Below are positions 1 to 64,000 of a DNA stretch of 64,000 nucleotides, piece after piece. Each line of letters opens with the position of its first letter. Position 1 is the stretch's first letter. The stretch covers positions 166 to 64,165 of the forward strand of contig SKVW01000014.1 in the NCBI GenBank assembly GCA_007129255.1, read 5' to 3'. Made by a program: the position numbers and the translations under genes. Under the pieces are notes generated by a model. It did not search any database and had not been told where the DNA came from. It worked only from the letters and a program-made list of their open reading frames with translations. The stretch is from Bacteroidales bacterium. GTDB taxonomy: Bacteria; Bacteroidota; Bacteroidia; Bacteroidales; UBA7960.

Positions 1-779
1 ATGGTAAGGGTACGGGTAACGGAAGTGCCGGGGATCAGTGAAAGGATAAAATTCTCGGGATCCACCAGGATCTGCGGCGCGAAAATTCCGCTCACCGTTA
101 TGTCATCAATATGCCAGGAGTTAATATTCCAGCTGTAGCCATCAAATACAAAGGACAGGTAAAAGGTTTCTCCGTCAACCATGGACAGGTCAACCATTAT
201 CTCCTCTATCTCTTCTTTTGGCAAATTACGGTTTGCAGCCTCAGGGTCCTGATCTCCGGTCTTGTCTGACTTTGCAATATGCTCCCAATGGGTGGTCCAT
301 ACCGCCCCGTCGGGAGATGTCTGCACCTTCAGTGAATAAGTTCCTGAATAATGATTTATGTGTTGCTTAAAAGCCATGGCCACCTGGCTAAATCCCCCTG
401 CGTCAATCAGCGGGGTAGTAAGCCTGAACACATCGGTGGCAGATGGAGAAAAATTAAAACGCATTTCCGGGGCTTCTCCACCCGCAAGGTTTGTATTCGA
501 GACTCCCCAGTTGGTGTGGGTACGCATCCAGCCTGCGGGAATTGCGTCTTCCTCTACTCCTGAGAAGTCTTCGAAAAAGATCACATTCTTGTCGCTTAAG
601 CGGGGGGTAAGGAATACAGCAGGATTGGTAACGGATGGGATAAGCTCCCGCTTCAGGGCAGCTTCATCGTTTTGCGGTTGGTCGGTAACTTTTGCCCCGG
701 TTTGCAGGATGGACTGCTGTGCGCTGGCCCATCCGGCCGAAAGCAGCAAGGCCAAAGTAAGGGTGAAAAGTGTTTTCAT
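1..779 (-). CDS. Secreted protein with choice-of-anchor J-like domain; its C-terminal part runs off the window at position 1
   Basis: Absent from the ORF track because it has no in-window stop. My reverse-strand translation from ATG 779-777 gives MKTLFTLTLALLLSAGWASAQQ (signal peptide), then an open frame to position 1. It contains FFEDFSGVEEDAIPAGW and YLSFVFDGYSWNINSWHIDDITV, motifs I associate with choice-of-anchor J / MAM-like surface domains. Confidence 0.7.
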   Translation of the reverse strand, partial: MKTLFTLTLALLLSAGWASAQQSILQTGAKVTDQPQNDEAALKRELIPSVTNPAVFLTPRLSDKNVIFFEDFSGVEEDAIPAGWMRTHTNWGVSNTNLAGGEAPEMRFNFSPSATDVFRLTTPLIDAGGFSQVAMAFKQHINHYSGTYSLKVQTSPDGAVWTTHWEHIAKSDKTGDQDPEAANRNLPKEEIEEIMVDLSMVDGETFYLSFVFDGYSWNINSWHIDDITVSGIFAPQILVDPENFILSLIPGTSVTRTLT

Positions 780-1377
780 GATGATTTAGATTTTGGGGGT
801 TGATGGTTATGGGTTCCGGGATTTTCCCGATGAGTATTGGATATAGTCCGCGGTTTTGCAAACAGATTAAGTTTCAAAGCAATAGAATAATGAAGGGGTT
901 ACGGATAGGGATCATTCCTTATCCCGCTTCATTCAGCCTGAAGCCAGCCTCATTATGGGCCGGCAAACAGTTTCCGGTGTACACACCTTTCCTGTTAGTC
1001 CAGAAGCCGTCGGCAAAAAAACCAAATGATTTAAAACAGTTAAATGAAGAAAGGTACAAATCCCGATATTTTGGCCCGGGGGCAGCCAAATGTGGACAAA
1101 ATCCGGATAACCCGGAGGGTCGGTAAACCTAGGGTAAGGGGTACCCTAAACACAAAATTTTAGCCTACTAAATTACAAAAAAACTCTATTAAAACATATA
1201 TCTGTTATAAATTAATGTTATTAGTAATCATTATAAATAAAAGCAGGTGAGAGGGTAACAGGATAGAAAGCGAACCCGTGATTGTTTGTTGCGGCAATAA
1301 TTGAAAAAAGAAGAGATATGGGAAAGTTAACAATGAGGGGACCCCTCTGATTAAAACCAATGGGTTTGTTAACAAAG

Positions 1378-1413
1378 AAAAAAGAGGCCCCCGTTAATGA
1401 TCCGGGAAGCCTC
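1378..1413 (-). terminator. Rho-independent terminator downstream of tRNA-Gln
   Basis: The minus strand reads GAGGC-TT-CCCG-GATCATTAA-CGGG-G-GCCTC followed by TTTTTTCTTTG, immediately 3' of the tRNA. Confidence 0.7.
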
Positions 1414-1421
1414 TTTTTACG

Positions 1422-1492
1422 TTGACCGACCAGGATTCGAACCTGGACAGACAGCTCCAAAAACTGTAGTGCTACCGTTACACCATCGGTCA
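1422..1492 (-). tRNA. tRNA-Gln (anticodon UUG)
   Basis: The minus strand reads TGACCGA TG GTGTAACGGTAGCAC T ACAGT TTTTGGA GCTGT CTGT CCAGG TTCGAAT CCTGG TCGGTCA A. It has a 7-bp acceptor stem, D arm, anticodon loop UU-UUG-GA and a GTTCGAATC T-loop. No CCA is encoded. Confidence 0.9.
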
Positions 1493-1509
1493 TTTTTGGT
1501 TTCGGAGGG

Positions 1510-1539
1510 CAAAGATAGAAAAATTATTTTTTTTGCCAA
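1510..1539 (-). promoter_or_regulatory. Bacteroidota-type promoter for tRNA-Gln (-33 TTG / -7 TATCTTTG)
   Basis: The minus strand reads ATTGGC-N-TATCTTTG. The -7 box is at 1517-1510, 18 nt upstream of the tRNA 5' end, and TTG lies 19 nt upstream of the TA. Confidence 0.5.
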
Positions 1540-1750
1540 TGTTTTTTTCAATATTTTACCTTTATGCGTGTTTTAAATATAATGGGAAATGCCGGGGAGT
1601 GAAAGTTTCTTTTGTGCCCGGCAATAATAGCCACAGGGGTTGTAAATGAATGTTAAAATCAGGGGGCATTGCGGTATTTTTTATAACTTCGCACCCGGTA
1701 AAAAAACAAGAGAAAAACCTTTTCAACTCCAAAACCAACAAACTTTTCCG

Positions 1751-4700
1751 ATGGAAGACCATTTGTATAAGAAGATCAACAACTATCTGGGTTGGGGCGC
1801 TTTTGCCTTTGCTGCCATTATGTTTATGATGACAGTGGAGCCCACGGTGAGTTTCTGGGATGCCGGTGAACGGATTGCGGTATCCTATAAGCTTCAGATC
1901 GGTCACCCTCCCGGTGCCCCGTTTTATCAGATGCTGGCGCGTATTTTCTCCCTGCTTGCCCTTGGAGAGGTGACCCGGGTGGCGTTTTGGATCAATATGA
2001 TGTCGGTTACTGCGGGAGCCTTAACGGTGATGTTCCTTTTCTGGACCATTAACATGCTGGGGAAAAAACTCATAGCTCCTGATGGTGAAATTACCCGCGA
2101 AAAAGCTTTCGCCATTTTTGGAAGCGGTATTGTCGGAGCCCTGGCCCTGGCTTTCAGCGATTCTTTCTGGTTTACTGCGGTGGAGGCCGAAGTGTATGTT
2201 ACTTCTCTTTTCCTTACGGCCTTTGTATTTTGGGTGATTTTAAGATGGGAAGCCGCACCGCATGAGAAAGATTCTTACAAATGGCTGGTGCTTATTGCAT
2301 ACATCGTTGGTTTGTCCATTGGGGTGCATATGCTCAACCTGCTGGCCATTCCTGCCATCGTTTTTGTTTATTATTTCAAGTATTACCACCCCACCAGAAA
2401 AGGCATTGTTTTTACGGGCTTTATTGCGATAGCCCTGTTGTATTTTATACAGTCTATCATTATCCCCGGTTTGCTCAACCTGGACTGGCAGTTTGAGCGC
2501 TTCTTTGTCAATACCCTGGGTTTACCGTTTCATACGGGTACCATTGCATTTTTCGTATTGCTGATCGCTGCCATTGTTTACGGCTTGTATTACACCCATA
2601 AACACAACAAGGTGGTGCTCAATACCATTATTCTGGCATTTACCTTTATTGTGATCGGGTATTCTTCCTTTTTCATGCTGGTGATCCGCAGCAACGCCCA
2701 GGTGCCCATCAATGAGAATGCACCAAAAGATGCCCTGGCCATGAAAGCCTACTTAGGCAGAGAGCAATACGGCGCCTGGCCGCTGCTGCACGGGCCTTAT
2801 TTCAATGCCCCTGCCATTGATGCGGAAGACGGAAACCCGGTATGGGGAAAGAACCGGGAAACCGGACGTTACGAGATCATCAATCCCCGCAAAGGTCTGG
2901 AGCCGGTTTATGACCCAAACTTCACCACCATTTTCCCGCGTATGTGGAGCAACCGCCAAAACCACCCTGCAGGATATGAACAATGGGGCAATGTCAGGGG
3001 AAGGCCAGTAAGGGTGACCCTGCCTGATGGTTCTACCGAAACCCGAAACCGCCCCACGTTCGGAGAGAACCTGAGGTTTTTCTTCTCCTACCAGGTGGGG
3101 CATATGTACCTGAGGTATTTTATGTGGAACTTTTCCGGACGTCAAAACGACATTCAGGGGCATGGCAGCCCCGTGGAAGGCAACTGGCTTACCGGAATAA
3201 AATTCCTGGACGAAATGCGGCTTGGGCCGCAGGATAACCTTCCCGAAAGCATGACCTCCAACAGGGGGTATAACCGTTATTACATGCTGCCCTTCATTTT
3301 AGGGGTGATCGGCTTCCTTTATCAGTTAAAACGACGACCGGACCATACCCTGGTGGTGGGGCTCCTGTTCTTTATGACGGGGCTTGCCATTATCATATAC
3401 CTCAACCAAACCCCATTCCAGCCGCGCGAAAGGGATTATTCCTACATCGGTTCATTTTATGCTTTTTCCATCTGGATTGGCCTTGGGGCCCTTGGGCTGG
3501 CCGATTATGTGATGCGCAAACTCAAAGAAAAGGGGGGGGACAAACCCCTGATCAACCCGAAGGTGGCTGCAGTGGCTACCCTGGCGGTCTGTCTTTTGCT
3601 GGTGCCGGTAAACATGGCCAAAGAAAACTGGAACGACCATGATCGTTCCGGCCGTTACACTGCCCGGGATGTAGCCATCAACTACCTGGAGTCCTGTGCA
3701 CCCAATGCCATTATTTTTACCAACGGCGACAATGACACCTTCCCGCTCTGGTATGCCCAGGAAGTGGAAGGCATCCGTACTGATATCAAGGTGGTAAACC
3801 TCAGCCTGCTCAACACCGATTGGTATATTGATAACATGGTAAGACGAAAAACCTATGATGGTAAACCTGTTCCTTTTTCCATGGAGACACCACAATACCG
3901 GGATGGTACCCGCGACTTTGTTTATCTTACCGACCGCTTGGAGGGGCACCAGAACCTGAAAGCCGTCATCGACTTTATTGCCGATGATTCACAGCGAACC
4001 CGTATTCGTACCGCCAGGGGTATGGAAGATTACAGCCCTACCCGCCATTTCCGCCTGCCTGTAGATTCTGCCAAAGTGGTGGACAACGGCACCGTGACCC
4101 CTGAAGATGCCCACCTGATCGTGGATGCCGTGGAATGGTCGGTCAACTGGCAGGGCCTGCAAAAAAACCATATGATGGCTTTTGATTTCCTGGCAACCAA
4201 CAACTGGGAACGCCCCGTTTACTTTGCCATTACCACAGGGGGAGACTCTTTCTTAGGCCTGGAAGATTATTTTCAGGTGGAAGGAATGGCCTATCGCCTG
4301 GTTCCCATCCGTTCACCCAGAATTGATGGTCAGCCCGGAAGGATCAATACCAGGATTTTGTATGATAACTTCATGAACAAGTTCCAATGGGGCAATATGA
4401 ATCAACCCGGGGTCTATTTGGATGAAGACAACCGCCGCCTGACAGTTAATTTCCGGAATACCGCCCAGCGCCTTGCCAATGCCCTGATAAAGGAAAATAA
4501 ACCCGATTCGGCCATTGCCGTGCTGGACAAGGCCATGGAAAAAATGCCCGAGTTCAATGTACCCTATAACTACTTTACCCTTTTGATTGCCGAAGCTTAT
4601 TATGATGCCGGTGCTCCTGAAAAAGCCAACCCTATAGTAGAGCGTTTGATCGACCTGTTTGAGCAGGACCTTGGCTACTATTTCTCTTTCAGGGGGCAAA

Positions 4701-4852
4701 GGGCCAACCTTGTTGAAAGCAAAAAGCAGGAAGCCCTGGCCATCATGCAAAGAATTAATCACGTTACCTCGGAAATGGAGCAGGATGAGCTGGCCGATAG
4801 GTCCGGAAGTATTTTTGATACTTATTATGATCTTTATGTAGGAGGATATTGA
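1751..4852 (+). CDS. DUF2723 / TMEM260-like multi-pass membrane glycosyltransferase with a C-terminal helical-repeat domain
   Basis: The track ORF is 1646..4852. I place the start at ATG 1751 (MEDHLYKKINNYLGWGAFAFAAIMFMMTVEPTVSFWDAGE), the N-terminus typical of this family. The first ~600 aa contain many hydrophobic segments, followed by a soluble C-terminal region. Confidence 0.75.
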   Translation: MEDHLYKKINNYLGWGAFAFAAIMFMMTVEPTVSFWDAGERIAVSYKLQIGHPPGAPFYQMLARIFSLLALGEVTRVAFWINMMSVTAGALTVMFLFWTINMLGKKLIAPDGEITREKAFAIFGSGIVGALALAFSDSFWFTAVEAEVYVTSLFLTAFVFWVILRWEAAPHEKDSYKWLVLIAYIVGLSIGVHMLNLLAIPAIVFVYYFKYYHPTRKGIVFTGFIAIALLYFIQSIIIPGLLNLDWQFERFFVNTLGLPFHTGTIAFFVLLIAAIVYGLYYTHKHNKVVLNTIILAFTFIVIGYSSFFMLVIRSNAQVPINENAPKDALAMKAYLGREQYGAWPLLHGPYFNAPAIDAEDGNPVWGKNRETGRYEIINPRKGLEPVYDPNFTTIFPRMWSNRQNHPAGYEQWGNVRGRPVRVTLPDGSTETRNRPTFGENLRFFFSYQVGHMYLRYFMWNFSGRQNDIQGHGSPVEGNWLTGIKFLDEMRLGPQDNLPESMTSNRGYNRYYMLPFILGVIGFLYQLKRRPDHTLVVGLLFFMTGLAIIIYLNQTPFQPRERDYSYIGSFYAFSIWIGLGALGLADYVMRKLKEKGGDKPLINPKVAAVATLAVCLLLVPVNMAKENWNDHDRSGRYTARDVAINYLESCAPNAIIFTNGDNDTFPLWYAQEVEGIRTDIKVVNLSLLNTDWYIDNMVRRKTYDGKPVPFSMETPQYRDGTRDFVYLTDRLEGHQNLKAVIDFIADDSQRTRIRTARGMEDYSPTRHFRLPVDSAKVVDNGTVTPEDAHLIVDAVEWSVNWQGLQKNHMMAFDFLATNNWERPVYFAITTGGDSFLGLEDYFQVEGMAYRLVPIRSPRIDGQPGRINTRILYDNFMNKFQWGNMNQPGVYLDEDNRRLTVNFRNTAQRLANALIKENKPDSAIAVLDKAMEKMPEFNVPYNYFTLLIAEAYYDAGAPEKANPIVERLIDLFEQDLGYYFSFRGQRANLVESKKQEALAIMQRINHVTSEMEQDELADRSGSIFDTYYDLYVGGY

Positions 4853-4943
4853 TCGGATGAGGTGCATTGGTGGTGTTGTCTAAAAAAAGAACCCTAATGT
4901 GCTAAAAAACAGGGATATTTTTTTACGTGTAAAAAAATTGTAT

Positions 4944-4951
4944 TACCTTTG
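4944..4951 (+). promoter_or_regulatory. -7 promoter box TACCTTTG upstream of rimP-nusA-infB
   Basis: Exact match to the Bacteroides TAnnTTTG -7 consensus, 73 nt upstream of the rimP ATG. Confidence 0.5.
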
Positions 4952-4977
4952 CGCAGAAATTAGAGTATGCCAATTAG

Positions 4978-5009
4978 AGAGGGGGCAATATCAAGTCCCC
5001 TCTTTTATT
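4978..5009 (+). terminator. Intrinsic-terminator-like hairpin in the rimP-nusA-infB leader (possible attenuator)
   Basis: AGAGGGG (4978-4984) pairs with CCCCTCT (4997-5003) around a 12-nt loop, followed by TTTATT. It lies between the -7 box and the rimP start. Confidence 0.5.
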
Positions 5010-5023
5010 GGGTATAAGTGATT

Positions 5024-5506
5024 ATGATTGACAAAAATAAGATAATAGCCATTGTAAATGAATTCCTTGAGGGCACGGATCTATTTCTGGTGAAGGTTTC
5101 CGTTAGCACGCAAAATAAGGTGTCTGTTTACCTTGATGGGGACAATGGGGTTAAGATTGAAGATTGCGTTCGGTTGAGCCGTCATATTGAGTCGTTTTTT
5201 GATCGCGACCGGGAAGATTATCAACTTGAAGTTTCCTCCGTTGGTGTGGGAACCCCCCTTACCCTGCTGCGACAATACCGCAATAATATTGGACGTAACA
5301 TTGCGGTTTTGGATTCCGACAATCAAAAAACAAGGGGTAAATTGCTGGAGGCTACCCCGGAAGGCATCACCCTTGAAAAAGAACCGTCCAAAAGCGGCAA
5401 AAAGAAAAAACAAAAAGAAACCGCAGAGCCGGCCAAAGACAGTAAGGTGTTTATACCTTTTGATCAAATAAAAGAAGCAAAAATACAAGTGTCTTTTAAA
5501 AAATAA
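5024..5506 (+). CDS. rimP: Ribosome maturation factor RimP
   Basis: The track ORF starts at GTG 5018; ATG 5024 gives MIDKNKIIAIVNEFLEGTDLFLVKVSV. Size, sequence pattern and position directly upstream of nusA-infB match RimP. Confidence 0.85.
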   Translation: MIDKNKIIAIVNEFLEGTDLFLVKVSVSTQNKVSVYLDGDNGVKIEDCVRLSRHIESFFDRDREDYQLEVSSVGVGTPLTLLRQYRNNIGRNIAVLDSDNQKTRGKLLEATPEGITLEKEPSKSGKKKKQKETAEPAKDSKVFIPFDQIKEAKIQVSFKK

Positions 5507-5548
5507 CTGTAGAATTAGGTTTAACTGCAAAAACAGCAAAAAAGAACA

Positions 5549-6784
5549 ATGGAAAGTATAAATCTGGTTGAATCGTTTTCCGAATTTAAGGAATTCAAAA
5601 ATATTGACCGCACAACCATGATGTTGATCCTTGAGGATGTTTTTCGCAACATGCTGCAGAAAAAATACGGATCATCAGAAAACTTTGATATTATTGTTAA
5701 TATCGACAAGGGAGACCTCGAGGTTTGGAGAAACAGGACCATTGTGGAAGATGGAGAGGTAGAGGATGAAAATGCCGAGATAGCTTATTCGGATGCCATC
5801 AAGATTGAGCCTGATTTTGAAATTGGAGAAGAAGTATCCGAACCGGTAAGAATGTCGGATTTTGGCCGCAGGGAAATACTTTCCATTCGTCAGAACCTGG
5901 CTTCAAAAATATTGGAGCTTGAAAAGGACAGTATTTATAAGAAATACCAGGAAAGGATCGGCGAACTGATCACTGCCGAAGTTTACCAGGTATGGAAAAA
6001 AGAGATCCTGGCCCTGGATGATGAAGGTATTGAACTCATCCTTCCCAAAACCGAACAGATTCCTTCTGACTTTTTCCGCAAAGGTGATACGGTGCGGGCT
6101 GTGGTTTCGAGGGTTGAAATAAAAAATAATAATCCCCTGATCATTCTCTCTCGGACATCCCCGATGTTCCTGGAAAGATTATTTGAGCAGGAAGTCCCGG
6201 AAATATATGACGGGCTGATCACCATAAAAAACATTGTAAGGGTTCCCGGAGAACGGGCCAAGGTGGCCGTAGAATCCTATGATGACCGCATCGACCCGGT
6301 TGGAGCCTGCGTGGGAATGAAAGGGTCAAGAATTCATGGGATTGTAAGGGAGTTGCGCAACGAAAACATCGATGTGATCAACTACACCACCAATCCCAAC
6401 CTTTTTATATCCCGCTCGCTCAGCCCGGCAAAGATCAACTCCATCAACATTGATGAAGAAAACAAACGTGCCGAGGTTTTTCTTAAACCCGACCAGGTTT
6501 CCCTGGCCATCGGGAAAGGGGGATTTAACATCAAACTTGCAGGAAGCCTTACGGGTTATGAGATTGATGTGTATCGGGATGCCGAAACCGATACCGAAGA
6601 TGTGGATATCGAAGAATTTGCCGATGAAATTGAAGAGTGGATTATCCAGGAATTGAAGAATATAGGCTGTGATACAGCCAAGAGCGTACTTAACCTTACA
6701 GTGGAAGATCTGGTCAACCGAACCGACCTGGAAGAGGAAACTGTTCAGGAGGTTATGCGTATACTAAAAGCAGAGTTTGATTAA
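5549..6784 (+). CDS. nusA: Transcription termination/antitermination factor NusA
   Basis: 411 aa. It has an S1-like segment and tandem KH motifs (GACVGMKGSRIHGIVRELRNENIDVI; LAIGKGGFNIKLAGSLTGYEIDV) and sits in the conserved rimP-nusA-infB order. Confidence 0.95.
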   Translation: MESINLVESFSEFKEFKNIDRTTMMLILEDVFRNMLQKKYGSSENFDIIVNIDKGDLEVWRNRTIVEDGEVEDENAEIAYSDAIKIEPDFEIGEEVSEPVRMSDFGRREILSIRQNLASKILELEKDSIYKKYQERIGELITAEVYQVWKKEILALDDEGIELILPKTEQIPSDFFRKGDTVRAVVSRVEIKNNNPLIILSRTSPMFLERLFEQEVPEIYDGLITIKNIVRVPGERAKVAVESYDDRIDPVGACVGMKGSRIHGIVRELRNENIDVINYTTNPNLFISRSLSPAKINSINIDEENKRAEVFLKPDQVSLAIGKGGFNIKLAGSLTGYEIDVYRDAETDTEDVDIEEFADEIEEWIIQELKNIGCDTAKSVLNLTVEDLVNRTDLEEETVQEVMRILKAEFD

Positions 6785-6847
6785 TTTATGTAATTTTGCA
6801 CGATTTTTCACCTGTTTAGGAATAATTTTTGAAACCTAAATCTTAAT

Positions 6848-9829
6848 ATGACTGAAGGTATTAAAGTTAAACGATTAAGTAAAGTTGCCCGGGAATTCAA
6901 CTTAGGCACCAGCACCCTGGTTGAATTTCTTAAGAAAAAGGGATTTTCTGTTGACAATAACCCCAACACGAAGATCTCACAGGAGGCCTATGACCTTCTG
7001 CTAAAAGAATTCCAAGGGGAAAAGTCCCTGAAAGAGGCAACTCAGAAAGCCGGCCTGAATCTTATTAAGAGAGAGCGCATTTCTTTGGATCAAAAAGAAA
7101 GCGAAACCACAGAAGACAGCTCCAAAGAAACCGACCAGGAAGCTGCAGAAAAAGAAGATAAGGAGCTTTTCATCAAAGGGCACAAAGCCCCTGAACCCGA
7201 AATCGAAGAGAAAAAACCCAAGGCCGGGGATGAAGAAGTGGATCTGCCCGGGCCCAAAGTAGTGGGCAAACTTGATCCTGAAGAAAAAGGAAAGAAAAAA
7301 GAAAAAGCAGAAAAACCTGCAACCCAGCCTGAAAAGAAAGCGCCGGAAAAAACGGAACCTGAAGAGCCCGCGAAGGAAAAAGCTGAGAAAGCCCCTTCAG
7401 AAGAAACCCCTGAAGAAGAAAAAAAGGAACCGGCTGATGGTAAATTAAAGATTTTAGGCAAGATAGACCTTCCCGAATCCAGGACAAAGAAAAAAGCGAA
7501 AAAGCAGGAACCTGCCGCCAAAGGAGAAGAAGAAAAACCCAAGCCCAAAAAAGAGCCTTCCAAAGCAGAGGAAAAAGCCAAAACAGAAGAGAAAGACCAG
7601 AAGAAGGAAAAAGAAGTTGCTGCTGAGAAAGAAAAGAAAGTACCGGAATCCGCCGCAAAAGAAGAAAAAAAGGAAGAAGACATTTACAAAACCCAGATCA
7701 AAAAGCTGGAAGGCCCGACCATTTTAGGTAAAATGGATTTACCTTCCCCGAAAGAATCTTCCAAAAAACCTGTTGCCTCTTCGTCCGATCCATCCAAGTC
7801 CAAACGGCGCAAACGTAAGCGGATCAAAAAAGACAAACCGGTTGAAACCCAGGCACAGCAGAGGCCAACCAAACAGGAAGGCAAAAAACCAAAACGTGGT
7901 CGTAAAGAGCAGGCGAAACCCGAACTTACCGAAGAGGAAATTTCCAAGCAGATACGGGAAACCCTTGCCAGCCTGAGTGGTACAGGGAAGTCTAAAGGGG
8001 CGAAGCATCGCCGTCTGAAGCGCGAAATCTACCAGCAGCAGAAAGAGAAAGAAATGGAGCAATCCGAAACAGGACATAAGGTGATCCAGGTTACCGAGTT
8101 TGTCTCTGCTTCAGAGCTGGCCAACCTGATGAATGTGTCCGTTAATGAAATTATCTCCACTTGTATGACGCTTGGGTTATTTGTTTCTATCAACCAGCGA
8201 CTGGATGCCGAAACCATTACCATTGTGGCCGATGAATTCGGATATGAAGTGGAATTTGTGAGCGTGGATGCCCAGGAAGTGGTGGAAGAGGAAGAAGACC
8301 GCCCCGAAGACCTTGAAGACCGGGCCCCCATTGTAACGGTCATGGGACACGTTGACCATGGTAAAACTTCTTTGCTCGACCAGATCAGGCACACCAATGT
8401 AATTGCCGGCGAGGCAGGAGGCATAACCCAGCATATCGGTGCATATTCTGTAGAACGTGATAACGGAAAATCCATTACTTTTCTGGATACCCCGGGTCAC
8501 GAAGCTTTTACGGCCATGCGTGCCAGGGGAGCCAAAGTCACAGACGTGGCCATTATTGTGGTGGCGGCCGACGACCACGTGATGCCCCAAACCGTAGAGG
8601 CCATCAACCATGCCCAGGCCGCTGGAGTCCCCATTGTAATCGCCATCAATAAAATGGATAAGCCCGGCGCCAATGCCGAGAAAGTAAAAGAAGACCTGGC
8701 CAACATCAACATTCTGGTGGAAGATTGGGGCGGTAAATACCAATGCCAGGAAATTTCGGCTAAAGAAGGACTTAATATTGAAAACCTGCTTGAAAAGGTA
8801 TTGCTGGAGTCAGAGATCCTGGAGCTCAAGGCCAATCCATCCAAAAAAGCTTCCGGTACCGTTATTGAATCTTCTTTAGACAAAGGACGGGGATATACCT
8901 CTACCATACTGGTGCAAAATGGCACCCTGCGGGTCGGCGACATAGTGGTGGCCGGAACCACCCAGGGTAAAGTCAAAGCCATGTTTAACGAAAGAGGCCA
9001 CCGGATTAAGGAAGCCGGCCCCGCCACTCCCGTACTCATCCTTGGATTGGATGGCGCTCCCCAGGCCGGAGACACGTTTAATGTGATGGAATCGGAACAA
9101 GAAGCTAAAAACATCACCAACAAACGGCAGCAGCTTTTTCGTGAACAAGGTCTAAGAACCCAGAAACATATTACCCTGGATGAAATTGGTCGCAGGATTG
9201 CCATTGGCGACTTCAAAGAACTCAATGTGATTGTTAAGGGTGATGTGGACGGTTCGGTGGAAGCACTGGCCGATGCCATGCTGAAACTTTCTACCGAAGA
9301 AGTGCAGGTTAATATTATCCATAAGGCTGTTGGACCCATTACAGAAGGAGATGTGCTGCTGGCTTCCGCATCCAACGCCGTTATAGTTGGATTCCAGGTA
9401 AGGCCCTCGCTGGCTGCACGTAAGCTTGCCGAACAGGAGCAGATCGATATCAGGCTTTACAGCGTGATTTACAATGCTATCAATGAGATCAGATCGGCCA
9501 TTGAAGGAATGCTCTCTCCCGAGATTGAAGAAAAGATCACCGCCAACCTTGAAGTGCGGGATGTGTTTAAGATCACAAAAGTGGGAACCGTTGCCGGATG
9601 TAAGGTGCTCGATGGAAAAATTCACCGCAATGCCAGCATCCGCCTTATTCGCGACGGGATTGTTATCTATACCGGCGAACTGGGCTCTCTTAAGCGCTTC
9701 AAAGATGATGTGAAAGAGGTCTCTTCAGGATATGAGTGCGGACTGAATATTGAAAAATTCAACGATATAAAAGTCGGGGATATTATCGAAGCCTTTGAGA
9801 CCGTGGAGGTGGCAAGAAAACTGGATTAA
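6848..9829 (+). CDS. infB: Translation initiation factor IF-2
   Basis: 993 aa. The N-terminal region is K/E/P-rich and low-complexity, followed by a GTPase domain ([24 protein letters not shown]) and the IF-2 C-terminal domains. Confidence 0.95.
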
Positions 9830-9872
9830 CACCTGTATCGGTTTCGGCTTTTTTGCTCATTAAGAATCACAC

Positions 9873-9906
9873 CGGCCATTGAACCCATTCAATGGCCGTT
9901 TTTTTA
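9873..9906 (+). terminator. Rho-independent terminator after infB
   Basis: CGGCCATTGAA (9873-9883) pairs with TTCAATGGCCG (9888-9898) around a 4-nt loop, followed by a T-run (TTTTTTT). Confidence 0.85.
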
Positions 9907-9968
9907 TAAATCTGTTTCAACTTTCAAAGGGATTTTATAAATTCACATAAAATTTAAAAAGCGGTACC

Positions 9969-11321
9969 ATGGTTAAACTAAGATTCAGATATGATAATTT
10001 GAAGGCGTTTATTGAAAAGGATCAGATCCGCTTATTTGATGCTGAATTTTCATTGCATCACAAAAACCTATACAGCGGAAAAGGTAAGGGCAGTGAATTT
10101 ACAGGATGGGTGGACTTGCCTTCCAAAACAAGCAATGACCTGTTAAGCCGTATTGAGCAGGATGCACTTAAGATTGCAAAACAGTCAGAAGTATTGGTGG
10201 TAACCGGTATAGGCGGTTCCTATCTGGGGGCCAGGGCTGTTATTGAAGCGTTGTCCAACCCTTTGGACGGGCTGATGGAGAGAACCGGTAAAAAATCGCC
10301 CCTGGTTTTGTATGCCGGCCACCATATGGATGAGGATTACCAGTTTCACCTGATGGATTTGCTGGATCAAAAGGATTATTCCGTAATTGTGATTTCAAAA
10401 TCCGGAACTACAACCGAACCCGCCATTGCTTTTCGCCTGCTCAAAAGCCACCTGGAAAACAAATACGGGAAAGAGGAAGCTGCCGCAAGGGTTTATGCCA
10501 TCACCGATGCTTCCAAAGGGGCACTGAAAAAACTCGCGGATGAAAAAAAATACGCGACTTATGTTATTCCCGATGATGTGGGTGGGCGCTATTCGGTGCT
10601 TACCCCGGTGGGGCTGCTTCCCATTGCTGCCGCAGGATTCAGCATCCATAAGTTGATCGGAGGAGCAAAGAATATGGAAAAATTCCTGAAAGAAAATTCC
10701 GGACTTTCCGATAATCCTGCCGGGCTCTATGCGGTACTTCGCAATGTGCTTTACCAGAAAGGGAAAACCATTGAGATCCTGGCCGGGTATAAACCTTCCC
10801 TGCATTATTTCATTGAATGGTGGAAACAGCTATATGGCGAGAGTGAAGGCAAAGAAGAAAAAGGTATCTTCCCTGCAGGGGCAGGGTTTACCACCGACCT
10901 GCACTCCCTGGGCCAATACATACAGGACGGGCTCAGGAATCTGTTTGAAACGGTGATCAATGTTGAGACCCCGCAGAATGAAGTACAGGTGCCCAATGAC
11001 CCGGATGACCTTGATGGGTTGAACTACCTTGAGGGAAAAAGGATCAGTTATGTTAATGCAATGGCCTCCAAAGCCACCATGCTGGCCCACGTGGATGGGG
11101 GAGTGCCCAATATGGAAATAGTTCTTCCAGAAATCACAGAAGAGACCCTTGGTGAAATGATCTATTTCTTTGAAATGGGCTGTGCCCTCAGCGGTTATAT
11201 ATTGGATGTAAACCCCTTTGACCAGCCGGGGGTGGAGGCTTATAAGAAAAACATGTTTGCCCTTTTGGAAAAACCGGGCTTTGAAGAAGACACCCAGGCA
11301 ATAAAAAAACGGCTCCGGTAA
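9969..11321 (+). CDS. pgi: Glucose-6-phosphate isomerase
   Basis: 450 aa with the PGI signature DDVGGRYSVLTPVGLLP and the ~445-aa form common in Bacteroidota. Confidence 0.9.
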   Translation: MVKLRFRYDNLKAFIEKDQIRLFDAEFSLHHKNLYSGKGKGSEFTGWVDLPSKTSNDLLSRIEQDALKIAKQSEVLVVTGIGGSYLGARAVIEALSNPLDGLMERTGKKSPLVLYAGHHMDEDYQFHLMDLLDQKDYSVIVISKSGTTTEPAIAFRLLKSHLENKYGKEEAAARVYAITDASKGALKKLADEKKYATYVIPDDVGGRYSVLTPVGLLPIAAAGFSIHKLIGGAKNMEKFLKENSGLSDNPAGLYAVLRNVLYQKGKTIEILAGYKPSLHYFIEWWKQLYGESEGKEEKGIFPAGAGFTTDLHSLGQYIQDGLRNLFETVINVETPQNEVQVPNDPDDLDGLNYLEGKRISYVNAMASKATMLAHVDGGVPNMEIVLPEITEETLGEMIYFFEMGCALSGYILDVNPFDQPGVEAYKKNMFALLEKPGFEEDTQAIKKRLR

Positions 11322-11355
11322 GGGGCCGCTTTAAGGTATTTTTTTTAGAGTAGAA

Positions 11356-11802
11356 TTACCTTACCAGAACCATAGAGAATTCAATGGTAAAAGTAACTTC
11401 TTCTCCATCGTCACCTTCTTCGGTGTATTCTGCTTCACTATAACCTTCCAAACGATCCGGGCGTTTTTCCGTAAGTTGAAATACCATCGTTCCTTCAAAA
11501 GGATCGTCCTCTTCAGGTTCATCAAGTTTGATGGTGAGGTTATCCCCAATCAATGTCCACTCAAAAGCGTCCTCTTCTCCATCATCAAGCGTAGCGTAAC
11601 CCGTTCCATCCTCATTAAAGGTAATGGCTTCCAGCTCTTCATTGTCATCGGTCATAAACAACTCTCCGTCTATGTATAGATTTGTTACCATGCTTTGGAC
11701 ATCCCAGGTACCGACAATGGTAAAATCGTCATCGTCGTCACTGCAGGCGGAAAATAAAAATGCCAATGTGCCTAATAGCGCAATTAATTTTAAGTTTTTC
11801 AT
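11356..11802 (-). CDS. Acidic lipoprotein of unknown function
   Basis: MKNLKLIALLGTLAFLFSAC is a signal peptide with a lipobox Cys, followed by a D/E-rich start (SDDDDD). Confidence 0.6.
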   Translation of the reverse strand: MKNLKLIALLGTLAFLFSACSDDDDDFTIVGTWDVQSMVTNLYIDGELFMTDDNEELEAITFNEDGTGYATLDDGEEDAFEWTLIGDNLTIKLDEPEEDDPFEGTMVFQLTEKRPDRLEGYSEAEYTEEGDDGEEVTFTIEFSMVLVR

Positions 11803-11929
11803 AACACTGTTTTTTGTTTTTTAGTTGGTTAACATTAAACAAAGGTATGAATTTTTGGCTAAAATGCGAGGATGTGGGTTAAGAGTTGAAGCAAAACAAG
11901 ATATAATGAGGAGATGGTGTAAATTTTGG

Positions 11930-12508
11930 TTATCCGGAATTTTGCCGATAATAGCAATGCCGGCAAAGGGGTTCATAAGCATCGGTTTCGCCAAGTACCA
12001 CCAGTTTTTCATCCACGATGGTGCGATGAGAATACTGGGCCAGGCTGCCGCATCGCATACAAACGGCATGCACCTTGGTAATGTATTCTGCTGTGGCAAG
12101 CAAAGCAGGCATTGGGCCAAAAGGCTTTCCCTTAAAGTCCATATCCAGTCCGGCCACAATAACCCTGATCCCCGAGTTGGCCAGTTGGTTACAGACATTG
12201 GGCAGTTCCAGATCAAAAAACTGGGCTTCGTCAACGCCTACCACATCTACTTCATTGGCCATCAGCACAATATTGGATGAAGAGGGCACCGGGGTTGACA
12301 TGATCTCGTTGGCGTCGTGAGAAACCACCCTTTCTTCATCATACCGCACATCAATAGCCGGTTTAAAAATCTCCACTTTAAGCCCGGCAATGCGGGCGCG
12401 TTTTAACCTTCGGATCAACTCTTCCGTTTTGCCCGAAAACATGCTGCCACAGATCACCTCAATCCATCCGCGCCCCCCCGAGCGCTCCATGTCATTTTCA
12501 AGAAACAT
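11930..12508 (-). CDS. tdk: Thymidine kinase
   Basis: 192 aa with P-loop [17 protein letters not shown] and C-terminal zinc motifs CMRCG / CRHC. Confidence 0.9.
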
Positions 12509-12649
12509 GCAATGATTTTTTCTTTATTCTTTCTTACCTTTACACGAAATTTAACCGCCCTTCCGGCACAAAAATAATCAATAACTTTACACAATATTGA
12601 ACTGATTATAACCTTTGTTATTTTAATAACCCATTTGTGATTTTACCCT

Positions 12650-13675
12650 ATGAACCAACCTGAAGCAAAAGATAAAATTGTCAGTTTACTGGAAGAAATC
12701 GTTGAACGCGCACACTTTATCAATCAAAATCACCCCCAAAAAGATCTTTCGATGGATCTGGATACGGTAATGGAAGATCTGCGGTCGCTTTACCGGCAGT
12801 TTCAACTCCTGAAGAAAGAAAATGCGGAACAAAATCAGTTCATTGCTCCGGAGCAAAAGCCCGAAATTACGAAAGACAGCCCGGGCAGTCAGCAAACACC
12901 CGAAGTCAAAACAGAGGAGCCCCGAAAGCATCTTCCTTTCGTTTACGATGAAAGTGAACCCGAACCATCATCAGGTGGGGAAGTAAAGCAACCCGGGCAA
13001 ACAACAGAACAGCCACACACTTCACAGGAAACGGTGAGCGATAAGAAAGATCAACCTGTTGCTTCTCCCCAAACGCCTCAAGAAGAAAAACCGGCATCTC
13101 CGGATAAAAAAACTGGAGAAGAAGAAAAAGAAAAGGAAAAAACACCCGTCCCCGAAGAGCCAGGCGGAAAAGACATGCAGGAAAAACCATTAGAGCAGGA
13201 AGAACCGCAAAAGCCCAGCCTTCAGGAACAAGCCGGCCCTCAAAAACAAATGGAGGAAAAATCCGGTGATTCTTCTGCAGGCAATGGTTCAAAAGCGATC
13301 ATTGACCTTTTTTCAGATTCTCATTCCAATGCCATTGGTGATCAGTACCGTCAGGATGATAACTCCCTGCATCAGCGCATTTCCGGGAAGAAAGAGGACC
13401 AAAGCATTGGGACCCGAATGCAGCAAAAGGGAATCTCCAGCCTTAAGGAAGCCATTGGGGTGAATGACAAATTCCTGTTTATCAATGAGTTGTTCAACGG
13501 GAATATTCAGGCCTACAACGAAGCCATAACAAAACTCAATAACTCCGCCTCTTTGAATGATGCCTTTGAATACCTCAACAGGCTGAACCAGGAATTTGCA
13601 TGGGATGCCAGGCGCTCCGAACAAACCATAGAAAAACTGGCCGCTTTCGTTCAACGAAGGTATGCAGGCAACTAA
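12650..13675 (+). CDS. Hypothetical protein with a long E/P/Q/K-rich disordered centre and conserved-looking termini
   Basis: 341 aa. The central ~150 aa are low-complexity (PEQKPE..EEKEKEKTPVPEEPGG). The C-terminus reads DKFLFINELFNGNIQAYNEAITKLN. I recognise no family. Confidence 0.6.
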   Translation: MNQPEAKDKIVSLLEEIVERAHFINQNHPQKDLSMDLDTVMEDLRSLYRQFQLLKKENAEQNQFIAPEQKPEITKDSPGSQQTPEVKTEEPRKHLPFVYDESEPEPSSGGEVKQPGQTTEQPHTSQETVSDKKDQPVASPQTPQEEKPASPDKKTGEEEKEKEKTPVPEEPGGKDMQEKPLEQEEPQKPSLQEQAGPQKQMEEKSGDSSAGNGSKAIIDLFSDSHSNAIGDQYRQDDNSLHQRISGKKEDQSIGTRMQQKGISSLKEAIGVNDKFLFINELFNGNIQAYNEAITKLNNSASLNDAFEYLNRLNQEFAWDARRSEQTIEKLAAFVQRRYAGN

Positions 13676-13694
13676 GTATACTGAAAAATCTGCC

Positions 13695-14399
13695 ATGTCC
13701 AAACTTTTTCTTGTACCCACTCCTGTTGGCAACCTGGAGGATATAACTTTCAGGGCAATAAAGGTTTTAAAAGAGGTGGATTATGTGCTGGCTGAAGATA
13801 CCCGCAATACCGGCAGGTTATTGCAGCATTACCATATTTCCACCAAAATGCTTTCGCACCATCAGCACAATGAACACAAAGTTTTGGCCTCGGTTTTAGA
13901 AAAGCTGGAATCCGGTATGCGGATTGCGTTGGTCAGTGATGCCGGAACCCCCGGTATTTCCGATCCCGGGTTTTTGCTGGTACGGGCCTGCATCAAAAAA
14001 GGGATTGAGGTGGAATGTTTGCCTGGTGCCACTTCATTTGTTCCCGCCCTGGTCAATTCCGGCCTGCCAAGCGACCGGTTTTGCTTTGAGGGGTTTTTAC
14101 CTGTTAAAAAAGGCAGGAAAACACGCATGGAAGAACTGGCATACGAAAAACGCACCATGGTTTTTTTTGAATCACCCCATCGCCTGGTCAAAACCCTGAA
14201 GTTTTTCGGAGAATTTTTTGGTGAAGATCGGCAGGCAAGCGTATCCAGGGAGATCAGCAAGCTTTTTGAAGAAAATGTCAGGGGTTCCCTGCGTGAACTT
14301 ATACACCACTTTGAGCAGGAACCGGTAAAAGGGGAGATTACCCTTGTGGTGGCCGGCTCAAAATACCAGGACCGGGGGAATCCCGTTAATCCTGTCTGA
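13695..14399 (+). CDS. rsmI: 16S rRNA (cytidine1402-2'-O)-methyltransferase
   Basis: The track ORF starts at 13662; ATG 13695 gives MSKLFLVPTPVGNLEDITFRAIKVLKEVDYVLAEDTRNTGRLL, the canonical RsmI N-terminus. Confidence 0.9.
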   Translation: MSKLFLVPTPVGNLEDITFRAIKVLKEVDYVLAEDTRNTGRLLQHYHISTKMLSHHQHNEHKVLASVLEKLESGMRIALVSDAGTPGISDPGFLLVRACIKKGIEVECLPGATSFVPALVNSGLPSDRFCFEGFLPVKKGRKTRMEELAYEKRTMVFFESPHRLVKTLKFFGEFFGEDRQASVSREISKLFEENVRGSLRELIHHFEQEPVKGEITLVVAGSKYQDRGNPVNPV

Positions 14400-14407
14400 A
14401 AACAAAT

Positions 14408-16198
14408 TTATTCATTAAGTTTAAGCACCGCCATAAAGGCCTGTTGCGGTATTTCAACGTTGCCCACCTGACGCATTCGCTTTTTTCCTTTTTTCTGCTT
14501 TTCCAGCAGTTTTCGCTTACGGGTAATGTCACCACCATAGCACTTGGCGGTAACGTCTTTGCGCAAGGCTTTAACTGTTTCGCGGGCAATGATTTTGGAG
14601 CCGATACCCGCTTGTATGGCAATGTCAAACTGCTGACGGGGGATCAGCTGACGCAGCTTTTCACAGATCTTTTTGCCCAGCTCGTAGGCATTCTCCCGGT
14701 GAATAAGGGCCGACAGGGCATCCACCTGTTCGCCGTTAAGCAAAATGTCCAGCTTTACCAGGTTGGAAGCTTTATAACCTGTGGGAAAGTAATCCAGGGA
14801 GGCATAACCCCTGGAAATGGTTTTCAGGCGGTCGTAAAAGTCAAAAACGATCTCCGAAAGGGGAAGTTCAAAAGTAAGCTCTACCCGGTTGGTGGTCAGG
14901 TAAACCTGGTTTTTTACCACTCCTCGTTTATCCAGGCATAATGACATGACCGCCCCGACAAAATCTGCTTTGGTAATGATCTGTGCGGAAATAAAGGGTT
15001 CCTCCACATAATCCAGGTCAGTTACATCCGGGAGGTCCGAAGGATTGTTTACCAGGATGAATTCTCCTTTTTTGGTGTATGCCTTGTAAGAAACGTTGGG
15101 AACAGTATTGATCACGGTCATTTCAAATTCCCGTTCCAGCCGCTCCTGCACAATTTCCATATGCAGCATGCCCAAAAACCCGCAACGGAACCCAAAACCT
15201 AAGGCAGCAGAGCTTTCAGGCTCAAAAGTAAGGGAAGCATCATTGAGTTGAAGTTTCTCCATGGCGGCCCTGAGGTCTTCATAATCGTCGGTGTCTACCG
15301 GGTAAATTCCTGCAAATACCATGGGCTTTACATTCTCAAAGCCTTTGACGGCTTTGGGAGTGGGGCGTTTAATATGGGTAATGGTATCTCCCACTTTTAC
15401 TTCCCGGGCATCTTTGATCCCGGAGATGATATAACCCACATCTCCTGCATAAATTGTTTTTTTGGGAAGCTGGTTCAACTTAAGCACTCCCACTTCGTCG
15501 GCATCATATTCATGCCCGGTATTCATAAATTTAACCTGGTCTCCTTTGCTGATGGCCCCGTTAAAAATCCGGAAATAGGCTACCACTCCGCGAAAGGGAT
15601 TATAAATGGAATCAAATATCAGTGCCTGCAGCGGGGCCTGGGGGTCACCTTTGGGAGGTGGTACGCGCTCAATGATGGCTTTCATGATAGCATCCACTCC
15701 AAAACCGGTTTTTCCGCTGGCGGGAATGATTTCATCGGGGTCGCAACCGATCAGGTCAACGATCTGTTCGGCCACTTCTTCGGGCATGGCTCCCGGAAGG
15801 TCCATTTTATTTAAAACAGGAATGATCACCAGGTCGTGCTCCAGGGCCAGGTAAAGATTGGAAATGGTCTGGGCTTCAATGCCCTGGGAGGCGTCTACAA
15901 TGAGCAATGCCCCTTCGCAGGCGGCAATGGAGCGTGAAACCTCGTAACTGAAATCCACATGGCCGGGGGTGTCAATAAGATTCAATACATAATGCTCCCC
16001 CTCAACCTCAAAATCCATTTGTATGGCGTGACTCTTGATAGTAATGCCGCGCTCACGCTCAAGGTCCATGTTGTCCAGCAGCTGCTCTTTAAATTCTCTT
16101 TCGGTAATGGTTCGTGTAACCTGAAGCAGGCGGTCGGCAAGTGTGCTTTTGCCATGGTCGATATGAGCGATGATACAAAAATTCCTGATGTTTTTCAT
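14408..16198 (-). CDS. lepA: Elongation factor 4 (LepA)
   Basis: The track start 16207 is TTG; ATG 16198 gives [24 protein letters not shown]. Motifs DTPGH and NKMD are present, as is the LepA C-terminal region. Confidence 0.95.
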
Positions 16199-16204
16199 AG
16201 CCTG

Positions 16205-16212
16205 CAAAATTA
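16205..16212 (-). promoter_or_regulatory. -7 box TAATTTTG immediately upstream of the lepA ATG
   Basis: The minus strand reads TAATTTTG-CAGGCT-ATG. The box overlaps the track's TTG start, which argues against that start. Confidence 0.4.
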
Positions 16213-16394
16213 CAACTAAAAACTATATTTTTTACATTTTATTTGTGCTTACAGCCACTGGGGGCCGGGGATTATGTTTAATTTTTACGTTTTGAAATTC
16301 AATTCTTTAAACGGGAGTTCCCCGGTTTTTGTCTTTAATAAAAATCTCCCTGCATAAACCCCGGATACAAAAACCAACATACCCATATTTTTCT

Positions 16395-16402
16395 TAATTT
16401 TG
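16395..16402 (+). promoter_or_regulatory. -7 box TAATTTTG upstream of the T9SS cargo gene
   Basis: Exact TAnnTTTG match 106 nt upstream of ATG 16508. Confidence 0.35.
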
Positions 16403-16507
16403 GCCACCGGAGTTTTTACAAAATAAAAAGCAAAGGCTTACCGTATTAATCATGTAATTAATTAGTGAACGTTTTTTTTATCGGGGGTTTTTAACATCGT
16501 AACCTTT

Positions 16508-18571
16508 ATGGCCTTAATCCGAATCTTTTCTTTCCTCTTTTTCCTCTTAACCGTTTCCGGGGGCTTTTCGCAAATCACCTTTCCCATTGACCAGCACAAC
16601 GGTCAAACCATTGAAACCTGTTCCGGTACATTTGTGGACAGTGGCGGGGATACCCTTACAGCATACGGGACCAATGAAAATTTCTCCCTGACTTTCTGTA
16701 GCTCGGAAGAAGAGAACCCTTTTCTTAAGCTGGACTTTCTGTTTTTTGAGCTCGGACAGGGAGATGTGCTGCATGTATATGACGGGGGTTCTGACCAGGC
16801 TCCTTTGATCATCCAAGCGGGCAACTATGATCTGGATGGAGAAAGTATTGTTTCTTCCGGGGAATGCCTGCATTTTCAATTTGTTTCCTCTCCTTCCGAT
16901 CCCGGGGCGGGATGGTTTGCTCCCATTTCCTGCAAAACCCTTTGTGAGACTTTTGTAGCAGAGATCATTCCGGATGAAAATACTTTTAAATACTGCCCGG
17001 AAACCGGCAGTGTTTCATTCAGCGGGTCGGCTACCTACCAAGGCGACAATGTTGATTATGATCCCACACAGTTTGTTTATGAATGGACTTTCGAAGGAGA
17101 AACTTTCCCGGGCAGCCAGGTTACCCTTTCTTTAATGGAGCCCGGAGCCTACCCCCTTACCTTAAGTGTTGAGGACCCTCAAAATGATTGTACAACGCAG
17201 GTTACAGAAATCCTGATGGTGGGTACGGTTCCCTCTTTTGACGGGACCATAACCACGGCAGATACCACCTGTGTGGGTGATCCGTTTTCCCTTGTGGGAG
17301 AGGTAACCCCCACCACCTGGACCGGTTTCCCTACTGCTGTGGTTGAAACGGTGGCTATCCCCGATGGTACGGGAGAACATTATGAGTCATCACTCGAATT
17401 TGATGTGTTTGATGAGGATGCAGAGATTCTTTCAGCGATTGATTTGGACCGGGTCTGCCTGAACATTGAGCATGTGAGCCATGGTCAGCTGCAGTTTGAG
17501 CTGGAGTGCCCCAACGGTGCCACCGTTATGCTTAAGGATTATGGAAGCGGTACGGCCAATCTTGGAGAGCCCGTGGTTTGGAGTCCCGTACCTCCGGGTG
17601 TTGGATATGAATATTGTTTTACCAATGATGAGCCACAGTATGGCACCATGGCCGAAACCTCACCCCAGTATCACGAATATACCGATACCGACGGGAACTA
17701 TTATTTCAACGCACCCTACCTGCCTCCCGGTACTTATACGCCTGACGAAACCCTGGCGGCGCTGACCGGCTGCCCGCTTAACGGGGAATGGACCCTGCGG
17801 GTAAAAGACAATGTGCCGGGCGACAACGGGCATATGTTTGGCTGGAGCTTGTTTTTTCATGAGGATTTCTATCCTGACTCCCTGATCTTTACCCCGGAAA
17901 TCGTTTTCCAGCAATGGTATATGGGAGATACTCCCCTGGAAGGTAACCCGGCATCGGTTACCCTGGACGATCCCGGTGATTATGAGTTTTGGTTTGTGGC
18001 GGAAGATAATTTTGGTTGTTCTTACGACACCACCCTTTATGTGCATGCGCTGCCTTTGCCGGAAGCAGAAATTGTTTCCGAACTGGAAATGCCCGTCTGC
18101 GAAGGAGACTCTACCCTGTTAACGGTACAACCCCTTAACAACGATGGTCATCACTGGGTTTATCAGTGGATGTATGAAGGAGTGGATATTCCGGATGCCA
18201 CCCACGACACCCTCATGGCCAAGGAACCCGGAAGTTATATAGTAATGGTAATGGATACCCTTACCGGCTGCCAGGAATTCCTGGACTTTCTTTTTGAGGA
18301 TCAGAATTGCGACCTGAATATTCCCAATGTATTTACCCCCAATGCCGATGGGATCAATGATTATTTTGAAATTGAAAACCTGGAGCATTATCCTCAGGCA
18401 CAGATACAGATTTTTAACCGTTGGGGAAAAAAAGTTTTTGAGCATTCGGATTATTATGGCAACTGGTGGGATGGACGCGATCAGCCTGACGGGGTTTATT
18501 ACTATGTGTTGACATACTCCAGGGGAGGGGAGCGGAGATATGCCGAAGGGGTGGTTCACATTATAAGGTGA
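16508..18571 (+). CDS. T9SS-secreted multidomain protein (CUB-like, PKD-like, proprotein-convertase P-domain, type-B gliding-motility C-terminal sorting domain)
   Basis: 687 aa. It has a signal peptide (MALIRIFSFLFFLLTVSGGFSQ), a CUB-like segment (LKLDFLFFELGQGDVLHVYDGGSDQAPL) and a P-domain-like segment (RVCLNIEHVSHGQLQFELECPNGATVMLKD). The C-terminus is NIPNVFTPNADGINDYFEIENLEHYP..IFNRWGKKVFE..WDG..PDGVYYYVL. Confidence 0.8.
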   Translation: MALIRIFSFLFFLLTVSGGFSQITFPIDQHNGQTIETCSGTFVDSGGDTLTAYGTNENFSLTFCSSEEENPFLKLDFLFFELGQGDVLHVYDGGSDQAPLIIQAGNYDLDGESIVSSGECLHFQFVSSPSDPGAGWFAPISCKTLCETFVAEIIPDENTFKYCPETGSVSFSGSATYQGDNVDYDPTQFVYEWTFEGETFPGSQVTLSLMEPGAYPLTLSVEDPQNDCTTQVTEILMVGTVPSFDGTITTADTTCVGDPFSLVGEVTPTTWTGFPTAVVETVAIPDGTGEHYESSLEFDVFDEDAEILSAIDLDRVCLNIEHVSHGQLQFELECPNGATVMLKDYGSGTANLGEPVVWSPVPPGVGYEYCFTNDEPQYGTMAETSPQYHEYTDTDGNYYFNAPYLPPGTYTPDETLAALTGCPLNGEWTLRVKDNVPGDNGHMFGWSLFFHEDFYPDSLIFTPEIVFQQWYMGDTPLEGNPASVTLDDPGDYEFWFVAEDNFGCSYDTTLYVHALPLPEAEIVSELEMPVCEGDSTLLTVQPLNNDGHHWVYQWMYEGVDIPDATHDTLMAKEPGSYIVMVMDTLTGCQEFLDFLFEDQNCDLNIPNVFTPNADGINDYFEIENLEHYPQAQIQIFNRWGKKVFEHSDYYGNWWDGRDQPDGVYYYVLTYSRGGERRYAEGVVHIIR

Positions 18572-18620
18572 CCGGTAAAATTCTCTATTGCCTCACAATA
18601 TTGTTAGAACCATGAAAAAT

Positions 18621-18642
18621 ATTGACGTGCGATTCCGTCAAT
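18621..18642. promoter_or_regulatory. 7-bp inverted repeat ATTGACG-N8-CGTCAAT upstream of the AbgT-family gene
   Basis: Perfect arms at 18621-18627 and 18636-18642. Possibly an operator or a hairpin; function unknown. Confidence 0.2.
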
Positions 18643-18687
18643 TACCATTAATAAACAGATTAATTTTTGTGTTTTGATTGAATACAT

Positions 18688-18695
18688 TAATTTTG
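18688..18695 (+). promoter_or_regulatory. -7 box TAATTTTG upstream of the AbgT-family gene
   Basis: Exact TAnnTTTG match 50 nt upstream of ATG 18745, with TTTG motifs about 20 nt further upstream. Confidence 0.5.
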
Positions 18696-18744
18696 GGCCG
18701 TCCATAAAAATCATTTTCCAAATCATAAACCAATTTAACTCTTT

Positions 18745-20274
18745 ATGTCAACAGAAAATAACCAGAAGCAGGGCATGATGCAGAGGATTCTCAATAAGAT
18801 TGAAGTTGTTGGGAACAAACTGCCTCAGCCTGTGACATTGTTTGCAATTCTGATAGGGATCGTTTTGGTCCTTTCATGGATTTTTGGAAATCTTGGGCTC
18901 AGCGCAGAACATCCCTCACCGGATGTAACCGAACCCATTAAAGCGGTAAACCTTCTCAATGCAGAGGGGATTCAAAAGATCCTGACTTCCATGGTGGAAG
19001 TCTTTGCCCAGTTTCCTCCTTTGGGATTGGTATTGGTCGTAATGTTAGGTATTGGTGTGGCCGAGCGTAGCGGGCTCATTTCCGTTGCCCTCAGGGTTTT
19101 TGTTTCGAAGGTCTCTGCTTCCCTGATCACTTTTTCTATCGTAATAGCAGGTATGGTTAGCTCTGTTGCTGCAGATGCCGGCTATGTGGTGCTCATTCCT
19201 TTAGGTGCTGCCATTTTTAAAGGGATGGGTCGTCACCCCCTTGCTGGACTGGCAGCGGCTTTTGCAGGAGTTTCCGGTGGTTTTGGAGCCAACTTCCTTC
19301 CCACGGGTCTTGACCCGATGATGGCCGCCTTTACACAGTCTGCCGCCACCATTATGGATCCCGCATACACGGTAAACCCCCTTTCCAATTATTACCTGAT
19401 GGCTGCCTCTGTGCCGCTGGTTGGTCTGGCTGGTACATGGGTAACCGAAAAGATCATCGTACCCCGACTCGGCAAATATGAAGGAGAAGATACCGAGGCT
19501 TATGACAATAAATTCACCCCCCTGGAGAAAAGGGGCCTCAAGTGGGCAATGTTTACGGTATTGGCTGTTCTTGCACTCATTGCATTGGCTATTATTCCCT
19601 CCGATGGCGTGCTCAGAGATGCCGAAGGTGGTTTGAATCCCTTCTACAATTCCATCGTTCCGCTGATGTTTATTTTGTTCTTTGTTACCGGTTTGGTTTA
19701 TGGTTTGGTTGCCAAAACCATTAAAGGAGATAAGGATGTTTCCAACATGACGGCCGAATCTATGAGCACCATGGGTGGCTATATTGTGCTGGCGTTTGTG
19801 GCAGCTCACCTGGTGGAGTTCTTTATTTGGTCTAACCTGGGATCTATATTGGCTATTTCGGGTGCTGCGGGATTACAAAATATTGGCTTCGTGGGCATTC
19901 CCCTGTTGGTAGCCTTTATCCTGGTTTCTTCCTTTATTAACCTGATCATTGGCAGTGCATCTGCAAAATGGGCCATCCTGGCGCCAATTTTTGTGCCCAT
20001 GCTCATGCTGATGGGATTTTCGCCCGAGGTTACCCAGGCGGCCTACAGGATCGGTGACTCTTACTCAAATATCTTAACGCCCCTGTTGCCTTACTTCCCG
20101 CTGGTAATTGTTTTTGCACAAAAATACTCCAAAGACATTGGTATCGGTACCATCATTTCGGTAATGTTGCCTTACGCCATTGCTTTTATGATCGTGAGGA
20201 TACCCATGTTCATTGCATGGTTGATGCTTGAAATACCACTTGGTATTGAAGGGCCGATCAGCTATCCTAACTAA
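18745..20274 (+). CDS. AbgT family transporter (p-aminobenzoyl-glutamate / MtrF-type)
   Basis: 509 aa, multi-pass. The N-terminus MQRILNKIEVVGNKLPQPVTLFAILIGIV and overall pattern are typical of the AbgT family. Confidence 0.85.
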   Translation: MSTENNQKQGMMQRILNKIEVVGNKLPQPVTLFAILIGIVLVLSWIFGNLGLSAEHPSPDVTEPIKAVNLLNAEGIQKILTSMVEVFAQFPPLGLVLVVMLGIGVAERSGLISVALRVFVSKVSASLITFSIVIAGMVSSVAADAGYVVLIPLGAAIFKGMGRHPLAGLAAAFAGVSGGFGANFLPTGLDPMMAAFTQSAATIMDPAYTVNPLSNYYLMAASVPLVGLAGTWVTEKIIVPRLGKYEGEDTEAYDNKFTPLEKRGLKWAMFTVLAVLALIALAIIPSDGVLRDAEGGLNPFYNSIVPLMFILFFVTGLVYGLVAKTIKGDKDVSNMTAESMSTMGGYIVLAFVAAHLVEFFIWSNLGSILAISGAAGLQNIGFVGIPLLVAFILVSSFINLIIGSASAKWAILAPIFVPMLMLMGFSPEVTQAAYRIGDSYSNILTPLLPYFPLVIVFAQKYSKDIGIGTIISVMLPYAIAFMIVRIPMFIAWLMLEIPLGIEGPISYPN

Positions 20275-20292
20275 AATAAAATCTAATTTGTT

Positions 20293-20330
20293 AAAACACC
20301 CCGGGAATTTCACCCGGGGTGTTTTGTTTT
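20293..20330 (+). terminator. Rho-independent terminator after the AbgT-family gene
   Basis: ACACCCCGGG (20296-20305) pairs with CCCGGGGTGT (20313-20322) around a 7-nt loop, followed by TTTTGTTTTT. Confidence 0.85.
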
Positions 20331-20358
20331 TGCAATTCATCCTGGTTTTTCATAAAAA

Positions 20359-20366
20359 TAATTTTG
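20359..20366 (+). promoter_or_regulatory. -7 box TAATTTTG upstream of the NTase/phosphoesterase pair
   Basis: Exact TAnnTTTG match 65 nt upstream of ATG 20431. Confidence 0.45.
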
Positions 20367-20430
20367 CTTTCCTGACTTGTCGTTCAGAGTAGTTTCTTTA
20401 TTAAATTTGAAAAAGAGAAACGCAGGAACC

Positions 20431-21312
20431 ATGAAACAATACTCCGGCAAGTCGGGCAATTATATTCTATCCATTCTCCAGGAGCGGGCCAAGGAGCTGA
20501 GATGCCTGTTTGACCTGCATGAGATATTAAAAAACAAGGAAGAGGCACCTTTGCAGGAAATTTTAAATGATCTTGTAAAGATCATCCCGCCCGCTTTTAA
20601 GCACCCTTCCTATTGTAGTGCCAAAATCATTTTTGAGGACCTGGAAGTGAGCAGTGAAGGATTTGAGACTTCCGATATTTTTCATTCCATACCCATCTAT
20701 ATTGAAGACCGGCAGGCCGGGTCGGTAAATGTTTATTACCGCCCGGCAAAGGAGATAGATCCTGTCAGGCCATTTTTAAGGGAAGAGTTACAGTTGCTGA
20801 AAACCATCAGCCATCAGCTGGAATCGTTTATTATAATGCGCAGGCTGAGGAGTTCAATGGATGTACTCGAAAAAAAGAAAGTTCCGGAAGGCATGGAGGA
20901 TGACGCCCGTGGTTTTTTATTTACTGATAAAGATGAACACTGGAGGTGGCGGGAAGAAATGGCCGTATTGATGGCAGAAACTCTCGATATGGAACGTTTC
21001 GGGGTAAAGGCCGTTTACCTGATCGGCAGCACCAAGACCGGGCAGGCCGGACCCGGATCCGACATCGACCTTTTGGTGCACTGCCAGGATGATGAGCTGC
21101 AAAAGGAAAAACTCCGGATATTCTTTCAAGGATGGGGCCTGTGCCTTTCGGAACTGAATTACCAGAAAACCGGCATGAAAACCCCGGGCAGCCTGGTAGA
21201 TCTCCACCTGATCACAGATAAAGATATTGAGAAGAAAACCAGCTTTACAGTAATGCTGGAGTCTCACACCAACTCCGCCAAATTATTAAGAAAAGCCCGG
21301 CACGATGAATGA
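20431..21312 (+). CDS. GAF-like sensory module fused to a Pol-beta-type nucleotidyltransferase domain
   Basis: The track start 20377 is TTG; ATG 20431 gives MKQYSGKSG. The N-terminal ~170 aa carry the ERAKELRCLFDLHEIL..IPPAFKHPSYCSAKIIF..GSVNVYY..PFLREELQLL pattern I know from sensor-kinase input modules. The C-terminus has the NTase motif LIGSTKTGQAGPGSDIDLLV plus a downstream VDLHL Asp. Confidence 0.7.
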   Translation: MKQYSGKSGNYILSILQERAKELRCLFDLHEILKNKEEAPLQEILNDLVKIIPPAFKHPSYCSAKIIFEDLEVSSEGFETSDIFHSIPIYIEDRQAGSVNVYYRPAKEIDPVRPFLREELQLLKTISHQLESFIIMRRLRSSMDVLEKKKVPEGMEDDARGFLFTDKDEHWRWREEMAVLMAETLDMERFGVKAVYLIGSTKTGQAGPGSDIDLLVHCQDDELQKEKLRIFFQGWGLCLSELNYQKTGMKTPGSLVDLHLITDKDIEKKTSFTVMLESHTNSAKLLRKARHDE

Positions 21313-22168
21313 CCTCTGTTTTTTTGTTTCAGACCTTCATGGGAAAGTTTCAAAATATGAAAAGCTTTTATTACAAATAGCTGCAGTCAGCCCAAGGGCG
21401 GTTTTCTTTGGAGGGGATTTGCTGCCTGGAACCGCCATATTTGGTGCCGGCAAAACAGATCCTTACCCCGATTTTGTCAATGATTACCTTGGCAAACAAA
21501 TGGCTCTTTTGCGGGAAAAAATGGGGGCATCCTTTCCTTTGGTTTTTATCATTCCCGGCAACGACGATCCCAGGATGGAAGAAGCTTCCTTTCTGAAACA
21601 TGAAAAAGCCGGCTTATGGCATTACATCCATAATAAGGCCTTTAATCTGGATGGATTTACCGTATACGGTTATGCTAATGTGCCGCCAACCCCTTTTATG
21701 CTTAAAGACTGGGAGCGGTATGATGTTTCAAGGTTCGTTGACCCGGGTTGCGTGCATCCCACTGAAGGATTCCGTACCGTTAAACCGGAGGAAGATGTTG
21801 AGTTCGCCACCATTCGTGAGGATCTTAATAAATTGGCCGGGGATAAAAACCTTGATAGATCGGTTTTCCTTTTTCATTCGCCTCCATACCAGACTTACCT
21901 TGACCGGGCGGCCCTGGATGGGGTAATGATCGATCATGTTCCGGCAGATGTGCATGTGGGAAGCATTGCCATCAAAGAATTTATTGAGCAGCGGCAGCCT
22001 TTGCTTACCCTGCACGGGCACATCCATGAATCCGCCTCCATTACCGGTTATTGGAAGCAGCAAATGGGAAACACCTGGGCTTTGTCTGCTGCCGGCAATG
22101 CGCCGGGACTTTCCCTGGTCCGGTTTAACCTCCGCGACCCCGGAAATGCAGAACGCTGTATTTTGTAG
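21305..22168 (+). CDS. Calcineurin-like metallophosphoesterase
   Basis: 287 aa with motifs FFVSDLHG, GGDLLPG, IIPGNDDP, FHSPPY and LHGHIHES. It overlaps the upstream NTase gene by 8 nt (ATGAATGA). Confidence 0.75.
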   Translation: MNDLCFFVSDLHGKVSKYEKLLLQIAAVSPRAVFFGGDLLPGTAIFGAGKTDPYPDFVNDYLGKQMALLREKMGASFPLVFIIPGNDDPRMEEASFLKHEKAGLWHYIHNKAFNLDGFTVYGYANVPPTPFMLKDWERYDVSRFVDPGCVHPTEGFRTVKPEEDVEFATIREDLNKLAGDKNLDRSVFLFHSPPYQTYLDRAALDGVMIDHVPADVHVGSIAIKEFIEQRQPLLTLHGHIHESASITGYWKQQMGNTWALSAAGNAPGLSLVRFNLRDPGNAERCIL

Positions 22169-22217
22169 AGTTTATTAAAAGGCCCGGTTTTGCGGGAAAT
22201 CTTTGTGCAGATTCCCG

Positions 22218-22225
22218 TAATTTTG
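22218..22225 (+). promoter_or_regulatory. -7 box TAATTTTG upstream of the TPR gene
   Basis: Exact TAnnTTTG match 30 nt upstream of ATG 22255. It lies just upstream of the track's TTG start at 22234, which favours the ATG. Confidence 0.45.
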
Positions 22226-22254
22226 TATATTGATTGTTTATAAAAAAAAGATCC

Positions 22255-24498
22255 ATGCTCTCTCAGGAAATAACCAAGAATTATCAAAACATCTGCAAAT
22301 TGCTGCATCGCCGTCGTCTTTCTGATGCTGCGGTATTGTTGCGTAAGCTGGTTACCCAAAGCCAGAAAGAGTTTTTAAATGAACAACTGGATGAACTTTT
22401 GCATACCTACAAAAACCTGTTGGAACATTCTTTTTCAAAGGTTAAGGATCCGGAACGGGAACGGGTTTACCTTTACCTGATCCGCAGCATGCTTGAACTT
22501 GCCGATGAGTTACGGGAGTTTTTGCTTACCGAAAATGCCACCAATAATACCTATCGTCTTAAACGGGAACTTACAAAGCAGGGGAAGATCGAAAGAACCG
22601 AAGCCCTGAATATTCTGGAGAACATCACCTTTGACCGTGAGCTTGCCGGTATTTTAAAGGATGTTACCCTGGAGGAAAGCAGCGATCTGCCTACAAGAGA
22701 AGAAGCCCTGCAGAAAGTTTTCAATATCATATGGCTTACCGATAAATATTCCGATACCGAAATGGAATTGCTGGAAGCAGTTTGCGATTCCGAAAAATTG
22801 CCCTGGCACGACAAATCCTTGGTGGTTAGCGCATTAACCCTCAGCTTGCTGCGGTTTTTTGATGTACACAAGTTTTTGCTCTTGTTCCGCTTTGTGAACA
22901 AAAAACAGGAACTGGTCTGGGAAAGGGCCATGATCGGGCTGTTTATAGGATTTCTGAAATACAATGACCGCTTTTATCTCTATCCTGTTTTGGAGGAGAA
23001 AACCCTTGTGCTGAAGGAATTCCCCCAGATTGAACAGCATATTGAAGCTATTCTGATTCAGTATACCAAATCCAGGGAAACGGAAAAAGTGAAAAAGAAA
23101 TGGGAGGAAGAGATTCTGCCAGAAATGATGAAGATGCGCCCCAAAATAGAGGAAAAGCTGGATTTGGACAACATTTTCCAGGAGGAGTTTGGGGAGGAAA
23201 AAAACCCCGACTGGGAAACTGTATTTGAAGATGCCCCGGACCTTCTGGATAAGTTGCAGGAGTTTACAGAAATGCAGATGGAGGGTATGGATGTTTTCAT
23301 GAGTGCCTTTTCACAGCTGAAAAACTTTCCGTTTTTCCAAGAGATCAGCAACTGGTTTGTGCCCTTTTACTCCGAGAATCAGTCTATCCGCCATATTATC
23401 AAAGAACCCGGCAAGGACATTGACCTCACCCCGCTTGTGCAAAAGTTGGAATCTACTTATTTTATGTGTAATTCCGACAAGTTTTCTTTCTGCCTGAATT
23501 TAGGGCTGGTACCCGATCAGCAGAAATCCATGATGATGAATATGCTCAACGCCGAAATGGAAAATATTTCCGAGCTGGAAAAAGATGAAACCCTGCTCAA
23601 CAGTTTTGCCCGCACCAAAAGCGTTTACACCCAGTATTTCCAGGATCTGTACAGGTTTTTTAAACTTCATCCCTGGCGGCGGGAGTTTGATGACATTTTT
23701 GATATTGAACTTGACCTTCATGAAACATTCTTTGTAAAACATTTGGTTTCAGACAACAAAACCATCCGCAATATTGCAGAATTCTTTTTTGATAAAAAAT
23801 TCTATCCCGATGCCCTGAAGGTATTTCTTAACATTCTGGAAGAAGACCAGAGCAATATTGAGCTTTTTGAAAAAATTGCATTTTGTTATGAAAAAACCGG
23901 TGATTTTGCCAAAGCTTATGAATATTATCAGAAAGCCGATCTGATTGAATCCGACCGCTTGTGGATCATTAAAAAGCTTGCATACTGCTGCAAGTTTCTC
24001 AACAGATGGGAAGATGCCCTGAGGTATTATCGGCAGGCAGAAAAGCATGATCCGGAAGATTTAAAGATTCAGGCCAACATCGGGCAGTGCCTCATCCACC
24101 TTGAAAAATACCAGGAAGCCCTGGATTATTATTTTAAGGTGGAAGTGCTGGCCCCCGAAAATCACCGGATCCGGCGTCCCCTGGCCTGGTGTTCATTTTT
24201 GATTGGCAAGCTTGATACAGCCAAAGACTATCTTACCCGCCTGCTTGCCAATGAACCTTATAACCGCTACGACTTGCTGAATCTTGGCCATGTGCTGTGG
24301 AGTTTGGGAGAGCCGAAGAAAGCATTTGACATGTATTTGAAAAGCATTCTTTCCTGGAAAAATATCAGGGCTTTTGAGTCCTCGTTTAACGATGACCGGC
24401 AGCACCTGCTCGAAAAAGGAATTTCTTCTTTTGATATGGACCTGATGCTGGATTACCTGAAAATAGAGGTAAGGCAAAGGCAAAGAACCAAATCCTGA
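22255..24498 (+). CDS. Large tetratricopeptide-repeat protein of unknown function
   Basis: The start is moved to ATG 22255. The C-terminal ~230 aa show TPR-like repeats (AFCYEKTGDFAKAYEYYQKA; ALRYYRQAEKHDPED; ALDYYFKVEVLAPEN). I do not recognise the N-terminal ~500 aa. Confidence 0.7.
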   Translation: MLSQEITKNYQNICKLLHRRRLSDAAVLLRKLVTQSQKEFLNEQLDELLHTYKNLLEHSFSKVKDPERERVYLYLIRSMLELADELREFLLTENATNNTYRLKRELTKQGKIERTEALNILENITFDRELAGILKDVTLEESSDLPTREEALQKVFNIIWLTDKYSDTEMELLEAVCDSEKLPWHDKSLVVSALTLSLLRFFDVHKFLLLFRFVNKKQELVWERAMIGLFIGFLKYNDRFYLYPVLEEKTLVLKEFPQIEQHIEAILIQYTKSRETEKVKKKWEEEILPEMMKMRPKIEEKLDLDNIFQEEFGEEKNPDWETVFEDAPDLLDKLQEFTEMQMEGMDVFMSAFSQLKNFPFFQEISNWFVPFYSENQSIRHIIKEPGKDIDLTPLVQKLESTYFMCNSDKFSFCLNLGLVPDQQKSMMMNMLNAEMENISELEKDETLLNSFARTKSVYTQYFQDLYRFFKLHPWRREFDDIFDIELDLHETFFVKHLVSDNKTIRNIAEFFFDKKFYPDALKVFLNILEEDQSNIELFEKIAFCYEKTGDFAKAYEYYQKADLIESDRLWIIKKLAYCCKFLNRWEDALRYYRQAEKHDPEDLKIQANIGQCLIHLEKYQEALDYYFKVEVLAPENHRIRRPLAWCSFLIGKLDTAKDYLTRLLANEPYNRYDLLNLGHVLWSLGEPKKAFDMYLKSILSWKNIRAFESSFNDDRQHLLEKGISSFDMDLMLDYLKIEVRQRQRTKS

Positions 24499-24716
24499 AA
24501 AAAGTTCGTTTTTTTTTGTTACCTGCGCAGCGTTTCCGCTTTTTGATTCGTCTTGTTTATGTGACCCGAAAGTTTATCAGGCTCATAAGGCGGAAGGATC
24601 ATGTTTGTCGTTCTTTAAAGTAAGGTCACAAAATACAGCACCTTCTGCCCGGATGCCGGGAATGTTAACAAAATTCATCGTTCCTTTTTTATTGGAAAAT
24701 ACAATGCCGGATTTTA

Positions 24717-24756
24717 CCCCCTGGCAGGTTTTGCCGGGGCTTTTTCTCCTTTTTTC
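24717..24756 (+). terminator. Terminator-like hairpin inside the ORF-free gap
   Basis: CCCC(C)TGGC pairs with GCCGGGG (4+3 bp with a bulge), followed by CTTTTTCTCCTTTTTT. Confidence 0.35.
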
Positions 24757-24789
24757 CTAATATTTTCCGTTTTTTCAGGTTTTGTATTT

Positions 24790-24914
24790 GTTTCAGGGTA
24801 TACGGTAGTGGCCGCGGAAAACTTCAAATGCCACCAAAATGGTTCAGAATCAGAAGCTGATAAGCAACATTGACCAATTTCAACTAACCCGCGGCCATTG
24901 CCCTGAAACTTTTT
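24790..24914 (+). ncRNA. Candidate structured RNA or MITE-like element (long-range inverted repeat)
   Basis: GTTTCAGGG (24790-24798) pairs with CCCTGAAAC (24901-24909). TAGTGGCCGCGG (24806-24817) pairs with CCGCGGCCATTG (24889-24900). Together they enclose ~71 nt containing three small hairpins, followed by CTTTTTG. I recognise no Rfam family. Confidence 0.3.
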
Positions 24915-24982
24915 GCTTACGGATTGTTTCTTTTGTTAATCATATAAAAAGATCCGTTTGGGATACGTGCTTTTTGCAACTT

Positions 24983-25003
24983 ACCCGGGCGGGTCTTTTT
25001 TTT
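24983..25003 (+). terminator. Weak terminator-like element (ACCC-GGGC-GGGT then T8)
   Basis: A short GC stem is followed by an 8-T run, about 90 nt upstream of the next gene. Confidence 0.3.
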
Positions 25004-25095
25004 ATAAAACAATAACAATGGCTTCAAACAGTGAAAAATGCAGAAAGATAGGAAAAGGAGGTTGCTGCGTTTGTTAGCTTTTTATCTTTTATTAA

Positions 25096-25896
25096 ATGAA
25101 AAATTTGGTTAGAAAGTTTTACTTTTTATTTCTTTTTCCTGCTTTTTTGCTTTCAACTTTTGGAAGTTGCCAAAAGGAGGAAGCCATAGATGATATCCCC
25201 TTGCCTCTTTTGGTTGAAGTAAGGGAAAGGTTTGCCTCCCCCGAAAGAATTTTTATGCTCAAGGTGCAAACCCTTGAAGACTATCCTTGTGAAAATTTTC
25301 TTATTCTCTATTCTTCTCATAAACCCTTCGGAATCAGGGATATTGTTTTTGAAGGGATTGAAGTTCCCCACATATGTATTACCAATTTTGCCCCGGCCAG
25401 GGCCGACATCCTGCTTGACGATCTTGTAGAAGGCCGCAATCATATCCGGTTTTTTATTAACCAGGATGAAATGTTGACCTTTTTTGACCTGGAAGAAGAC
25501 GTGCTCAATATCAGCATTTCGGGAAAAGAAACCCCCTTTTTGAAATTCCGTGAAAAAGTGATTCACAGGGTGCCTTCAAATTTTATATGGGGCTTTACTT
25601 CACAAAAAAGCAATGCCGAAGTTGACCATCATGATGATTTTTTTCAGCTGGTACTTGACCACGGTGCCAAAGCACATGAGCTGGAACCTGGCAATTATGG
25701 TTTTTTCAGAATGACTGAAGACAAGGAGCTGGAGATCTTTCGGGCAGAGGATATATGGCTGCCAAACTTTTACAAAGGATTTGTTTTTTCCTACGATGGG
25801 GAATTTGATACGCTCAGGCAATTGGCAGATAACTTTCATGAAACCCTCATCATAGAAATATGCTCTGGTGAAGGGGATGTTTATCACAATCAATAG
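25096..25896 (+). CDS. Lipoprotein of unknown function
   Basis: 266 aa. MKNLVRKFYFLFLFPAFLLSTFGSC is a signal peptide with a lipobox Cys. I recognise no domain. Confidence 0.6.
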   Translation: MKNLVRKFYFLFLFPAFLLSTFGSCQKEEAIDDIPLPLLVEVRERFASPERIFMLKVQTLEDYPCENFLILYSSHKPFGIRDIVFEGIEVPHICITNFAPARADILLDDLVEGRNHIRFFINQDEMLTFFDLEEDVLNISISGKETPFLKFREKVIHRVPSNFIWGFTSQKSNAEVDHHDDFFQLVLDHGAKAHELEPGNYGFFRMTEDKELEIFRAEDIWLPNFYKGFVFSYDGEFDTLRQLADNFHETLIIEICSGEGDVYHNQ

Positions 25897-25897
25897 T

Positions 25898-25924
25898 ACA
25901 AAGCTTTATTAAGGCTTTGTTTAT
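25898..25924 (+). terminator. Possible terminator hairpin after the lipoprotein gene
   Basis: ACAAAGC (25898-25904) pairs with GCTTTGT (25914-25920), but the T tract is short (TTAT). Confidence 0.3.
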
Positions 25925-25993
25925 GGGTTTAACGTTCTTTGAAGCTTTAGATCAGGTGCTTATGGGGCTTGTTATTCAATTTAAAAGAATTAT

Positions 25994-26001
25994 TATCTTT
26001 G
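25994..26001 (+). promoter_or_regulatory. -7 box TATCTTTG upstream of the ECF sigma gene
   Basis: Exact TAnnTTTG match 22 nt upstream of the TTG/GTG start at 26023/26026. Confidence 0.45.
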
Positions 26002-26022
26002 TTTCAGGCAAAGACTTTTTAA

Positions 26023-26574
26023 TTGGTGAACTCCCTGAAAAAAATATTGAAAGGTTGCCTGAAAAACAATAAGGCAGACCAGTATAAACTATACAGCTTG
26101 TATTCTCCAAAGATGTATGGTATATGCCTTCGTTATGCCGGTAGTACCGATGAGGCCCAGGATATTTTACAGGAAGGCTTCATCAGGATATTTCAGCACC
26201 TCCCTTCCTTTAAAGGCAAAGGCAGTTTTGAAGGCTGGATCAAAAGGATCATGGTCAATACTGCCATTGAAAAATACCGGGAAAGGGTTTATCATTTATC
26301 GGTTGACAGCATATCGGAAAATGGTAATTATTTTACCGATAATCATGCCCTGGAGTTGCTTGAAGTTAATGATGTGCTGAACCTGTTCCAGGAATTGCCG
26401 GATCAGTATCGACTGGTATTTAACCTTTATGCAATGGAAGGATATGCGCACAAAGAGATCGCTGAGATGTTGAATATTTCCGAGTCGACCTCAAGGTCGA
26501 ATTTGGCGAGGGCGCGAAGCCTGCTTCAGAAAAAGATAACCAGGGAATTGGTAATAATAGAAAAGGCCATTTAA
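26023..26574 (+). CDS. RNA polymerase sigma-70 factor, ECF subfamily
   Basis: 183 aa with region 2 (MYGICLRYAGSTDEAQDILQEGFIRIF) and region 4 (YRLVFNLYAMEGYAHKEIAEMLNISESTSRSNLARAR). The start is TTG 26023 or GTG 26026, because no ATG lies upstream of region 2. Confidence 0.85.
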   Translation: MVNSLKKILKGCLKNNKADQYKLYSLYSPKMYGICLRYAGSTDEAQDILQEGFIRIFQHLPSFKGKGSFEGWIKRIMVNTAIEKYRERVYHLSVDSISENGNYFTDNHALELLEVNDVLNLFQELPDQYRLVFNLYAMEGYAHKEIAEMLNISESTSRSNLARARSLLQKKITRELVIIEKAI

Positions 26575-26586
26575 ACACTAACAAAA

Positions 26587-27951
26587 GTGGAAAATTATTT
26601 TTTTGATAGGAAAGTCAGAAAAAAATTCAAGGGTTTTTCGCCAGAACCTCCTGTTGGTTTGTGGCAAAAGATAGATGAAGGTTTAAACAATAAGCCTGTG
26701 AAACGGTTGTTTCCGCTTTATTTAAGGATAGCTGCCTCTGCAGCCGTTTTGGTTTTTGGTGGCCTTTCCGTATGGTATATGCTTGGTGATCGGAGCCAGG
26801 AACCGGTTCTTACCGATCTTTTTGTATTGCCGCAAAGCACCGTGGCAACCGTTTCGTACCAAGCTACTGCAACTCCTGATTTGCTCAAAGAAAGGGAAGA
26901 AAATCTTTTTGCAAAAGTCCATAATGCAGAATCAACGCAGAAGCAGGAAAAAGATCGTACTCTGCAGGAAGAAGAATCTCTTCTGCGTTCGCAACGCCGG
27001 TCCATGCTGAGCTTTTCGTCATTTGATTCCCCCTCCCTTTCAATTAAAAGCAAAACCATATCCCTTCCTGAATCCGGGGAAGAGCCCCTTTCCGGCGGTT
27101 TTTCCGAAATTCTGGCCGAAGAAATTCTTTTGGCTTCTGCCATTGACCAACCTGCTGGTGATTTCTCATTAAGTCTGCATTTTGCCCCACAGTATAACTA
27201 TCGTTACCTTTCTCCTCAGGGTGAATTTGGTTTTATGAATATCCCTTTTCAAAATCTTGAAGAAGAGATCAACACCTACAGCTTCGGGGTTTCAGGTTAT
27301 TTTAATATATCACGCAGATTGGCCGTGCAAACCGGCTTACATTACCTGAATATTGGTCAGTATGTCAGCGATATTATGTCGTTCGGGCATATTCATAAAC
27401 AAGCCATTTATGAGCTTGATACCAATCGGCCCTTCTCGCACCCTCAAACCATAATGACCTCACAAGGCACAATAAGGTTAAGTGATGCTTCCCTTTATTT
27501 TGCTGACAGTCAGTCTTTCCGTGTTATGACCAATAAACAGGCTTTAGGGTTTGATGATCCCAAATTTTTGCGACAAAGAGAAAAGGGGCTGACACAGCAT
27601 TTCGGATACCTGGAAATTCCCCTGGTATTTCGGTACATGGTTTTTGAAAACCTTGTGGGCATTCACCTGAAAGGAGGAATCACCGGTAACTATCTTGTTA
27701 AAAATGAGGTATTCCTTGGAAGGGATACACAGCAGCAACCTATTGGGGAAACCCATGGTTTGAGAAATGTTAATTTTTCAGCCCTTGGAGGTTTTGTGAT
27801 GTCGCTGCCCATTTCCGGGAAAATGACTCTGAACCTGGAGCCCACTGCCCAGATTTTCCTCCATCCGGTTTCCAGGGATGAAAGATTTTTGGATGGCAAA
27901 GCCTTTCCGTATAATTTTTCCCTTTATTCAGGAATTTCTTACCGGTTTTAG
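26587..27951 (+). CDS. Putative anti-sigma factor: cytoplasmic N-terminus, one TM segment, and a C-terminal outer-membrane beta-barrel-like domain
   Basis: 454 aa with a GTG start 13 nt after the sigma gene. It has one TM segment (LRIAASAAVLVFGGLSVWYML). The C-terminal ~270 aa show alternating-hydrophobic strands (GYLEIPLVFRYMV, HLKGGITGNYLV) and end in an aromatic residue (SGISYRF), like OMP_b-brl/PorT-type barrels. Confidence 0.55.
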   Translation: MENYFFDRKVRKKFKGFSPEPPVGLWQKIDEGLNNKPVKRLFPLYLRIAASAAVLVFGGLSVWYMLGDRSQEPVLTDLFVLPQSTVATVSYQATATPDLLKEREENLFAKVHNAESTQKQEKDRTLQEEESLLRSQRRSMLSFSSFDSPSLSIKSKTISLPESGEEPLSGGFSEILAEEILLASAIDQPAGDFSLSLHFAPQYNYRYLSPQGEFGFMNIPFQNLEEEINTYSFGVSGYFNISRRLAVQTGLHYLNIGQYVSDIMSFGHIHKQAIYELDTNRPFSHPQTIMTSQGTIRLSDASLYFADSQSFRVMTNKQALGFDDPKFLRQREKGLTQHFGYLEIPLVFRYMVFENLVGIHLKGGITGNYLVKNEVFLGRDTQQQPIGETHGLRNVNFSALGGFVMSLPISGKMTLNLEPTAQIFLHPVSRDERFLDGKAFPYNFSLYSGISYRF

Positions 27952-27997
27952 GTTACTTTTTTTATTTCTCTTTGTGTCGGGATGTTCTCCGGCTAAT

Positions 27998-28741
27998 TTA
28001 CAAAGTACCAACCGGCATCAGGTACAGCACATCGTACTCTTCCCCAAGTTGCAGGATGCTTTCCACTTCTTCGTCCCGGTATGCGCCAATAACCACCGTA
28101 CCCAGTTCAAGGGCTGCAGCCTGAAGGTGCAGGTTTTGTGATGCATGACCGATTTCATTGTAAACATAGCGTCTGCCCCGTTCACCATAGCGGTCGGTGG
28201 TTCTTTCGAATACGGCAGCAAAAATAAAAACGGCGCCTCCATCGGCTACCATCGATTGGCTTAAAGCTGCCCTGGCGAGCTCATCCCCGATGTCGGTTTC
28301 CCTTATAAACGCTAGTTTATGCTCATGGGGATGGTAATGATATACCCCCTTTTTCAATTCCTCCACATTATTCACTACAACAAACATTTCAAGGGGAAAG
28401 GTAGCGCCTGCAGAGGGAGCTGTTCGAAAGCCTCTTTCTTCTTGTGTAATGCCCTGGGCCGACCATAATAGTTGAGAAACCTGCTCAAGTGTAAGGGGGT
28501 CAGTGGCATAGGTTCTGATGGACCGGCGCAGTGTCAGGGCTTTTTCCAGGCTCATGTCTCCGTCTTCCACTGGCTCGGGTAATTCAATCCTGTTACCGGG
28601 GCTTAAGTTTAAATTTTGACGATTCATTTCCATAATGGTTTCATTTGGTTGTGGGGTTACCGTGCGTGATGAGATCTTAAAAACAATGGCAACAACCCCA
28701 ATGAAAGCAAAAACCGCAAGGATATACACATATTTTTTCAT
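27998..28741 (-). CDS. SagB/ThcOx-type nitroreductase-family dehydrogenase with an N-terminal membrane anchor
   Basis: 247 aa. The N-terminal TM is MKKYVYILAVFAFIGVVAIVF. The body has ALTLRRSIRTYATDPL..LWSAQGIT..RTAPSAGATFPLE..YHYHPHEHKL, a pattern typical of the SagB-type subfamily. Confidence 0.7.
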   Translation of the reverse strand: MKKYVYILAVFAFIGVVAIVFKISSRTVTPQPNETIMEMNRQNLNLSPGNRIELPEPVEDGDMSLEKALTLRRSIRTYATDPLTLEQVSQLLWSAQGITQEERGFRTAPSAGATFPLEMFVVVNNVEELKKGVYHYHPHEHKLAFIRETDIGDELARAALSQSMVADGGAVFIFAAVFERTTDRYGERGRRYVYNEIGHASQNLHLQAAALELGTVVIGAYRDEEVESILQLGEEYDVLYLMPVGTL

Positions 28742-28916
28742 TTTCCCTGAATTTTAAGGTTAGTCCTATCAAAGTTATAAAGCTTTTGGCAGAAAACCTT
28801 AAATATTTGCTTTATTGTAAAAGGCAAGAACCGCTTGCCAGAGCCCTTTCTGCCGGGTTGATGCAAGGTAGGTAGCAGCCGGCATCCAATAAAATTTAGA
28901 ATCAGTATAAATAGGG

Positions 28917-28930
28917 TTTTTTGGATATAA
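28917..28930 (+). repeat. Direct repeat copy 1, TTTTTTGGATATAA
   Basis: An identical 14-mer recurs at 29024-29037. The two copies bracket the -7 box of the oxidoreductase gene. Confidence 0.5.
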
Positions 28931-28946
28931 TATTTTTTAAAAAAGC

Positions 28947-28954
28947 TACCTTTG
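28947..28954 (+). promoter_or_regulatory. -7 box TACCTTTG upstream of the fused oxidoreductase gene
   Basis: Exact TAnnTTTG match. It overlaps the track's TTG start at 28952, supporting ATG 29051 as the real start. Confidence 0.5.
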
Positions 28955-29023
28955 CGGTGGAAATGCTGGTTTACAAGGCTTAAAGTGTTTTTAAAGCAAA
29001 AAAAATTTTGTTACCAAACAGTT

Positions 29024-29037
29024 TTTTTTGGATATAA
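29024..29037 (+). repeat. Direct repeat copy 2, TTTTTTGGATATAA
   Basis: Identical to 28917-28930. It ends 13 nt before ATG 29051. Confidence 0.5.
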
Positions 29038-29050
29038 ATTGCAAGAATCA

Positions 29051-32000
29051 ATGCATAAAATAACCCAACACCCCATAATTGCCATTCCCGATAGGGATGA
29101 GGTTCATTTTCAATACAATGGAGCCACCATAAAAGGTGAAAAAGGATTTACCATTGCTGCAGCCCTTCACCGTGCAGGGTTTCCCATACACAGCCACAGC
29201 CTCAAAAACCGCAGCCGCAGTCTGGAGTGTGGTATTGGCAAGTGCAGTGCCTGTGAGATGCTTGTGGATGGAGAAATAAAACGCATTTGCATTACCCCGG
29301 TTGACCAGGTGCTAACCGTTGCAGAAATTCCGAAAGATTATGTTGCTGAGCCATCTGTTTATGAAAAACCCGATGGGGTAAAAGTTTACAAAACCGATGT
29401 GGTGATCGTGGGTGCCGGACCCGCAGGGTTGGCTACCAGGGAAGTTTTAAACCAACATGGGGTCAGCAATATGGTAGTTGACAGCAATAGCGAGATTGGC
29501 GGTCAATTTAACATGCAAACCCACCAGTTTTTCTTTTTTGAAAAGGAGAAGAAATATGGTGGAATGCGGGGATTTGAGATCTCCAGGACACTTGCCGGTG
29601 ATGACCATAGCGGCATACTGCTCGACAGCACCGTATGGGATATTTTTGAAGGCAACAGGGTAGCTGTAAAAGATTTTAAAAACCATGAAATATATTATAT
29701 TGATTGCCGGCACTTTGTAGTGGCTACAGGTGCCGTACCTTTTCTTCCCACCTTCAATAACGATGATCTTCCCGGGGTGTATACCGCAGCAGTCGTTCAA
29801 AAGATGATGAATACCGAGCTGACCCTGCTGGGAAAAAATATTTTAACGGTAGGTGCCGGGAATATCGGTTACCTTACCAGTTACCAATTGACGCAGGCAG
29901 GAGCAAAAGTTAAGGCTATAATAGAAGCCCTTTCCCATGAAGGTGGCTTTCCGGTTCAGGCCAACCGGGTGAGAAGGCTGGGCATTCCGGTCATGCTTTC
30001 CCACATGATATTAGAAGCGGTTCCCAATGAAAAGGGAGATGGAATAAGCGGTGCGGTGGTGGCCCGGGCAGAAAATTTCAAACCCGTTGCCGGAACCGAG
30101 CAGCTTATTGAAGGAATTGATGCCATCAATATTTGCACCGGCTTAATGCCTGATGATGCCCTTTTGGAAAAAGGAAAGGAAATGTTTGGCCGGCATTGCT
30201 ATGGTGCAGGGGATGCCATACGCATTGGGGAAGGCACCAGTGCAGTACTTCGCGGTAAGCAGGTGGCCTACGAGATCCTTGAAAACATGAGGCAACGCTT
30301 TAATTATGATGATTATATGTTGCTTTCCAAAGAGTATATTGACTCGCAGCAGCACCCGGTTAAGGTGATTGAAGAAGCCTTTTTGCCTTCAGAAGAAAGA
30401 ATGGATAAACCTTTTGTAAGGATTGACTGCACTTATGGCTTTGCCTGCAATCCCTGTGCTTTTGCCTGTAAATACGGGGCCATTACAAAGTCTTCGACCT
30501 CCACTGTTCCCGAAATTGACTTTGAAAAATGCGTGGGATGTATGGATTGCGTATATCAATGTCCCGGTTTGGCCATTTTTGGATACAACCTGAAAAAAGG
30601 CATCTTCTTTCTTCCCATAGAGTTTGACATGGAAGCAGGGGAGGAGGTTTTCCTGGTGGATAACCATGCCACTATTCTCGGGGAAGGAATTATTCAGCGG
30701 GTGATGCGCAAAGAAAATCTGACCCATGTAGCCAGGGTAAAAGCCGGAGAAATGAAGCAGGAGGATCAGCTTAAGGTCAGTGGGTTTATTGTAAAAAGAG
30801 ATTACCCTGAAAAGCTGGAAATGAAACCCTGGAAAGGAAAAACAGGAGCCGGTTTTTACATGTGTCATTGCGATGATGTTGAATTTGAAGATATACTCAG
30901 GGTAATTGGTGACCGTAAATCCATATCGGTGGAGGAGATAAAACACACCACCCACCTTGGAATGGGGCCTTGCCGTGGGAAGCGTTGTATTCAGCGCCTG
31001 AAACTTAATCTGAGGCCAATGGGAATTGCGCTTACCGGAGAATCTACTCCGCGGGCGCCCATGTCAAACCAGATCACTATTGGAGAACTATTTCCTTCGG
31101 ATTTCCATAACAAGATCATTACCAGCAATGTAAATACAAAGCGCAGGATCGTTCAGACCAGGGCCCTGGTGGCCGGGGGAGGCATCGGGGGCAGCGCCCT
31201 TTTTCGCTTTCTGGCGGAAGAAGGTTACGAGCCTACCCTGATCAACCACGGCTTTGGTGCTTCCTGGAGAAATATTGCAGGGGGAAGACCTGCCTTTAGC
31301 CTCCCGGAGCTTACGGATATTGCAAGACACAACCTGGAATTGTTTAAGGAGTTATCGGAAAAAGGAGACATTGACTTTCGGCAGATCCATTACATAACTT
31401 TTGCCCACGATGAGCAAATGTACCGGGCACTGGAAGAGTCCATGGCCTGGCAAAAAGCGGTAATGCTTAAACCCGGGCAGTTTCGTGATGAGATTTCTCC
31501 ATTTTTCAATACCACCAATGACAAATATCTTGCGGCCCTTAAAACCAGCGAATGCTGGCAGGCTACTCCCGGAAAAGTTATCGAAACCCTCCGCCAGCTT
31601 GGAATAAACCAGGGGGGAGAATTGCTGGAAAATTCCCGTCTGGTGGACGTGGAAAAAACCGGGGATACTTATAAAGCCATCGTTCGCGATCACAGTGGAG
31701 CGTACGTTGAATACCATACTCCGTTGTTTATCAACGCACTTGGTGATCGGGGGGATAAATTTGCCAGGATGCTGAATATTGAAACCGGCCTTTTCCCGGT
31801 AAAGCATCAGGCCTTTATTACCCGCCGCCTGCCCATGCTAGGACTCAACGGCAAGCCCCTGGATATGCTTATCGACCGGCGAAACTATAAAGGGTTTACC
31901 GCCGTTTACGGGCAGCAACTTGGGGATACCGGCCAGATCATCGGTTGTGCTTCTCCTGCCGTTGAGCCCAACGAAACCGACAAAGATCTGAAAATCAACT

Positions 32001-32281
32001 CAAAGGAATTTGCCGAGATAATTTCGGAAATTTTTGTAGACTGGATCCCGCAAACTTCGGCAGTGGGCTTTCAGGCACTTTGGGCAGGGTATTACAATGA
32101 ACCAAAAATGATCATTGATGTGGAGAAAGGCCTTTTCCTGGGACTCAGGGGACAAGGTTTTATGCTGGGACAATACCTTGCAAAACTTTATGTTAATGAG
32201 CTTACCGGAAAGCAGGTCCCGGAATATTTCGGCCGGCTGAAACTCGGTGGGGATGCCCTGCTTGAAAAAGCATTTAAATAA
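29051..32281 (+). CDS. Fused multi-cofactor oxidoreductase: 2Fe-2S domain + FAD/NAD(P) pyridine-nucleotide-disulfide-type reductase + 4Fe-4S dicluster + BFD-like 2Fe-2S + DAO-type FAD dehydrogenase
   Basis: The start is moved to ATG 29051 (MHKITQHPIIAIPD). In order, the motifs are: LECGIGKCSACEMLVDG; VVIVGAGPAGLA; ILTVGAGNIGYLTSYQLTQAGAKV; CNPCAFACKYG and CVGCMDCVYQCPGLAI; CHCDDVEFEDI..GMGPCRGKRCIQ; ALVAGGGIGGSALFRFLAEEG. Confidence 0.75.
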   Translation: MHKITQHPIIAIPDRDEVHFQYNGATIKGEKGFTIAAALHRAGFPIHSHSLKNRSRSLECGIGKCSACEMLVDGEIKRICITPVDQVLTVAEIPKDYVAEPSVYEKPDGVKVYKTDVVIVGAGPAGLATREVLNQHGVSNMVVDSNSEIGGQFNMQTHQFFFFEKEKKYGGMRGFEISRTLAGDDHSGILLDSTVWDIFEGNRVAVKDFKNHEIYYIDCRHFVVATGAVPFLPTFNNDDLPGVYTAAVVQKMMNTELTLLGKNILTVGAGNIGYLTSYQLTQAGAKVKAIIEALSHEGGFPVQANRVRRLGIPVMLSHMILEAVPNEKGDGISGAVVARAENFKPVAGTEQLIEGIDAINICTGLMPDDALLEKGKEMFGRHCYGAGDAIRIGEGTSAVLRGKQVAYEILENMRQRFNYDDYMLLSKEYIDSQQHPVKVIEEAFLPSEERMDKPFVRIDCTYGFACNPCAFACKYGAITKSSTSTVPEIDFEKCVGCMDCVYQCPGLAIFGYNLKKGIFFLPIEFDMEAGEEVFLVDNHATILGEGIIQRVMRKENLTHVARVKAGEMKQEDQLKVSGFIVKRDYPEKLEMKPWKGKTGAGFYMCHCDDVEFEDILRVIGDRKSISVEEIKHTTHLGMGPCRGKRCIQRLKLNLRPMGIALTGESTPRAPMSNQITIGELFPSDFHNKIITSNVNTKRRIVQTRALVAGGGIGGSALFRFLAEEGYEPTLINHGFGASWRNIAGGRPAFSLPELTDIARHNLELFKELSEKGDIDFRQIHYITFAHDEQMYRALEESMAWQKAVMLKPGQFRDEISPFFNTTNDKYLAALKTSECWQATPGKVIETLRQLGINQGGELLENSRLVDVEKTGDTYKAIVRDHSGAYVEYHTPLFINALGDRGDKFARMLNIETGLFPVKHQAFITRRLPMLGLNGKPLDMLIDRRNYKGFTAVYGQQLGDTGQIIGCASPAVEPNETDKDLKINSKEFAEIISEIFVDWIPQTSAVGFQALWAGYYNEPKMIIDVEKGLFLGLRGQGFMLGQYLAKLYVNELTGKQVPEYFGRLKLGGDALLEKAFK

Positions 32282-32401
32282 ATACTTTTTTGAGTTCCGT
32301 GCAAAACAGAGTGTAAAGTTAAATTTAACTTCAACTGCCTCAGGCTACTGGTTTGCAGTAATCCATTGATATTTATTGTTTTTTTTTTCGCATAATAGTT
32401 T

Positions 32402-32409
32402 TATCTTTG
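32402..32409 (+). promoter_or_regulatory. -7 box TATCTTTG upstream of yceD-rpmF-plsX-fabH
   Basis: Exact TAnnTTTG match 26 nt upstream of the TTG start at 32435. Confidence 0.5.
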
Positions 32410-32434
32410 CAGCCTTTAAAAAATCAGAAGCATT

Positions 32435-32971
32435 TTGAATACATTGAAGCAATATAAGATCAACTTCGTTGGTTTGCCCATCGGAAACCATCCCTTTACC
32501 TTTAGGGTAGAAGAGGGTTTCTTTGCCTGCTTTGAGGAGTCTGAGATTTCGCAAGGGCAGGTTAACGTTGAGTTGGTGCTCGAGAAAAAAAGCAACATGC
32601 TGGTTCTTGATTTTCAAATGAAAGGTGAGGTTGAGGTAGTTTGTGACCGGTGCATGGAACTTTATAATGAAGCCATTGATTTAAACAAGACCCTTTATGT
32701 GAAGTTTGGCGATGCCTATGTGGAGCAAACCGAGGACATCATTACCATTCCTGACAGTGAGAATCATGTTGATATTTCGCATTTTGTTTATGAGTTCCTT
32801 CACCTGGGCTTACCCATAAGGCGTGTTCATTCAACAAACCGCAAAGGGGAGGCAGGCTGTGATCCTGAAATAATGAAAAAACTGGAAAAGCATCTTGGTG
32901 GAAATAAGGGCACCCGCAAAATATGTGACACGGACTCTGCCTGGAAAGCCTTGAGTAAGCTCAAATTTTAG
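32435..32971 (+). CDS. YceD/DUF177 family protein (23S rRNA accumulation protein)
   Basis: 178 aa. The N-terminus (YKINFVGLPIGNHPFTFRVEEGFF) and the CDRC motif fit DUF177, as does the position directly upstream of rpmF. The start is TTG, with no nearby in-frame ATG. Confidence 0.7.
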   Translation: MNTLKQYKINFVGLPIGNHPFTFRVEEGFFACFEESEISQGQVNVELVLEKKSNMLVLDFQMKGEVEVVCDRCMELYNEAIDLNKTLYVKFGDAYVEQTEDIITIPDSENHVDISHFVYEFLHLGLPIRRVHSTNRKGEAGCDPEIMKKLEKHLGGNKGTRKICDTDSAWKALSKLKF

Positions 32972-33005
32972 AAATTTTTGAAAACAACCTTTAATAAAAA
33001 AAATT

Positions 33006-33191
33006 ATGGCACATCCAAAGAGTAAGATTTCCAAAACCCGCCGCGATAAGCGTCGCACCCATTACAAGGCGGTAGAGCCCTCTCTTACCAGCTGCTCCAA
33101 TTGCGGCTCTGCAAAGCTGATGCACAGGGTTTGTCCGGAGTGTGGTTATTACCGGGGCAAAATTGCCATTGAAAAAACCACTACGGCGTAA
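33006..33191 (+). CDS. rpmF: 50S ribosomal protein L32
   Basis: 61 aa. MAHPKSKISKTRRDKRRTHYK, with zinc-ribbon Cys pairs CSNCG / CPECG. Confidence 0.95.
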   Translation: MAHPKSKISKTRRDKRRTHYKAVEPSLTSCSNCGSAKLMHRVCPECGYYRGKIAIEKTTTA

Positions 33192-33235
33192 AGTCTGACA
33201 TTCTTTAACCCGATTTGCTTACCAACAGCCGCATA

Positions 33236-34213
33236 ATGAAAATTGGTATTGATGTAATGGGTGGTGACTTTGCTCCTGATGCAACCATATCAGGAGCCAT
33301 TCTTGCCAGGGAAGAAATCCCCGAAAGCGATCGCATTGTTCTGATTGGGGACAAGCCAACCATCTTAAATCAACTGGAAGCCCACAACGTAAGAGCGGAT
33401 TATTTCGATATTGAACATGCCTCTGAAATGATTGCCATGGGTGAGCAGCCTACCCGGGCTTTTGCCCAAAAACCCAATTCCAGCATTTCCTTAGGTTTTA
33501 AACTGCTAAAGACAGAGCAAATTGATGCTTTTTCCAGTGCAGGGAATACCGGGGCCATGCTGGTGGGATCTATTTACAGCGTCAATGCTGTTCAGGGAAT
33601 CATCCGCCCTGCAACTACTTCCATTATCCCCAAGGAAAGCGGGGGAATGGGTGTGCTTATCGACGTGGGGACCAACCCCGACAGCAAACCCGATGTGATG
33701 TACCAGTTTGGATTGCTTGGTTCCATCTATGCCAGGTATGTTTACGGGATTGAAAAACCCAAGGTCGGTCTGTTGAATATTGGAGAAGAGGAAGATAAAG
33801 GAAGCCTGCTTTGCCAGTCTGCGTTCCGTTTAATGAAAGATAGCAAGGACTATCATTTTATCGGAAATGTCGAAAGCCGGGATCTTTTTAAAGACAAGGT
33901 AGATGTGGTTGTTTGTGACGGTTTTACGGGAAACATTCTTTTAAAGAACATGGAAGCCATGTATCGGTTGATGGTGAAAAGGGGCCTCACCGATGAGTTT
34001 TTCTCCCGTTTCAATTATGAAAATTATGGTGGAACGCCTATTCTGGGCATCAACTCCACCGTGGTAGTTGGTCATGGTATTTCCAATAAAGTGGCCATAA
34101 AAAACATGATTTTGCATTCAAAGCATGTGTTTGAGGCCAAAATATCAGAAAAGGTTCGCCAAACCCTTGATCAATATACACAAAGGCAATTTTTTAGTAA
34201 TGGGATGCAATAG
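33236..34213 (+). CDS. plsX: Phosphate acyltransferase PlsX
   Basis: The track start 33215 is TTG; ATG 33236 gives MKIGIDVMGGDFAP, the canonical PlsX N-terminus. Confidence 0.9.
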   Translation: MKIGIDVMGGDFAPDATISGAILAREEIPESDRIVLIGDKPTILNQLEAHNVRADYFDIEHASEMIAMGEQPTRAFAQKPNSSISLGFKLLKTEQIDAFSSAGNTGAMLVGSIYSVNAVQGIIRPATTSIIPKESGGMGVLIDVGTNPDSKPDVMYQFGLLGSIYARYVYGIEKPKVGLLNIGEEEDKGSLLCQSAFRLMKDSKDYHFIGNVESRDLFKDKVDVVVCDGFTGNILLKNMEAMYRLMVKRGLTDEFFSRFNYENYGGTPILGINSTVVVGHGISNKVAIKNMILHSKHVFEAKISEKVRQTLDQYTQRQFFSNGMQ

Positions 34214-34235
34214 TTTCGACTAACCAAATTTTGAT

Positions 34236-35234
34236 ATGACAAAAATCAATGCCGCCATTACTGCCATTCACAGTTACCTTCCCGACAACGTTCTTACCAA
34301 CAAAGATCTGGAGCAAATGGTCGACACTACGGATGAATGGATCACTACCCGTACCGGCATTAAAGAACGAAGGATTTTAAAAGGGAAAGGGGTTGGAACT
34401 TCCGATATGGCTGCCGAAGCTGTAAAAGGCCTTCTGGAAAAGCGCGGAATTGGTCCGGAAGAAATAGATATGCTGGTGTGTACCACTGTAACCCCCGACA
34501 TGAAGTTTCCGGCAACCGCCAATGTAATCAGCGACAAAACCGGAATTAATAATGCCTTCAGTTACGATCTCAATGCGGCCTGCTCTGGTTTTATTTATGG
34601 TCTGGTAACCGCTGCCAATTTTGTGGAGTTGGGAAAATACAAAAAAGTGGTGGTGGTTGGAGCCGACAAGATGTCTTCTATTGTAGACTATACCGACCGC
34701 CAAACCTGCGTGATATTTGGTGATGGAGCTTCTGCGCTTCTACTTGAGCCCACAACGGAAGATTTGGGGGTGATGGGTCATAAATTTGAAACCGATGGCT
34801 CCGGTCGGGTTCATTTGCACATGAAGGCCGGCGGATCGGTAAAGCCGCCTTCCCATGAAACCATTGATGCCCGGGAGCATTATGTTTACCAGGAAGGGCA
34901 GGCCGTGTTTAAATTTGCCGTTACCAATATGGCCGATGTAACACTGGCGCTGATGAAAGAAAACAACCTTGACGGCAGGGACATTTCCTGGCTGGTGCCC
35001 CATCAGGCCAACATGCGTATTATTGAAGCCACCGCCCGCCGCGCCAATGTGCCTATGGACAGGGTAATGGTTAATATTCAACGATACGGCAACACTACTA
35101 ATGCCACCATCCCCCTTTGCCTGTGGGAGTACGAAAAGCAAATGAAAAAAGGAGACAACATCATTTTAACCGCCTTTGGCGGAGGATTTACCTGGGGTGC
35201 CGTTTGGCTCAAATGGGCCTATGATCCCAGTTAA
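34236..35234 (+). CDS. fabH: Beta-ketoacyl-ACP synthase III
   Basis: 332 aa with the active-site context [18 protein letters not shown] and [10 protein letters not shown]. Confidence 0.9.
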
Positions 35235-35265
35235 AAAAGTTTAATCTTTTTTAAAAAAAGAGAAC

Positions 35266-35301
35266 CCCAGGCTGTCAGTTCCGCAGTTTGGGATTTTTTT
35301 T
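35266..35301 (+). terminator. Rho-independent terminator after fabH, embedded in the 3' end of the convergent MazG-like gene
   Basis: CCCAGGCTG (35266-35274) pairs with CAGTTTGGG (35284-35292) over 9 bp including 2 G-U, followed by A and T8. Confidence 0.6.
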
Positions 35302-35604
35302 GTGCCGGGAAGCATCCCGGCTGGTCTTTTTCTCCAGGTTGGCTTTTAGTGCTTCGGTGAGGTCTACCCCGGTTTGATTGGCAATACAAACAAGCACAAA
35401 CAATACATCGGCCAACTCATCCCCTAACTGAACGGAGCTTTCATCCTTCTTAAATGACTGGTCACCGTATGTGCGGGCCATAATACGGGCCAGCTCGCCC
35501 ACTTCTTCCGTAAGAATGGCCATGTTGGTCAGTTCGCTGAAGTACCTTACACCGGTGGTCTTGATCCATTGGTCAATGGTTTGCTGAACTTCTTTTATTG
35601 TCAT
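35275..35604 (-). CDS. MazG-like nucleotide pyrophosphohydrolase (small single-domain type)
   Basis: 109 aa with EEVGELARI and ELADVLFVLVCIAN motifs. Confidence 0.75.
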   Translation of the reverse strand: MTIKEVQQTIDQWIKTTGVRYFSELTNMAILTEEVGELARIMARTYGDQSFKKDESSVQLGDELADVLFVLVCIANQTGVDLTEALKANLEKKTSRDASRHKKNPKLRN

Positions 35605-35625
35605 GGGGTTATTTTCAGAAAATTT

Positions 35626-36078
35626 TTACTCTTTGTTTTTGGAATCGATCATGATGGTTACGGGCCCGTCATTCACCAGGGATATTTTCATGGTTGCACC
35701 GAAAATTCCTGAGCAAACCTTTAGTCCGGATTCCTCCTCCAGTGAGCGGATGAATGCTTCATACAGAGGAATGGCATGTTCAGGAGGGGCCGCCTTTATG
35801 TATGAGGGTCGATTTCCTTTTTTGGTGCTGGCATGCAGGGTGAACTGGCTGATAACCATTAACTCTCCCCGAACATCCTGCACGGATAGGTTCATCACGC
35901 CCTTGTCATCATCAAAGACCCTGAGGCGGGAAATTTTTCCTGCCAGCCAGTTAATGTCTTCCTGGTTGTCGGCTTCCTGCACGCCCTGCAAAACAACAAG
36001 CCCCTTTCCAATGGATGCATGTTCTTTTCCTTCAATAAAAACGCTTGCTTTTTCTACTTTTTGAATAACTACACGCAT
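35626..36078 (-). CDS. dtd: D-aminoacyl-tRNA deacylase
   Basis: 150 aa. MRVVIQKV..GKGLVVLQGV..ISQFTL..KKGNRPS.. Confidence 0.9.
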   Translation of the reverse strand: MRVVIQKVEKASVFIEGKEHASIGKGLVVLQGVQEADNQEDINWLAGKISRLRVFDDDKGVMNLSVQDVRGELMVISQFTLHASTKKGNRPSYIKAAPPEHAIPLYEAFIRSLEEESGLKVCSGIFGATMKISLVNDGPVTIMIDSKNKE

Positions 36079-36092
36079 ATTATTTTATTTTT

Positions 36093-37016
36093 TTAACTCC
36101 TTGTGTCAATATCCAACAGTATGTTCAGGTAGTTTGAATACCTGGAAATGCTGATGCTTCCTTCCTCGACCTTTTCCTTAACCTTACAGCCGGGTTCGTT
36201 GTAATGGGTGCAATTATCAAATCTGCACTGGTTAAAATATTTACGCATTTCAGGGAAATAGTGGCTGAATTCCCATGGCTCGTAATCCACCATTCCGAAT
36301 TCTTTGATTCCGGGGGTATCAATAATAAACCCGCCGTTGGAAAGGGGAAACATCTCGGCAAAGGTAGTGGTATGCTTCCCTTTTTGATGTGCCCGGGAAA
36401 TGGACTGTACTTTAAGGTTCAGGCCTGGTTCTATGGCATTGATAAGGGCCGACTTTCCCACTCCGGAATGCCCTGACAAAAGGGAGGTTTTTTCTTCCAG
36501 CATCCTGTCGAAGTTCTCAAGGTTGATTTTTTGCGTTGCAGAAACATGAAGACAGGGATACCCGATATCCTCATAAAGCATGGTTATTTCGTGTAAGTAT
36601 TCTTTAGCCTCTTCCGTATCAATCAGGTCCATTTTGTTGAAAACGATAACTGCCGGGATGCTGTATGCCTCGCAGGTGACCAGAAAGCGGTCGATAAACC
36701 CGGTGGAGGTTTTGGGCCGGGCAAGGGTGGCAATGATCACCGCCTGATCGATGTTGGCTGCAATTACATGTTTGCGGCGGGAAAGGTTGGTGGCTTTGCG
36801 GACAATATAATTGCTCCGGTCGTTGATGTCCTCGATAAGGCCAGGTTGGTTTTGGGTTTCGGGTAAAAATTTTACCCGGTCTCCAACGGCAACCGGATTG
36901 GTTGAGCGGTTGCCGGAAATTTTTAACTTTCCCCGCAATTTGCAGGAATGTCTTTTACCCTGCTCATCCATTACGGTGTACCAGCTGCCGGTAGATTTTG
37001 TAACAATACCTGTCAA
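36093..37016 (-). CDS. rsgA: Ribosome small subunit-dependent GTPase A
   Basis: 307 aa, TTG start. It has circularly permuted GTPase motifs (VFNKMDL, GHSGVGKSALIN, DTPG) and a C-terminal zinc cluster (CRFDNCTHYNEPGC). Confidence 0.9.
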   Translation of the reverse strand: MTGIVTKSTGSWYTVMDEQGKRHSCKLRGKLKISGNRSTNPVAVGDRVKFLPETQNQPGLIEDINDRSNYIVRKATNLSRRKHVIAANIDQAVIIATLARPKTSTGFIDRFLVTCEAYSIPAVIVFNKMDLIDTEEAKEYLHEITMLYEDIGYPCLHVSATQKINLENFDRMLEEKTSLLSGHSGVGKSALINAIEPGLNLKVQSISRAHQKGKHTTTFAEMFPLSNGGFIIDTPGIKEFGMVDYEPWEFSHYFPEMRKYFNQCRFDNCTHYNEPGCKVKEKVEEGSISISRYSNYLNILLDIDTRS

Positions 37017-37091
37017 GGCGATGGAAAACTTAAGTGCGTATCTTTTATTTTTTTATAAAATTAGTAATTTCGCACAAACCCTCAACTTCCA

Positions 37092-38000
37092 ATGTCTATA
37101 GAATCCAAAAATGTAACCAAAGTCTTCGGCACCCAGAAGGCACTGGACAATGTTTCTTTTAAAGTTAAGCAGGGAGAAGTGGTGGCCCTTTTAGGACCCA
37201 ACGGGGCAGGAAAGTCCACCCTGATGAAGATCATTACCTGTTTTATCCCTCAAACTGCCGGTCAGGTTTCTGTTTGCGGTTATGATGTGGTTACCCGGCC
37301 TCTTGAGGTCAGAAAGCGCATTGGTTACCTTCCAGAAAACAACCCCTTGTATCACGACATGTACGTTAAGGAATACCTGGAGTTTGTTGCCGGTTTGTAT
37401 AAACTGGGAAAGGACGGCCGCAGGCGGGTTTCTGAAATGATTGAAACCACCGGGTTAACCCTGGAATACCGCAAAAAAATCGGTGCCCTTTCAAAGGGCT
37501 ATCGTCAAAGGGTAGGCCTGGCCCAGGCACTGATCCACGACCCAGAGGTTTTGATCCTGGATGAGCCCACATCAGGTCTGGACCCCAACCAGCTGGCAGA
37601 AATACGCAGCCTGATCATTAAAATCGGGGAAGAAAAAACCGTTATGCTTTCCACACACATTATGCAGGAAGTGGAAGCGGTATGCGACCGGGTGATCATC
37701 ATCAATAAAGGGCGTATTATGGCGGATGCTCCCACGGGGGAAATTCAGCTGTTAAATCAGGCCAACCGTGTTATTCGCGTGGAGTTTGATAAGCCGGCTG
37801 ATGAAGCAGCCCTTAAGCAGGTAAAAGGGGTTGTGGATGTTTTGCAGGAAAAAAATACCGTTTATAAAATATTTTCCCAAAGCGAAAAAGACATAAGGGC
37901 CGATATTTTCAATTTTGCGGTGGCCAACAAGCTGGCAATTTTGGCTATGGACCATGAAGAACAAACCTTGGAGCAGGTTTTCAGGCAATTAACGGTGTAA
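37092..38000 (+). CDS. gldA: ABC transporter ATP-binding protein, GldA-like (gliding motility-associated)
   Basis: 302 aa with Walker A GPNGAGKST, signature LSKGYRQR and Walker B LILDEPT. The N-terminus is close to my recollection of Flavobacterium GldA. No gldF or gldG lies adjacent. Confidence 0.6.
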   Translation: MSIESKNVTKVFGTQKALDNVSFKVKQGEVVALLGPNGAGKSTLMKIITCFIPQTAGQVSVCGYDVVTRPLEVRKRIGYLPENNPLYHDMYVKEYLEFVAGLYKLGKDGRRRVSEMIETTGLTLEYRKKIGALSKGYRQRVGLAQALIHDPEVLILDEPTSGLDPNQLAEIRSLIIKIGEEKTVMLSTHIMQEVEAVCDRVIIINKGRIMADAPTGEIQLLNQANRVIRVEFDKPADEAALKQVKGVVDVLQEKNTVYKIFSQSEKDIRADIFNFAVANKLAILAMDHEEQTLEQVFRQLTV

Positions 38001-38019
38001 CAAATAACTTTTTATTGCT

Positions 38020-38027
38020 TACCTTTG
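38020..38027 (+). promoter_or_regulatory. -7 box TACCTTTG upstream of metK
   Basis: Exact TAnnTTTG match 44 nt upstream of ATG 38071. The leader is too short for a riboswitch. Confidence 0.5.
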
Positions 38028-38070
38028 CAGGTCAAAAAAATAAACGTATTAAAGTAATTTATTATAAGTC

Positions 38071-39408
38071 ATGGGATATTTGTTTACATCTGAATCTGTT
38101 TCAGAGGGACATCCTGATAAAATAGCGGATCAAATTTCGGATGCCTTGCTTGATGAATTTCTTCGGCAGGATCCTGAATCAAAAGTGGCCTGTGAAACCC
38201 TTGTGACCACAGGTTTGGTGGTGTGCAGCGGTGAAGTGAGGACTGAAGCCTGGGTTGACATTCAGCATGTGGTGAGGAACGTTTTAAAAGAGATCGGATA
38301 TACCAAATCTGCTTATAAGTTTGAAGCGGAATCATGCGGGGTTATTTCTGCTATCCATGAGCAATCGCCCGATATTTTCCAGGGCGTGGTTAGGACCAGC
38401 GAGGAAGAGCAGGGAGCGGGTGACCAGGGAATGATGTTTGGCTATGCTTCCCGCGAAACAGATGAGTTCATGCCTCTTCCCCTTGACCTTTCCCATATTT
38501 TGCTGCAGGAGCTTGCGGCCATTCGTAAAGAAGGCAAACAGATGACATACCTGCGGCCCGACAGCAAATCACAGGTTACCATAGAATATGATGATAATGA
38601 TCAACCCGTTCGCATAGATACCATTGTATTGAGCACACAGCATGATGAGTTTGTAGAACCCGGCATAACCTTGCGACAGCGGGCCAAAGCAGAAAAGCTG
38701 ATGCAGGAGCAGATCCATCAGGATATTCAGCATATTTTGATCCCACGGGTTATTTCCACCTTGCCTGAGCGCCTGGGGGCTTTGTTTGCCAACGGATATA
38801 AGCTTCTGGTTAACCCTACCGGCAAGTTTGTCATTGGCGGGCCCCACGGGGATACCGGCCTCACCGGGCGAAAGATCATTGTAGACACCTATGGTGGGAA
38901 GGGTGCTCATGGAGGCGGTGCTTTTTCAGGCAAAGATGCAAGTAAGGTTGACCGTTCTGCTGCTTATGCAGCCCGGCACATTGCCAAAAACATGGTGGCT
39001 GCCGGGGTCACCGATGAAGTGCTTGTGCAGGTTGCTTATGCAATAGGGGTTGCCGATCCGGTTGGGTTGTATGTCAATACTTTTGGTAAGGCCAATGTCC
39101 CTTTTTCTGATGCACAGATTGCCCAAAAAATTGAAGAGATCTTTGATCTCAGGCCTTTTGCTATCATTAAACGCCTTGGCTTAAAAAATCCCATCTTCAA
39201 GAAAACCACCACCTACGGGCATTTCGGACGCACCCCTTATAAAGAGGTGGTGGAAGTGCAATACAAAGACCCTGACACTTTTGAAAAAGAAGTAGATGGG
39301 GTCATAAAAAACTTTAAAGAAATAGAATATTTCAGGTGGGAAAAACTGGACCAGGTTCCTGCGCTGAAAAAGGCTTTTAATCTTGACGGTAATAACCCTG
39401 TTGCCTAA
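38071..39408 (+). CDS. metK: S-adenosylmethionine synthetase
   Basis: 445 aa. It reads [25 protein letters not shown], with [12 protein letters not shown] and GGGAFSGKD motifs and a Bacteroidota-type C-terminal extension. Confidence 0.95.
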
Positions 39409-39973
39409 TCTTGTCCAAAACTCTCCGGGGTAAAAAGTAACGCGGATCTTTACCCGCCCTGATGGCTTTCCTTATAAATGTTGAGGAGATCTCTATTTTT
39501 GGTGCCTGGAATAATTTTACTCCGGGATGGTCAAGGAATCCTGAATTTGTCCCACTGCCTCTCGGATAAACATAGATCCTGATCATATTCATTATTTTTT
39601 CATAATTCTTCCATCGGTCAAACTCATCCAGGTTATCGGAACCGATAATCAGGGCAAATTCCTTTTCCGGGAAATCCGCCTGGATTTTTTCAATGGTTTT
39701 GTAAGAGTAGGAGGGGGTGCCCATTTTCAATTCCAGGTCACAGGGGCTGAACAGGGGATTGTCTTCTATGGCCCTGCATACCAGGTCAAAGCGATCCTTT
39801 TCTTTGAGCAATCCTTCCCTGGTTTTTAAAGGGTTTTGAGGAGACACCACAAACCATATTTCTTCAATATCCGAGTATTGAATAAAATAATTGGCAATGA
39901 TGAGGTGGCCGGTATGGATCGGGTTGAAAGACCCGAACAACAATCCGGTAAGGTTGTTATTTCCCCTTTTCAT
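39377..39973 (-). CDS. nadD: Nicotinate-nucleotide adenylyltransferase
   Basis: 198 aa with [15 protein letters not shown] and ISSTFIR motifs. The 3' end overlaps the metK 3' end by 32 nt. Confidence 0.85.
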
Positions 39974-39978
39974 GTCCG

Positions 39979-40548
39979 TTACGAATGATGAATAAAGTCA
40001 TTGACTGCCGACTGGGCCTCCTGGATGGCTTGTTCAAGGCGGTCGTTAATAATTACCCTGTCAAACTTGTCTGCAAAACTCATTTCCAGCCGGGCTTTGC
40101 CTAGTCTTTTGTCCAGGCTTTCTTTTGTTTCTGTTTTGCGGTTTATAAGGCGGGTTTTCAATACCTTCAGGGATGGAGGCTGAATAAAAACCGCCAGGGA
40201 CAGGGAAGGATATTGTTTTTTTATATTCAGGCCGCCGATCACATCCACATCAAATACCACATGTTTGCCTTTTTCCCAGATCCTTTTCAATTCGCTGTGC
40301 AGGGTGCCGTAAAAGCTGTCCGGGTAAACCTCCTCCCATTCAAGAAAAAGCCCTTGTTGGATTTTCTCACGGAACTCTTCCGGCGAAAGGAAATAATAAT
40401 CTTTGCCGTCAACCTCACCGGGGCGCTTTGGACGGCTGGTTGCAGAAACAGAAAACTCCAGCAGGGGGTTGGTGTCCAGTAATGCCCTTACGATACTTGT
40501 TTTGCCCGACCCTGAGGGTGCAGAAAATATAATCAGTTTCCCTTTCAT
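39979..40548 (-). CDS. gmk: Guanylate kinase
   Basis: 189 aa with P-loop SAPSGSGKTS and the TSRPKRPGEVDGKDYYF motif. Confidence 0.9.
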   Translation of the reverse strand: MKGKLIIFSAPSGSGKTSIVRALLDTNPLLEFSVSATSRPKRPGEVDGKDYYFLSPEEFREKIQQGLFLEWEEVYPDSFYGTLHSELKRIWEKGKHVVFDVDVIGGLNIKKQYPSLSLAVFIQPPSLKVLKTRLINRKTETKESLDKRLGKARLEMSFADKFDRVIINDRLEQAIQEAQSAVNDFIHHS

Positions 40549-40552
40549 AACG

Positions 40553-41428
40553 CTAGAGAATATTCATTAGCTGTTCTTTGATTTTTTCCAGTTCATCTTT
40601 CATCTGAACGACAATTTTCTGGATGCCGGCATCATTGGCTTTGCTGCCAACGGTATTGATCTCCCGTCCGATTTCCTGAGTGATAAAGCCAAGTTTTTTC
40701 CCGGAAGGTTTCGATTCATCAAGGGTTTCCAGAAAATATTCCAGGTGCTTCTCCAGCCTGACTTTTTCTTCAGTGATATCCAGCTTTTCAATGTAATAGA
40801 TCAGCTCCTGTTCAAAACGATTGGGATCAAACTGGTTGTTTTCTTCCAGTTCTTTAAGCCCTTTCAGCAATTTATTGCGCAGGTTTTCTTTTCGTTTTTC
40901 CTCCAGGGGCGTTATTTCCTGCAAGAGTTGGCTTATGGCCTGGTGGTGGGCAAGTAGATCTTTATACAGGTGGGCTCCTTCAGAAATCCGGTAATTGTCG
41001 GTTTGCTGCAGGGAATCAATAACGGCATTTTCCACCATTTGCCATTCCTGTGGGTCAAGGTCGGGGGTTTGTTGCCTGAAAACTTCCGGTAACTTCAGTA
41101 AGGCCGGCAAAAGGTTGTCGGAAACGGGAGCGTCTATATAGCGGGCAAATGAGGTAATTTCAAGGTAATATTTTTCAAGCAGGGGCTTATTTAATGCATA
41201 ACCAGTTTGGATTCCCGTATTTTCCAGGTAGATAACCAGCTCAACCTTTCCCCTCTCAAGATGCTTGCCTATGAGTGAGCGGATAAGGTTTTCCTTTTCC
41301 TTGTATATTGCAGGAAGTTTGATGTTGATATCCAGTGTTTTGCTGTTGAGGCACCGGGCTTCAATGGTTATGATTTTTTCTTTGGGTTGGCAAACGGATT
41401 TGCCATATCCGGTCATTGATTTTATCAT
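40553..41428 (-). CDS. YicC/YloC family endoribonuclease-like protein
   Basis: 291 aa. The N-terminus is MIKSMTGYGK. The C-terminus (EIGREINTVGSKAND) is typical of the YicC family. Confidence 0.85.
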   Translation of the reverse strand: MIKSMTGYGKSVCQPKEKIITIEARCLNSKTLDINIKLPAIYKEKENLIRSLIGKHLERGKVELVIYLENTGIQTGYALNKPLLEKYYLEITSFARYIDAPVSDNLLPALLKLPEVFRQQTPDLDPQEWQMVENAVIDSLQQTDNYRISEGAHLYKDLLAHHQAISQLLQEITPLEEKRKENLRNKLLKGLKELEENNQFDPNRFEQELIYYIEKLDITEEKVRLEKHLEYFLETLDESKPSGKKLGFITQEIGREINTVGSKANDAGIQKIVVQMKDELEKIKEQLMNIL

Positions 41429-41478
41429 GGGGTAATTTTTTACAAATATAGCATAAATGATGTGCCGGTCATACTAAA

Positions 41479-41539
41479 GAAAAACCGGCGGGAGCGCCGG
41501 TTTTTCCAGAAAAGACAGGTTGGGAACTTTTTTGTTCCC
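41479..41539 (-). terminator. Two tandem hairpins terminating the GT2 operon
   Basis: AACCGGCG (41483-41490) pairs with CGCCGGTT (41495-41502), flanked by A- and T-runs and so bidirectional in form. GGGAAC (41522-41527) pairs with GTTCCC (41534-41539). Both lie between the GT2 stop (41571) and the yicC start. Confidence 0.6.
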
Positions 41540-41570
41540 CCCAAGCAATAAGCAAGGGCAAGGCCCTTAC

Positions 41571-43028
41571 CTACTTTCTTATTATTTTTTTCTTTTTCCC
41601 TGATCGTTCTTCTTCACCAAAACCCTTTTTTTCCATTTGACCCCAGGTTTTTTCTCCAATAAAAAACTTAAAATTACCCCTTAAGTTAAAAAATAAAATA
41701 AATGGATGGTAAAAAATGGGTTCCAGCATGGAAGTAAACAGCATTTTACCGACTTCGCGCCTTTTGGTGTACCGGTGAAATGACAGTTCTTCAAAAAGGA
41801 TTGCCCAATAACTCAGGGAAACGGCAAACAGGTAAACTGTTGCCAGCAGCAGGAAGAAAAACGGCCAATTGGGAAAACCTAAAATGGCAATGATGATAAA
41901 ATACATGATACCGATAAACTCTATAATCGGTGCGAGCCATTCAAAGAAAAACCAGTAAGGATGACCCAGCACTCCGAGGCTTCCAAATTTTGGGTTGAAA
42001 AAGAGTTTGAAGTGGTGGAAGAGGCTTTCCATGGTGCCACGGGTCCAGCGGTCCCTTTGGCGCCCAAGTACCTTCAGGGTAGAAGGGACTTCTGTCCAGC
42101 AAAGGGGGTCAGGGATGTAAATAACGCGGTACTTTTCCTTTCTTTCAGCCATATAGCGCCTCATACGCACGATCAGCTCCATGTCTTCCCCAACCAGTTC
42201 CGGATTGTATCCCCCGCATTTAATAACAATGTTTCGGTCAAACATTCCAAAGGCTCCGGAAATAAGCAACAAACCATTTAGCCTGCTCCAGGCCATTCGT
42301 CCCATTAAAAAGGCCCTGGTATATTCCAGTACCTGGATTTTGGGCAAAAACCTGCGGGGAAGCTTAACTTCTGTGATGCGTCCCTCTTTTATTTTACAGG
42401 AATTGGCAACGCGGATAACCCCGCCTGAAGCAATGATCCTTTTGCCGGTCTCTTCCAGGAAAGGTTTGGCCATGATCAGCAGGGCATCTTCTTCCAGGAT
42501 GCAGTCAACATCAATGGCCGAGAAAAAATCTTTTTCGGAAATGCTGATCCCGGCGTTCAGGGCGTCGGCTTTTCCGCCGTTTTCTTTGTCTATGACCGTG
42601 AGCTTCGAAAACGCTTTGTTACGCGACTTGTAAACCCCTTTTATGGGCTTGGTCGGTATTTTTTCCTCATACAGAATATCTACCATTTCCAGATCATAGG
42701 CTTCTATGATCCTTTCCATTGTGTCATCGGTGCTTCCGTCGTTAACAATGATCACCTCAAAATCGTTATAGTGCAGTGACAGCAGGCTACGGATATTGTC
42801 CACAATGCTTTTGCCTTCGTTATAGGCCGGTGCAATAATGGAAATAGAGGGAGCAAGGGGCGAAGAAAGCAGCATGCGATAATCTACAAAGCTGTTCTTC
42901 CTCATATACCTCAGCATCCCCATTCCGGAAAAAAAGGCCAGGCAGGCATAGGAGCCAAAAATGAAAATGGTGATAACTATGATCCCATTTTCTATGATGT
43001 ATTGCAGGGCTTTGAAAAAATCAATCAT
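41571..43028 (-). CDS. Processive family-2 glycosyltransferase (PgaC/IcaA/BcsA-like polysaccharide synthase)
   Basis: 485 aa with an N-terminal TM. Catalytic motifs are APAYNEG, VNDGSTDDT, GGKADALNAG, AIDVDC, GEDMEL and QRDRWTRG (QxxRW), followed by several C-terminal TM segments. Confidence 0.85.
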   Translation of the reverse strand: MIDFFKALQYIIENGIIVITIFIFGSYACLAFFSGMGMLRYMRKNSFVDYRMLLSSPLAPSISIIAPAYNEGKSIVDNIRSLLSLHYNDFEVIIVNDGSTDDTMERIIEAYDLEMVDILYEEKIPTKPIKGVYKSRNKAFSKLTVIDKENGGKADALNAGISISEKDFFSAIDVDCILEEDALLIMAKPFLEETGKRIIASGGVIRVANSCKIKEGRITEVKLPRRFLPKIQVLEYTRAFLMGRMAWSRLNGLLLISGAFGMFDRNIVIKCGGYNPELVGEDMELIVRMRRYMAERKEKYRVIYIPDPLCWTEVPSTLKVLGRQRDRWTRGTMESLFHHFKLFFNPKFGSLGVLGHPYWFFFEWLAPIIEFIGIMYFIIIAILGFPNWPFFFLLLATVYLFAVSLSYWAILFEELSFHRYTKRREVGKMLFTSMLEPIFYHPFILFFNLRGNFKFFIGEKTWGQMEKKGFGEEERSGKKKKIIRK

Positions 43029-44503
43029 TACTCCTCTTCATTTTGTTTAACATTTTCAATAATCTTTCGCAATTCGGGATCTGCTTTGCGGTATATTTTT
43101 TCAAGGGCTTCTTTTCCTTTTTCCCCGGTGCTTACCATGATTTTGGCTGCTATTAGCAGGATACTGAAAACGGTTTCATGCAGCATTATTTCTTCCAGGA
43201 AGTCTAATTCTTTGTGGGTGGCCAAAGGATAAAATGCCTCCAGTGCAGCCTTGCGGTTTTTTTCCATCATCAATACCAGCAATTCATCTTGTTGGTGGTC
43301 TTTGTCTGGAATTTCATTTTGAAACGCCTTTTTCAAATCGTCAATATTTTCAGGTATTTCCAGTTGTCCCAGGGCTTTAATGGCATGGTGCCGGACTTTG
43401 GGGTTGTGATGGGTCAGGAGGGTTGCCAGTTTGGGTGCTTCCTGAGTATGCTTATAATAGCCGGTCATTTTGGCGGCAAAAATAACTACCGAATCATTGG
43501 AGCTATCCAGCCATCTTTCGAATGAGTCGATAAAGATATGATGATAATTCAGGGTATTCAGGATGTTTACCTGTTCCCACTCAGAAAGCTCATAGTTTAA
43601 ATCATCCAGGAAAAACAGCGGGTCATCCTCACTGATTTTCACCAGGGCCACATGGGCTTCCATGCGAAGCACTTTGTTTTTGGAATTTGCGTATTTGGCT
43701 ATTTGCTGGTTGGCATCTTTTACATCCATCTGCGACAGTTCCTTGAACCCTTTGGCTTTGAGATCCCACCGCCTTGCCTGTACTTTGGCCAGTGAAGTTT
43801 TGTAAAGGCCCAGATTAAAATAAAAATCGCGCAAGCGATTGGCCGCTTCTCCGTATAGGTTGTTATGAAGGGAAAGTAACTCATTAAGGAATATTTCCCG
43901 GTTGGCATTGAATTTAATCCCTGTAAACTCATAAGGGTGCCCTTCCTCCCCAAAAAGAAAATTGGTTAGCTCTTCCTGGTAAATTTCCTTCATTTTTTTT
44001 GCCTGCCTTCTTTTTCGGGTTTTCAGGGTGCGATTGACAATAATAATGGTGAACAGGGAAAGCAGGCTAAAAATGAGGTAAATAAGAATAACCAAAAGGA
44101 TTTTGACTTTAAGTCCGGAAGTTCGGTAGGTTTCAATGAATCTTGACCAAAGACCGGAAGGGTTTTGGGAGTTGCCCGGGGATTCCTCGCCTATACTTTC
44201 TATATAAACTTCCAAAAATGACAGATTTTTTCCCGGAACTTCCAGGGCTGCTGCGGGTGCAAGGTTTATCTCCTGAAAAGAATAAGCCAAAGTCCGCAAA
44301 AAACAAATACTGTTTGATGAATACAGGTTTTGAGAGAATTCAGCCTTAACAAACTCCTGAAAGAATGCTCTATCCTGTTTGGGTCCTGATGCCAGGGTAA
44401 CCTGGCTAAAAGCCAAACCACTTACCAGGAAAAAAAGAAGAAATTTTATGGTTTTATTCACCCTGATCATTTCTTTATATTGTTTTGTTTTCTTCGTTTT
44501 CAT
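43028..44503 (-). CDS. Bitopic membrane protein with a cytoplasmic HEAT/ARM-like repeat domain
   Basis: 491 aa: signal-like N-terminus, a ~110-aa extracytoplasmic segment, one TM (KILLVILIYLIFSLLSLFTIIIV), then helical repeats (NPKVRHHAIKALGQL). Its stop overlaps the GT2 ATG by 1 nt (TAATG). Confidence 0.55.
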   Translation of the reverse strand: MKTKKTKQYKEMIRVNKTIKFLLFFLVSGLAFSQVTLASGPKQDRAFFQEFVKAEFSQNLYSSNSICFLRTLAYSFQEINLAPAAALEVPGKNLSFLEVYIESIGEESPGNSQNPSGLWSRFIETYRTSGLKVKILLVILIYLIFSLLSLFTIIIVNRTLKTRKRRQAKKMKEIYQEELTNFLFGEEGHPYEFTGIKFNANREIFLNELLSLHNNLYGEAANRLRDFYFNLGLYKTSLAKVQARRWDLKAKGFKELSQMDVKDANQQIAKYANSKNKVLRMEAHVALVKISEDDPLFFLDDLNYELSEWEQVNILNTLNYHHIFIDSFERWLDSSNDSVVIFAAKMTGYYKHTQEAPKLATLLTHHNPKVRHHAIKALGQLEIPENIDDLKKAFQNEIPDKDHQQDELLVLMMEKNRKAALEAFYPLATHKELDFLEEIMLHETVFSILLIAAKIMVSTGEKGKEALEKIYRKADPELRKIIENVKQNEEE

Positions 44504-44509
44504 TAACTT

Positions 44510-45799
44510 TTAAAAAAGGTATGCCACACCAGCTTCCAGGGTATATTGATTGCCCCATATTTCGTCCTGGTAATGGCTGTAACCTGCTCCCGCCTTTACC
44601 AGGAAGTTGCCTGAAACGATCTGCTGATACATGAGCATGATCCGGTTGCTCTCGATGTCATAAATCTGTCCTCCAACCAGGGCATCCTCATCCGCAGAAA
44701 ACCCGGTTCCCAGTATCAGTGACAAGTGATGATCCGGAGAGGTAAAATACCTTCGGAGGGTTAAAAAGTATGATTGGGCCCCTGGCATATCGGAGGCAAG
44801 GGTAAAATAAGGACGGAAGCTGAAATAATACTTTCCGTAATATTTGCTGATTGAGCCGGTAAGGATCAACAGGTCGGTTTCCGCAAACCTGAGCATTCGC
44901 AAACCAGCCGATATTTCCCAATCGGCCGGCAATCGTTGAAAAAGCTCAAGGCCTGCCCTGTACTTAGGGAAAATATGGTCGTCGGGAGAGTATCCTGCAT
45001 TAAGATAAAGGTATCTGCCGGGGCCTAAGGGGGGATAGGCATCGGCCTCCACCTGAAATCCGTCCTGCCCGAAACGTCTTCCGTAATTTACCCTTCCGAT
45101 AACCTTTCCAAAGGTATTGGTGCGCTGGCCATATTCTGCATAAAAAAGATGCCAGGGGTTGGCATCGTCAAATAAATCAACTCTGTAACCCACGCCCACA
45201 TGGTTTTTCATTGTTTTCCTGGCAACCTGGTCAAGCAGGTTATCAGCTTCTTCCAGGGTGGGATCTGTTTCCAGGACTTTGTTGAGCACTTCTGCGGCCT
45301 CTTCATATTCTTCCAGGGCTATGAGCGCTTTGGCCTTTCTCATCAGGAGGTTCGTGTTTTCCGGCTCCAATTCCAGGGCCAGATTTGCATAATGTAATGA
45401 TTCCTGGTAGTTTCCTGCCCATCTTTGAAGGTCCGACATGGCAAGTAAAGCTTCAATATGTCGGGGTTCCTGTGCAAGCAAATCAGTCAGCAGTTCTAGC
45501 CCTTCCTCATATTCCTCGTCCCACCCGTAGGTTCGGGCCATCAGCACGGTTGCATCGTGATATGCGGAATTGATTTCCAGAATTTCACGGCACAGCTGCC
45601 TGGCTTGCTGGGTTTCACCCTCAAAGGCAAGTTCCCTGGCCTGGAAAAACATTTGGTCGGTATTGTGCGGGTTATTGCCGTGATCCTGGGCAGGAAGGGT
45701 ATTTGAGAACAGGACGGCAGCAAGAAAAAGCAGGGCAGAGATGGTCAGGGGCTTTCTCCGTATACTGTTAAACAGAAAAAGAAGTTGCTCTGTTTTCAT
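44510..45799 (-). CDS. TPR-repeat + YaiO-family outer-membrane beta-barrel protein
   Basis: The track start 45862 is GTG; ATG 45799 gives MKTEQLLFLF..ISALLFLAAVLFSNTLPAQD (signal peptide). TPRs follow (ARQLCREILEINSAYHDA, ALLAMSDLQRWAGNYQESL, ALELEPEN). The ~240-aa C-terminus has alternating strands ending GVAYLF, matching my memory of the YaiO family. Confidence 0.6.
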   Translation of the reverse strand: MKTEQLLFLFNSIRRKPLTISALLFLAAVLFSNTLPAQDHGNNPHNTDQMFFQARELAFEGETQQARQLCREILEINSAYHDATVLMARTYGWDEEYEEGLELLTDLLAQEPRHIEALLAMSDLQRWAGNYQESLHYANLALELEPENTNLLMRKAKALIALEEYEEAAEVLNKVLETDPTLEEADNLLDQVARKTMKNHVGVGYRVDLFDDANPWHLFYAEYGQRTNTFGKVIGRVNYGRRFGQDGFQVEADAYPPLGPGRYLYLNAGYSPDDHIFPKYRAGLELFQRLPADWEISAGLRMLRFAETDLLILTGSISKYYGKYYFSFRPYFTLASDMPGAQSYFLTLRRYFTSPDHHLSLILGTGFSADEDALVGGQIYDIESNRIMLMYQQIVSGNFLVKAGAGYSHYQDEIWGNQYTLEAGVAYLF

Positions 45800-45870
45800 T
45801 AGCAGGCTGGTTATTGAATTTTTTCCTGAAAAATCAACTGATAGCCAACAGTTAATTTGCACAAGGAGTT

Positions 45871-46233
45871 TTACCTTTTAATTATCAATCTTTTAACCCG
45901 TATAGACAGTTCGTTGGGGCTGAAGGGCTTGGTAAGGTAATCATCGGCACCTAATTTAAAAGCTTCGATGATGGTTTCTTCATTTCCAACCTTTGAAAGC
46001 ACAATGACCGGGGTTTCTTTTTTAAGCTCATTGCGAATCAGGTTTATGATTTCCAGACCACCAGTAAAAGGCATTAAAAGATCGGTAATGACCAGATCAT
46101 ATTCCTGCTCTTTTAACTTGTCGGAGGCTACTTTTCCGTCATTGGCATTGTCAACCTCGTAGCCCTCGCGTGTGAGTTTGTGCTCAATGGCCTTGATTAC
46201 CATATAGTCGTCTTCACAAACTAATATCTTCAT
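45871..46233 (-). CDS. Stand-alone response-regulator receiver (CheY-like)
   Basis: 120 aa. MKILVCEDD..DLVITDLLMP..VLSK..GADDYLTKPF. There is no output domain. Confidence 0.85.
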   Translation of the reverse strand: MKILVCEDDYMVIKAIEHKLTREGYEVDNANDGKVASDKLKEQEYDLVITDLLMPFTGGLEIINLIRNELKKETPVIVLSKVGNEETIIEAFKLGADDYLTKPFSPNELSIRVKRLIIKR

Positions 46234-46327
46234 TGTTTTCTTATATTAAAAATGGGAAAAAAGAATATTGATAGCTAATTGATTTTCAAACCCGGATTTT
46301 TTTGCTTAACGAATTAAATTTATCGCT

Positions 46328-46335
46328 CAAAGGTA
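46328..46335 (-). promoter_or_regulatory. -7 box TACCTTTG upstream of the receiver-led operon
   Basis: The minus strand reads TTTATTTACCTTTGAGCG, an exact TAnnTTTG match about 95 nt upstream of ATG 46233. Confidence 0.45.
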
Positions 46336-46606
46336 AATAAAAATACGTTTAACAGCAGTTTTTTCTCAATAAATCAGAACAAGAATCAGTTAATCCGGTT
46401 AATACTGTTATTCTGCTTGTACGTAAAAATGAATAAAAAGTTTAAAAAAGCAATAGACAAAAAAACAATGGCAGAGACAAATTACATTTTTTTTTCAGGG
46501 TTAGTCCAGGAAACCGTCATTTGGTTTATAATAATGAGGTTTTAGTTGAAAAAACACCTAACTTTATGATAAAAAATAAAAAAACCGATTGAAATTATTG
46601 GGTGTT

Positions 46607-48916
46607 ATGGAAAAAAATCGGGGAAAAGAATTTTCAGGAAAAACCGAAAAGGACATAAAGCGTGTAGAATCGGATCTTTCCACCCTGCTTCAGGCCGTGG
46701 AGCAAAGCACCAACTCCATAATCGTGACCGATCCACAAGGAAATATTGAATATGTAAACCGGAAATTTCTGGAAGTTACCGGGTATAAAAAAGACGAAGT
46801 CCTGGGTAAGCATACCCGCATGTTGAAATCAGGGCGGCAGTCGCCAACGTTTTACCGTGAACTTTGGGAAACCATTGCCTCGGGCAAAACCTGGAATGGA
46901 GAATTCAATAACCGGAAAAAAAACGGGGAATTTTACTGGGAGAAAGCCACCATCAGCCCTGTGCTTGATAAAGAAGGGAAAATAGTCCGCTTTTTAGGGA
47001 TGAAGGAAGACATCACTGCCCGTAAAAAGGCCGAAGAAGCGTTACTTTTGGAGAAAGATCAGCTCCGGCAGATCATCGACCTGGTGCCCCACATTATATA
47101 TGTGCGTAACAAAGAAAACCGCTATCTTTTGGCCAACAAAGCGCTATGCGAACTTTACGGAACAAAACGCCAGCAGCTTTTGGGCAAACCCGACCTGGAA
47201 CTTTGTCCGTCCAAAGAGGCGGCCAAAAAAAGCAAAGAAGATGATCTGAGGGTGATCCGCAAAGGACATACTGTTTTTGACAGGGAGTTTGTCATGAATA
47301 TTCCAGGGAAGGGTAAGAAGATATTTCAGCGGACCAAAGTTCCCTTCCGCATCAGTGGGTACGATGAAGACGTGGTTCTTGGGGTATTGATTGATATTAC
47401 CCGAACCAAAAATTATGAGGAAGAAATCATTAAATCCCGGGAGGAGGCCCTGAAAGCCTCCCGTGAAAAAGCAGCCTATTTGTCGGTAATCTCCCATGAG
47501 ATCAGGAGTCCGCTTAATGCCATTCTGGGTATTGCAGAGCTGCTGCCTGCCAAAGATCTTAACCCCGATCAGGCAGAAAACCTGGATATTCTTAAGTTTT
47601 CTGCCAAAAACCTGCTGGCATTGGTCAACGATATTCTTGACCACTCCAGGATGGAAGCTGGCAAACTGGAATTGGAACTGGTTCCCCTTGATTTAAAAAA
47701 ACTTTTGGAAAAGATCATAAAAAGTTGGGAGCCCCGGGCCAAAGAAAAAGAAATAGGGTTAAAGCTGGATGTTGATCCCGATATTCCCGGGCAAACTTTT
47801 GGAGACTCCCTGAGATTAAGCCAGATTTTTAACAACCTGGTTGGCAATGGCATCAAATTTACCGAGCGCGGATGGGTTAAGCTTTCCGCGAAATTAAAAG
47901 CAAAAGGAAAAGATCTTTGCCGCATAGCCTTTTTTGTGGAAGATACCGGCATAGGGATTGACCCCAAAAAAATAGACAGTCTTTTTGAACCCTTTATCCA
48001 GGCAGATAGTGAAATAGCCAGAAAATATGGGGGTACCGGTCTTGGCCTTACCATCATTAAAAACCTGGTGGAGCTGCATGGCGGTGAGGTAAAGGTAAAT
48101 AGCATGCCGGAGGAGGGCTCCGTTTTTTCTTTTGAGGTATCCTTCCGGTTTAAAAGTGACAGTGGCAGCGAAAAACCAAAAGATGTACCACAAGAAAAAA
48201 ATTTGGAAGGGATGATCGGGTTGCTTGTGGAAGATGATGTGATGAGCATTATCCTGGCCAAAAAACTATTCGCCAGGTGGAAAGCCGATCTTTTGATTGC
48301 CGAAACCGGGAAAGAAGCCCTGGCTAAGACTAAGGAAATACCGTTTGACATAATATTGCTTGATTTGAATATGCCGGATAAAGACGGTTTTTATATTCTG
48401 CAACAGCTGAAGGCTACAGAAGGCCTTAACAGTAAAACTCCTGTGATAGCAGTGACCGGCCTCGATAAAGGGGAAATTAGAGATAAACTAAGGGATACTG
48501 GGGTTGCCGGCGTTCTTCAAAAACCATATGATGCTTCCGGGCTTTTTGAAAAAATCTCTGCACATACGGGAAAACCTCAGCAAGCAAAGGAAGTTTTAAA
48601 GGAGCGGGGATCCGGTGATACCTGCTTTGCCAGTGCTGCGAAAAAATCACCGGAAATTATACAAAGCCTGGGTGACCTGAAAAACATGCTGGAAGAAGAG
48701 GATTTAGATATATCGGATAAGGAAAAAGAAAAGATCACCAAAAAGGTGATCAGCAGGTTGGAAAAATGTGGTATGCTGTTGGAAGCCCAAAAACTGGGTG
48801 ATTTTTTAAGGCTAATGACCGGTTATAAAGGGCGCAACCGTCATTTTTTATTAAAGGTCATCAAAAAAGAAATGCTGACCATGAACGGGCACCTGATCCA
48901 TCTTGCAGAAAAATAA
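46607..48916 (+). CDS. Hybrid sensor histidine kinase/response regulator (2 PAS, HisKA, HATPase_c, REC, uncharacterised C-terminal helical tail)
   Basis: The track start 46589 is TTG; the ATG is at 46607. Elements seen: PAS (SIIVTDPQGNIEYVN..GEFYWEKATISPV), H-box SHEIRSPLNAILG, G-boxes (DTGIGI, GGTGLGL) and receiver (LLVEDD..ILLDLNMPDKDG..QKPY). I find no HPt motif in the last ~150 aa. Confidence 0.85.
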   Translation: MEKNRGKEFSGKTEKDIKRVESDLSTLLQAVEQSTNSIIVTDPQGNIEYVNRKFLEVTGYKKDEVLGKHTRMLKSGRQSPTFYRELWETIASGKTWNGEFNNRKKNGEFYWEKATISPVLDKEGKIVRFLGMKEDITARKKAEEALLLEKDQLRQIIDLVPHIIYVRNKENRYLLANKALCELYGTKRQQLLGKPDLELCPSKEAAKKSKEDDLRVIRKGHTVFDREFVMNIPGKGKKIFQRTKVPFRISGYDEDVVLGVLIDITRTKNYEEEIIKSREEALKASREKAAYLSVISHEIRSPLNAILGIAELLPAKDLNPDQAENLDILKFSAKNLLALVNDILDHSRMEAGKLELELVPLDLKKLLEKIIKSWEPRAKEKEIGLKLDVDPDIPGQTFGDSLRLSQIFNNLVGNGIKFTERGWVKLSAKLKAKGKDLCRIAFFVEDTGIGIDPKKIDSLFEPFIQADSEIARKYGGTGLGLTIIKNLVELHGGEVKVNSMPEEGSVFSFEVSFRFKSDSGSEKPKDVPQEKNLEGMIGLLVEDDVMSIILAKKLFARWKADLLIAETGKEALAKTKEIPFDIILLDLNMPDKDGFYILQQLKATEGLNSKTPVIAVTGLDKGEIRDKLRDTGVAGVLQKPYDASGLFEKISAHTGKPQQAKEVLKERGSGDTCFASAAKKSPEIIQSLGDLKNMLEEEDLDISDKEKEKITKKVISRLEKCGMLLEAQKLGDFLRLMTGYKGRNRHFLLKVIKKEMLTMNGHLIHLAEK

Positions 48917-48928
48917 ATCTTAAAGACT

Positions 48929-50872
48929 TTATGCTTGCTTGTTGAGCTTTTCCAGCTCTTCCCTGAGTTGCTCAATGGCCTTGAGGCAAATGGTCTTGGT
49001 TTTTTGGATAAGGTCGGGAACTTGATCCAGGTTTTCCTCTTTGTAGGCGCTTTGTTCAATTTTTTCCACATCTTCCAGGATGGAATGAATACCCATAAAG
49101 GTTAACTGGGGCTTGAACTTATGGGCTGCATTTCGCAGCGCTTTCCAGTCTTTTTTACTATAATACTCTTCCAGGCTTTCAAGGGTTTCCGGGGTGTTGT
49201 CAATAAAATAGGAAATCATGCTGGCGCTGAATTCGTGATCCCCTTCACTCAGTTGATTCAGATAATCCAGATTGATCAGCTTTTTCTGCCCATTTTCGGA
49301 TGAATTATTTTCAAAGTCTTTGTGCATGGGTTTATCAGGTTGCTTATTGTTTTTTGACGATACAAGGTTAAATATTTTTTCTTTAAGATCCTCAACATTA
49401 TAAGGTTTGGGAAGATAATCATCCGCTCCGGCCCCGAGGCATTTTTTCGGGGCATTTTCCGATATGCTGGCGGTAAAGGCAATGATGGGGATGTCGTGGT
49501 AGGCAGTGTGACGGTCTTTGCGTATCTCACGTATGGTATCCAGACCATCCATTATTGGCATTTGCATATCCATCAGGATCAGGTTGTAATTTTCGGTTTT
49601 TAGCTTTTCGATGGCGGAGTATCCGTTTTTGACAAAATCATAGGAAAGCCCGAGTTTTTCAAGATGTTTCCTGATCACAAACTGGTTAAGTTCCACATCC
49701 TCAGCCACCAGCACTTTTAGATTTTGCGGGAGATCCCGGTCTGTTTTCTTTTGTTCTGAGGGTTTTTCTTTTGGTTTGATAATATGCAAGGGTAAAGAGA
49801 ATTCATAAGTTAAACTTTCCCCGTCCCCATGATTTGCAATAACTTCCCCGTCAAGAGCTTTGATGATGGCATTTACCTTTTCCATGGCAATGGCGAAGGG
49901 TTTGGGGGTTAATCCCTCTTCGGTGATGGGGTCTTCACCTGCAGCCTTATTCAAAACGTCTTCTACCGAAAACAACACATGGCAATGATTTCCTGCAATG
50001 CGCTCAAGATTGGCAGAAATTTTAATGCAATCGGACTGGGTAAAAGAAAGAAAATACTCTGCCAGGGTTATCAGGATTTGGTTTACCCTGAATGCATCAC
50101 CCAGCAAAAGGCCGGGGATGTTGGGATCAATATGGGTCTGGGTGGCAATGTTCCTGGGTTTATTACGCGCTTCCAGAATTTGAAAAAGGTTATTCAGGTT
50201 TTCTTTTAAAGAGAATGCTTTAAGCTCAAGGGGCAAAGGTTGATCGGGCATCCGGCTTAGAAGCAGCAGGTCGTCAATCATTGCCGAAAGCAGGCGAACG
50301 GAATGGTCCATTTTTTCTAAATAGGTTCGCTGCTCTTCATTTATCCCCGATTCCTTTAGGATGCCTGTAAGCCCGGCAAGGCTGTTCAGGGGTGTGCGCA
50401 GTTCATGGCCTACCTGTGACAAGAAGCGGTCCTTAAAAAAGTCTTCTCCACTTGGGGTTTCAGAAGGGGCTGTTTCTTCCAGCGTTTTGGATAAAGCCAT
50501 AAAATGATAGGGTTTCCCTTTCTCTTTTACAAAAGGGTATATAGTAGTTTTTATCCTGAACAAGCTGCCATCCTTTTTCTTGTTAACAAGAGAGCCTTCC
50601 CAGACCTTACCCCGGGTAATGGATTCCCAAAGTTCCTGGAAAAAAGAGGCAGGATGCCTACCGCTGTTTATAAACCGGTGTGTTTTGCCTTTGAGTTCTT
50701 CAGCTGAGTACCCCGACAATTTGCAAAACCCCTTGTTGACAAAGGTTATTTTACCTTTTTCATCAGTAATAACCATTAATACAGATTCTTCAAGGGTCTG
50801 TTTGTAATAATCCAGGGCCTCATCCATCGTCATGGGGGAATCATTTCCGCTACTCGAATCACCGGATTGCAT
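48929..50872 (-). CDS. Hybrid sensor histidine kinase/response regulator with a C-terminal HPt domain
   Basis: 647 aa with PAS, H-box GHELRTPLNSLAG, a HATPase region, a receiver (VLVAEDVELN..LILMDMQMPIMDG..LPKPY) and HPt (AAHKFKPQLTFMG). Confidence 0.85.
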   Translation of the reverse strand: MQSGDSSSGNDSPMTMDEALDYYKQTLEESVLMVITDEKGKITFVNKGFCKLSGYSAEELKGKTHRFINSGRHPASFFQELWESITRGKVWEGSLVNKKKDGSLFRIKTTIYPFVKEKGKPYHFMALSKTLEETAPSETPSGEDFFKDRFLSQVGHELRTPLNSLAGLTGILKESGINEEQRTYLEKMDHSVRLLSAMIDDLLLLSRMPDQPLPLELKAFSLKENLNNLFQILEARNKPRNIATQTHIDPNIPGLLLGDAFRVNQILITLAEYFLSFTQSDCIKISANLERIAGNHCHVLFSVEDVLNKAAGEDPITEEGLTPKPFAIAMEKVNAIIKALDGEVIANHGDGESLTYEFSLPLHIIKPKEKPSEQKKTDRDLPQNLKVLVAEDVELNQFVIRKHLEKLGLSYDFVKNGYSAIEKLKTENYNLILMDMQMPIMDGLDTIREIRKDRHTAYHDIPIIAFTASISENAPKKCLGAGADDYLPKPYNVEDLKEKIFNLVSSKNNKQPDKPMHKDFENNSSENGQKKLINLDYLNQLSEGDHEFSASMISYFIDNTPETLESLEEYYSKKDWKALRNAAHKFKPQLTFMGIHSILEDVEKIEQSAYKEENLDQVPDLIQKTKTICLKAIEQLREELEKLNKQA

Positions 50873-51038
50873 AGGATGCAGTATGGTTTAATATTTTAGA
50901 CGCCCAGGGTTAAAACTGCTAATTTAATAAAAAATGCATACAAAAAAGCAAAAAACTTCTGTAAAAGACCTTTATTTTGTAAAAAAAAGTAAAGAGCGAA
51001 TTTCCTGCCTTCGATCTGGGGTTCTTTCTAAAAAAAAG

Positions 51039-51046
51039 TAATTTTG
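51039..51046 (+). promoter_or_regulatory. -7 box TAATTTTG upstream of the beta-barrel gene
   Basis: Exact TAnnTTTG match 73 nt upstream of ATG 51119. Confidence 0.4.
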
Positions 51047-51118
51047 TTTTAAACCATTCCCTTTTGTGGGTAAAAAACACTTGCTCTTCATCGGGCATCA
51101 AATTTAAAACAATTACAG

Positions 51119-51757
51119 ATGGCAAATAGCATAAAAAGTGCAATCCTTTTAATTTTATTGACATCGCTGAGTTTTAATGTTGATGCCCAAAGATTTTATG
51201 GAGGGATCAATGCCGGGTTAACCGCCAGTGAAGTTTCCGGTGACATGGCCGGTGGCCCCGATAAGTTGGGATGGTTTGCTTCGGTTTATACAAAAACCAA
51301 TCTGTCCACTTATTCTTTTTTGCAGCTGGAGCTGATGGTTGTTCAAAAAGGCAGCCGGGTAGTGCCCGATGAACCCGGCCACCGGGACTATAAGTTTTAT
51401 CTTCAGTATGTAGAAATCCCCCTTGTATTTAAATTTGATTTTTCTGTTTTTGGCGATCTCCCCCTTGTTGAAAGGTTAGCCGGAGAAGCCGGGCTTTCCG
51501 CATCGGTACTTGTCGATCATTTTGAAGAAGAGAATGGGCTTGAAGTCGACCTAACCGCTTCCAGGCCTTTCAACAGGGCTGAACTCAATGCATTGATAGG
51601 CCTTTACTATCCTGTTGGAGAGATCATGGAAATACATTTAAGGTTTTCTCAGGGAATAACCCCCCTTCGGCCTCATGAGGGAGGATCAAAAGTATGGTAC
51701 AACCGGGGTCAATACAATACGGTTTGGTCTTTTGGGATAGCCTTTACCTTTTTTTAA
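51119..51757 (+). CDS. Small outer-membrane beta-barrel protein (porin-family / OMP_b-brl-like)
   Basis: 212 aa with a signal peptide ending NVDAQ, then RFYGGINAGLTASEV, alternating strands and a terminal aromatic (FGIAFTFF). Confidence 0.6.
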   Translation: MANSIKSAILLILLTSLSFNVDAQRFYGGINAGLTASEVSGDMAGGPDKLGWFASVYTKTNLSTYSFLQLELMVVQKGSRVVPDEPGHRDYKFYLQYVEIPLVFKFDFSVFGDLPLVERLAGEAGLSASVLVDHFEEENGLEVDLTASRPFNRAELNALIGLYYPVGEIMEIHLRFSQGITPLRPHEGGSKVWYNRGQYNTVWSFGIAFTFF

Positions 51758-51796
51758 TAAAATTATTCCGTTAGTTATGGTTTTCGTTCTCCCGCT

Positions 51797-52387
51797 TTAG
51801 TTGGAGGTGAACTCATTTTGGATATCCAGGTAGCCGGGATAGGAAATGGATCTTCCTCCCACTTCTACGTAAGGTTTTGCCCGGAGGGTGATTCTTGTGG
51901 GTTGGTTGCCTGCCCCGGCCAGGTTCAGGCCGAAATTTAACAATGCATTTCCGGTTTTTCCCGAAAGGGCAGATTTAAGATCTGCCTCAATAAAAAGGGG
52001 TAGTGTGGAAATACCGTCATTGGGCGGTATTTCTATCCTTTGGTTGGTGGTTCCTTCCGCAATTTGCTCATCATCAATCAGCATGATCCAGTCTAAACGG
52101 TTCAAAGATGCCCTGGCCTGGTTCGGATTTTTTATATCCACATTCAGGGTCAGGCTAAGGGGAAGGGTTCCGGATGCCAAAGCCCCGGTAATTCTTGCTG
52201 CATCTGCCAGAGAGAGTTCGGAAAGGCTGCTGACCTGTTGCACATTGATGCCGGCAAGGGTAATATCTTCTGCACTGCCCAAGCGGAACTCACAGCGCGA
52301 AAAAGAAACCATCTCCTCCAGCATGGAGCATCCCGGCATAGACAATACAGCTACCATAACGGTAATGATCAAGTTGCGAAATTTCAT
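51797..52387 (-). CDS. LEA type 2 (WHy/LEA_2)-like lipoprotein
   Basis: 196 aa with lipobox LSMPGC. The pattern LTLNVDIKNPNQARASLNRLDWIMLIDDEQIAEG resembles bacterial LEA_2-family proteins. Confidence 0.5.
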   Translation of the reverse strand: MKFRNLIITVMVAVLSMPGCSMLEEMVSFSRCEFRLGSAEDITLAGINVQQVSSLSELSLADAARITGALASGTLPLSLTLNVDIKNPNQARASLNRLDWIMLIDDEQIAEGTTNQRIEIPPNDGISTLPLFIEADLKSALSGKTGNALLNFGLNLAGAGNQPTRITLRAKPYVEVGGRSISYPGYLDIQNEFTSN

Positions 52388-52401
52388 TTTTCGTGGATTT
52401 T

Positions 52402-53568
52402 TTAAAAATCTTGGTTCAGTTCATATTCTTCCTTAAGAATTGATGAAAAAAGCGGAAGGTAGTAAGCAAAGAAAAAGCCTTCGCGATTGGTGGGATCGCG
52501 CAGGTCGGTCAGAAATAATTCCAGGTAACGGGAACCTTTAAACCTTACAAAACGCTGTGGAACTTCGGTTTTGCCAAAATCTCCAGCGAAATAAAATTTG
52601 CGGGGGTGATTAATACCCCTGAAAGCAGCCGGGAATTTATCAGGGATGTTGTTTTTCTCTAAAACAGCTTTGCCTGCTTCATTTACCGGGATCTCAAACC
52701 ATGATATCACCTCCATGGCCCGGGATCGCGGAAAGGTGACCTCAAACCATCCGGGATAGGCTATACGGTTGGGAATGCCATAATTTTTTCTGTGCTGGAA
52801 GGTGGTGGTAATTTCAGGAACCGGAGTTTGCAAATGCTTCGGGTATTCCAGGATCACCACTTTTTCATTTTCGTTTACCAGCATGATTCCGCTTTCGGTA
52901 AATTTCCAATCACTATTGTTTTGGGCTTCATATAAATCAATAAGCCAGGCGGGAACCCTGTCTGTGTCAGCTTTGTTGAGTGTGGGCATAAACCTGCCGT
53001 TCCATCCCTGCCAGCGCAGGTTAAAAATCTGCTCTGCCCTTTCCTGCAATACCCGTGGAGAAGGGGAGGTCAAAAAGTTGAATTCGGCAATCACCATTTT
53101 ATCATTGGCGATCATATTTTCTATCAGGTCAAGGTCGCGTTCGCTGAGGCCTCCGTAAATTTTATGGTATGGCAACACCTTGTCATCGTTTTTATGCCAC
53201 TGGTGGGCATAAACTCCGTAAGTGTCAGCAAAATAAACCAGGTTCAGGTCTTTGGCCAGTTGATGAAAAGTTTCCTCATTCTTATCGTTCAGGTCGCGCA
53301 CCCTGAAGTTTCGGCCTTCTTTTGGAAAAAACCCGATGTAATCCTCCAGCGGATCATAAAAAGAACCTCCGGGTTTCACGTACTTTCTGTGGGTAAGCAC
53401 CCAGTTGGTCGCGTAAGATGTTAACGACACAGAGTCGGTTACCGATTTATTTACAAATAAAACATTAAAGGGTTTTTTGGGGGTAAGTTCCCAGGAAAAT
53501 CTTAACAACAATGGGACCCCGATAATAATAGTCCATAAAATGATAAGGATAATATGACGCTTTTTCAT
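52402..53568 (-). CDS. N-terminally membrane-anchored protein of unknown function
   Basis: The track start 53637 is GTG; ATG 53568 gives MKKRHIILIILWTIIIGVPLL (signal anchor). Its stop is 14 nt upstream of the LEA_2-like gene. I recognise no domain. Confidence 0.55.
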   Translation of the reverse strand: MKKRHIILIILWTIIIGVPLLLRFSWELTPKKPFNVLFVNKSVTDSVSLTSYATNWVLTHRKYVKPGGSFYDPLEDYIGFFPKEGRNFRVRDLNDKNEETFHQLAKDLNLVYFADTYGVYAHQWHKNDDKVLPYHKIYGGLSERDLDLIENMIANDKMVIAEFNFLTSPSPRVLQERAEQIFNLRWQGWNGRFMPTLNKADTDRVPAWLIDLYEAQNNSDWKFTESGIMLVNENEKVVILEYPKHLQTPVPEITTTFQHRKNYGIPNRIAYPGWFEVTFPRSRAMEVISWFEIPVNEAGKAVLEKNNIPDKFPAAFRGINHPRKFYFAGDFGKTEVPQRFVRFKGSRYLELFLTDLRDPTNREGFFFAYYLPLFSSILKEEYELNQDF

Positions 53569-53780
53569 AAAATCAAAAAATTTGCTTTTAGGCTTTAACT
53601 GCCGCCGGAAAACCGTTGCCACCCATTCAGAAAACACTTGTTAAATTTTGGGCAAGGTAAGAAAAATATATAGCGGGTTATTGGTGCTGTTACCGATTTT
53701 TTTCGTGGTTTTCTCCTATAATTAAGAAATTGTTAAAACAACATTAAGTAATCAATAAATCCCGGGTGCCCATATCGGAA

Positions 53781-53805
53781 TAATTTTGATTAAAGGTTAA
53801 TTTTG
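53781..53805 (+). promoter_or_regulatory. Two tandem TAATTTTG -7 boxes upstream of the two-component pair
   Basis: Exact TAnnTTTG matches at 53781-53788 and 53798-53805, 136-153 nt upstream of ATG 53941. Confidence 0.35.
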
Positions 53806-53940
53806 GGCCGGATATGAGTTAAGTCCTTTGTTGACAATAAAAATGAATTAAAATAGCGTTTGCTTTGGTTCTTTGCATCTTCAGTTTATTTTATGATTAT
53901 TTTTGAATTGCACTTTCCCAATACTTAAAAACCCACCTGC

Positions 53941-54627
53941 ATGGACAAACAAGAGTATTCCATTTTGCTGGTTGACGACGAACCCGACATTCTTGAATTC
54001 GTTGGTTATAACCTTAAAAAAGAAGGCTACAAAGTCAGTACCGCGCTCAATGGTATGGAGGCCATTGAACTTGCCAAAAAAACCAGGCCTCACCTGATCA
54101 TCCTTGACGTGATGATGCCCGGAATGGATGGCATGGAAACCTGCCGGGAGTTGAAAAAAATCCCTGAACTTTCGCGCACGATCATTACCTTTTTAACGGC
54201 CCGCAACGAAGATTATTCTCAGCAGGCAGGATTTGATGCCGGGGGAGATGATTACATTCCAAAACCCATCAAGCCCGGATTGCTTATCAGCAGGGTCAAA
54301 GCATTGCTGAGGCGATATTCCTGGGGTGAACCCGGGGCTGAGCTTAGCAGGGCAGGAAATATTGCCATTGACAGGGAGCGCTATTTAATATTAAAGGATG
54401 ACCAGGAAATTTCTCTTCCTAAAAAAGAATTTGAATTGCTTACCTTATTGGTTTCCAAACCCAATAAGGTTTTTTCCCGTGAGGAGATTTTTGCCAATAT
54501 CTGGGGCAACAAAGTGGTGGTGGGCGATCGTACCATTGATGTGCATGTTAGGAAGCTGCGTGAAAAACTGGGGATTGAAAATATCAAAACGGTTAAAGGG
54601 GTAGGGTATAAATTTGAATCTATCTGA
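53941..54627 (+). CDS. OmpR/PhoB-family response regulator transcription factor
   Basis: 228 aa with a receiver (ILLVDDEPDI..LIILDVMMPGMDG) and a winged-helix output (EFELLTLLVSKPNKVFSREEI..RTIDVHVRKLREKL..GVGYKF). Confidence 0.9.
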   Translation: MDKQEYSILLVDDEPDILEFVGYNLKKEGYKVSTALNGMEAIELAKKTRPHLIILDVMMPGMDGMETCRELKKIPELSRTIITFLTARNEDYSQQAGFDAGGDDYIPKPIKPGLLISRVKALLRRYSWGEPGAELSRAGNIAIDRERYLILKDDQEISLPKKEFELLTLLVSKPNKVFSREEIFANIWGNKVVVGDRTIDVHVRKLREKLGIENIKTVKGVGYKFESI

Positions 54628-54765
54628 GTACCGGGTAAAAAAACTTGATTGTTTATCATTCCCTAATTTCAGTTTTGGTGAGCATGCCGGATTTCTTTTG
54701 CTATTTTTTTGAAAATTATTCCTTTGGTAAGGTTTTATACTTAATATTGACCTCTTAATAGTGTT

Positions 54766-55857
54766 ATGAAGTTCAATTCTCCAAAGAAATTATCCGGAAT
54801 TGCCGCCTTGCTGGTGGCCGGCCTGTTTTTGTTTATCCATTTTATTTCCAGGCTTCTTGGTTATGTAAGTTTTTCCTTGCCCATCCTGTTGGTCACCGGC
54901 GGATTGCTTTTCCTTTTTGCATATTTTCTGTTTAAGTATATTTTGGAAAAATTTATATATGAAAAGATCAGATTGATTTATAAAACCATCCATGATCTAA
55001 AAGCGCCCAAGGGGCAAAAGAAGGCCATAATCTTTCACAAAAAGGACATCATCAGCCAAACCAACCAGGAGGTATTGCAATGGGCCGACGACAAGAAAAA
55101 AGAGATCGAAGCCCTGAAGCAGCAGGAAGCATATCGCCGTGAGTTTCTTGGAAACGTTTCCCATGAATTGAAAACGCCCATTTTTAACATCCAGGGTTAT
55201 GTGTTGACTTTGCTGGACGGAGGGCTGGAAGACCCCTCCATCAACCGGCGATACCTGCTTCGAACAGAACAGAGCATTAACCGGATGATCTCCATCATTG
55301 AAGACCTGGAAGCCATTGCCCGCCTAGAGTCGGGAGAATTAAAACCCAAATATTCCAATTTTGACCTGGGTTCTCTTACCAAAGAGGTGATGGAGTTCAA
55401 TGAGATCAAGGCAGCAAAAAAAAATATCAGGATTTTTCTTGCCCGCAATTACGATGCGCCCATTCTGGTGTATGCCGATCGCGAAAGGATACAACAGGTG
55501 CTGATCAACCTCCTGGTTAATTCGATCAAGTACGGAACCGAAAACGGGCAGACCAAGATCAGCTTTTTTGATATGGATGAGCACATCCTGGTAGAGGTTA
55601 CCGACAGCGGAGTGGGCATACCCAGAGAAGAACTGCCCAGGGTATTTGAACGGTTTTATCGTGGGGAAAAAAGCCGCACCCGCCACAAGGGTGAAGGCGG
55701 TTCGGGCCTGGGTCTGGCCATTGTAAAGCATATCATCGAGGCCCACAACCAAACCATCAATGTAAGGAGTACCCTGGGGGTAGGTACCACCTTTGCTTTT
55801 ACCCTGAAAAAAGGAAAATTTTCTTCCTCCCCAAAACGATCAATGCTCCTTTTTTAA
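54766..55857 (+). CDS. Sensor histidine kinase (PhoR-like, two N-terminal TM segments)
   Basis: 363 aa with H-box SHELKTPIFNIQGY, N-box LLVNSIKYG and G-boxes DSGVGIP and GGSGLGLAIVK. Confidence 0.85.
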   Translation: MKFNSPKKLSGIAALLVAGLFLFIHFISRLLGYVSFSLPILLVTGGLLFLFAYFLFKYILEKFIYEKIRLIYKTIHDLKAPKGQKKAIIFHKKDIISQTNQEVLQWADDKKKEIEALKQQEAYRREFLGNVSHELKTPIFNIQGYVLTLLDGGLEDPSINRRYLLRTEQSINRMISIIEDLEAIARLESGELKPKYSNFDLGSLTKEVMEFNEIKAAKKNIRIFLARNYDAPILVYADRERIQQVLINLLVNSIKYGTENGQTKISFFDMDEHILVEVTDSGVGIPREELPRVFERFYRGEKSRTRHKGEGGSGLGLAIVKHIIEAHNQTINVRSTLGVGTTFAFTLKKGKFSSSPKRSMLLF

Positions 55858-56029
55858 CCATGTTTTGAGAGGATTGTTAATTATTCGTTGATAAGTTTTT
55901 ACCCAAACAAGTAGTATTTTGCCTTATTTTTACCGACGAAAAACCGTTTTTGCTTTTCTTAATGGAAAATTTATTTAAACTTAAGATAATCTTAAACTTA
56001 AGAATGGTTTTGTTTCACAGGCCAGGCAG

Positions 56030-56037
56030 TAATTTTG
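56030..56037 (+). promoter_or_regulatory. -7 box TAATTTTG upstream of the TonB-dependent receptor
   Basis: Exact TAnnTTTG match 72 nt upstream of ATG 56109. Confidence 0.4.
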
Positions 56038-56108
56038 AAACCGGATTTTGTTGAGATAAATAAATCGAAAACAACCATTAACCTTTTAAACACAAAACCC
56101 ACATTACA

Positions 56109-59100
56109 ATGAAGCAAAAAATTACATTTTTTGGATTAATTTCCCTGGTGTTGCTGCTGTTTACTACAACTGCAACATACGGACAGGCTCCTGTGGGAGC
56201 AAACTTCAATGGAGTAGTAAGGGATGCGACTACCGGGGAGACTTTGCCCGGGGCCACAATCATTGCTGTCCATGTTCCTTCCGGCACTCAATATGGTACT
56301 GTAACCCGTTCTGATGGGCGCTTCAACTTGCGCAACGTGCGGGTAGGTGGACCTTACACGTTAAGAGTCTCATTTGTTGGTTACCGGAGTGCCGAAGAAA
56401 CGGATATTAATTTGGAGCTTGGACAGGAATACACCATTACTTTTGAGTTGGTGGATGAGGCCGTTGAACTGGGAGAAGTAGCCATTATTGCACAACGAGA
56501 TGCTTTGATCTCGGGTAACCGCACAGGGGCCCGCTCCAGGGTGAGCCGCGAACAATTGGACGCCCTTCCCTCCATCAGCAGAAGTATACAGGATTTTACC
56601 CGTTTGAGTCCCCAGGTAAGTGGCAATAACATTGCCGGCCGGAGTGGACGCAGAAATGCCATTCATATTGATGGCGTTACTTTCGACGATCGTTTTGGTC
56701 TGGGAAGCGATGCCATTCCCACCATCGGCAACCCCATTTCCCTGGATGCCATTGAAGAATTCCAGGTGGCCATTGCCCCATACGATGTGCGTCAGGGCAA
56801 CTTTACCGGTGGAGCCATTAATGCCGTTACCCGCAGTGGGACCAACACTTTTGAAGGTTCTGCCTACTATTTTGGCCGGAATCAGGACTTTATCAGCGGA
56901 GAATTAATGGGAGAGGAAAGCCCCATTGATGATTTTATCGAATACCAGACCGGTTTGCGTCTTGGCGGCCCGGTGATTGAAAATGAATTGTTTTTCTTCA
57001 TTAATGCTGAAATCAAAAGGGAAAGCAGCCCGCTATTTGATTTTGGTGAGTCAAATTTTTTAGGAACCACAGGCGAGCTGGATGATATCATAGACATCGC
57101 CCAGAATGTCTGGGGGTATGATCCCGGTGGTTATGACCGCATGACCCAGCGCACCGACGACTGGAAAGTTTTTATGAAGTTCGACTGGAACCTTTCCAAC
57201 ATCCACAGGCTAACTTATCAGCAAAACCTGGTTAACGGATATGATGACCGCGGAATCTCCAGGGGAAGATTTGCTTTCTCCCTTGCCAATCGCCAATACC
57301 GCCAGCGTGGAAACCAGAGCAATTTCTCCTTGCAGTTAAATAGTGCCTGGTCTGAAAACCTGATTTCTGAGGCCAAAGTTGCCTATACCCGTTTACGTCA
57401 GGAAGCTGATTATGGCGATCCTTTCCCGAGCGTCAGGGTAGAGACCCCCAGTGGTTACAACGTGGACTTTGGCGTGGAAAGATTCCGTCATGCCAACCAA
57501 CTCGACCAGGACTATTTTGAGATCACGGCCAATATGACCTATTTTACCGGAGAACACACCCTGACCTTTGGAACCAACAACTACCTGAATACTTTCCGCA
57601 ACCTTTTTATTCAGGATGCACTGGGCACCTATACATTTGCTAATATATATGATGGTGAGGATCTTGTCCAAAGTGGTATTGAGCGTTTTGCCCTGGGTGC
57701 GCCCAACAGGTATCAGTTTAGCTATTCTACAGATGAAGCGCTTTACGGCAGACTTCCCGAAGCCAACTGGGGTTATAATACTTTTGCCGTTTATGCACAG
57801 GACGAATGGAGGGTAACTGACTTATTGAACCTGACTTTCGGGGTACGTGCCGACCTGACCGTATTCCCGGATGATCCGCCTAGCAATCCGACTTTTGCCC
57901 AGGATTTCCCAGGGTTTGATACCGGAAATGTTCCGGATCCAACCCTCCAGCTTAATCCCCGCGTTGGATTTAACTGGAATGACGGAGAAACCCAGATTCG
58001 TGGTGGGGTAGGTCTGTTCTCCGGTGGAGAACCCGGGGTATGGCTTTCCAACCAATACAGCAATACCGGTGTTGATGTTGCCCGGCTGGATGTCAGGGAT
58101 AATTTCGATGCCGGATTCTTTTCCCCCGACGTGGATAACCAGCCGAGGCCCGGAACAGCTGCCGGTTTGGATCCTATAGAAACCACCGAGGTGAACATTA
58201 CCGATCCCGACTTTAAGATAAACCAGATCCTGCGTGCCAATTTGGCCGTAGAACAGCGTTTACCATGGGACCTGGTAGGGACTGTGGAGGTATTATACAG
58301 CAACAACCTGCACGATATCGACTATCAGAACCTGAATCTTGGGCCGGCCAACCCCAACGTAACCATTACCGATGGACGCCCCTTCTATGGAGATGTTGAA
58401 TTTGACGAAAATGGCAATCCGGTATTCTCACAGGTTCGGACAAGCCCCAATTTTACAGATATCCTGTTACTTACCAATACAAACAAAGGAGAACAATACA
58501 GCATTACCGGTCAATTGCGCAAGGAATTCATTCGGGGTTGGTTTGCGGATGTTTCCTATACATTCTCTGACGGTACCTCTGTAAATGATGGTACTTCCAG
58601 CCGTGCAATCTCCAACTGGCAGTTCAATGAAGTGCCCGGAGATCCCAACAATGCTCCTGCAGCCAGGTCAACGCACATTACACGCCACAGGGTATTGGCT
58701 TCAGCTTCTTATCGCATGGACTATGGCAGGTATTCCACCATCTTCTCCTTTATTTATGAAGGAAGAACTGGAAACCCCTACCATTACATTTACTTTACCC
58801 CTTTTGCCAGCGGATTTAGTGCCAATGGCGACTACAGGGGTTCTAACGACCTGGTTTATGTGCCTGCTTCCGAAGATGAGGTTAACCTGGTTAGCGGCAA
58901 CTGGGACGAGCTGGATGCTTTTATCAGCGCCAATCCCGCTCTGGATGATTTCCGCGGACAAATCACCGATCGTGGAGCAGGTATCCAGCCATGGATACAC
59001 CACATGGACCTGCGTGTTTCCCAGCGCATCCGCACCACCGGCACCCAGTTCCTGGAGATCACCTTTGATATCATGAACTTCAACAACATGGTAGGTAGCC

Positions 59101-59324
59101 TGGTTGGTCAGGATTGGGGAATTGAAAGGTTTGCCTCTTTTGGCGCCGTATCTGAAATCACTTTCCTTGGATACGACGCAACCGAATTGGATGATGGCAC
59201 CATTGAGCTGAAACCCAGGATCTCTTTTGATCCCGACAGGGTACCAACCAATGAAGACCAGTTTACTATATCCAATCTGAACTCCAGATGGAGAGCACAG
59301 ATTGGTCTGCGCTATACCTTCTAA
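56109..59324 (+). CDS. TonB-dependent receptor with an N-terminal carboxypeptidase-regulatory-like domain (no SusD partner)
   Basis: 1071 aa: signal peptide, then a CarboxypepD_reg-like segment (GVVRDATTGETLPGATIIAVHVPSGTQYGTVTRSDGRFNL), a plug region and a long barrel ending GLRYTF. Confidence 0.85.
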   Translation: MKQKITFFGLISLVLLLFTTTATYGQAPVGANFNGVVRDATTGETLPGATIIAVHVPSGTQYGTVTRSDGRFNLRNVRVGGPYTLRVSFVGYRSAEETDINLELGQEYTITFELVDEAVELGEVAIIAQRDALISGNRTGARSRVSREQLDALPSISRSIQDFTRLSPQVSGNNIAGRSGRRNAIHIDGVTFDDRFGLGSDAIPTIGNPISLDAIEEFQVAIAPYDVRQGNFTGGAINAVTRSGTNTFEGSAYYFGRNQDFISGELMGEESPIDDFIEYQTGLRLGGPVIENELFFFINAEIKRESSPLFDFGESNFLGTTGELDDIIDIAQNVWGYDPGGYDRMTQRTDDWKVFMKFDWNLSNIHRLTYQQNLVNGYDDRGISRGRFAFSLANRQYRQRGNQSNFSLQLNSAWSENLISEAKVAYTRLRQEADYGDPFPSVRVETPSGYNVDFGVERFRHANQLDQDYFEITANMTYFTGEHTLTFGTNNYLNTFRNLFIQDALGTYTFANIYDGEDLVQSGIERFALGAPNRYQFSYSTDEALYGRLPEANWGYNTFAVYAQDEWRVTDLLNLTFGVRADLTVFPDDPPSNPTFAQDFPGFDTGNVPDPTLQLNPRVGFNWNDGETQIRGGVGLFSGGEPGVWLSNQYSNTGVDVARLDVRDNFDAGFFSPDVDNQPRPGTAAGLDPIETTEVNITDPDFKINQILRANLAVEQRLPWDLVGTVEVLYSNNLHDIDYQNLNLGPANPNVTITDGRPFYGDVEFDENGNPVFSQVRTSPNFTDILLLTNTNKGEQYSITGQLRKEFIRGWFADVSYTFSDGTSVNDGTSSRAISNWQFNEVPGDPNNAPAARSTHITRHRVLASASYRMDYGRYSTIFSFIYEGRTGNPYHYIYFTPFASGFSANGDYRGSNDLVYVPASEDEVNLVSGNWDELDAFISANPALDDFRGQITDRGAGIQPWIHHMDLRVSQRIRTTGTQFLEITFDIMNFNNMVGSLVGQDWGIERFASFGAVSEITFLGYDATELDDGTIELKPRISFDPDRVPTNEDQFTISNLNSRWRAQIGLRYTF

Positions 59325-59354
59325 TTTCCTGAAGAATTTTTAAGCCTGCATAAG

Positions 59355-59386
59355 AACCGCCTCTTAACCGGGGGCGGTTTTTTTTT
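59355..59386 (+). terminator. Rho-independent terminator after the TonB-dependent receptor
   Basis: AACCGCC (59355-59361) pairs with GGCGGTT (59373-59379), followed by a run of T. Confidence 0.85.
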
Positions 59387-59479
59387 GATTAGAATTGTTC
59401 TTTTTCCTGTATAAAACAAACCAAAAGCTCCTTATTTTGTTAACCTTTTATATCAGTAAACCAAAAGAATACGAATAGT

Positions 59480-59797
59480 ATGTTACATATAACCAAAAAA
59501 GCTGTTGCGGAATTCAAGTCTCTTCTTCAGGAAGCCGGACTTCCCAATGGTGGTATCCGGATTTTCTCTTCGGGCACCGGTTGTTGCTCGGGTTCTGCCT
59601 TTCAACTCGAAATTTCCCGGAAACCCGGGACCCATGACAAGGTATTTGATTTTGACGGGTTAAAGGCTTTTGTTGCTCCTTCTGCCATGGAAATGGCCGG
59701 ACGTGCTACCCTTGACTTCTTTCCCCATAAGGAGAACCCGGGCTTCCAGGTGCTTTGGCAAAACGGGGAAGCTCCTCCTGGTTGCGGGTGTAATTAA
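59480..59797 (+). CDS. HesB/IscA-like iron-sulfur cluster insertion protein (divergent)
   Basis: 105 aa. MLHITKKAVAEFKSLL..GGIRIFSSGTGCCSGSAFQLE.. It ends PPGCGCN, resembling the IscA Cys...CGC signature. Confidence 0.65.
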   Translation: MLHITKKAVAEFKSLLQEAGLPNGGIRIFSSGTGCCSGSAFQLEISRKPGTHDKVFDFDGLKAFVAPSAMEMAGRATLDFFPHKENPGFQVLWQNGEAPPGCGCN

Positions 59798-59892
59798 CCC
59801 TTTGTTGTCAAAGATTGTTTGCGATTTTTCAGGTTTCCCTGACCTTTTTCTTTTTTTATTTTATTTTTGTCCCCGCTTAGCTTTTTTTAGCG

Positions 59893-59912
59893 ATAGCAAA
59901 ATACTTTGCTAT
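59893..59912. promoter_or_regulatory. Perfect palindrome ATAGCAAA-ATAC-TTTGCTAT upstream of the lipoprotein gene
   Basis: 8-4-8 inverted repeat 49 nt upstream of ATG 59961. Possibly an operator; no regulator identified. Confidence 0.25.
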
Positions 59913-59960
59913 AGTGATTATGAAATTAATTATCAGTTATCATTTTACTTAAAGTTGATT

Positions 59961-60497
59961 ATGAGAGCTTTGAACTTCATTACCAGTTTGTTTATTCTTG
60001 TTTTTATTGTCGGGTTCAATGCCTGTCAAACCAATAATTTTCCCGGAGAGAAAGAAGCCTTGCAGGTGGTTACCCGTCACTTTGAAGCCCCGTCATATAA
60101 AGGGTATGTGGAAGTTTTGGAAATTGATGAGTTGGAAGGCCGGGAAAGCACATATATGGATACCCGCTTTTATGACTTGCAATTTGTTATGAAGGTAGAA
60201 GTGAGCAAAGCCAATGTCATTTCCCGTCATTTCCTTCCCGACCGCTTCCAGGTAAATGAAGAGTGGGCAAGTTCATACCATATCCGCATGGAGCGGGCAA
60301 CAACTATGGAAGAAAAACAGGAAGTAAAAGAATTTTATAACTCCAGGACTTTCTCGGAAGGGAAACACCGAATCGGTGTAAACCTGACGTTTTCAGAACT
60401 GGACGGCCGGTGGTTTTTTTCCAGCCTCTCGATGACGCCACTCAGGGAAGGAAAGCCTTTTGAAAAAGATGATCTTAAAATAGGAGATGATCTTTAA
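59961..60497 (+). CDS. Lipoprotein of unknown function
   Basis: The track ORF 59670..60497 overlaps the IscA-like gene. The internal ATG 59961 gives MRALNFITSLFILVFIVGFNAC (signal peptide + lipobox). Confidence 0.55.
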   Translation: MRALNFITSLFILVFIVGFNACQTNNFPGEKEALQVVTRHFEAPSYKGYVEVLEIDELEGRESTYMDTRFYDLQFVMKVEVSKANVISRHFLPDRFQVNEEWASSYHIRMERATTMEEKQEVKEFYNSRTFSEGKHRIGVNLTFSELDGRWFFSSLSMTPLREGKPFEKDDLKIGDDL

Positions 60498-62773
60498 AAG
60501 GCCCAGCCTAAGTTGATATATCCGGAAAATTTATTGGTCTGGGGACTATATGAAAAGGTGACTTCCATGGGCCCGATGGCCGATAAATAACCGATACTGG
60601 CCCCGGCTCCCATTATTAAATTATCCGAAGAAAGTTTTTCCACCTGTCCGATATCAAAATCATATAAAGCAGCGTTGAATAAGGCGCTTGTGGAAAATCC
60701 GCTTCCAAGATCCTTTCTCCATCCAAGGGCACCTGCAATGACTGCATCCGACAGCACTTCATATTCATTAAGCCCGGCAAATACTAATTGGTTTTTAAGG
60801 AAATGATAGGTTCCGCCAAGGTTGAAATTATTGATGAACCCCTGTTCGTAAGCAAAATTATATCCTGCCTGGAATTGGGTAAAATTGGTAACGCCTCCTC
60901 CAAGCGGGCTATAGGTTTCCCAGTTGAATCTGAGCTGGAAATAATTGCTGATGTTGATGCCCGCATCCTCCAGACCATAACGTTCTTCTCCGTCAATAGT
61001 GGTTTTCAGTGATGGTTTCTGGTTAAAGAAATACGATCCCCTGATCATTACCCTCTGGCCACGCAAGGGAAATGCATGTCGGTCCAGGCTGTTGTATCGC
61101 CATCTTCCGAATAATTCCATGGAACGGTTATGTCCGCGAATTTCCTCATTAGCGCGGATATTGGGCGACAGGCTTTGATAGTAGTATCCCCATCCGGCAG
61201 ATAAATAGCCATGGCGGGCAGTGGTTTGATTAATTGATCCTTCGCCTCTGAGGTAGGTTTGGCTGTATTCAGCGGTTTTCTCAAAATCAATGAATACCGG
61301 GAAAACCAGGTAATTTGCCCTTACTTCCAAGTTTAACCATCTTTTTTGTGCTTCATCAAGGTTAAGGTGAATTCCTGCCTTAAATGAAGGTTTCTCCCCA
61401 ATGCTGGTTCTGACATAAGCAGATGAATTGTAAGTTAGGAACCTGCTGGTGGATAGCTCCCCAATCAGCCCAACTCCGGTAAAAGAACTGTAATGGATCC
61501 CAGCTGCCAATTGAGCCATTGGCCGTTCGGAGAGTTCGAGAGATAAAAGCACCCTGTTTCCCCCTGGCCTAGGGATTACCCGGTAGTGGATCCTGTCGAA
61601 AAGGGCCGTGGCATGCAGCTGTTTAATGGACAGATTGATGGTTTCAGGTGAAACCGTATCTCCCTTACGGATGTTCAGATTGTTCCGAACCGCCCAGGGT
61701 TTAATATCTTTCAAGCCATGGTATGCAACAGAATCAATAATCAGTGCTTCCGGATGACTTAGGGCTTTCTGTTCTTTTTTCCGAACCTGATGTTCGCTAT
61801 GTCCATGTTTTTCAGCTAATTGTTTGAATTCCCGGTAATATTCTTTTCCGGCAATTTTACCCTGTTCAATAATCTCCTTTGCGCTGCCAAAGCTGGCAGC
61901 AGTAAATTCATTCAGATCAGGGGCAATGTATAAGTCGGTTTGTTTAAAATCTTCAGGAAAGCTCAGGGCATCCCTGTAAAAACCAAGCTGGTATAAAATA
62001 TCTATGGGGGAGGTAAGCTTCTCGGCGGGTCTGAGCCCCTGCGAAACATTTATTCCAATGGCAAAGTCAGCACCCATTTCCTTAACAAGGGATACAGGGA
62101 AGTTTTGCACCACTCCTCCGTCTATGAGGCGCCTGTTCTCTATTTCTACTGTGGTGAATACCGATGGAATCGCCATGCTGGCCCTGATGGCTTTTACCAG
62201 GTCTCCCTCGCGCAAAACCACGGCCTCTCCGGTACCCAGATCGGTGGCCACGCAGGCAAAGGGAATCGGGAGTTCGTCAAAGTTTTGCACCTTGTATACT
62301 GGAAGAAAGATTTTATTGAGCAGGTTCCATAGTTCCTGCCCCTCAATGGCCCCTGAGGGTAAACGAAATTGCCAGTCTTCTATGGGAAGCTCAAGAATAT
62401 GGCGTCCGTGGTCTTCTTTTTTTCTGGGATGCACATTCCGTAAATCGGGTCTGCGCGTAAAAATCCGCTCCCAGTCCACCGAAAGGGCTATTTTTTCTAT
62501 TTCAGCCGCAGTGTATCCGGCAGCGTACATACCGCCGATAATGCTGCCCATGCTGGTTCCGGTAATGTAATCGATCTGAAGCCCTGCACTGTCTATGGCA
62601 TGTAAAATTCCTATATGGGCAAACCCCTTGGCACCACCTCCGCTTAAGGTAAGGCCAATTTTTGGACGGGTTTCTTTTGCCGGTTCATCCCCTGCAAAAG
62701 CCAACCCCGGGCCAGAAAAAGCAGTTGAAAAAAAAACCCATAACCCCACCATAACCGCCGGAATAATTTTCAT
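60494..62773 (-). CDS. Patatin-like phospholipase fused to an Omp85/surface-antigen beta-barrel (PlpD-like, type Vd architecture)
   Basis: The track start 62785 is GTG; ATG 62773 gives MKIIPAVMVGLWVFFSTAFS. Patatin motifs are LSGGGAKGFAHIG, GTSMGSIIG and DGG. The C-terminal ~350 aa are barrel-like and end NLGWAF. Confidence 0.8.
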   Translation of the reverse strand: MKIIPAVMVGLWVFFSTAFSGPGLAFAGDEPAKETRPKIGLTLSGGGAKGFAHIGILHAIDSAGLQIDYITGTSMGSIIGGMYAAGYTAAEIEKIALSVDWERIFTRRPDLRNVHPRKKEDHGRHILELPIEDWQFRLPSGAIEGQELWNLLNKIFLPVYKVQNFDELPIPFACVATDLGTGEAVVLREGDLVKAIRASMAIPSVFTTVEIENRRLIDGGVVQNFPVSLVKEMGADFAIGINVSQGLRPAEKLTSPIDILYQLGFYRDALSFPEDFKQTDLYIAPDLNEFTAASFGSAKEIIEQGKIAGKEYYREFKQLAEKHGHSEHQVRKKEQKALSHPEALIIDSVAYHGLKDIKPWAVRNNLNIRKGDTVSPETINLSIKQLHATALFDRIHYRVIPRPGGNRVLLSLELSERPMAQLAAGIHYSSFTGVGLIGELSTSRFLTYNSSAYVRTSIGEKPSFKAGIHLNLDEAQKRWLNLEVRANYLVFPVFIDFEKTAEYSQTYLRGEGSINQTTARHGYLSAGWGYYYQSLSPNIRANEEIRGHNRSMELFGRWRYNSLDRHAFPLRGQRVMIRGSYFFNQKPSLKTTIDGEERYGLEDAGINISNYFQLRFNWETYSPLGGGVTNFTQFQAGYNFAYEQGFINNFNLGGTYHFLKNQLVFAGLNEYEVLSDAVIAGALGWRKDLGSGFSTSALFNAALYDFDIGQVEKLSSDNLIMGAGASIGYLSAIGPMEVTFSYSPQTNKFSGYINLGWAF

Positions 62774-62796
62774 GGTTTGCCTCACTTGATATTATT

Positions 62797-62804
62797 CAAA
62801 AATA
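62797..62804 (-). promoter_or_regulatory. -7 box TATTTTTG upstream of the patatin-Omp85 gene
   Basis: Minus-strand exact TAnnTTTG match 24 nt upstream of ATG 62773. Confidence 0.4.
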
Positions 62805-62808
62805 ATGG

Positions 62809-62823
62809 ATTTTCCCGGAAAAT
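62809..62823. promoter_or_regulatory. Palindrome ATTTTCC-C-GGAAAAT in the divergent region between the patatin and HMA genes
   Basis: 7-1-7 inverted repeat. Possibly an operator; function unknown. Confidence 0.2.
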
Positions 62824-62919
62824 GGAATGCTTCCAAATGAAAGGTAATTTTTCCGAATCCATCACGGAACAATTTTTTTTAAAATTTGTTACTTGGAATG
62901 AATTTAAACTGCAAAAACT

Positions 62920-63327
62920 ATGAAAAACCCAATCAGAATATCCGGTTTTTTGATGTTTCTAATGATTATTTTTTCGGGGTTTTCAGCAAATGCCCTTGAA
63001 AAGGAAGAAACTTCGAATACCCCCGGAGAGGCAGAGTTTACCGTGCTGGGACTATGCGGCATGTGTAAAGAGCGAATCGAACAGGCCGCCTACAGTGTGA
63101 GAGGGGTACGCAGGGCCGAATGGGATCAGGAGAGTCAGAAACTATCGGTACGATACCGGCCCAACCGCACCAGCCAGGAAGAAATTGAGAGGACCATTGC
63201 CAAAGCCGGCCATGACACTGAAAACTTTTTGACCAGCGATGAGAAACATGCCAATTTGCATCATTGCTGTGTTTACCCCCGGGATCCGGAAAAGTTAAAA
63301 ACCAGCAAAAGGTATGATGAGGAATAA
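62920..63327 (+). CDS. Exported heavy-metal-associated (HMA) domain protein
   Basis: 135 aa with an N-terminal signal/anchor, then an HMA fold with metal motif GLCGMCKERIE. Confidence 0.7.
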   Translation: MKNPIRISGFLMFLMIIFSGFSANALEKEETSNTPGEAEFTVLGLCGMCKERIEQAAYSVRGVRRAEWDQESQKLSVRYRPNRTSQEEIERTIAKAGHDTENFLTSDEKHANLHHCCVYPRDPEKLKTSKRYDEE

Positions 63328-63348
63328 CCGGTGAAAAGCGCATCCAAA

Positions 63349-63564
63349 ATGAAAAAAGAATATAAAATTCAAGGGCTTCACTGCCATGTATGTGTGGACA
63401 AGATCAGGACTTCCCTTGCTGGTATCAATGGAGTGGAAAGTGTTTTTGTGGATATGGGCGAGGGTGAAGTGCATATCCGTTTTTCTGATGAAATACCAGT
63501 TGACAGGCTCAATATGATTATCGGTGAACTAGGTGATTATCGAATGATTGAAAAAAATTCATAA
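63349..63564 (+). CDS. Small HMA-domain protein (copper-chaperone-like)
   Basis: The track start 63331 is GTG; ATG 63349 gives MKKEYKIQGLHCHVCVDKIRTSL, with a CxxC metal motif. Confidence 0.65.
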   Translation: MKKEYKIQGLHCHVCVDKIRTSLAGINGVESVFVDMGEGEVHIRFSDEIPVDRLNMIIGELGDYRMIEKNS

Positions 63565-63575
63565 TTTTGCCTTGA

Positions 63576-64000
63576 ATGAAAAAATGGTTTCGCCATATCA
63601 TTGCCATTCTGCTTGCATTCATGTTTCTGGTTTCATTTACCGGGATCAGGATGCTGATCCATCATTGCCTTTCGTGTGACACCACCGAATATGCTTTTGC
63701 CTTGCAGGCAGAGGATTGTTGTGGTGGGATCCATCATCACCATGAGGCAGCATGCTGTGAAGTAGCTGATGATATGGAGGGGGCTTGTGATATGCAAGAA
63801 TCCAATCATTGCTGCGAAACCGAAATTCAATACCTGAAAAATGAATATCAGGTTGCCCAGGAAAGGTTGCTTCCCAAAGTGTTGCCTGTTGAGATGGCCG
63901 CCCTTCCTTTAGATTTTTCCAATCTGCAGCCGGAGCCTTCCGTTCTGAAAAGCACAGGAAACATTACCTTTATTCCCCCTCCACCAAAGCTTACCGGGAG
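63576..64000 (+). CDS. Cys/His-rich membrane-anchored protein resembling the HYC_CC_PP family (3' end beyond the window)
   Basis: Absent from the ORF track because it has no in-window stop. My translation gives MKKWFRHIIAILLAFMFLVSFTGIRMLIHHCLSCD..DCCGGIHHHHEAACCE..NHCCETE..FIPPPPKL, open to position 64000. Confidence 0.55.
   Translation, partial: MKKWFRHIIAILLAFMFLVSFTGIRMLIHHCLSCDTTEYAFALQAEDCCGGIHHHHEAACCEVADDMEGACDMQESNHCCETEIQYLKNEYQVAQERLLPKVLPVEMAALPLDFSNLQPEPSVLKSTGNITFIPPPPKLTG

Follow-up and report, generated by a model that had tools for sequence, protein, structure and literature searches.

The described systems closest to this locus export a polysaccharide made by a synthase of the inner membrane. 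In the Pga system, a processive family-2 glycosyltransferase (GT2), PgaC, is accompanied by the two-TM partner PgaD and by PgaA, an outer-membrane exporter formed by TPRs and a beta-barrel; c-di-GMP binding to PgaCD is the activator, and in E. coli the PgaB deacetylase is needed for export of the product, poly-beta-1,6-GlcNAc (PNAG). The Bcs system combines a processive GT2 (BcsA), a PilZ domain, the periplasm-reaching partner BcsB and the TPR/barrel exporter BcsC, and the Nfr system of E. coli contains NfrB, NfrA and YbcH. A different switch was described in Myxococcus xanthus, where the single-domain protein EpsW, when phosphorylated, is a post-translational activator of the glycosyl-phosphate transferase EpsZ (PMC12802240). 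For the operon analysed here, synthesis and export of a surface polysaccharide is the most likely function, with a phosphorylated receiver, in place of the usual c-di-GMP signal, as the apparent switch. No description or experimental study of any member was found in the searchable literature, and the system has apparently been unstudied so far.

The operon consists of four minus-strand genes in the order REC, TPR+YaiO, HEAT and GT2, all of them confirmed as open reading frames in the 64-kb window (the whole stretch of DNA analysed): REC at 45871-46233 (120 aa), TPR+YaiO at 44510-45862, HEAT at 43028-44503 (491 aa) and GT2 at 41571-43028 (485 aa). Genes called independently on identical contigs encode proteins of 120, 429, 480 and 485 aa, with YaiO starting at ATG 45799 and HEAT at ATG 44470; alternative starts are GTG 45862 and ATG 44503, respectively. 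With ATG 45799 the 71-nt gap between REC and YaiO given in an earlier note on this DNA is correct, and the 1-nt stop/start overlap between HEAT and GT2 (TAATG at 43028) was confirmed. The 6-nt gap between YaiO and HEAT stands for ATG 44503, but becomes 39 nt for ATG 44470, the start chosen by the gene callers and the closest homologue.

Downstream of the GT2 stop codon, where two hairpins had been reported (41483-41539), the structures are real and comprise three tandem stem-loops on the minus strand (41478-41575; MFE -50.2 kcal/mol, z = -5.23, 0 of 200 shuffles folding equally well). The last one (41478-41507), with its 13-bp stem and the U-run behind it, resembles a strong intrinsic terminator. 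The transcription signals proposed upstream fared less well. A candidate Bacteroidota -7 promoter element, TACCTTTG, is present at 46328-46335 of the minus strand, about 95 nt upstream of the REC start, but this single site is weak evidence of a promoter because TAnnTTTG is found in the window at nearly chance frequency (63 observed, 59.5 expected). Within 200 nt upstream of REC the motif was identified in 28 of 69 homologous loci and in 30 of 137 coding controls, a modest enrichment. A palindrome of about 33 bp claimed at 46382-46414 was missed by an inverted-repeat search and is weak evidence too, since indels are needed to pair it by eye. A search of the operon leader for a riboswitch found none.

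Profile searches bore out the domain identities read from the letters (Response_reg, YaiO with TPRs, HEAT_2 and GT2), as well as the absence of c-di-GMP receptors: no PilZ, MshEN or GGDEF domain was identified in the four proteins with Pfam and NCBIfam, and the operon contains no deacetylase, as claimed. The first gene encodes the orphan CheY-like receiver that had been proposed, a stand-alone Response_reg domain (100.8 bits) for which a Pfam search of the 120 residues found no output domain. Residues E7, D8, D51, S/T80, Y/F99 and K102 are kept in 74 of 74 members of its family, and judged by them the phospho-switch is intact.

The synthase is a PgaC-like processive GT2 that matches the Pfam GT2 families and, weakly, Chitin_synth_2. 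Its best NCBIfam model is PgaC_IcaA (143.5 bits, E 8.5e-42; cutoff 422.3), and in an alignment of 325 aa with E. coli PgaC it shows 26% identity, with a conserved insertion of about 30 residues relative to the latter. The full processive-synthase set noted before (DxD, GEDMEL, QRDRW) is present as NDGS-D97, D173xD175, G280-E-D282-MEL and Q324-R-x-R-W328, aligned with the PgaC motifs and unchanged across 16 homologues that are 60-85% identical. No PDB structure near enough for assigning the sugar was found; a GlcNAc-containing beta-glycan is the leading guess for the polymer, a weak lead with about even odds.

The outer-membrane protein (44510-45799, minus strand, 429 aa) comprises a signal peptide, about five TPRs and a YaiO-family barrel (PF19413, 193.6 bits; TIGR04390, 178 bits), so that the combination of N-terminal TPRs with a barrel holds both in the Pfam/NCBIfam matches and in the AlphaFold model. 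In this model (pLDDT 88) helices occupy residues 47-196 and 14 strands form a confident beta-barrel at 199-428. The best Foldseek matches of the whole protein in the PDB were BcsC (E 3e-11), PelBC, PgaA and OmpG. The barrels of PgaA, BcsC and AlgE have 16-18 strands, a difference that counts against export.

The HEAT protein (43028-44470, minus strand, 480 aa; HEAT_2, 55.7 bits) is predicted to be bitopic in the inner membrane, with an N-terminal signal or anchor, a disordered periplasmic segment, one TM helix (inside residues 120-173 of the model) and a cytoplasmic alpha-solenoid (188-479, pLDDT >90). A periplasmic N-terminus is indicated by the SPOR (15 of 44) and LysM (5 of 44) modules that precede the TM helix in long family members. 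The fold is uninformative on function because Foldseek returned generic HEAT/ARM solenoids only. The family is large, with 806 representatives (clusters at 50% identity) at E <= 1e-30, and no REC-HEAT, REC-GT2 or HEAT-GT2 gene fusion was found among the 44 long members.

Very strong conservation of the four genes as a neighbourhood was confirmed with 82 loci, fetched to represent the best 80 of 199 matching GTDB species. The order REC, YaiO, HEAT, GT2 was found in 71 of them, including a clade with about 30% identity in HEAT and with unrelated flanks, and in nine or ten of the remaining 11 a contig end truncates the locus. Across the 71 loci, HEAT and GT2 meet with a median spacing of 2 nt. 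A minimal locus, with YaiO of 257 aa and HEAT of 360 aa, was identified in contigs of an Ignavibacteria-type cluster. A rearranged form (REC, HEAT, GT2, a sulfatase-like enzyme and TPR/YaiO) is present in the cultured Robiginitalea aestuariiviva and in two metagenome contigs; across its full length the GT2 of this form shows 51% identity, the extra enzyme belongs to the sulfatase/phosphotransferase superfamily and the REC gene abuts the HEAT gene with a spacing of -4 to +6 nt. Practically all complete loci keep REC within the operon, in three architectures and at least two phyla, and the TPR+barrel gene stays with the synthase in all architectures. By gene order the operon is real and conserved across Bacteroidota and relatives.

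As judged from these sequences, the operon would encode, with a probability of about 0.6, machinery of an undescribed type for the synthase-dependent production and export of a polysaccharide, with the receiver as post-translational switch. The GT2 would polymerise a nucleotide sugar and thread the chain through the inner membrane, like PgaC and BcsA, and the TPRs and 14-strand barrel would take it in the periplasm and then across the outer membrane. The HEAT protein, variable in its periplasmic N-terminus, would be an obligate partner of the synthase. The receiver would act as on/off switch: after an Hpt-bearing phosphorelay protein has phosphorylated its D51, it would bind the HEAT-GT2 complex from the cytoplasmic side, most likely at the HEAT solenoid, and activate synthesis, the role taken by c-di-GMP receptors in Bcs, Pga, Pel, Alg and Nfr. 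We infer this phospho-gating of the synthase via the HEAT protein, and with it the formation of the complex, the direction of regulation, the docking on HEAT and the identity of the polymer.

Two hybrid kinases had been noted beside the operon, and one of them is complete. The divergent gene at 46589-48916 (plus strand) encodes a PAS-PAS-HisKA-HATPase-REC protein in Pfam, lacking Hpt; it is a possible phosphodonor and a lineage-specific insertion, a clear orthologue at the same position being identified only in locus L030. The co-directional gene at 48929-50872 (minus strand) encodes a PAS-HisKA-(degenerate ATPase)-REC-Hpt protein where Pfam identified HisKA, REC and Hpt and no HATPase_c. Compared with the kinase next to it, this pseudokinase has lost the N, G1 and G2 ATP-binding boxes, and HATPase_c is also missing from its orthologue in L001. 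This protein is a candidate phosphotransfer partner of REC. In 17 of 29 near-clade loci the gene directly upstream of the quartet encodes an Hpt-bearing protein, as it does in L091 (HisKA-HATPase-REC-Hpt) and L090 (REC-Hpt). The phosphodonor is not consistently linked to the quartet, since no kinase was found within 6-8 kb in the distant clade.

Single-domain receivers are often phosphate sinks or connectors, and REC could have such a role in a two-component pathway for transcription or another process, with no direct gating of a synthase and exporter as described. The HEAT protein would then be no signal relay but a structural or localisation subunit, such as a peptidoglycan tether, an anchoring role that fits the peptidoglycan-binding SPOR or LysM modules of its homologues. 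OmpR-type regulator/kinase pairs near many near-clade loci agree with this, and REC is tied to HEAT or GT2 by no fusion or contact evidence. However, a mere phosphate sink would unusually be retained inside the operon in all three architectures and abut HEAT in the rearranged one, and the distant clade keeps REC with no adjacent transcription factor or kinase, making this explanation rather unlikely.

The two other alternatives concern the product. A divergent Pga/Ica-type system making PNAG, with lineage-specific replacements of PgaD and PgaA and incidental regulation, is improbable: although PgaC_IcaA is the best curated family, the JGI name of many homologues is poly-beta-1,6-N-acetyl-D-glucosamine synthase, E. 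coli PgaC aligns with all motifs and some HEAT homologues carry LysM, a GlcNAc-glycan binder, the score is far under the equivalog cutoff, PgaB-type deacetylase and PgaD are absent, the porin matches the PgaA model TIGR03939 only in the TPR region (38.7, cutoff 366.65) and the GT2 has its own insertion. At such distance sugar and linkage are unreadable from sequence. Very improbable is a periplasmic or membrane-bound glycan (an osmoregulated glucan or glycolipid) with a separate outer-membrane role for YaiO, suggested by the 14-strand barrel, by E. coli YaiO having no known function and by the extra enzyme of the rearranged form, whose superfamily also decorates periplasmic glucans (OpgB). The exporter-like gene accompanies the synthase throughout, its whole fold best matches the exopolysaccharide exporters BcsC, PelB and PgaA, and barrels of OmpG size let oligosaccharides through.

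Compared with known systems, the receiver-switched machine proposed here shares with PgaABCD/IcaADBC a processive inner-membrane GT2, of which PgaC/IcaA is the nearest curated relative, and a small or bitopic membrane partner encoded beside it, and with Pga a TPR and beta-barrel exporter, the PgaA barrel (4y25) being among the fold matches. It differs in the distance and insertion of the GT2, in a partner of 480 aa with TM helix and HEAT solenoid instead of two-TM PgaD, in lacking PgaB/IcaB, in the 14-strand YaiO-family barrel and in having a receiver in the operon instead of c-di-GMP as activator. The Bcs system has a comparable set of synthase, periplasm-reaching partner and exporter, BcsC (9b8a, 9b8h) is the best structural match of the outer-membrane protein, and the sulfatase-superfamily periplasmic enzyme of the rearranged form occupies a position like that of the pEtN transferase BcsG. 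However, PilZ and BcsB are lacking here, the CelA score is 24 bits (cutoff 699), the TPR region is much shorter, the barrel is smaller and a receiver stands in place of c-di-GMP regulation.

The earlier note stated correctly that E. coli yaiO neighbours the GT2 gene yaiP. The uncharacterised yaiO-yaiX-yaiP-yaiS cluster also places a YaiO-family barrel beside a membrane GT2, and both YaiO proteins match the same family models. However, YaiP is 26% identical in the GT-A core only, E. coli YaiO lacks TPRs and is undetectable in pairwise comparison, and the E. coli genes include those for an acyltransferase and a deacetylase, with neither HEAT protein nor receiver; by sequence it is a distant analogue only. 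NfrB-NfrA-YbcH likewise comprises a GT2, a TPR/barrel protein and a single accessory protein, and a signal activates it post-translationally, as annotated there and proposed here, whereas NfrB has no significant similarity to the GT2 (E 0.018) and carries a C-terminal MshEN c-di-GMP domain, absent here. Finally, EpsZ is a phosphoglycosyl transferase that works in a Wzx/Wzy pathway rather than as a processive synthase, the switch there involves no HEAT adaptor and the phosphodonor of EpsW is a chemosensory kinase. Even so, EpsW is a phosphorylated single-domain regulator that directly binds and activates a polysaccharide enzyme (PMC12802240), and by analogy EpsW-EpsZ is the best functional precedent of the switch proposed here.

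The quartet is formed by four minus-strand open reading frames that an ORF search of the window placed at 41571-46233. These are a stand-alone receiver of 120 aa (REC, 45871-46233), a TPR and YaiO protein of 429 aa (44510-45799, with an alternative GTG start at 45862), a HEAT-repeat membrane protein of 480 aa (43028-44470, in an ORF that reaches an ATG at 44503) and a family-2 glycosyltransferase of 485 aa (GT2, 41571-43028). Gene calls made independently on identical public contigs, NCBI GCA_003566495.1 among them, gave the same lengths for all four proteins, and the public annotation of the proteins is limited to 'PgaC', 'HEAT repeat protein' and 'YaiO family protein'. The gap between REC and the YaiO gene is 71 nt, as the earlier note had it, and the one-nucleotide overlap that it described between HEAT and GT2 is likewise present, the HEAT stop codon sharing one base with the start of GT2 (GAGGAGTAATG). 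The gap of 6 nt claimed between the YaiO and HEAT genes holds for the longer HEAT ORF, but becomes 39 nt with the ATG at 44470.

The hairpins claimed downstream of GT2 are three consecutive stable ones on the minus strand (41478-41575; MFE -50.2 kcal/mol, z = -5.2), lying beyond the GT2 stop but short of the yicC box, the last with a 13-bp stem and a U-run. Since they follow GT2 and a promoter-like TAnnTTTG box (41443-41450) stands ahead of the next gene, yicC, the transcription unit plausibly ends at about 41478. Weak, sub-threshold Rfam matches overlap the three hairpins. The Rfam scan of the operon and its leader identified no riboswitch and nothing near the gathering score. The TACCTTTG box proposed upstream of REC does exist, but the TAnnTTTG count in the window is that expected by chance (63 vs 59.5); upstream of REC in related loci the motif is modestly enriched (28/69 vs 30/137 controls). 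The operator palindrome proposed at 46382-46414 was not recovered by an inverted-repeat search.

A pattern scan plus tblastn, with one genome per GTDB species, identified a relative of the HEAT protein in 199 species, and the best 80 of these, all Bacteroidota MAGs and mostly Bacteroidales, provided 82 loci. REC, YaiO, HEAT and GT2 share the same order and strand in 71 of the 82, with 9-10 of the others cut by contig ends, so the neighbourhood suggested from the single sequence is indeed conserved in this set; the median HEAT-GT2 spacing is 2 nt. The near clade (29 loci) has the yicC flank in common. The far clade (51 loci) has only about 30% identity in HEAT and about 62% in GT2, presents other flanks and has no kinase near, which argues that the linkage of the four genes is not just inherited synteny. 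A single complete locus of the set (L034, 7182-10483) lacks the intervening YaiO gene, REC being followed directly by HEAT and GT2; its exporter may be encoded elsewhere or may have been lost. In the far-clade locus L038 a protein of about 915 aa with CarboxypepD_reg, FlgD_ig and Big_6 domains (10588-13332, minus strand) is encoded convergently to GT2, with equivalents in 35 of the 51 loci; it is followed by Omp85-family, PIG-L deacetylase-family and DUF6807 genes, an arrangement repeated on the P0039 contig.

An exhaustive profile search (E <= 1e-30) collected 806 representatives of the HEAT family, clustered at 50% identity, and sampling of these yielded a minimal architecture formed by REC, a YaiO protein of 257 aa with no TPR, a HEAT protein of 360 aa and GT2. 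The HEAT protein of the minimal quartet starts at the TM helix (locus L089, 198-3858), and the 90% cluster there includes a protein from an Ignavibacteria MAG, which carries the system beyond Bacteroidota. In a rearranged architecture the order is REC, HEAT, GT2, a sulfatase-family enzyme (about 800 aa, with TPRs) and TPR/YaiO; it was identified in the cultured Robiginitalea aestuariiviva and in two metagenome contigs (loci L090, 4416-13332; L091, 4798-14202; L092, 243-6896), and its GT2 is 51% identical to that of the window over the full length. The additional protein belongs to the sulfatase/alkaline-phosphatase superfamily (about 790-810 aa, TPRs at the C-terminus) and, by analogy with BcsG or OpgB, may be a periplasmic enzyme that decorates the polymer. 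The quartet order together with the minimal and rearranged architectures identifies REC, HEAT, GT2 and the YaiO barrel as the invariant set. The genomic case for this widespread system is strong.

The GT2 protein contains the processive motif set attributed to it (D, DxD, GED and QRxRW), invariant in 16 homologues and in register with E. coli PgaC (26% identity over 325 aa), and its hydrophobic segments at residues 2-40 and 353-450 flank the motif core. By these motifs and flanking TM segments it belongs with the inner-membrane processive GT2 enzymes of synthase-dependent exopolysaccharide systems. Its best curated family is PgaC/IcaA (TIGR03937, an equivalog), which it matches at 143.5 bits where the cutoff is 422.3; identification as the PNAG synthase was rejected on that score and on the 26% identity. 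Two regions distinguish the family from E. coli PgaC: a conserved insertion of about 30 residues in the GT-A domain (residues ~103-135), with Y133, S135 and N137 invariant, and a conserved C-terminal cytoplasmic WG...GF tail (462-470). Each is a candidate site where the HEAT protein or the receiver could dock. PDB searches with the single sequence and with a 16-sequence profile yielded nothing beyond matches to the N-terminal GT-A region and a weak match to BcsA (E 0.0024-0.0028 with the family profile, residues 257-388), so they offer no template for assigning the product. A beta-glycan that contains GlcNAc is weakly suggested as the product by three leads, namely the nearest curated families (PgaC/IcaA and NodC), a chitin-synthase match among the Pfam results and the LysM domains of some HEAT partners.

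The outer-membrane protein was modelled with a signal peptide, 10 TPR helices and 14 beta-strands (pLDDT 88), in agreement with the N-terminal TPRs and C-terminal barrel expected of it. In the PDB the whole model came closest to BcsC (E 3e-11), to the exporter PelBC and to the barrel of PgaA, and OmpG was the best match among barrels of the same size. The full YaiO barrel domain was identified above curated cutoffs (PF19413, 193.6 vs 23.9 over 1-173/173; TIGR04390, 178.3 vs 32 over 2-230/230). The protein is accordingly a member of the YaiO family and, as predicted from the model, a TPR and beta-barrel exporter of the kind found in synthase-dependent systems.

In its model the HEAT protein begins with a signal or anchor at the N-terminus; a periplasmic stretch predicted at low confidence leads to a single long TM helix, which is followed by a cytoplasmic solenoid predicted at high confidence. 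Among 44 long members of the family (P0291, P0292, P0306 and others), SPOR was identified in 15 and LysM in 5, N-terminal to the TM helix, which fixes an N-out/C-in topology and hints that the periplasmic end may bind peptidoglycan or a GlcNAc-glycan. The window protein has a low-confidence segment of about 80 residues where these homologues carry SPOR or LysM. Profile and Foldseek searches identified no functional analogue, the solenoid resembling generic HEAT/ARM proteins only (designed alphaRep and armadillo proteins, and importins). No fusions of HEAT to GT2 or to REC were identified among the 44 long members, where the two longest C-terminal extensions consist of more HEAT repeats.

The receiver belongs to PF00072 and, from its sequence, should be phosphorylatable: the residue set is complete (acidic pair, Asp, Thr/Ser, aromatic and Lys), and E7, D8, D51, S/T80, Y/F99 and K102 are kept in 74/74 operon-linked members of the family. 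The window receiver has no C-terminal extension. The two adjoining proteins described as hybrid kinases fit that description in part. The one at 46589-48916 (plus strand), divergent and situated between the other and REC, is a complete hybrid kinase, but without Hpt; the other, at 48929-50872 (minus strand), is a PAS-HisKA-REC-Hpt protein, upstream of REC and co-directional with it, whose degenerate ATPase lacks the N, G1 and G2 boxes, and the HATPase_c match is also absent from its orthologue in locus L001. They look like a split phosphorelay, one with a working ATPase and no Hpt, the other with Hpt and a degenerate ATPase. Their PAS domains are 36% identical, so the two may respond to one signal or form heterodimers. 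Of the 29 near-clade loci, 17 have a protein of the second type, with its Hpt, upstream of the quartet. In the rearranged form the gene directly upstream of REC encodes a HisKA-HATPase-REC-Hpt kinase in L091 and a REC-Hpt protein in L090. A His-Asp-His-Asp relay ending on a stand-alone receiver would look like this recurrent order of Hpt and then receiver.

The most economical mechanism would be one in which the phosphorylated receiver binds a cytoplasmic HEAT-GT2 assembly and turns polymerisation on. Phosphorylated EpsW, a single-domain regulator, was recently shown to activate the polysaccharide enzyme EpsZ by direct binding (PMC12802240). The most far-reaching reading, to which we give a probability of about 0.4, is that the quartet represents a new family of exopolysaccharide systems, widespread in Bacteroidota-Ignavibacteriota, where c-di-GMP control would be replaced by a His-Asp phosphorelay passing from Hpt to the receiver and, by docking on HEAT, to activation of a PgaC-like synthase; the periplasmic end of HEAT, with SPOR or LysM in many members, may provide a link to peptidoglycan or to a GlcNAc-type chain. 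With the receiver as sole dedicated regulator, two-component phosphotransfer would be able to gate a processive synthase directly, and the TM helix and HEAT solenoid would form a type of co-subunit not seen before. Relatives of HEAT occur in at least 199 GTDB species, and the system is present in Bacteroidota of sediments, digesters and the sea, where matrix polymers are important to aggregation and to the cycling of carbon. The cultured carrier R. aestuariiviva makes the system directly testable. The epsSMASH tool paper of 2025 draws on 28 known exopolysaccharide clusters, of which 14 are synthase-dependent. A description of a YaiO/GT2/HEAT/receiver system was found neither there nor elsewhere in the literature searched, which included PMC7112194, a systematic census of synthase-dependent biofilm-machinery operons.

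The operon has the logic of a synthase-dependent exopolysaccharide system, in that it combines a processive GT2 with a membrane partner and an exporter made of TPRs and a barrel. The Gram-negative machines of this kind that have been characterised (cellulose, PNAG, alginate, Pel and Nfr) are, so far as is known, activated by c-di-GMP. Bacteroidota may be poor in c-di-GMP signalling, a point for which no usable supporting passage was found and which is not used here as evidence. Pfam and NCBIfam searches (E <= 0.01) of the four proteins confirmed Response_reg, the TPRs with the YaiO barrel, HEAT_2 and the GT2 families and identified no PilZ, MshEN, GGDEF, deacetylase or other module, in line with what the earlier note had read from the sequence, and the domain search recognised no c-di-GMP receptor module (PilZ, MshEN, degenerate GGDEF I-site or PgaCD interface), a cryptic site being possible. 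The only hint of such a link was a GT2 homologue 82% identical to that of the window (P0088, 449 aa), whose C-terminus matches the final ~40 residues of GGDEF (27 bits); its contig of 2,060 nt is probably truncated or chimeric, and the link was rejected for that reason. The Pga system differs in its PgaB deacetylase, PgaD partner and PgaA porin, all absent from the operon, PgaA (TIGR03939) matching only the TPR region of the outer-membrane protein (38.7 vs 366.65). Cellulose synthase BcsA differs in score (TIGR03030; CelA, 24.1 vs 699 bits) and in its PilZ domain, absent here. NfrB gave a BLASTP E of 0.018 and was called unrelated, MshEN being absent from GT2. Finally, in the E. coli yaiOXPS cluster the similarity of YaiP to GT2 is confined to 250 aa of the GT-A domain, at 26% identity, and the neighbouring acyltransferase and deacetylase are absent from the operon. 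By its defining features, as read from sequence, the quartet is outside the Pga, Bcs, Nfr and E. coli Yai families, and its distinguishing features are a predicted co-subunit of TM helix and HEAT repeats and an operon-encoded, putatively phosphorylatable receiver instead of a recognisable c-di-GMP module.
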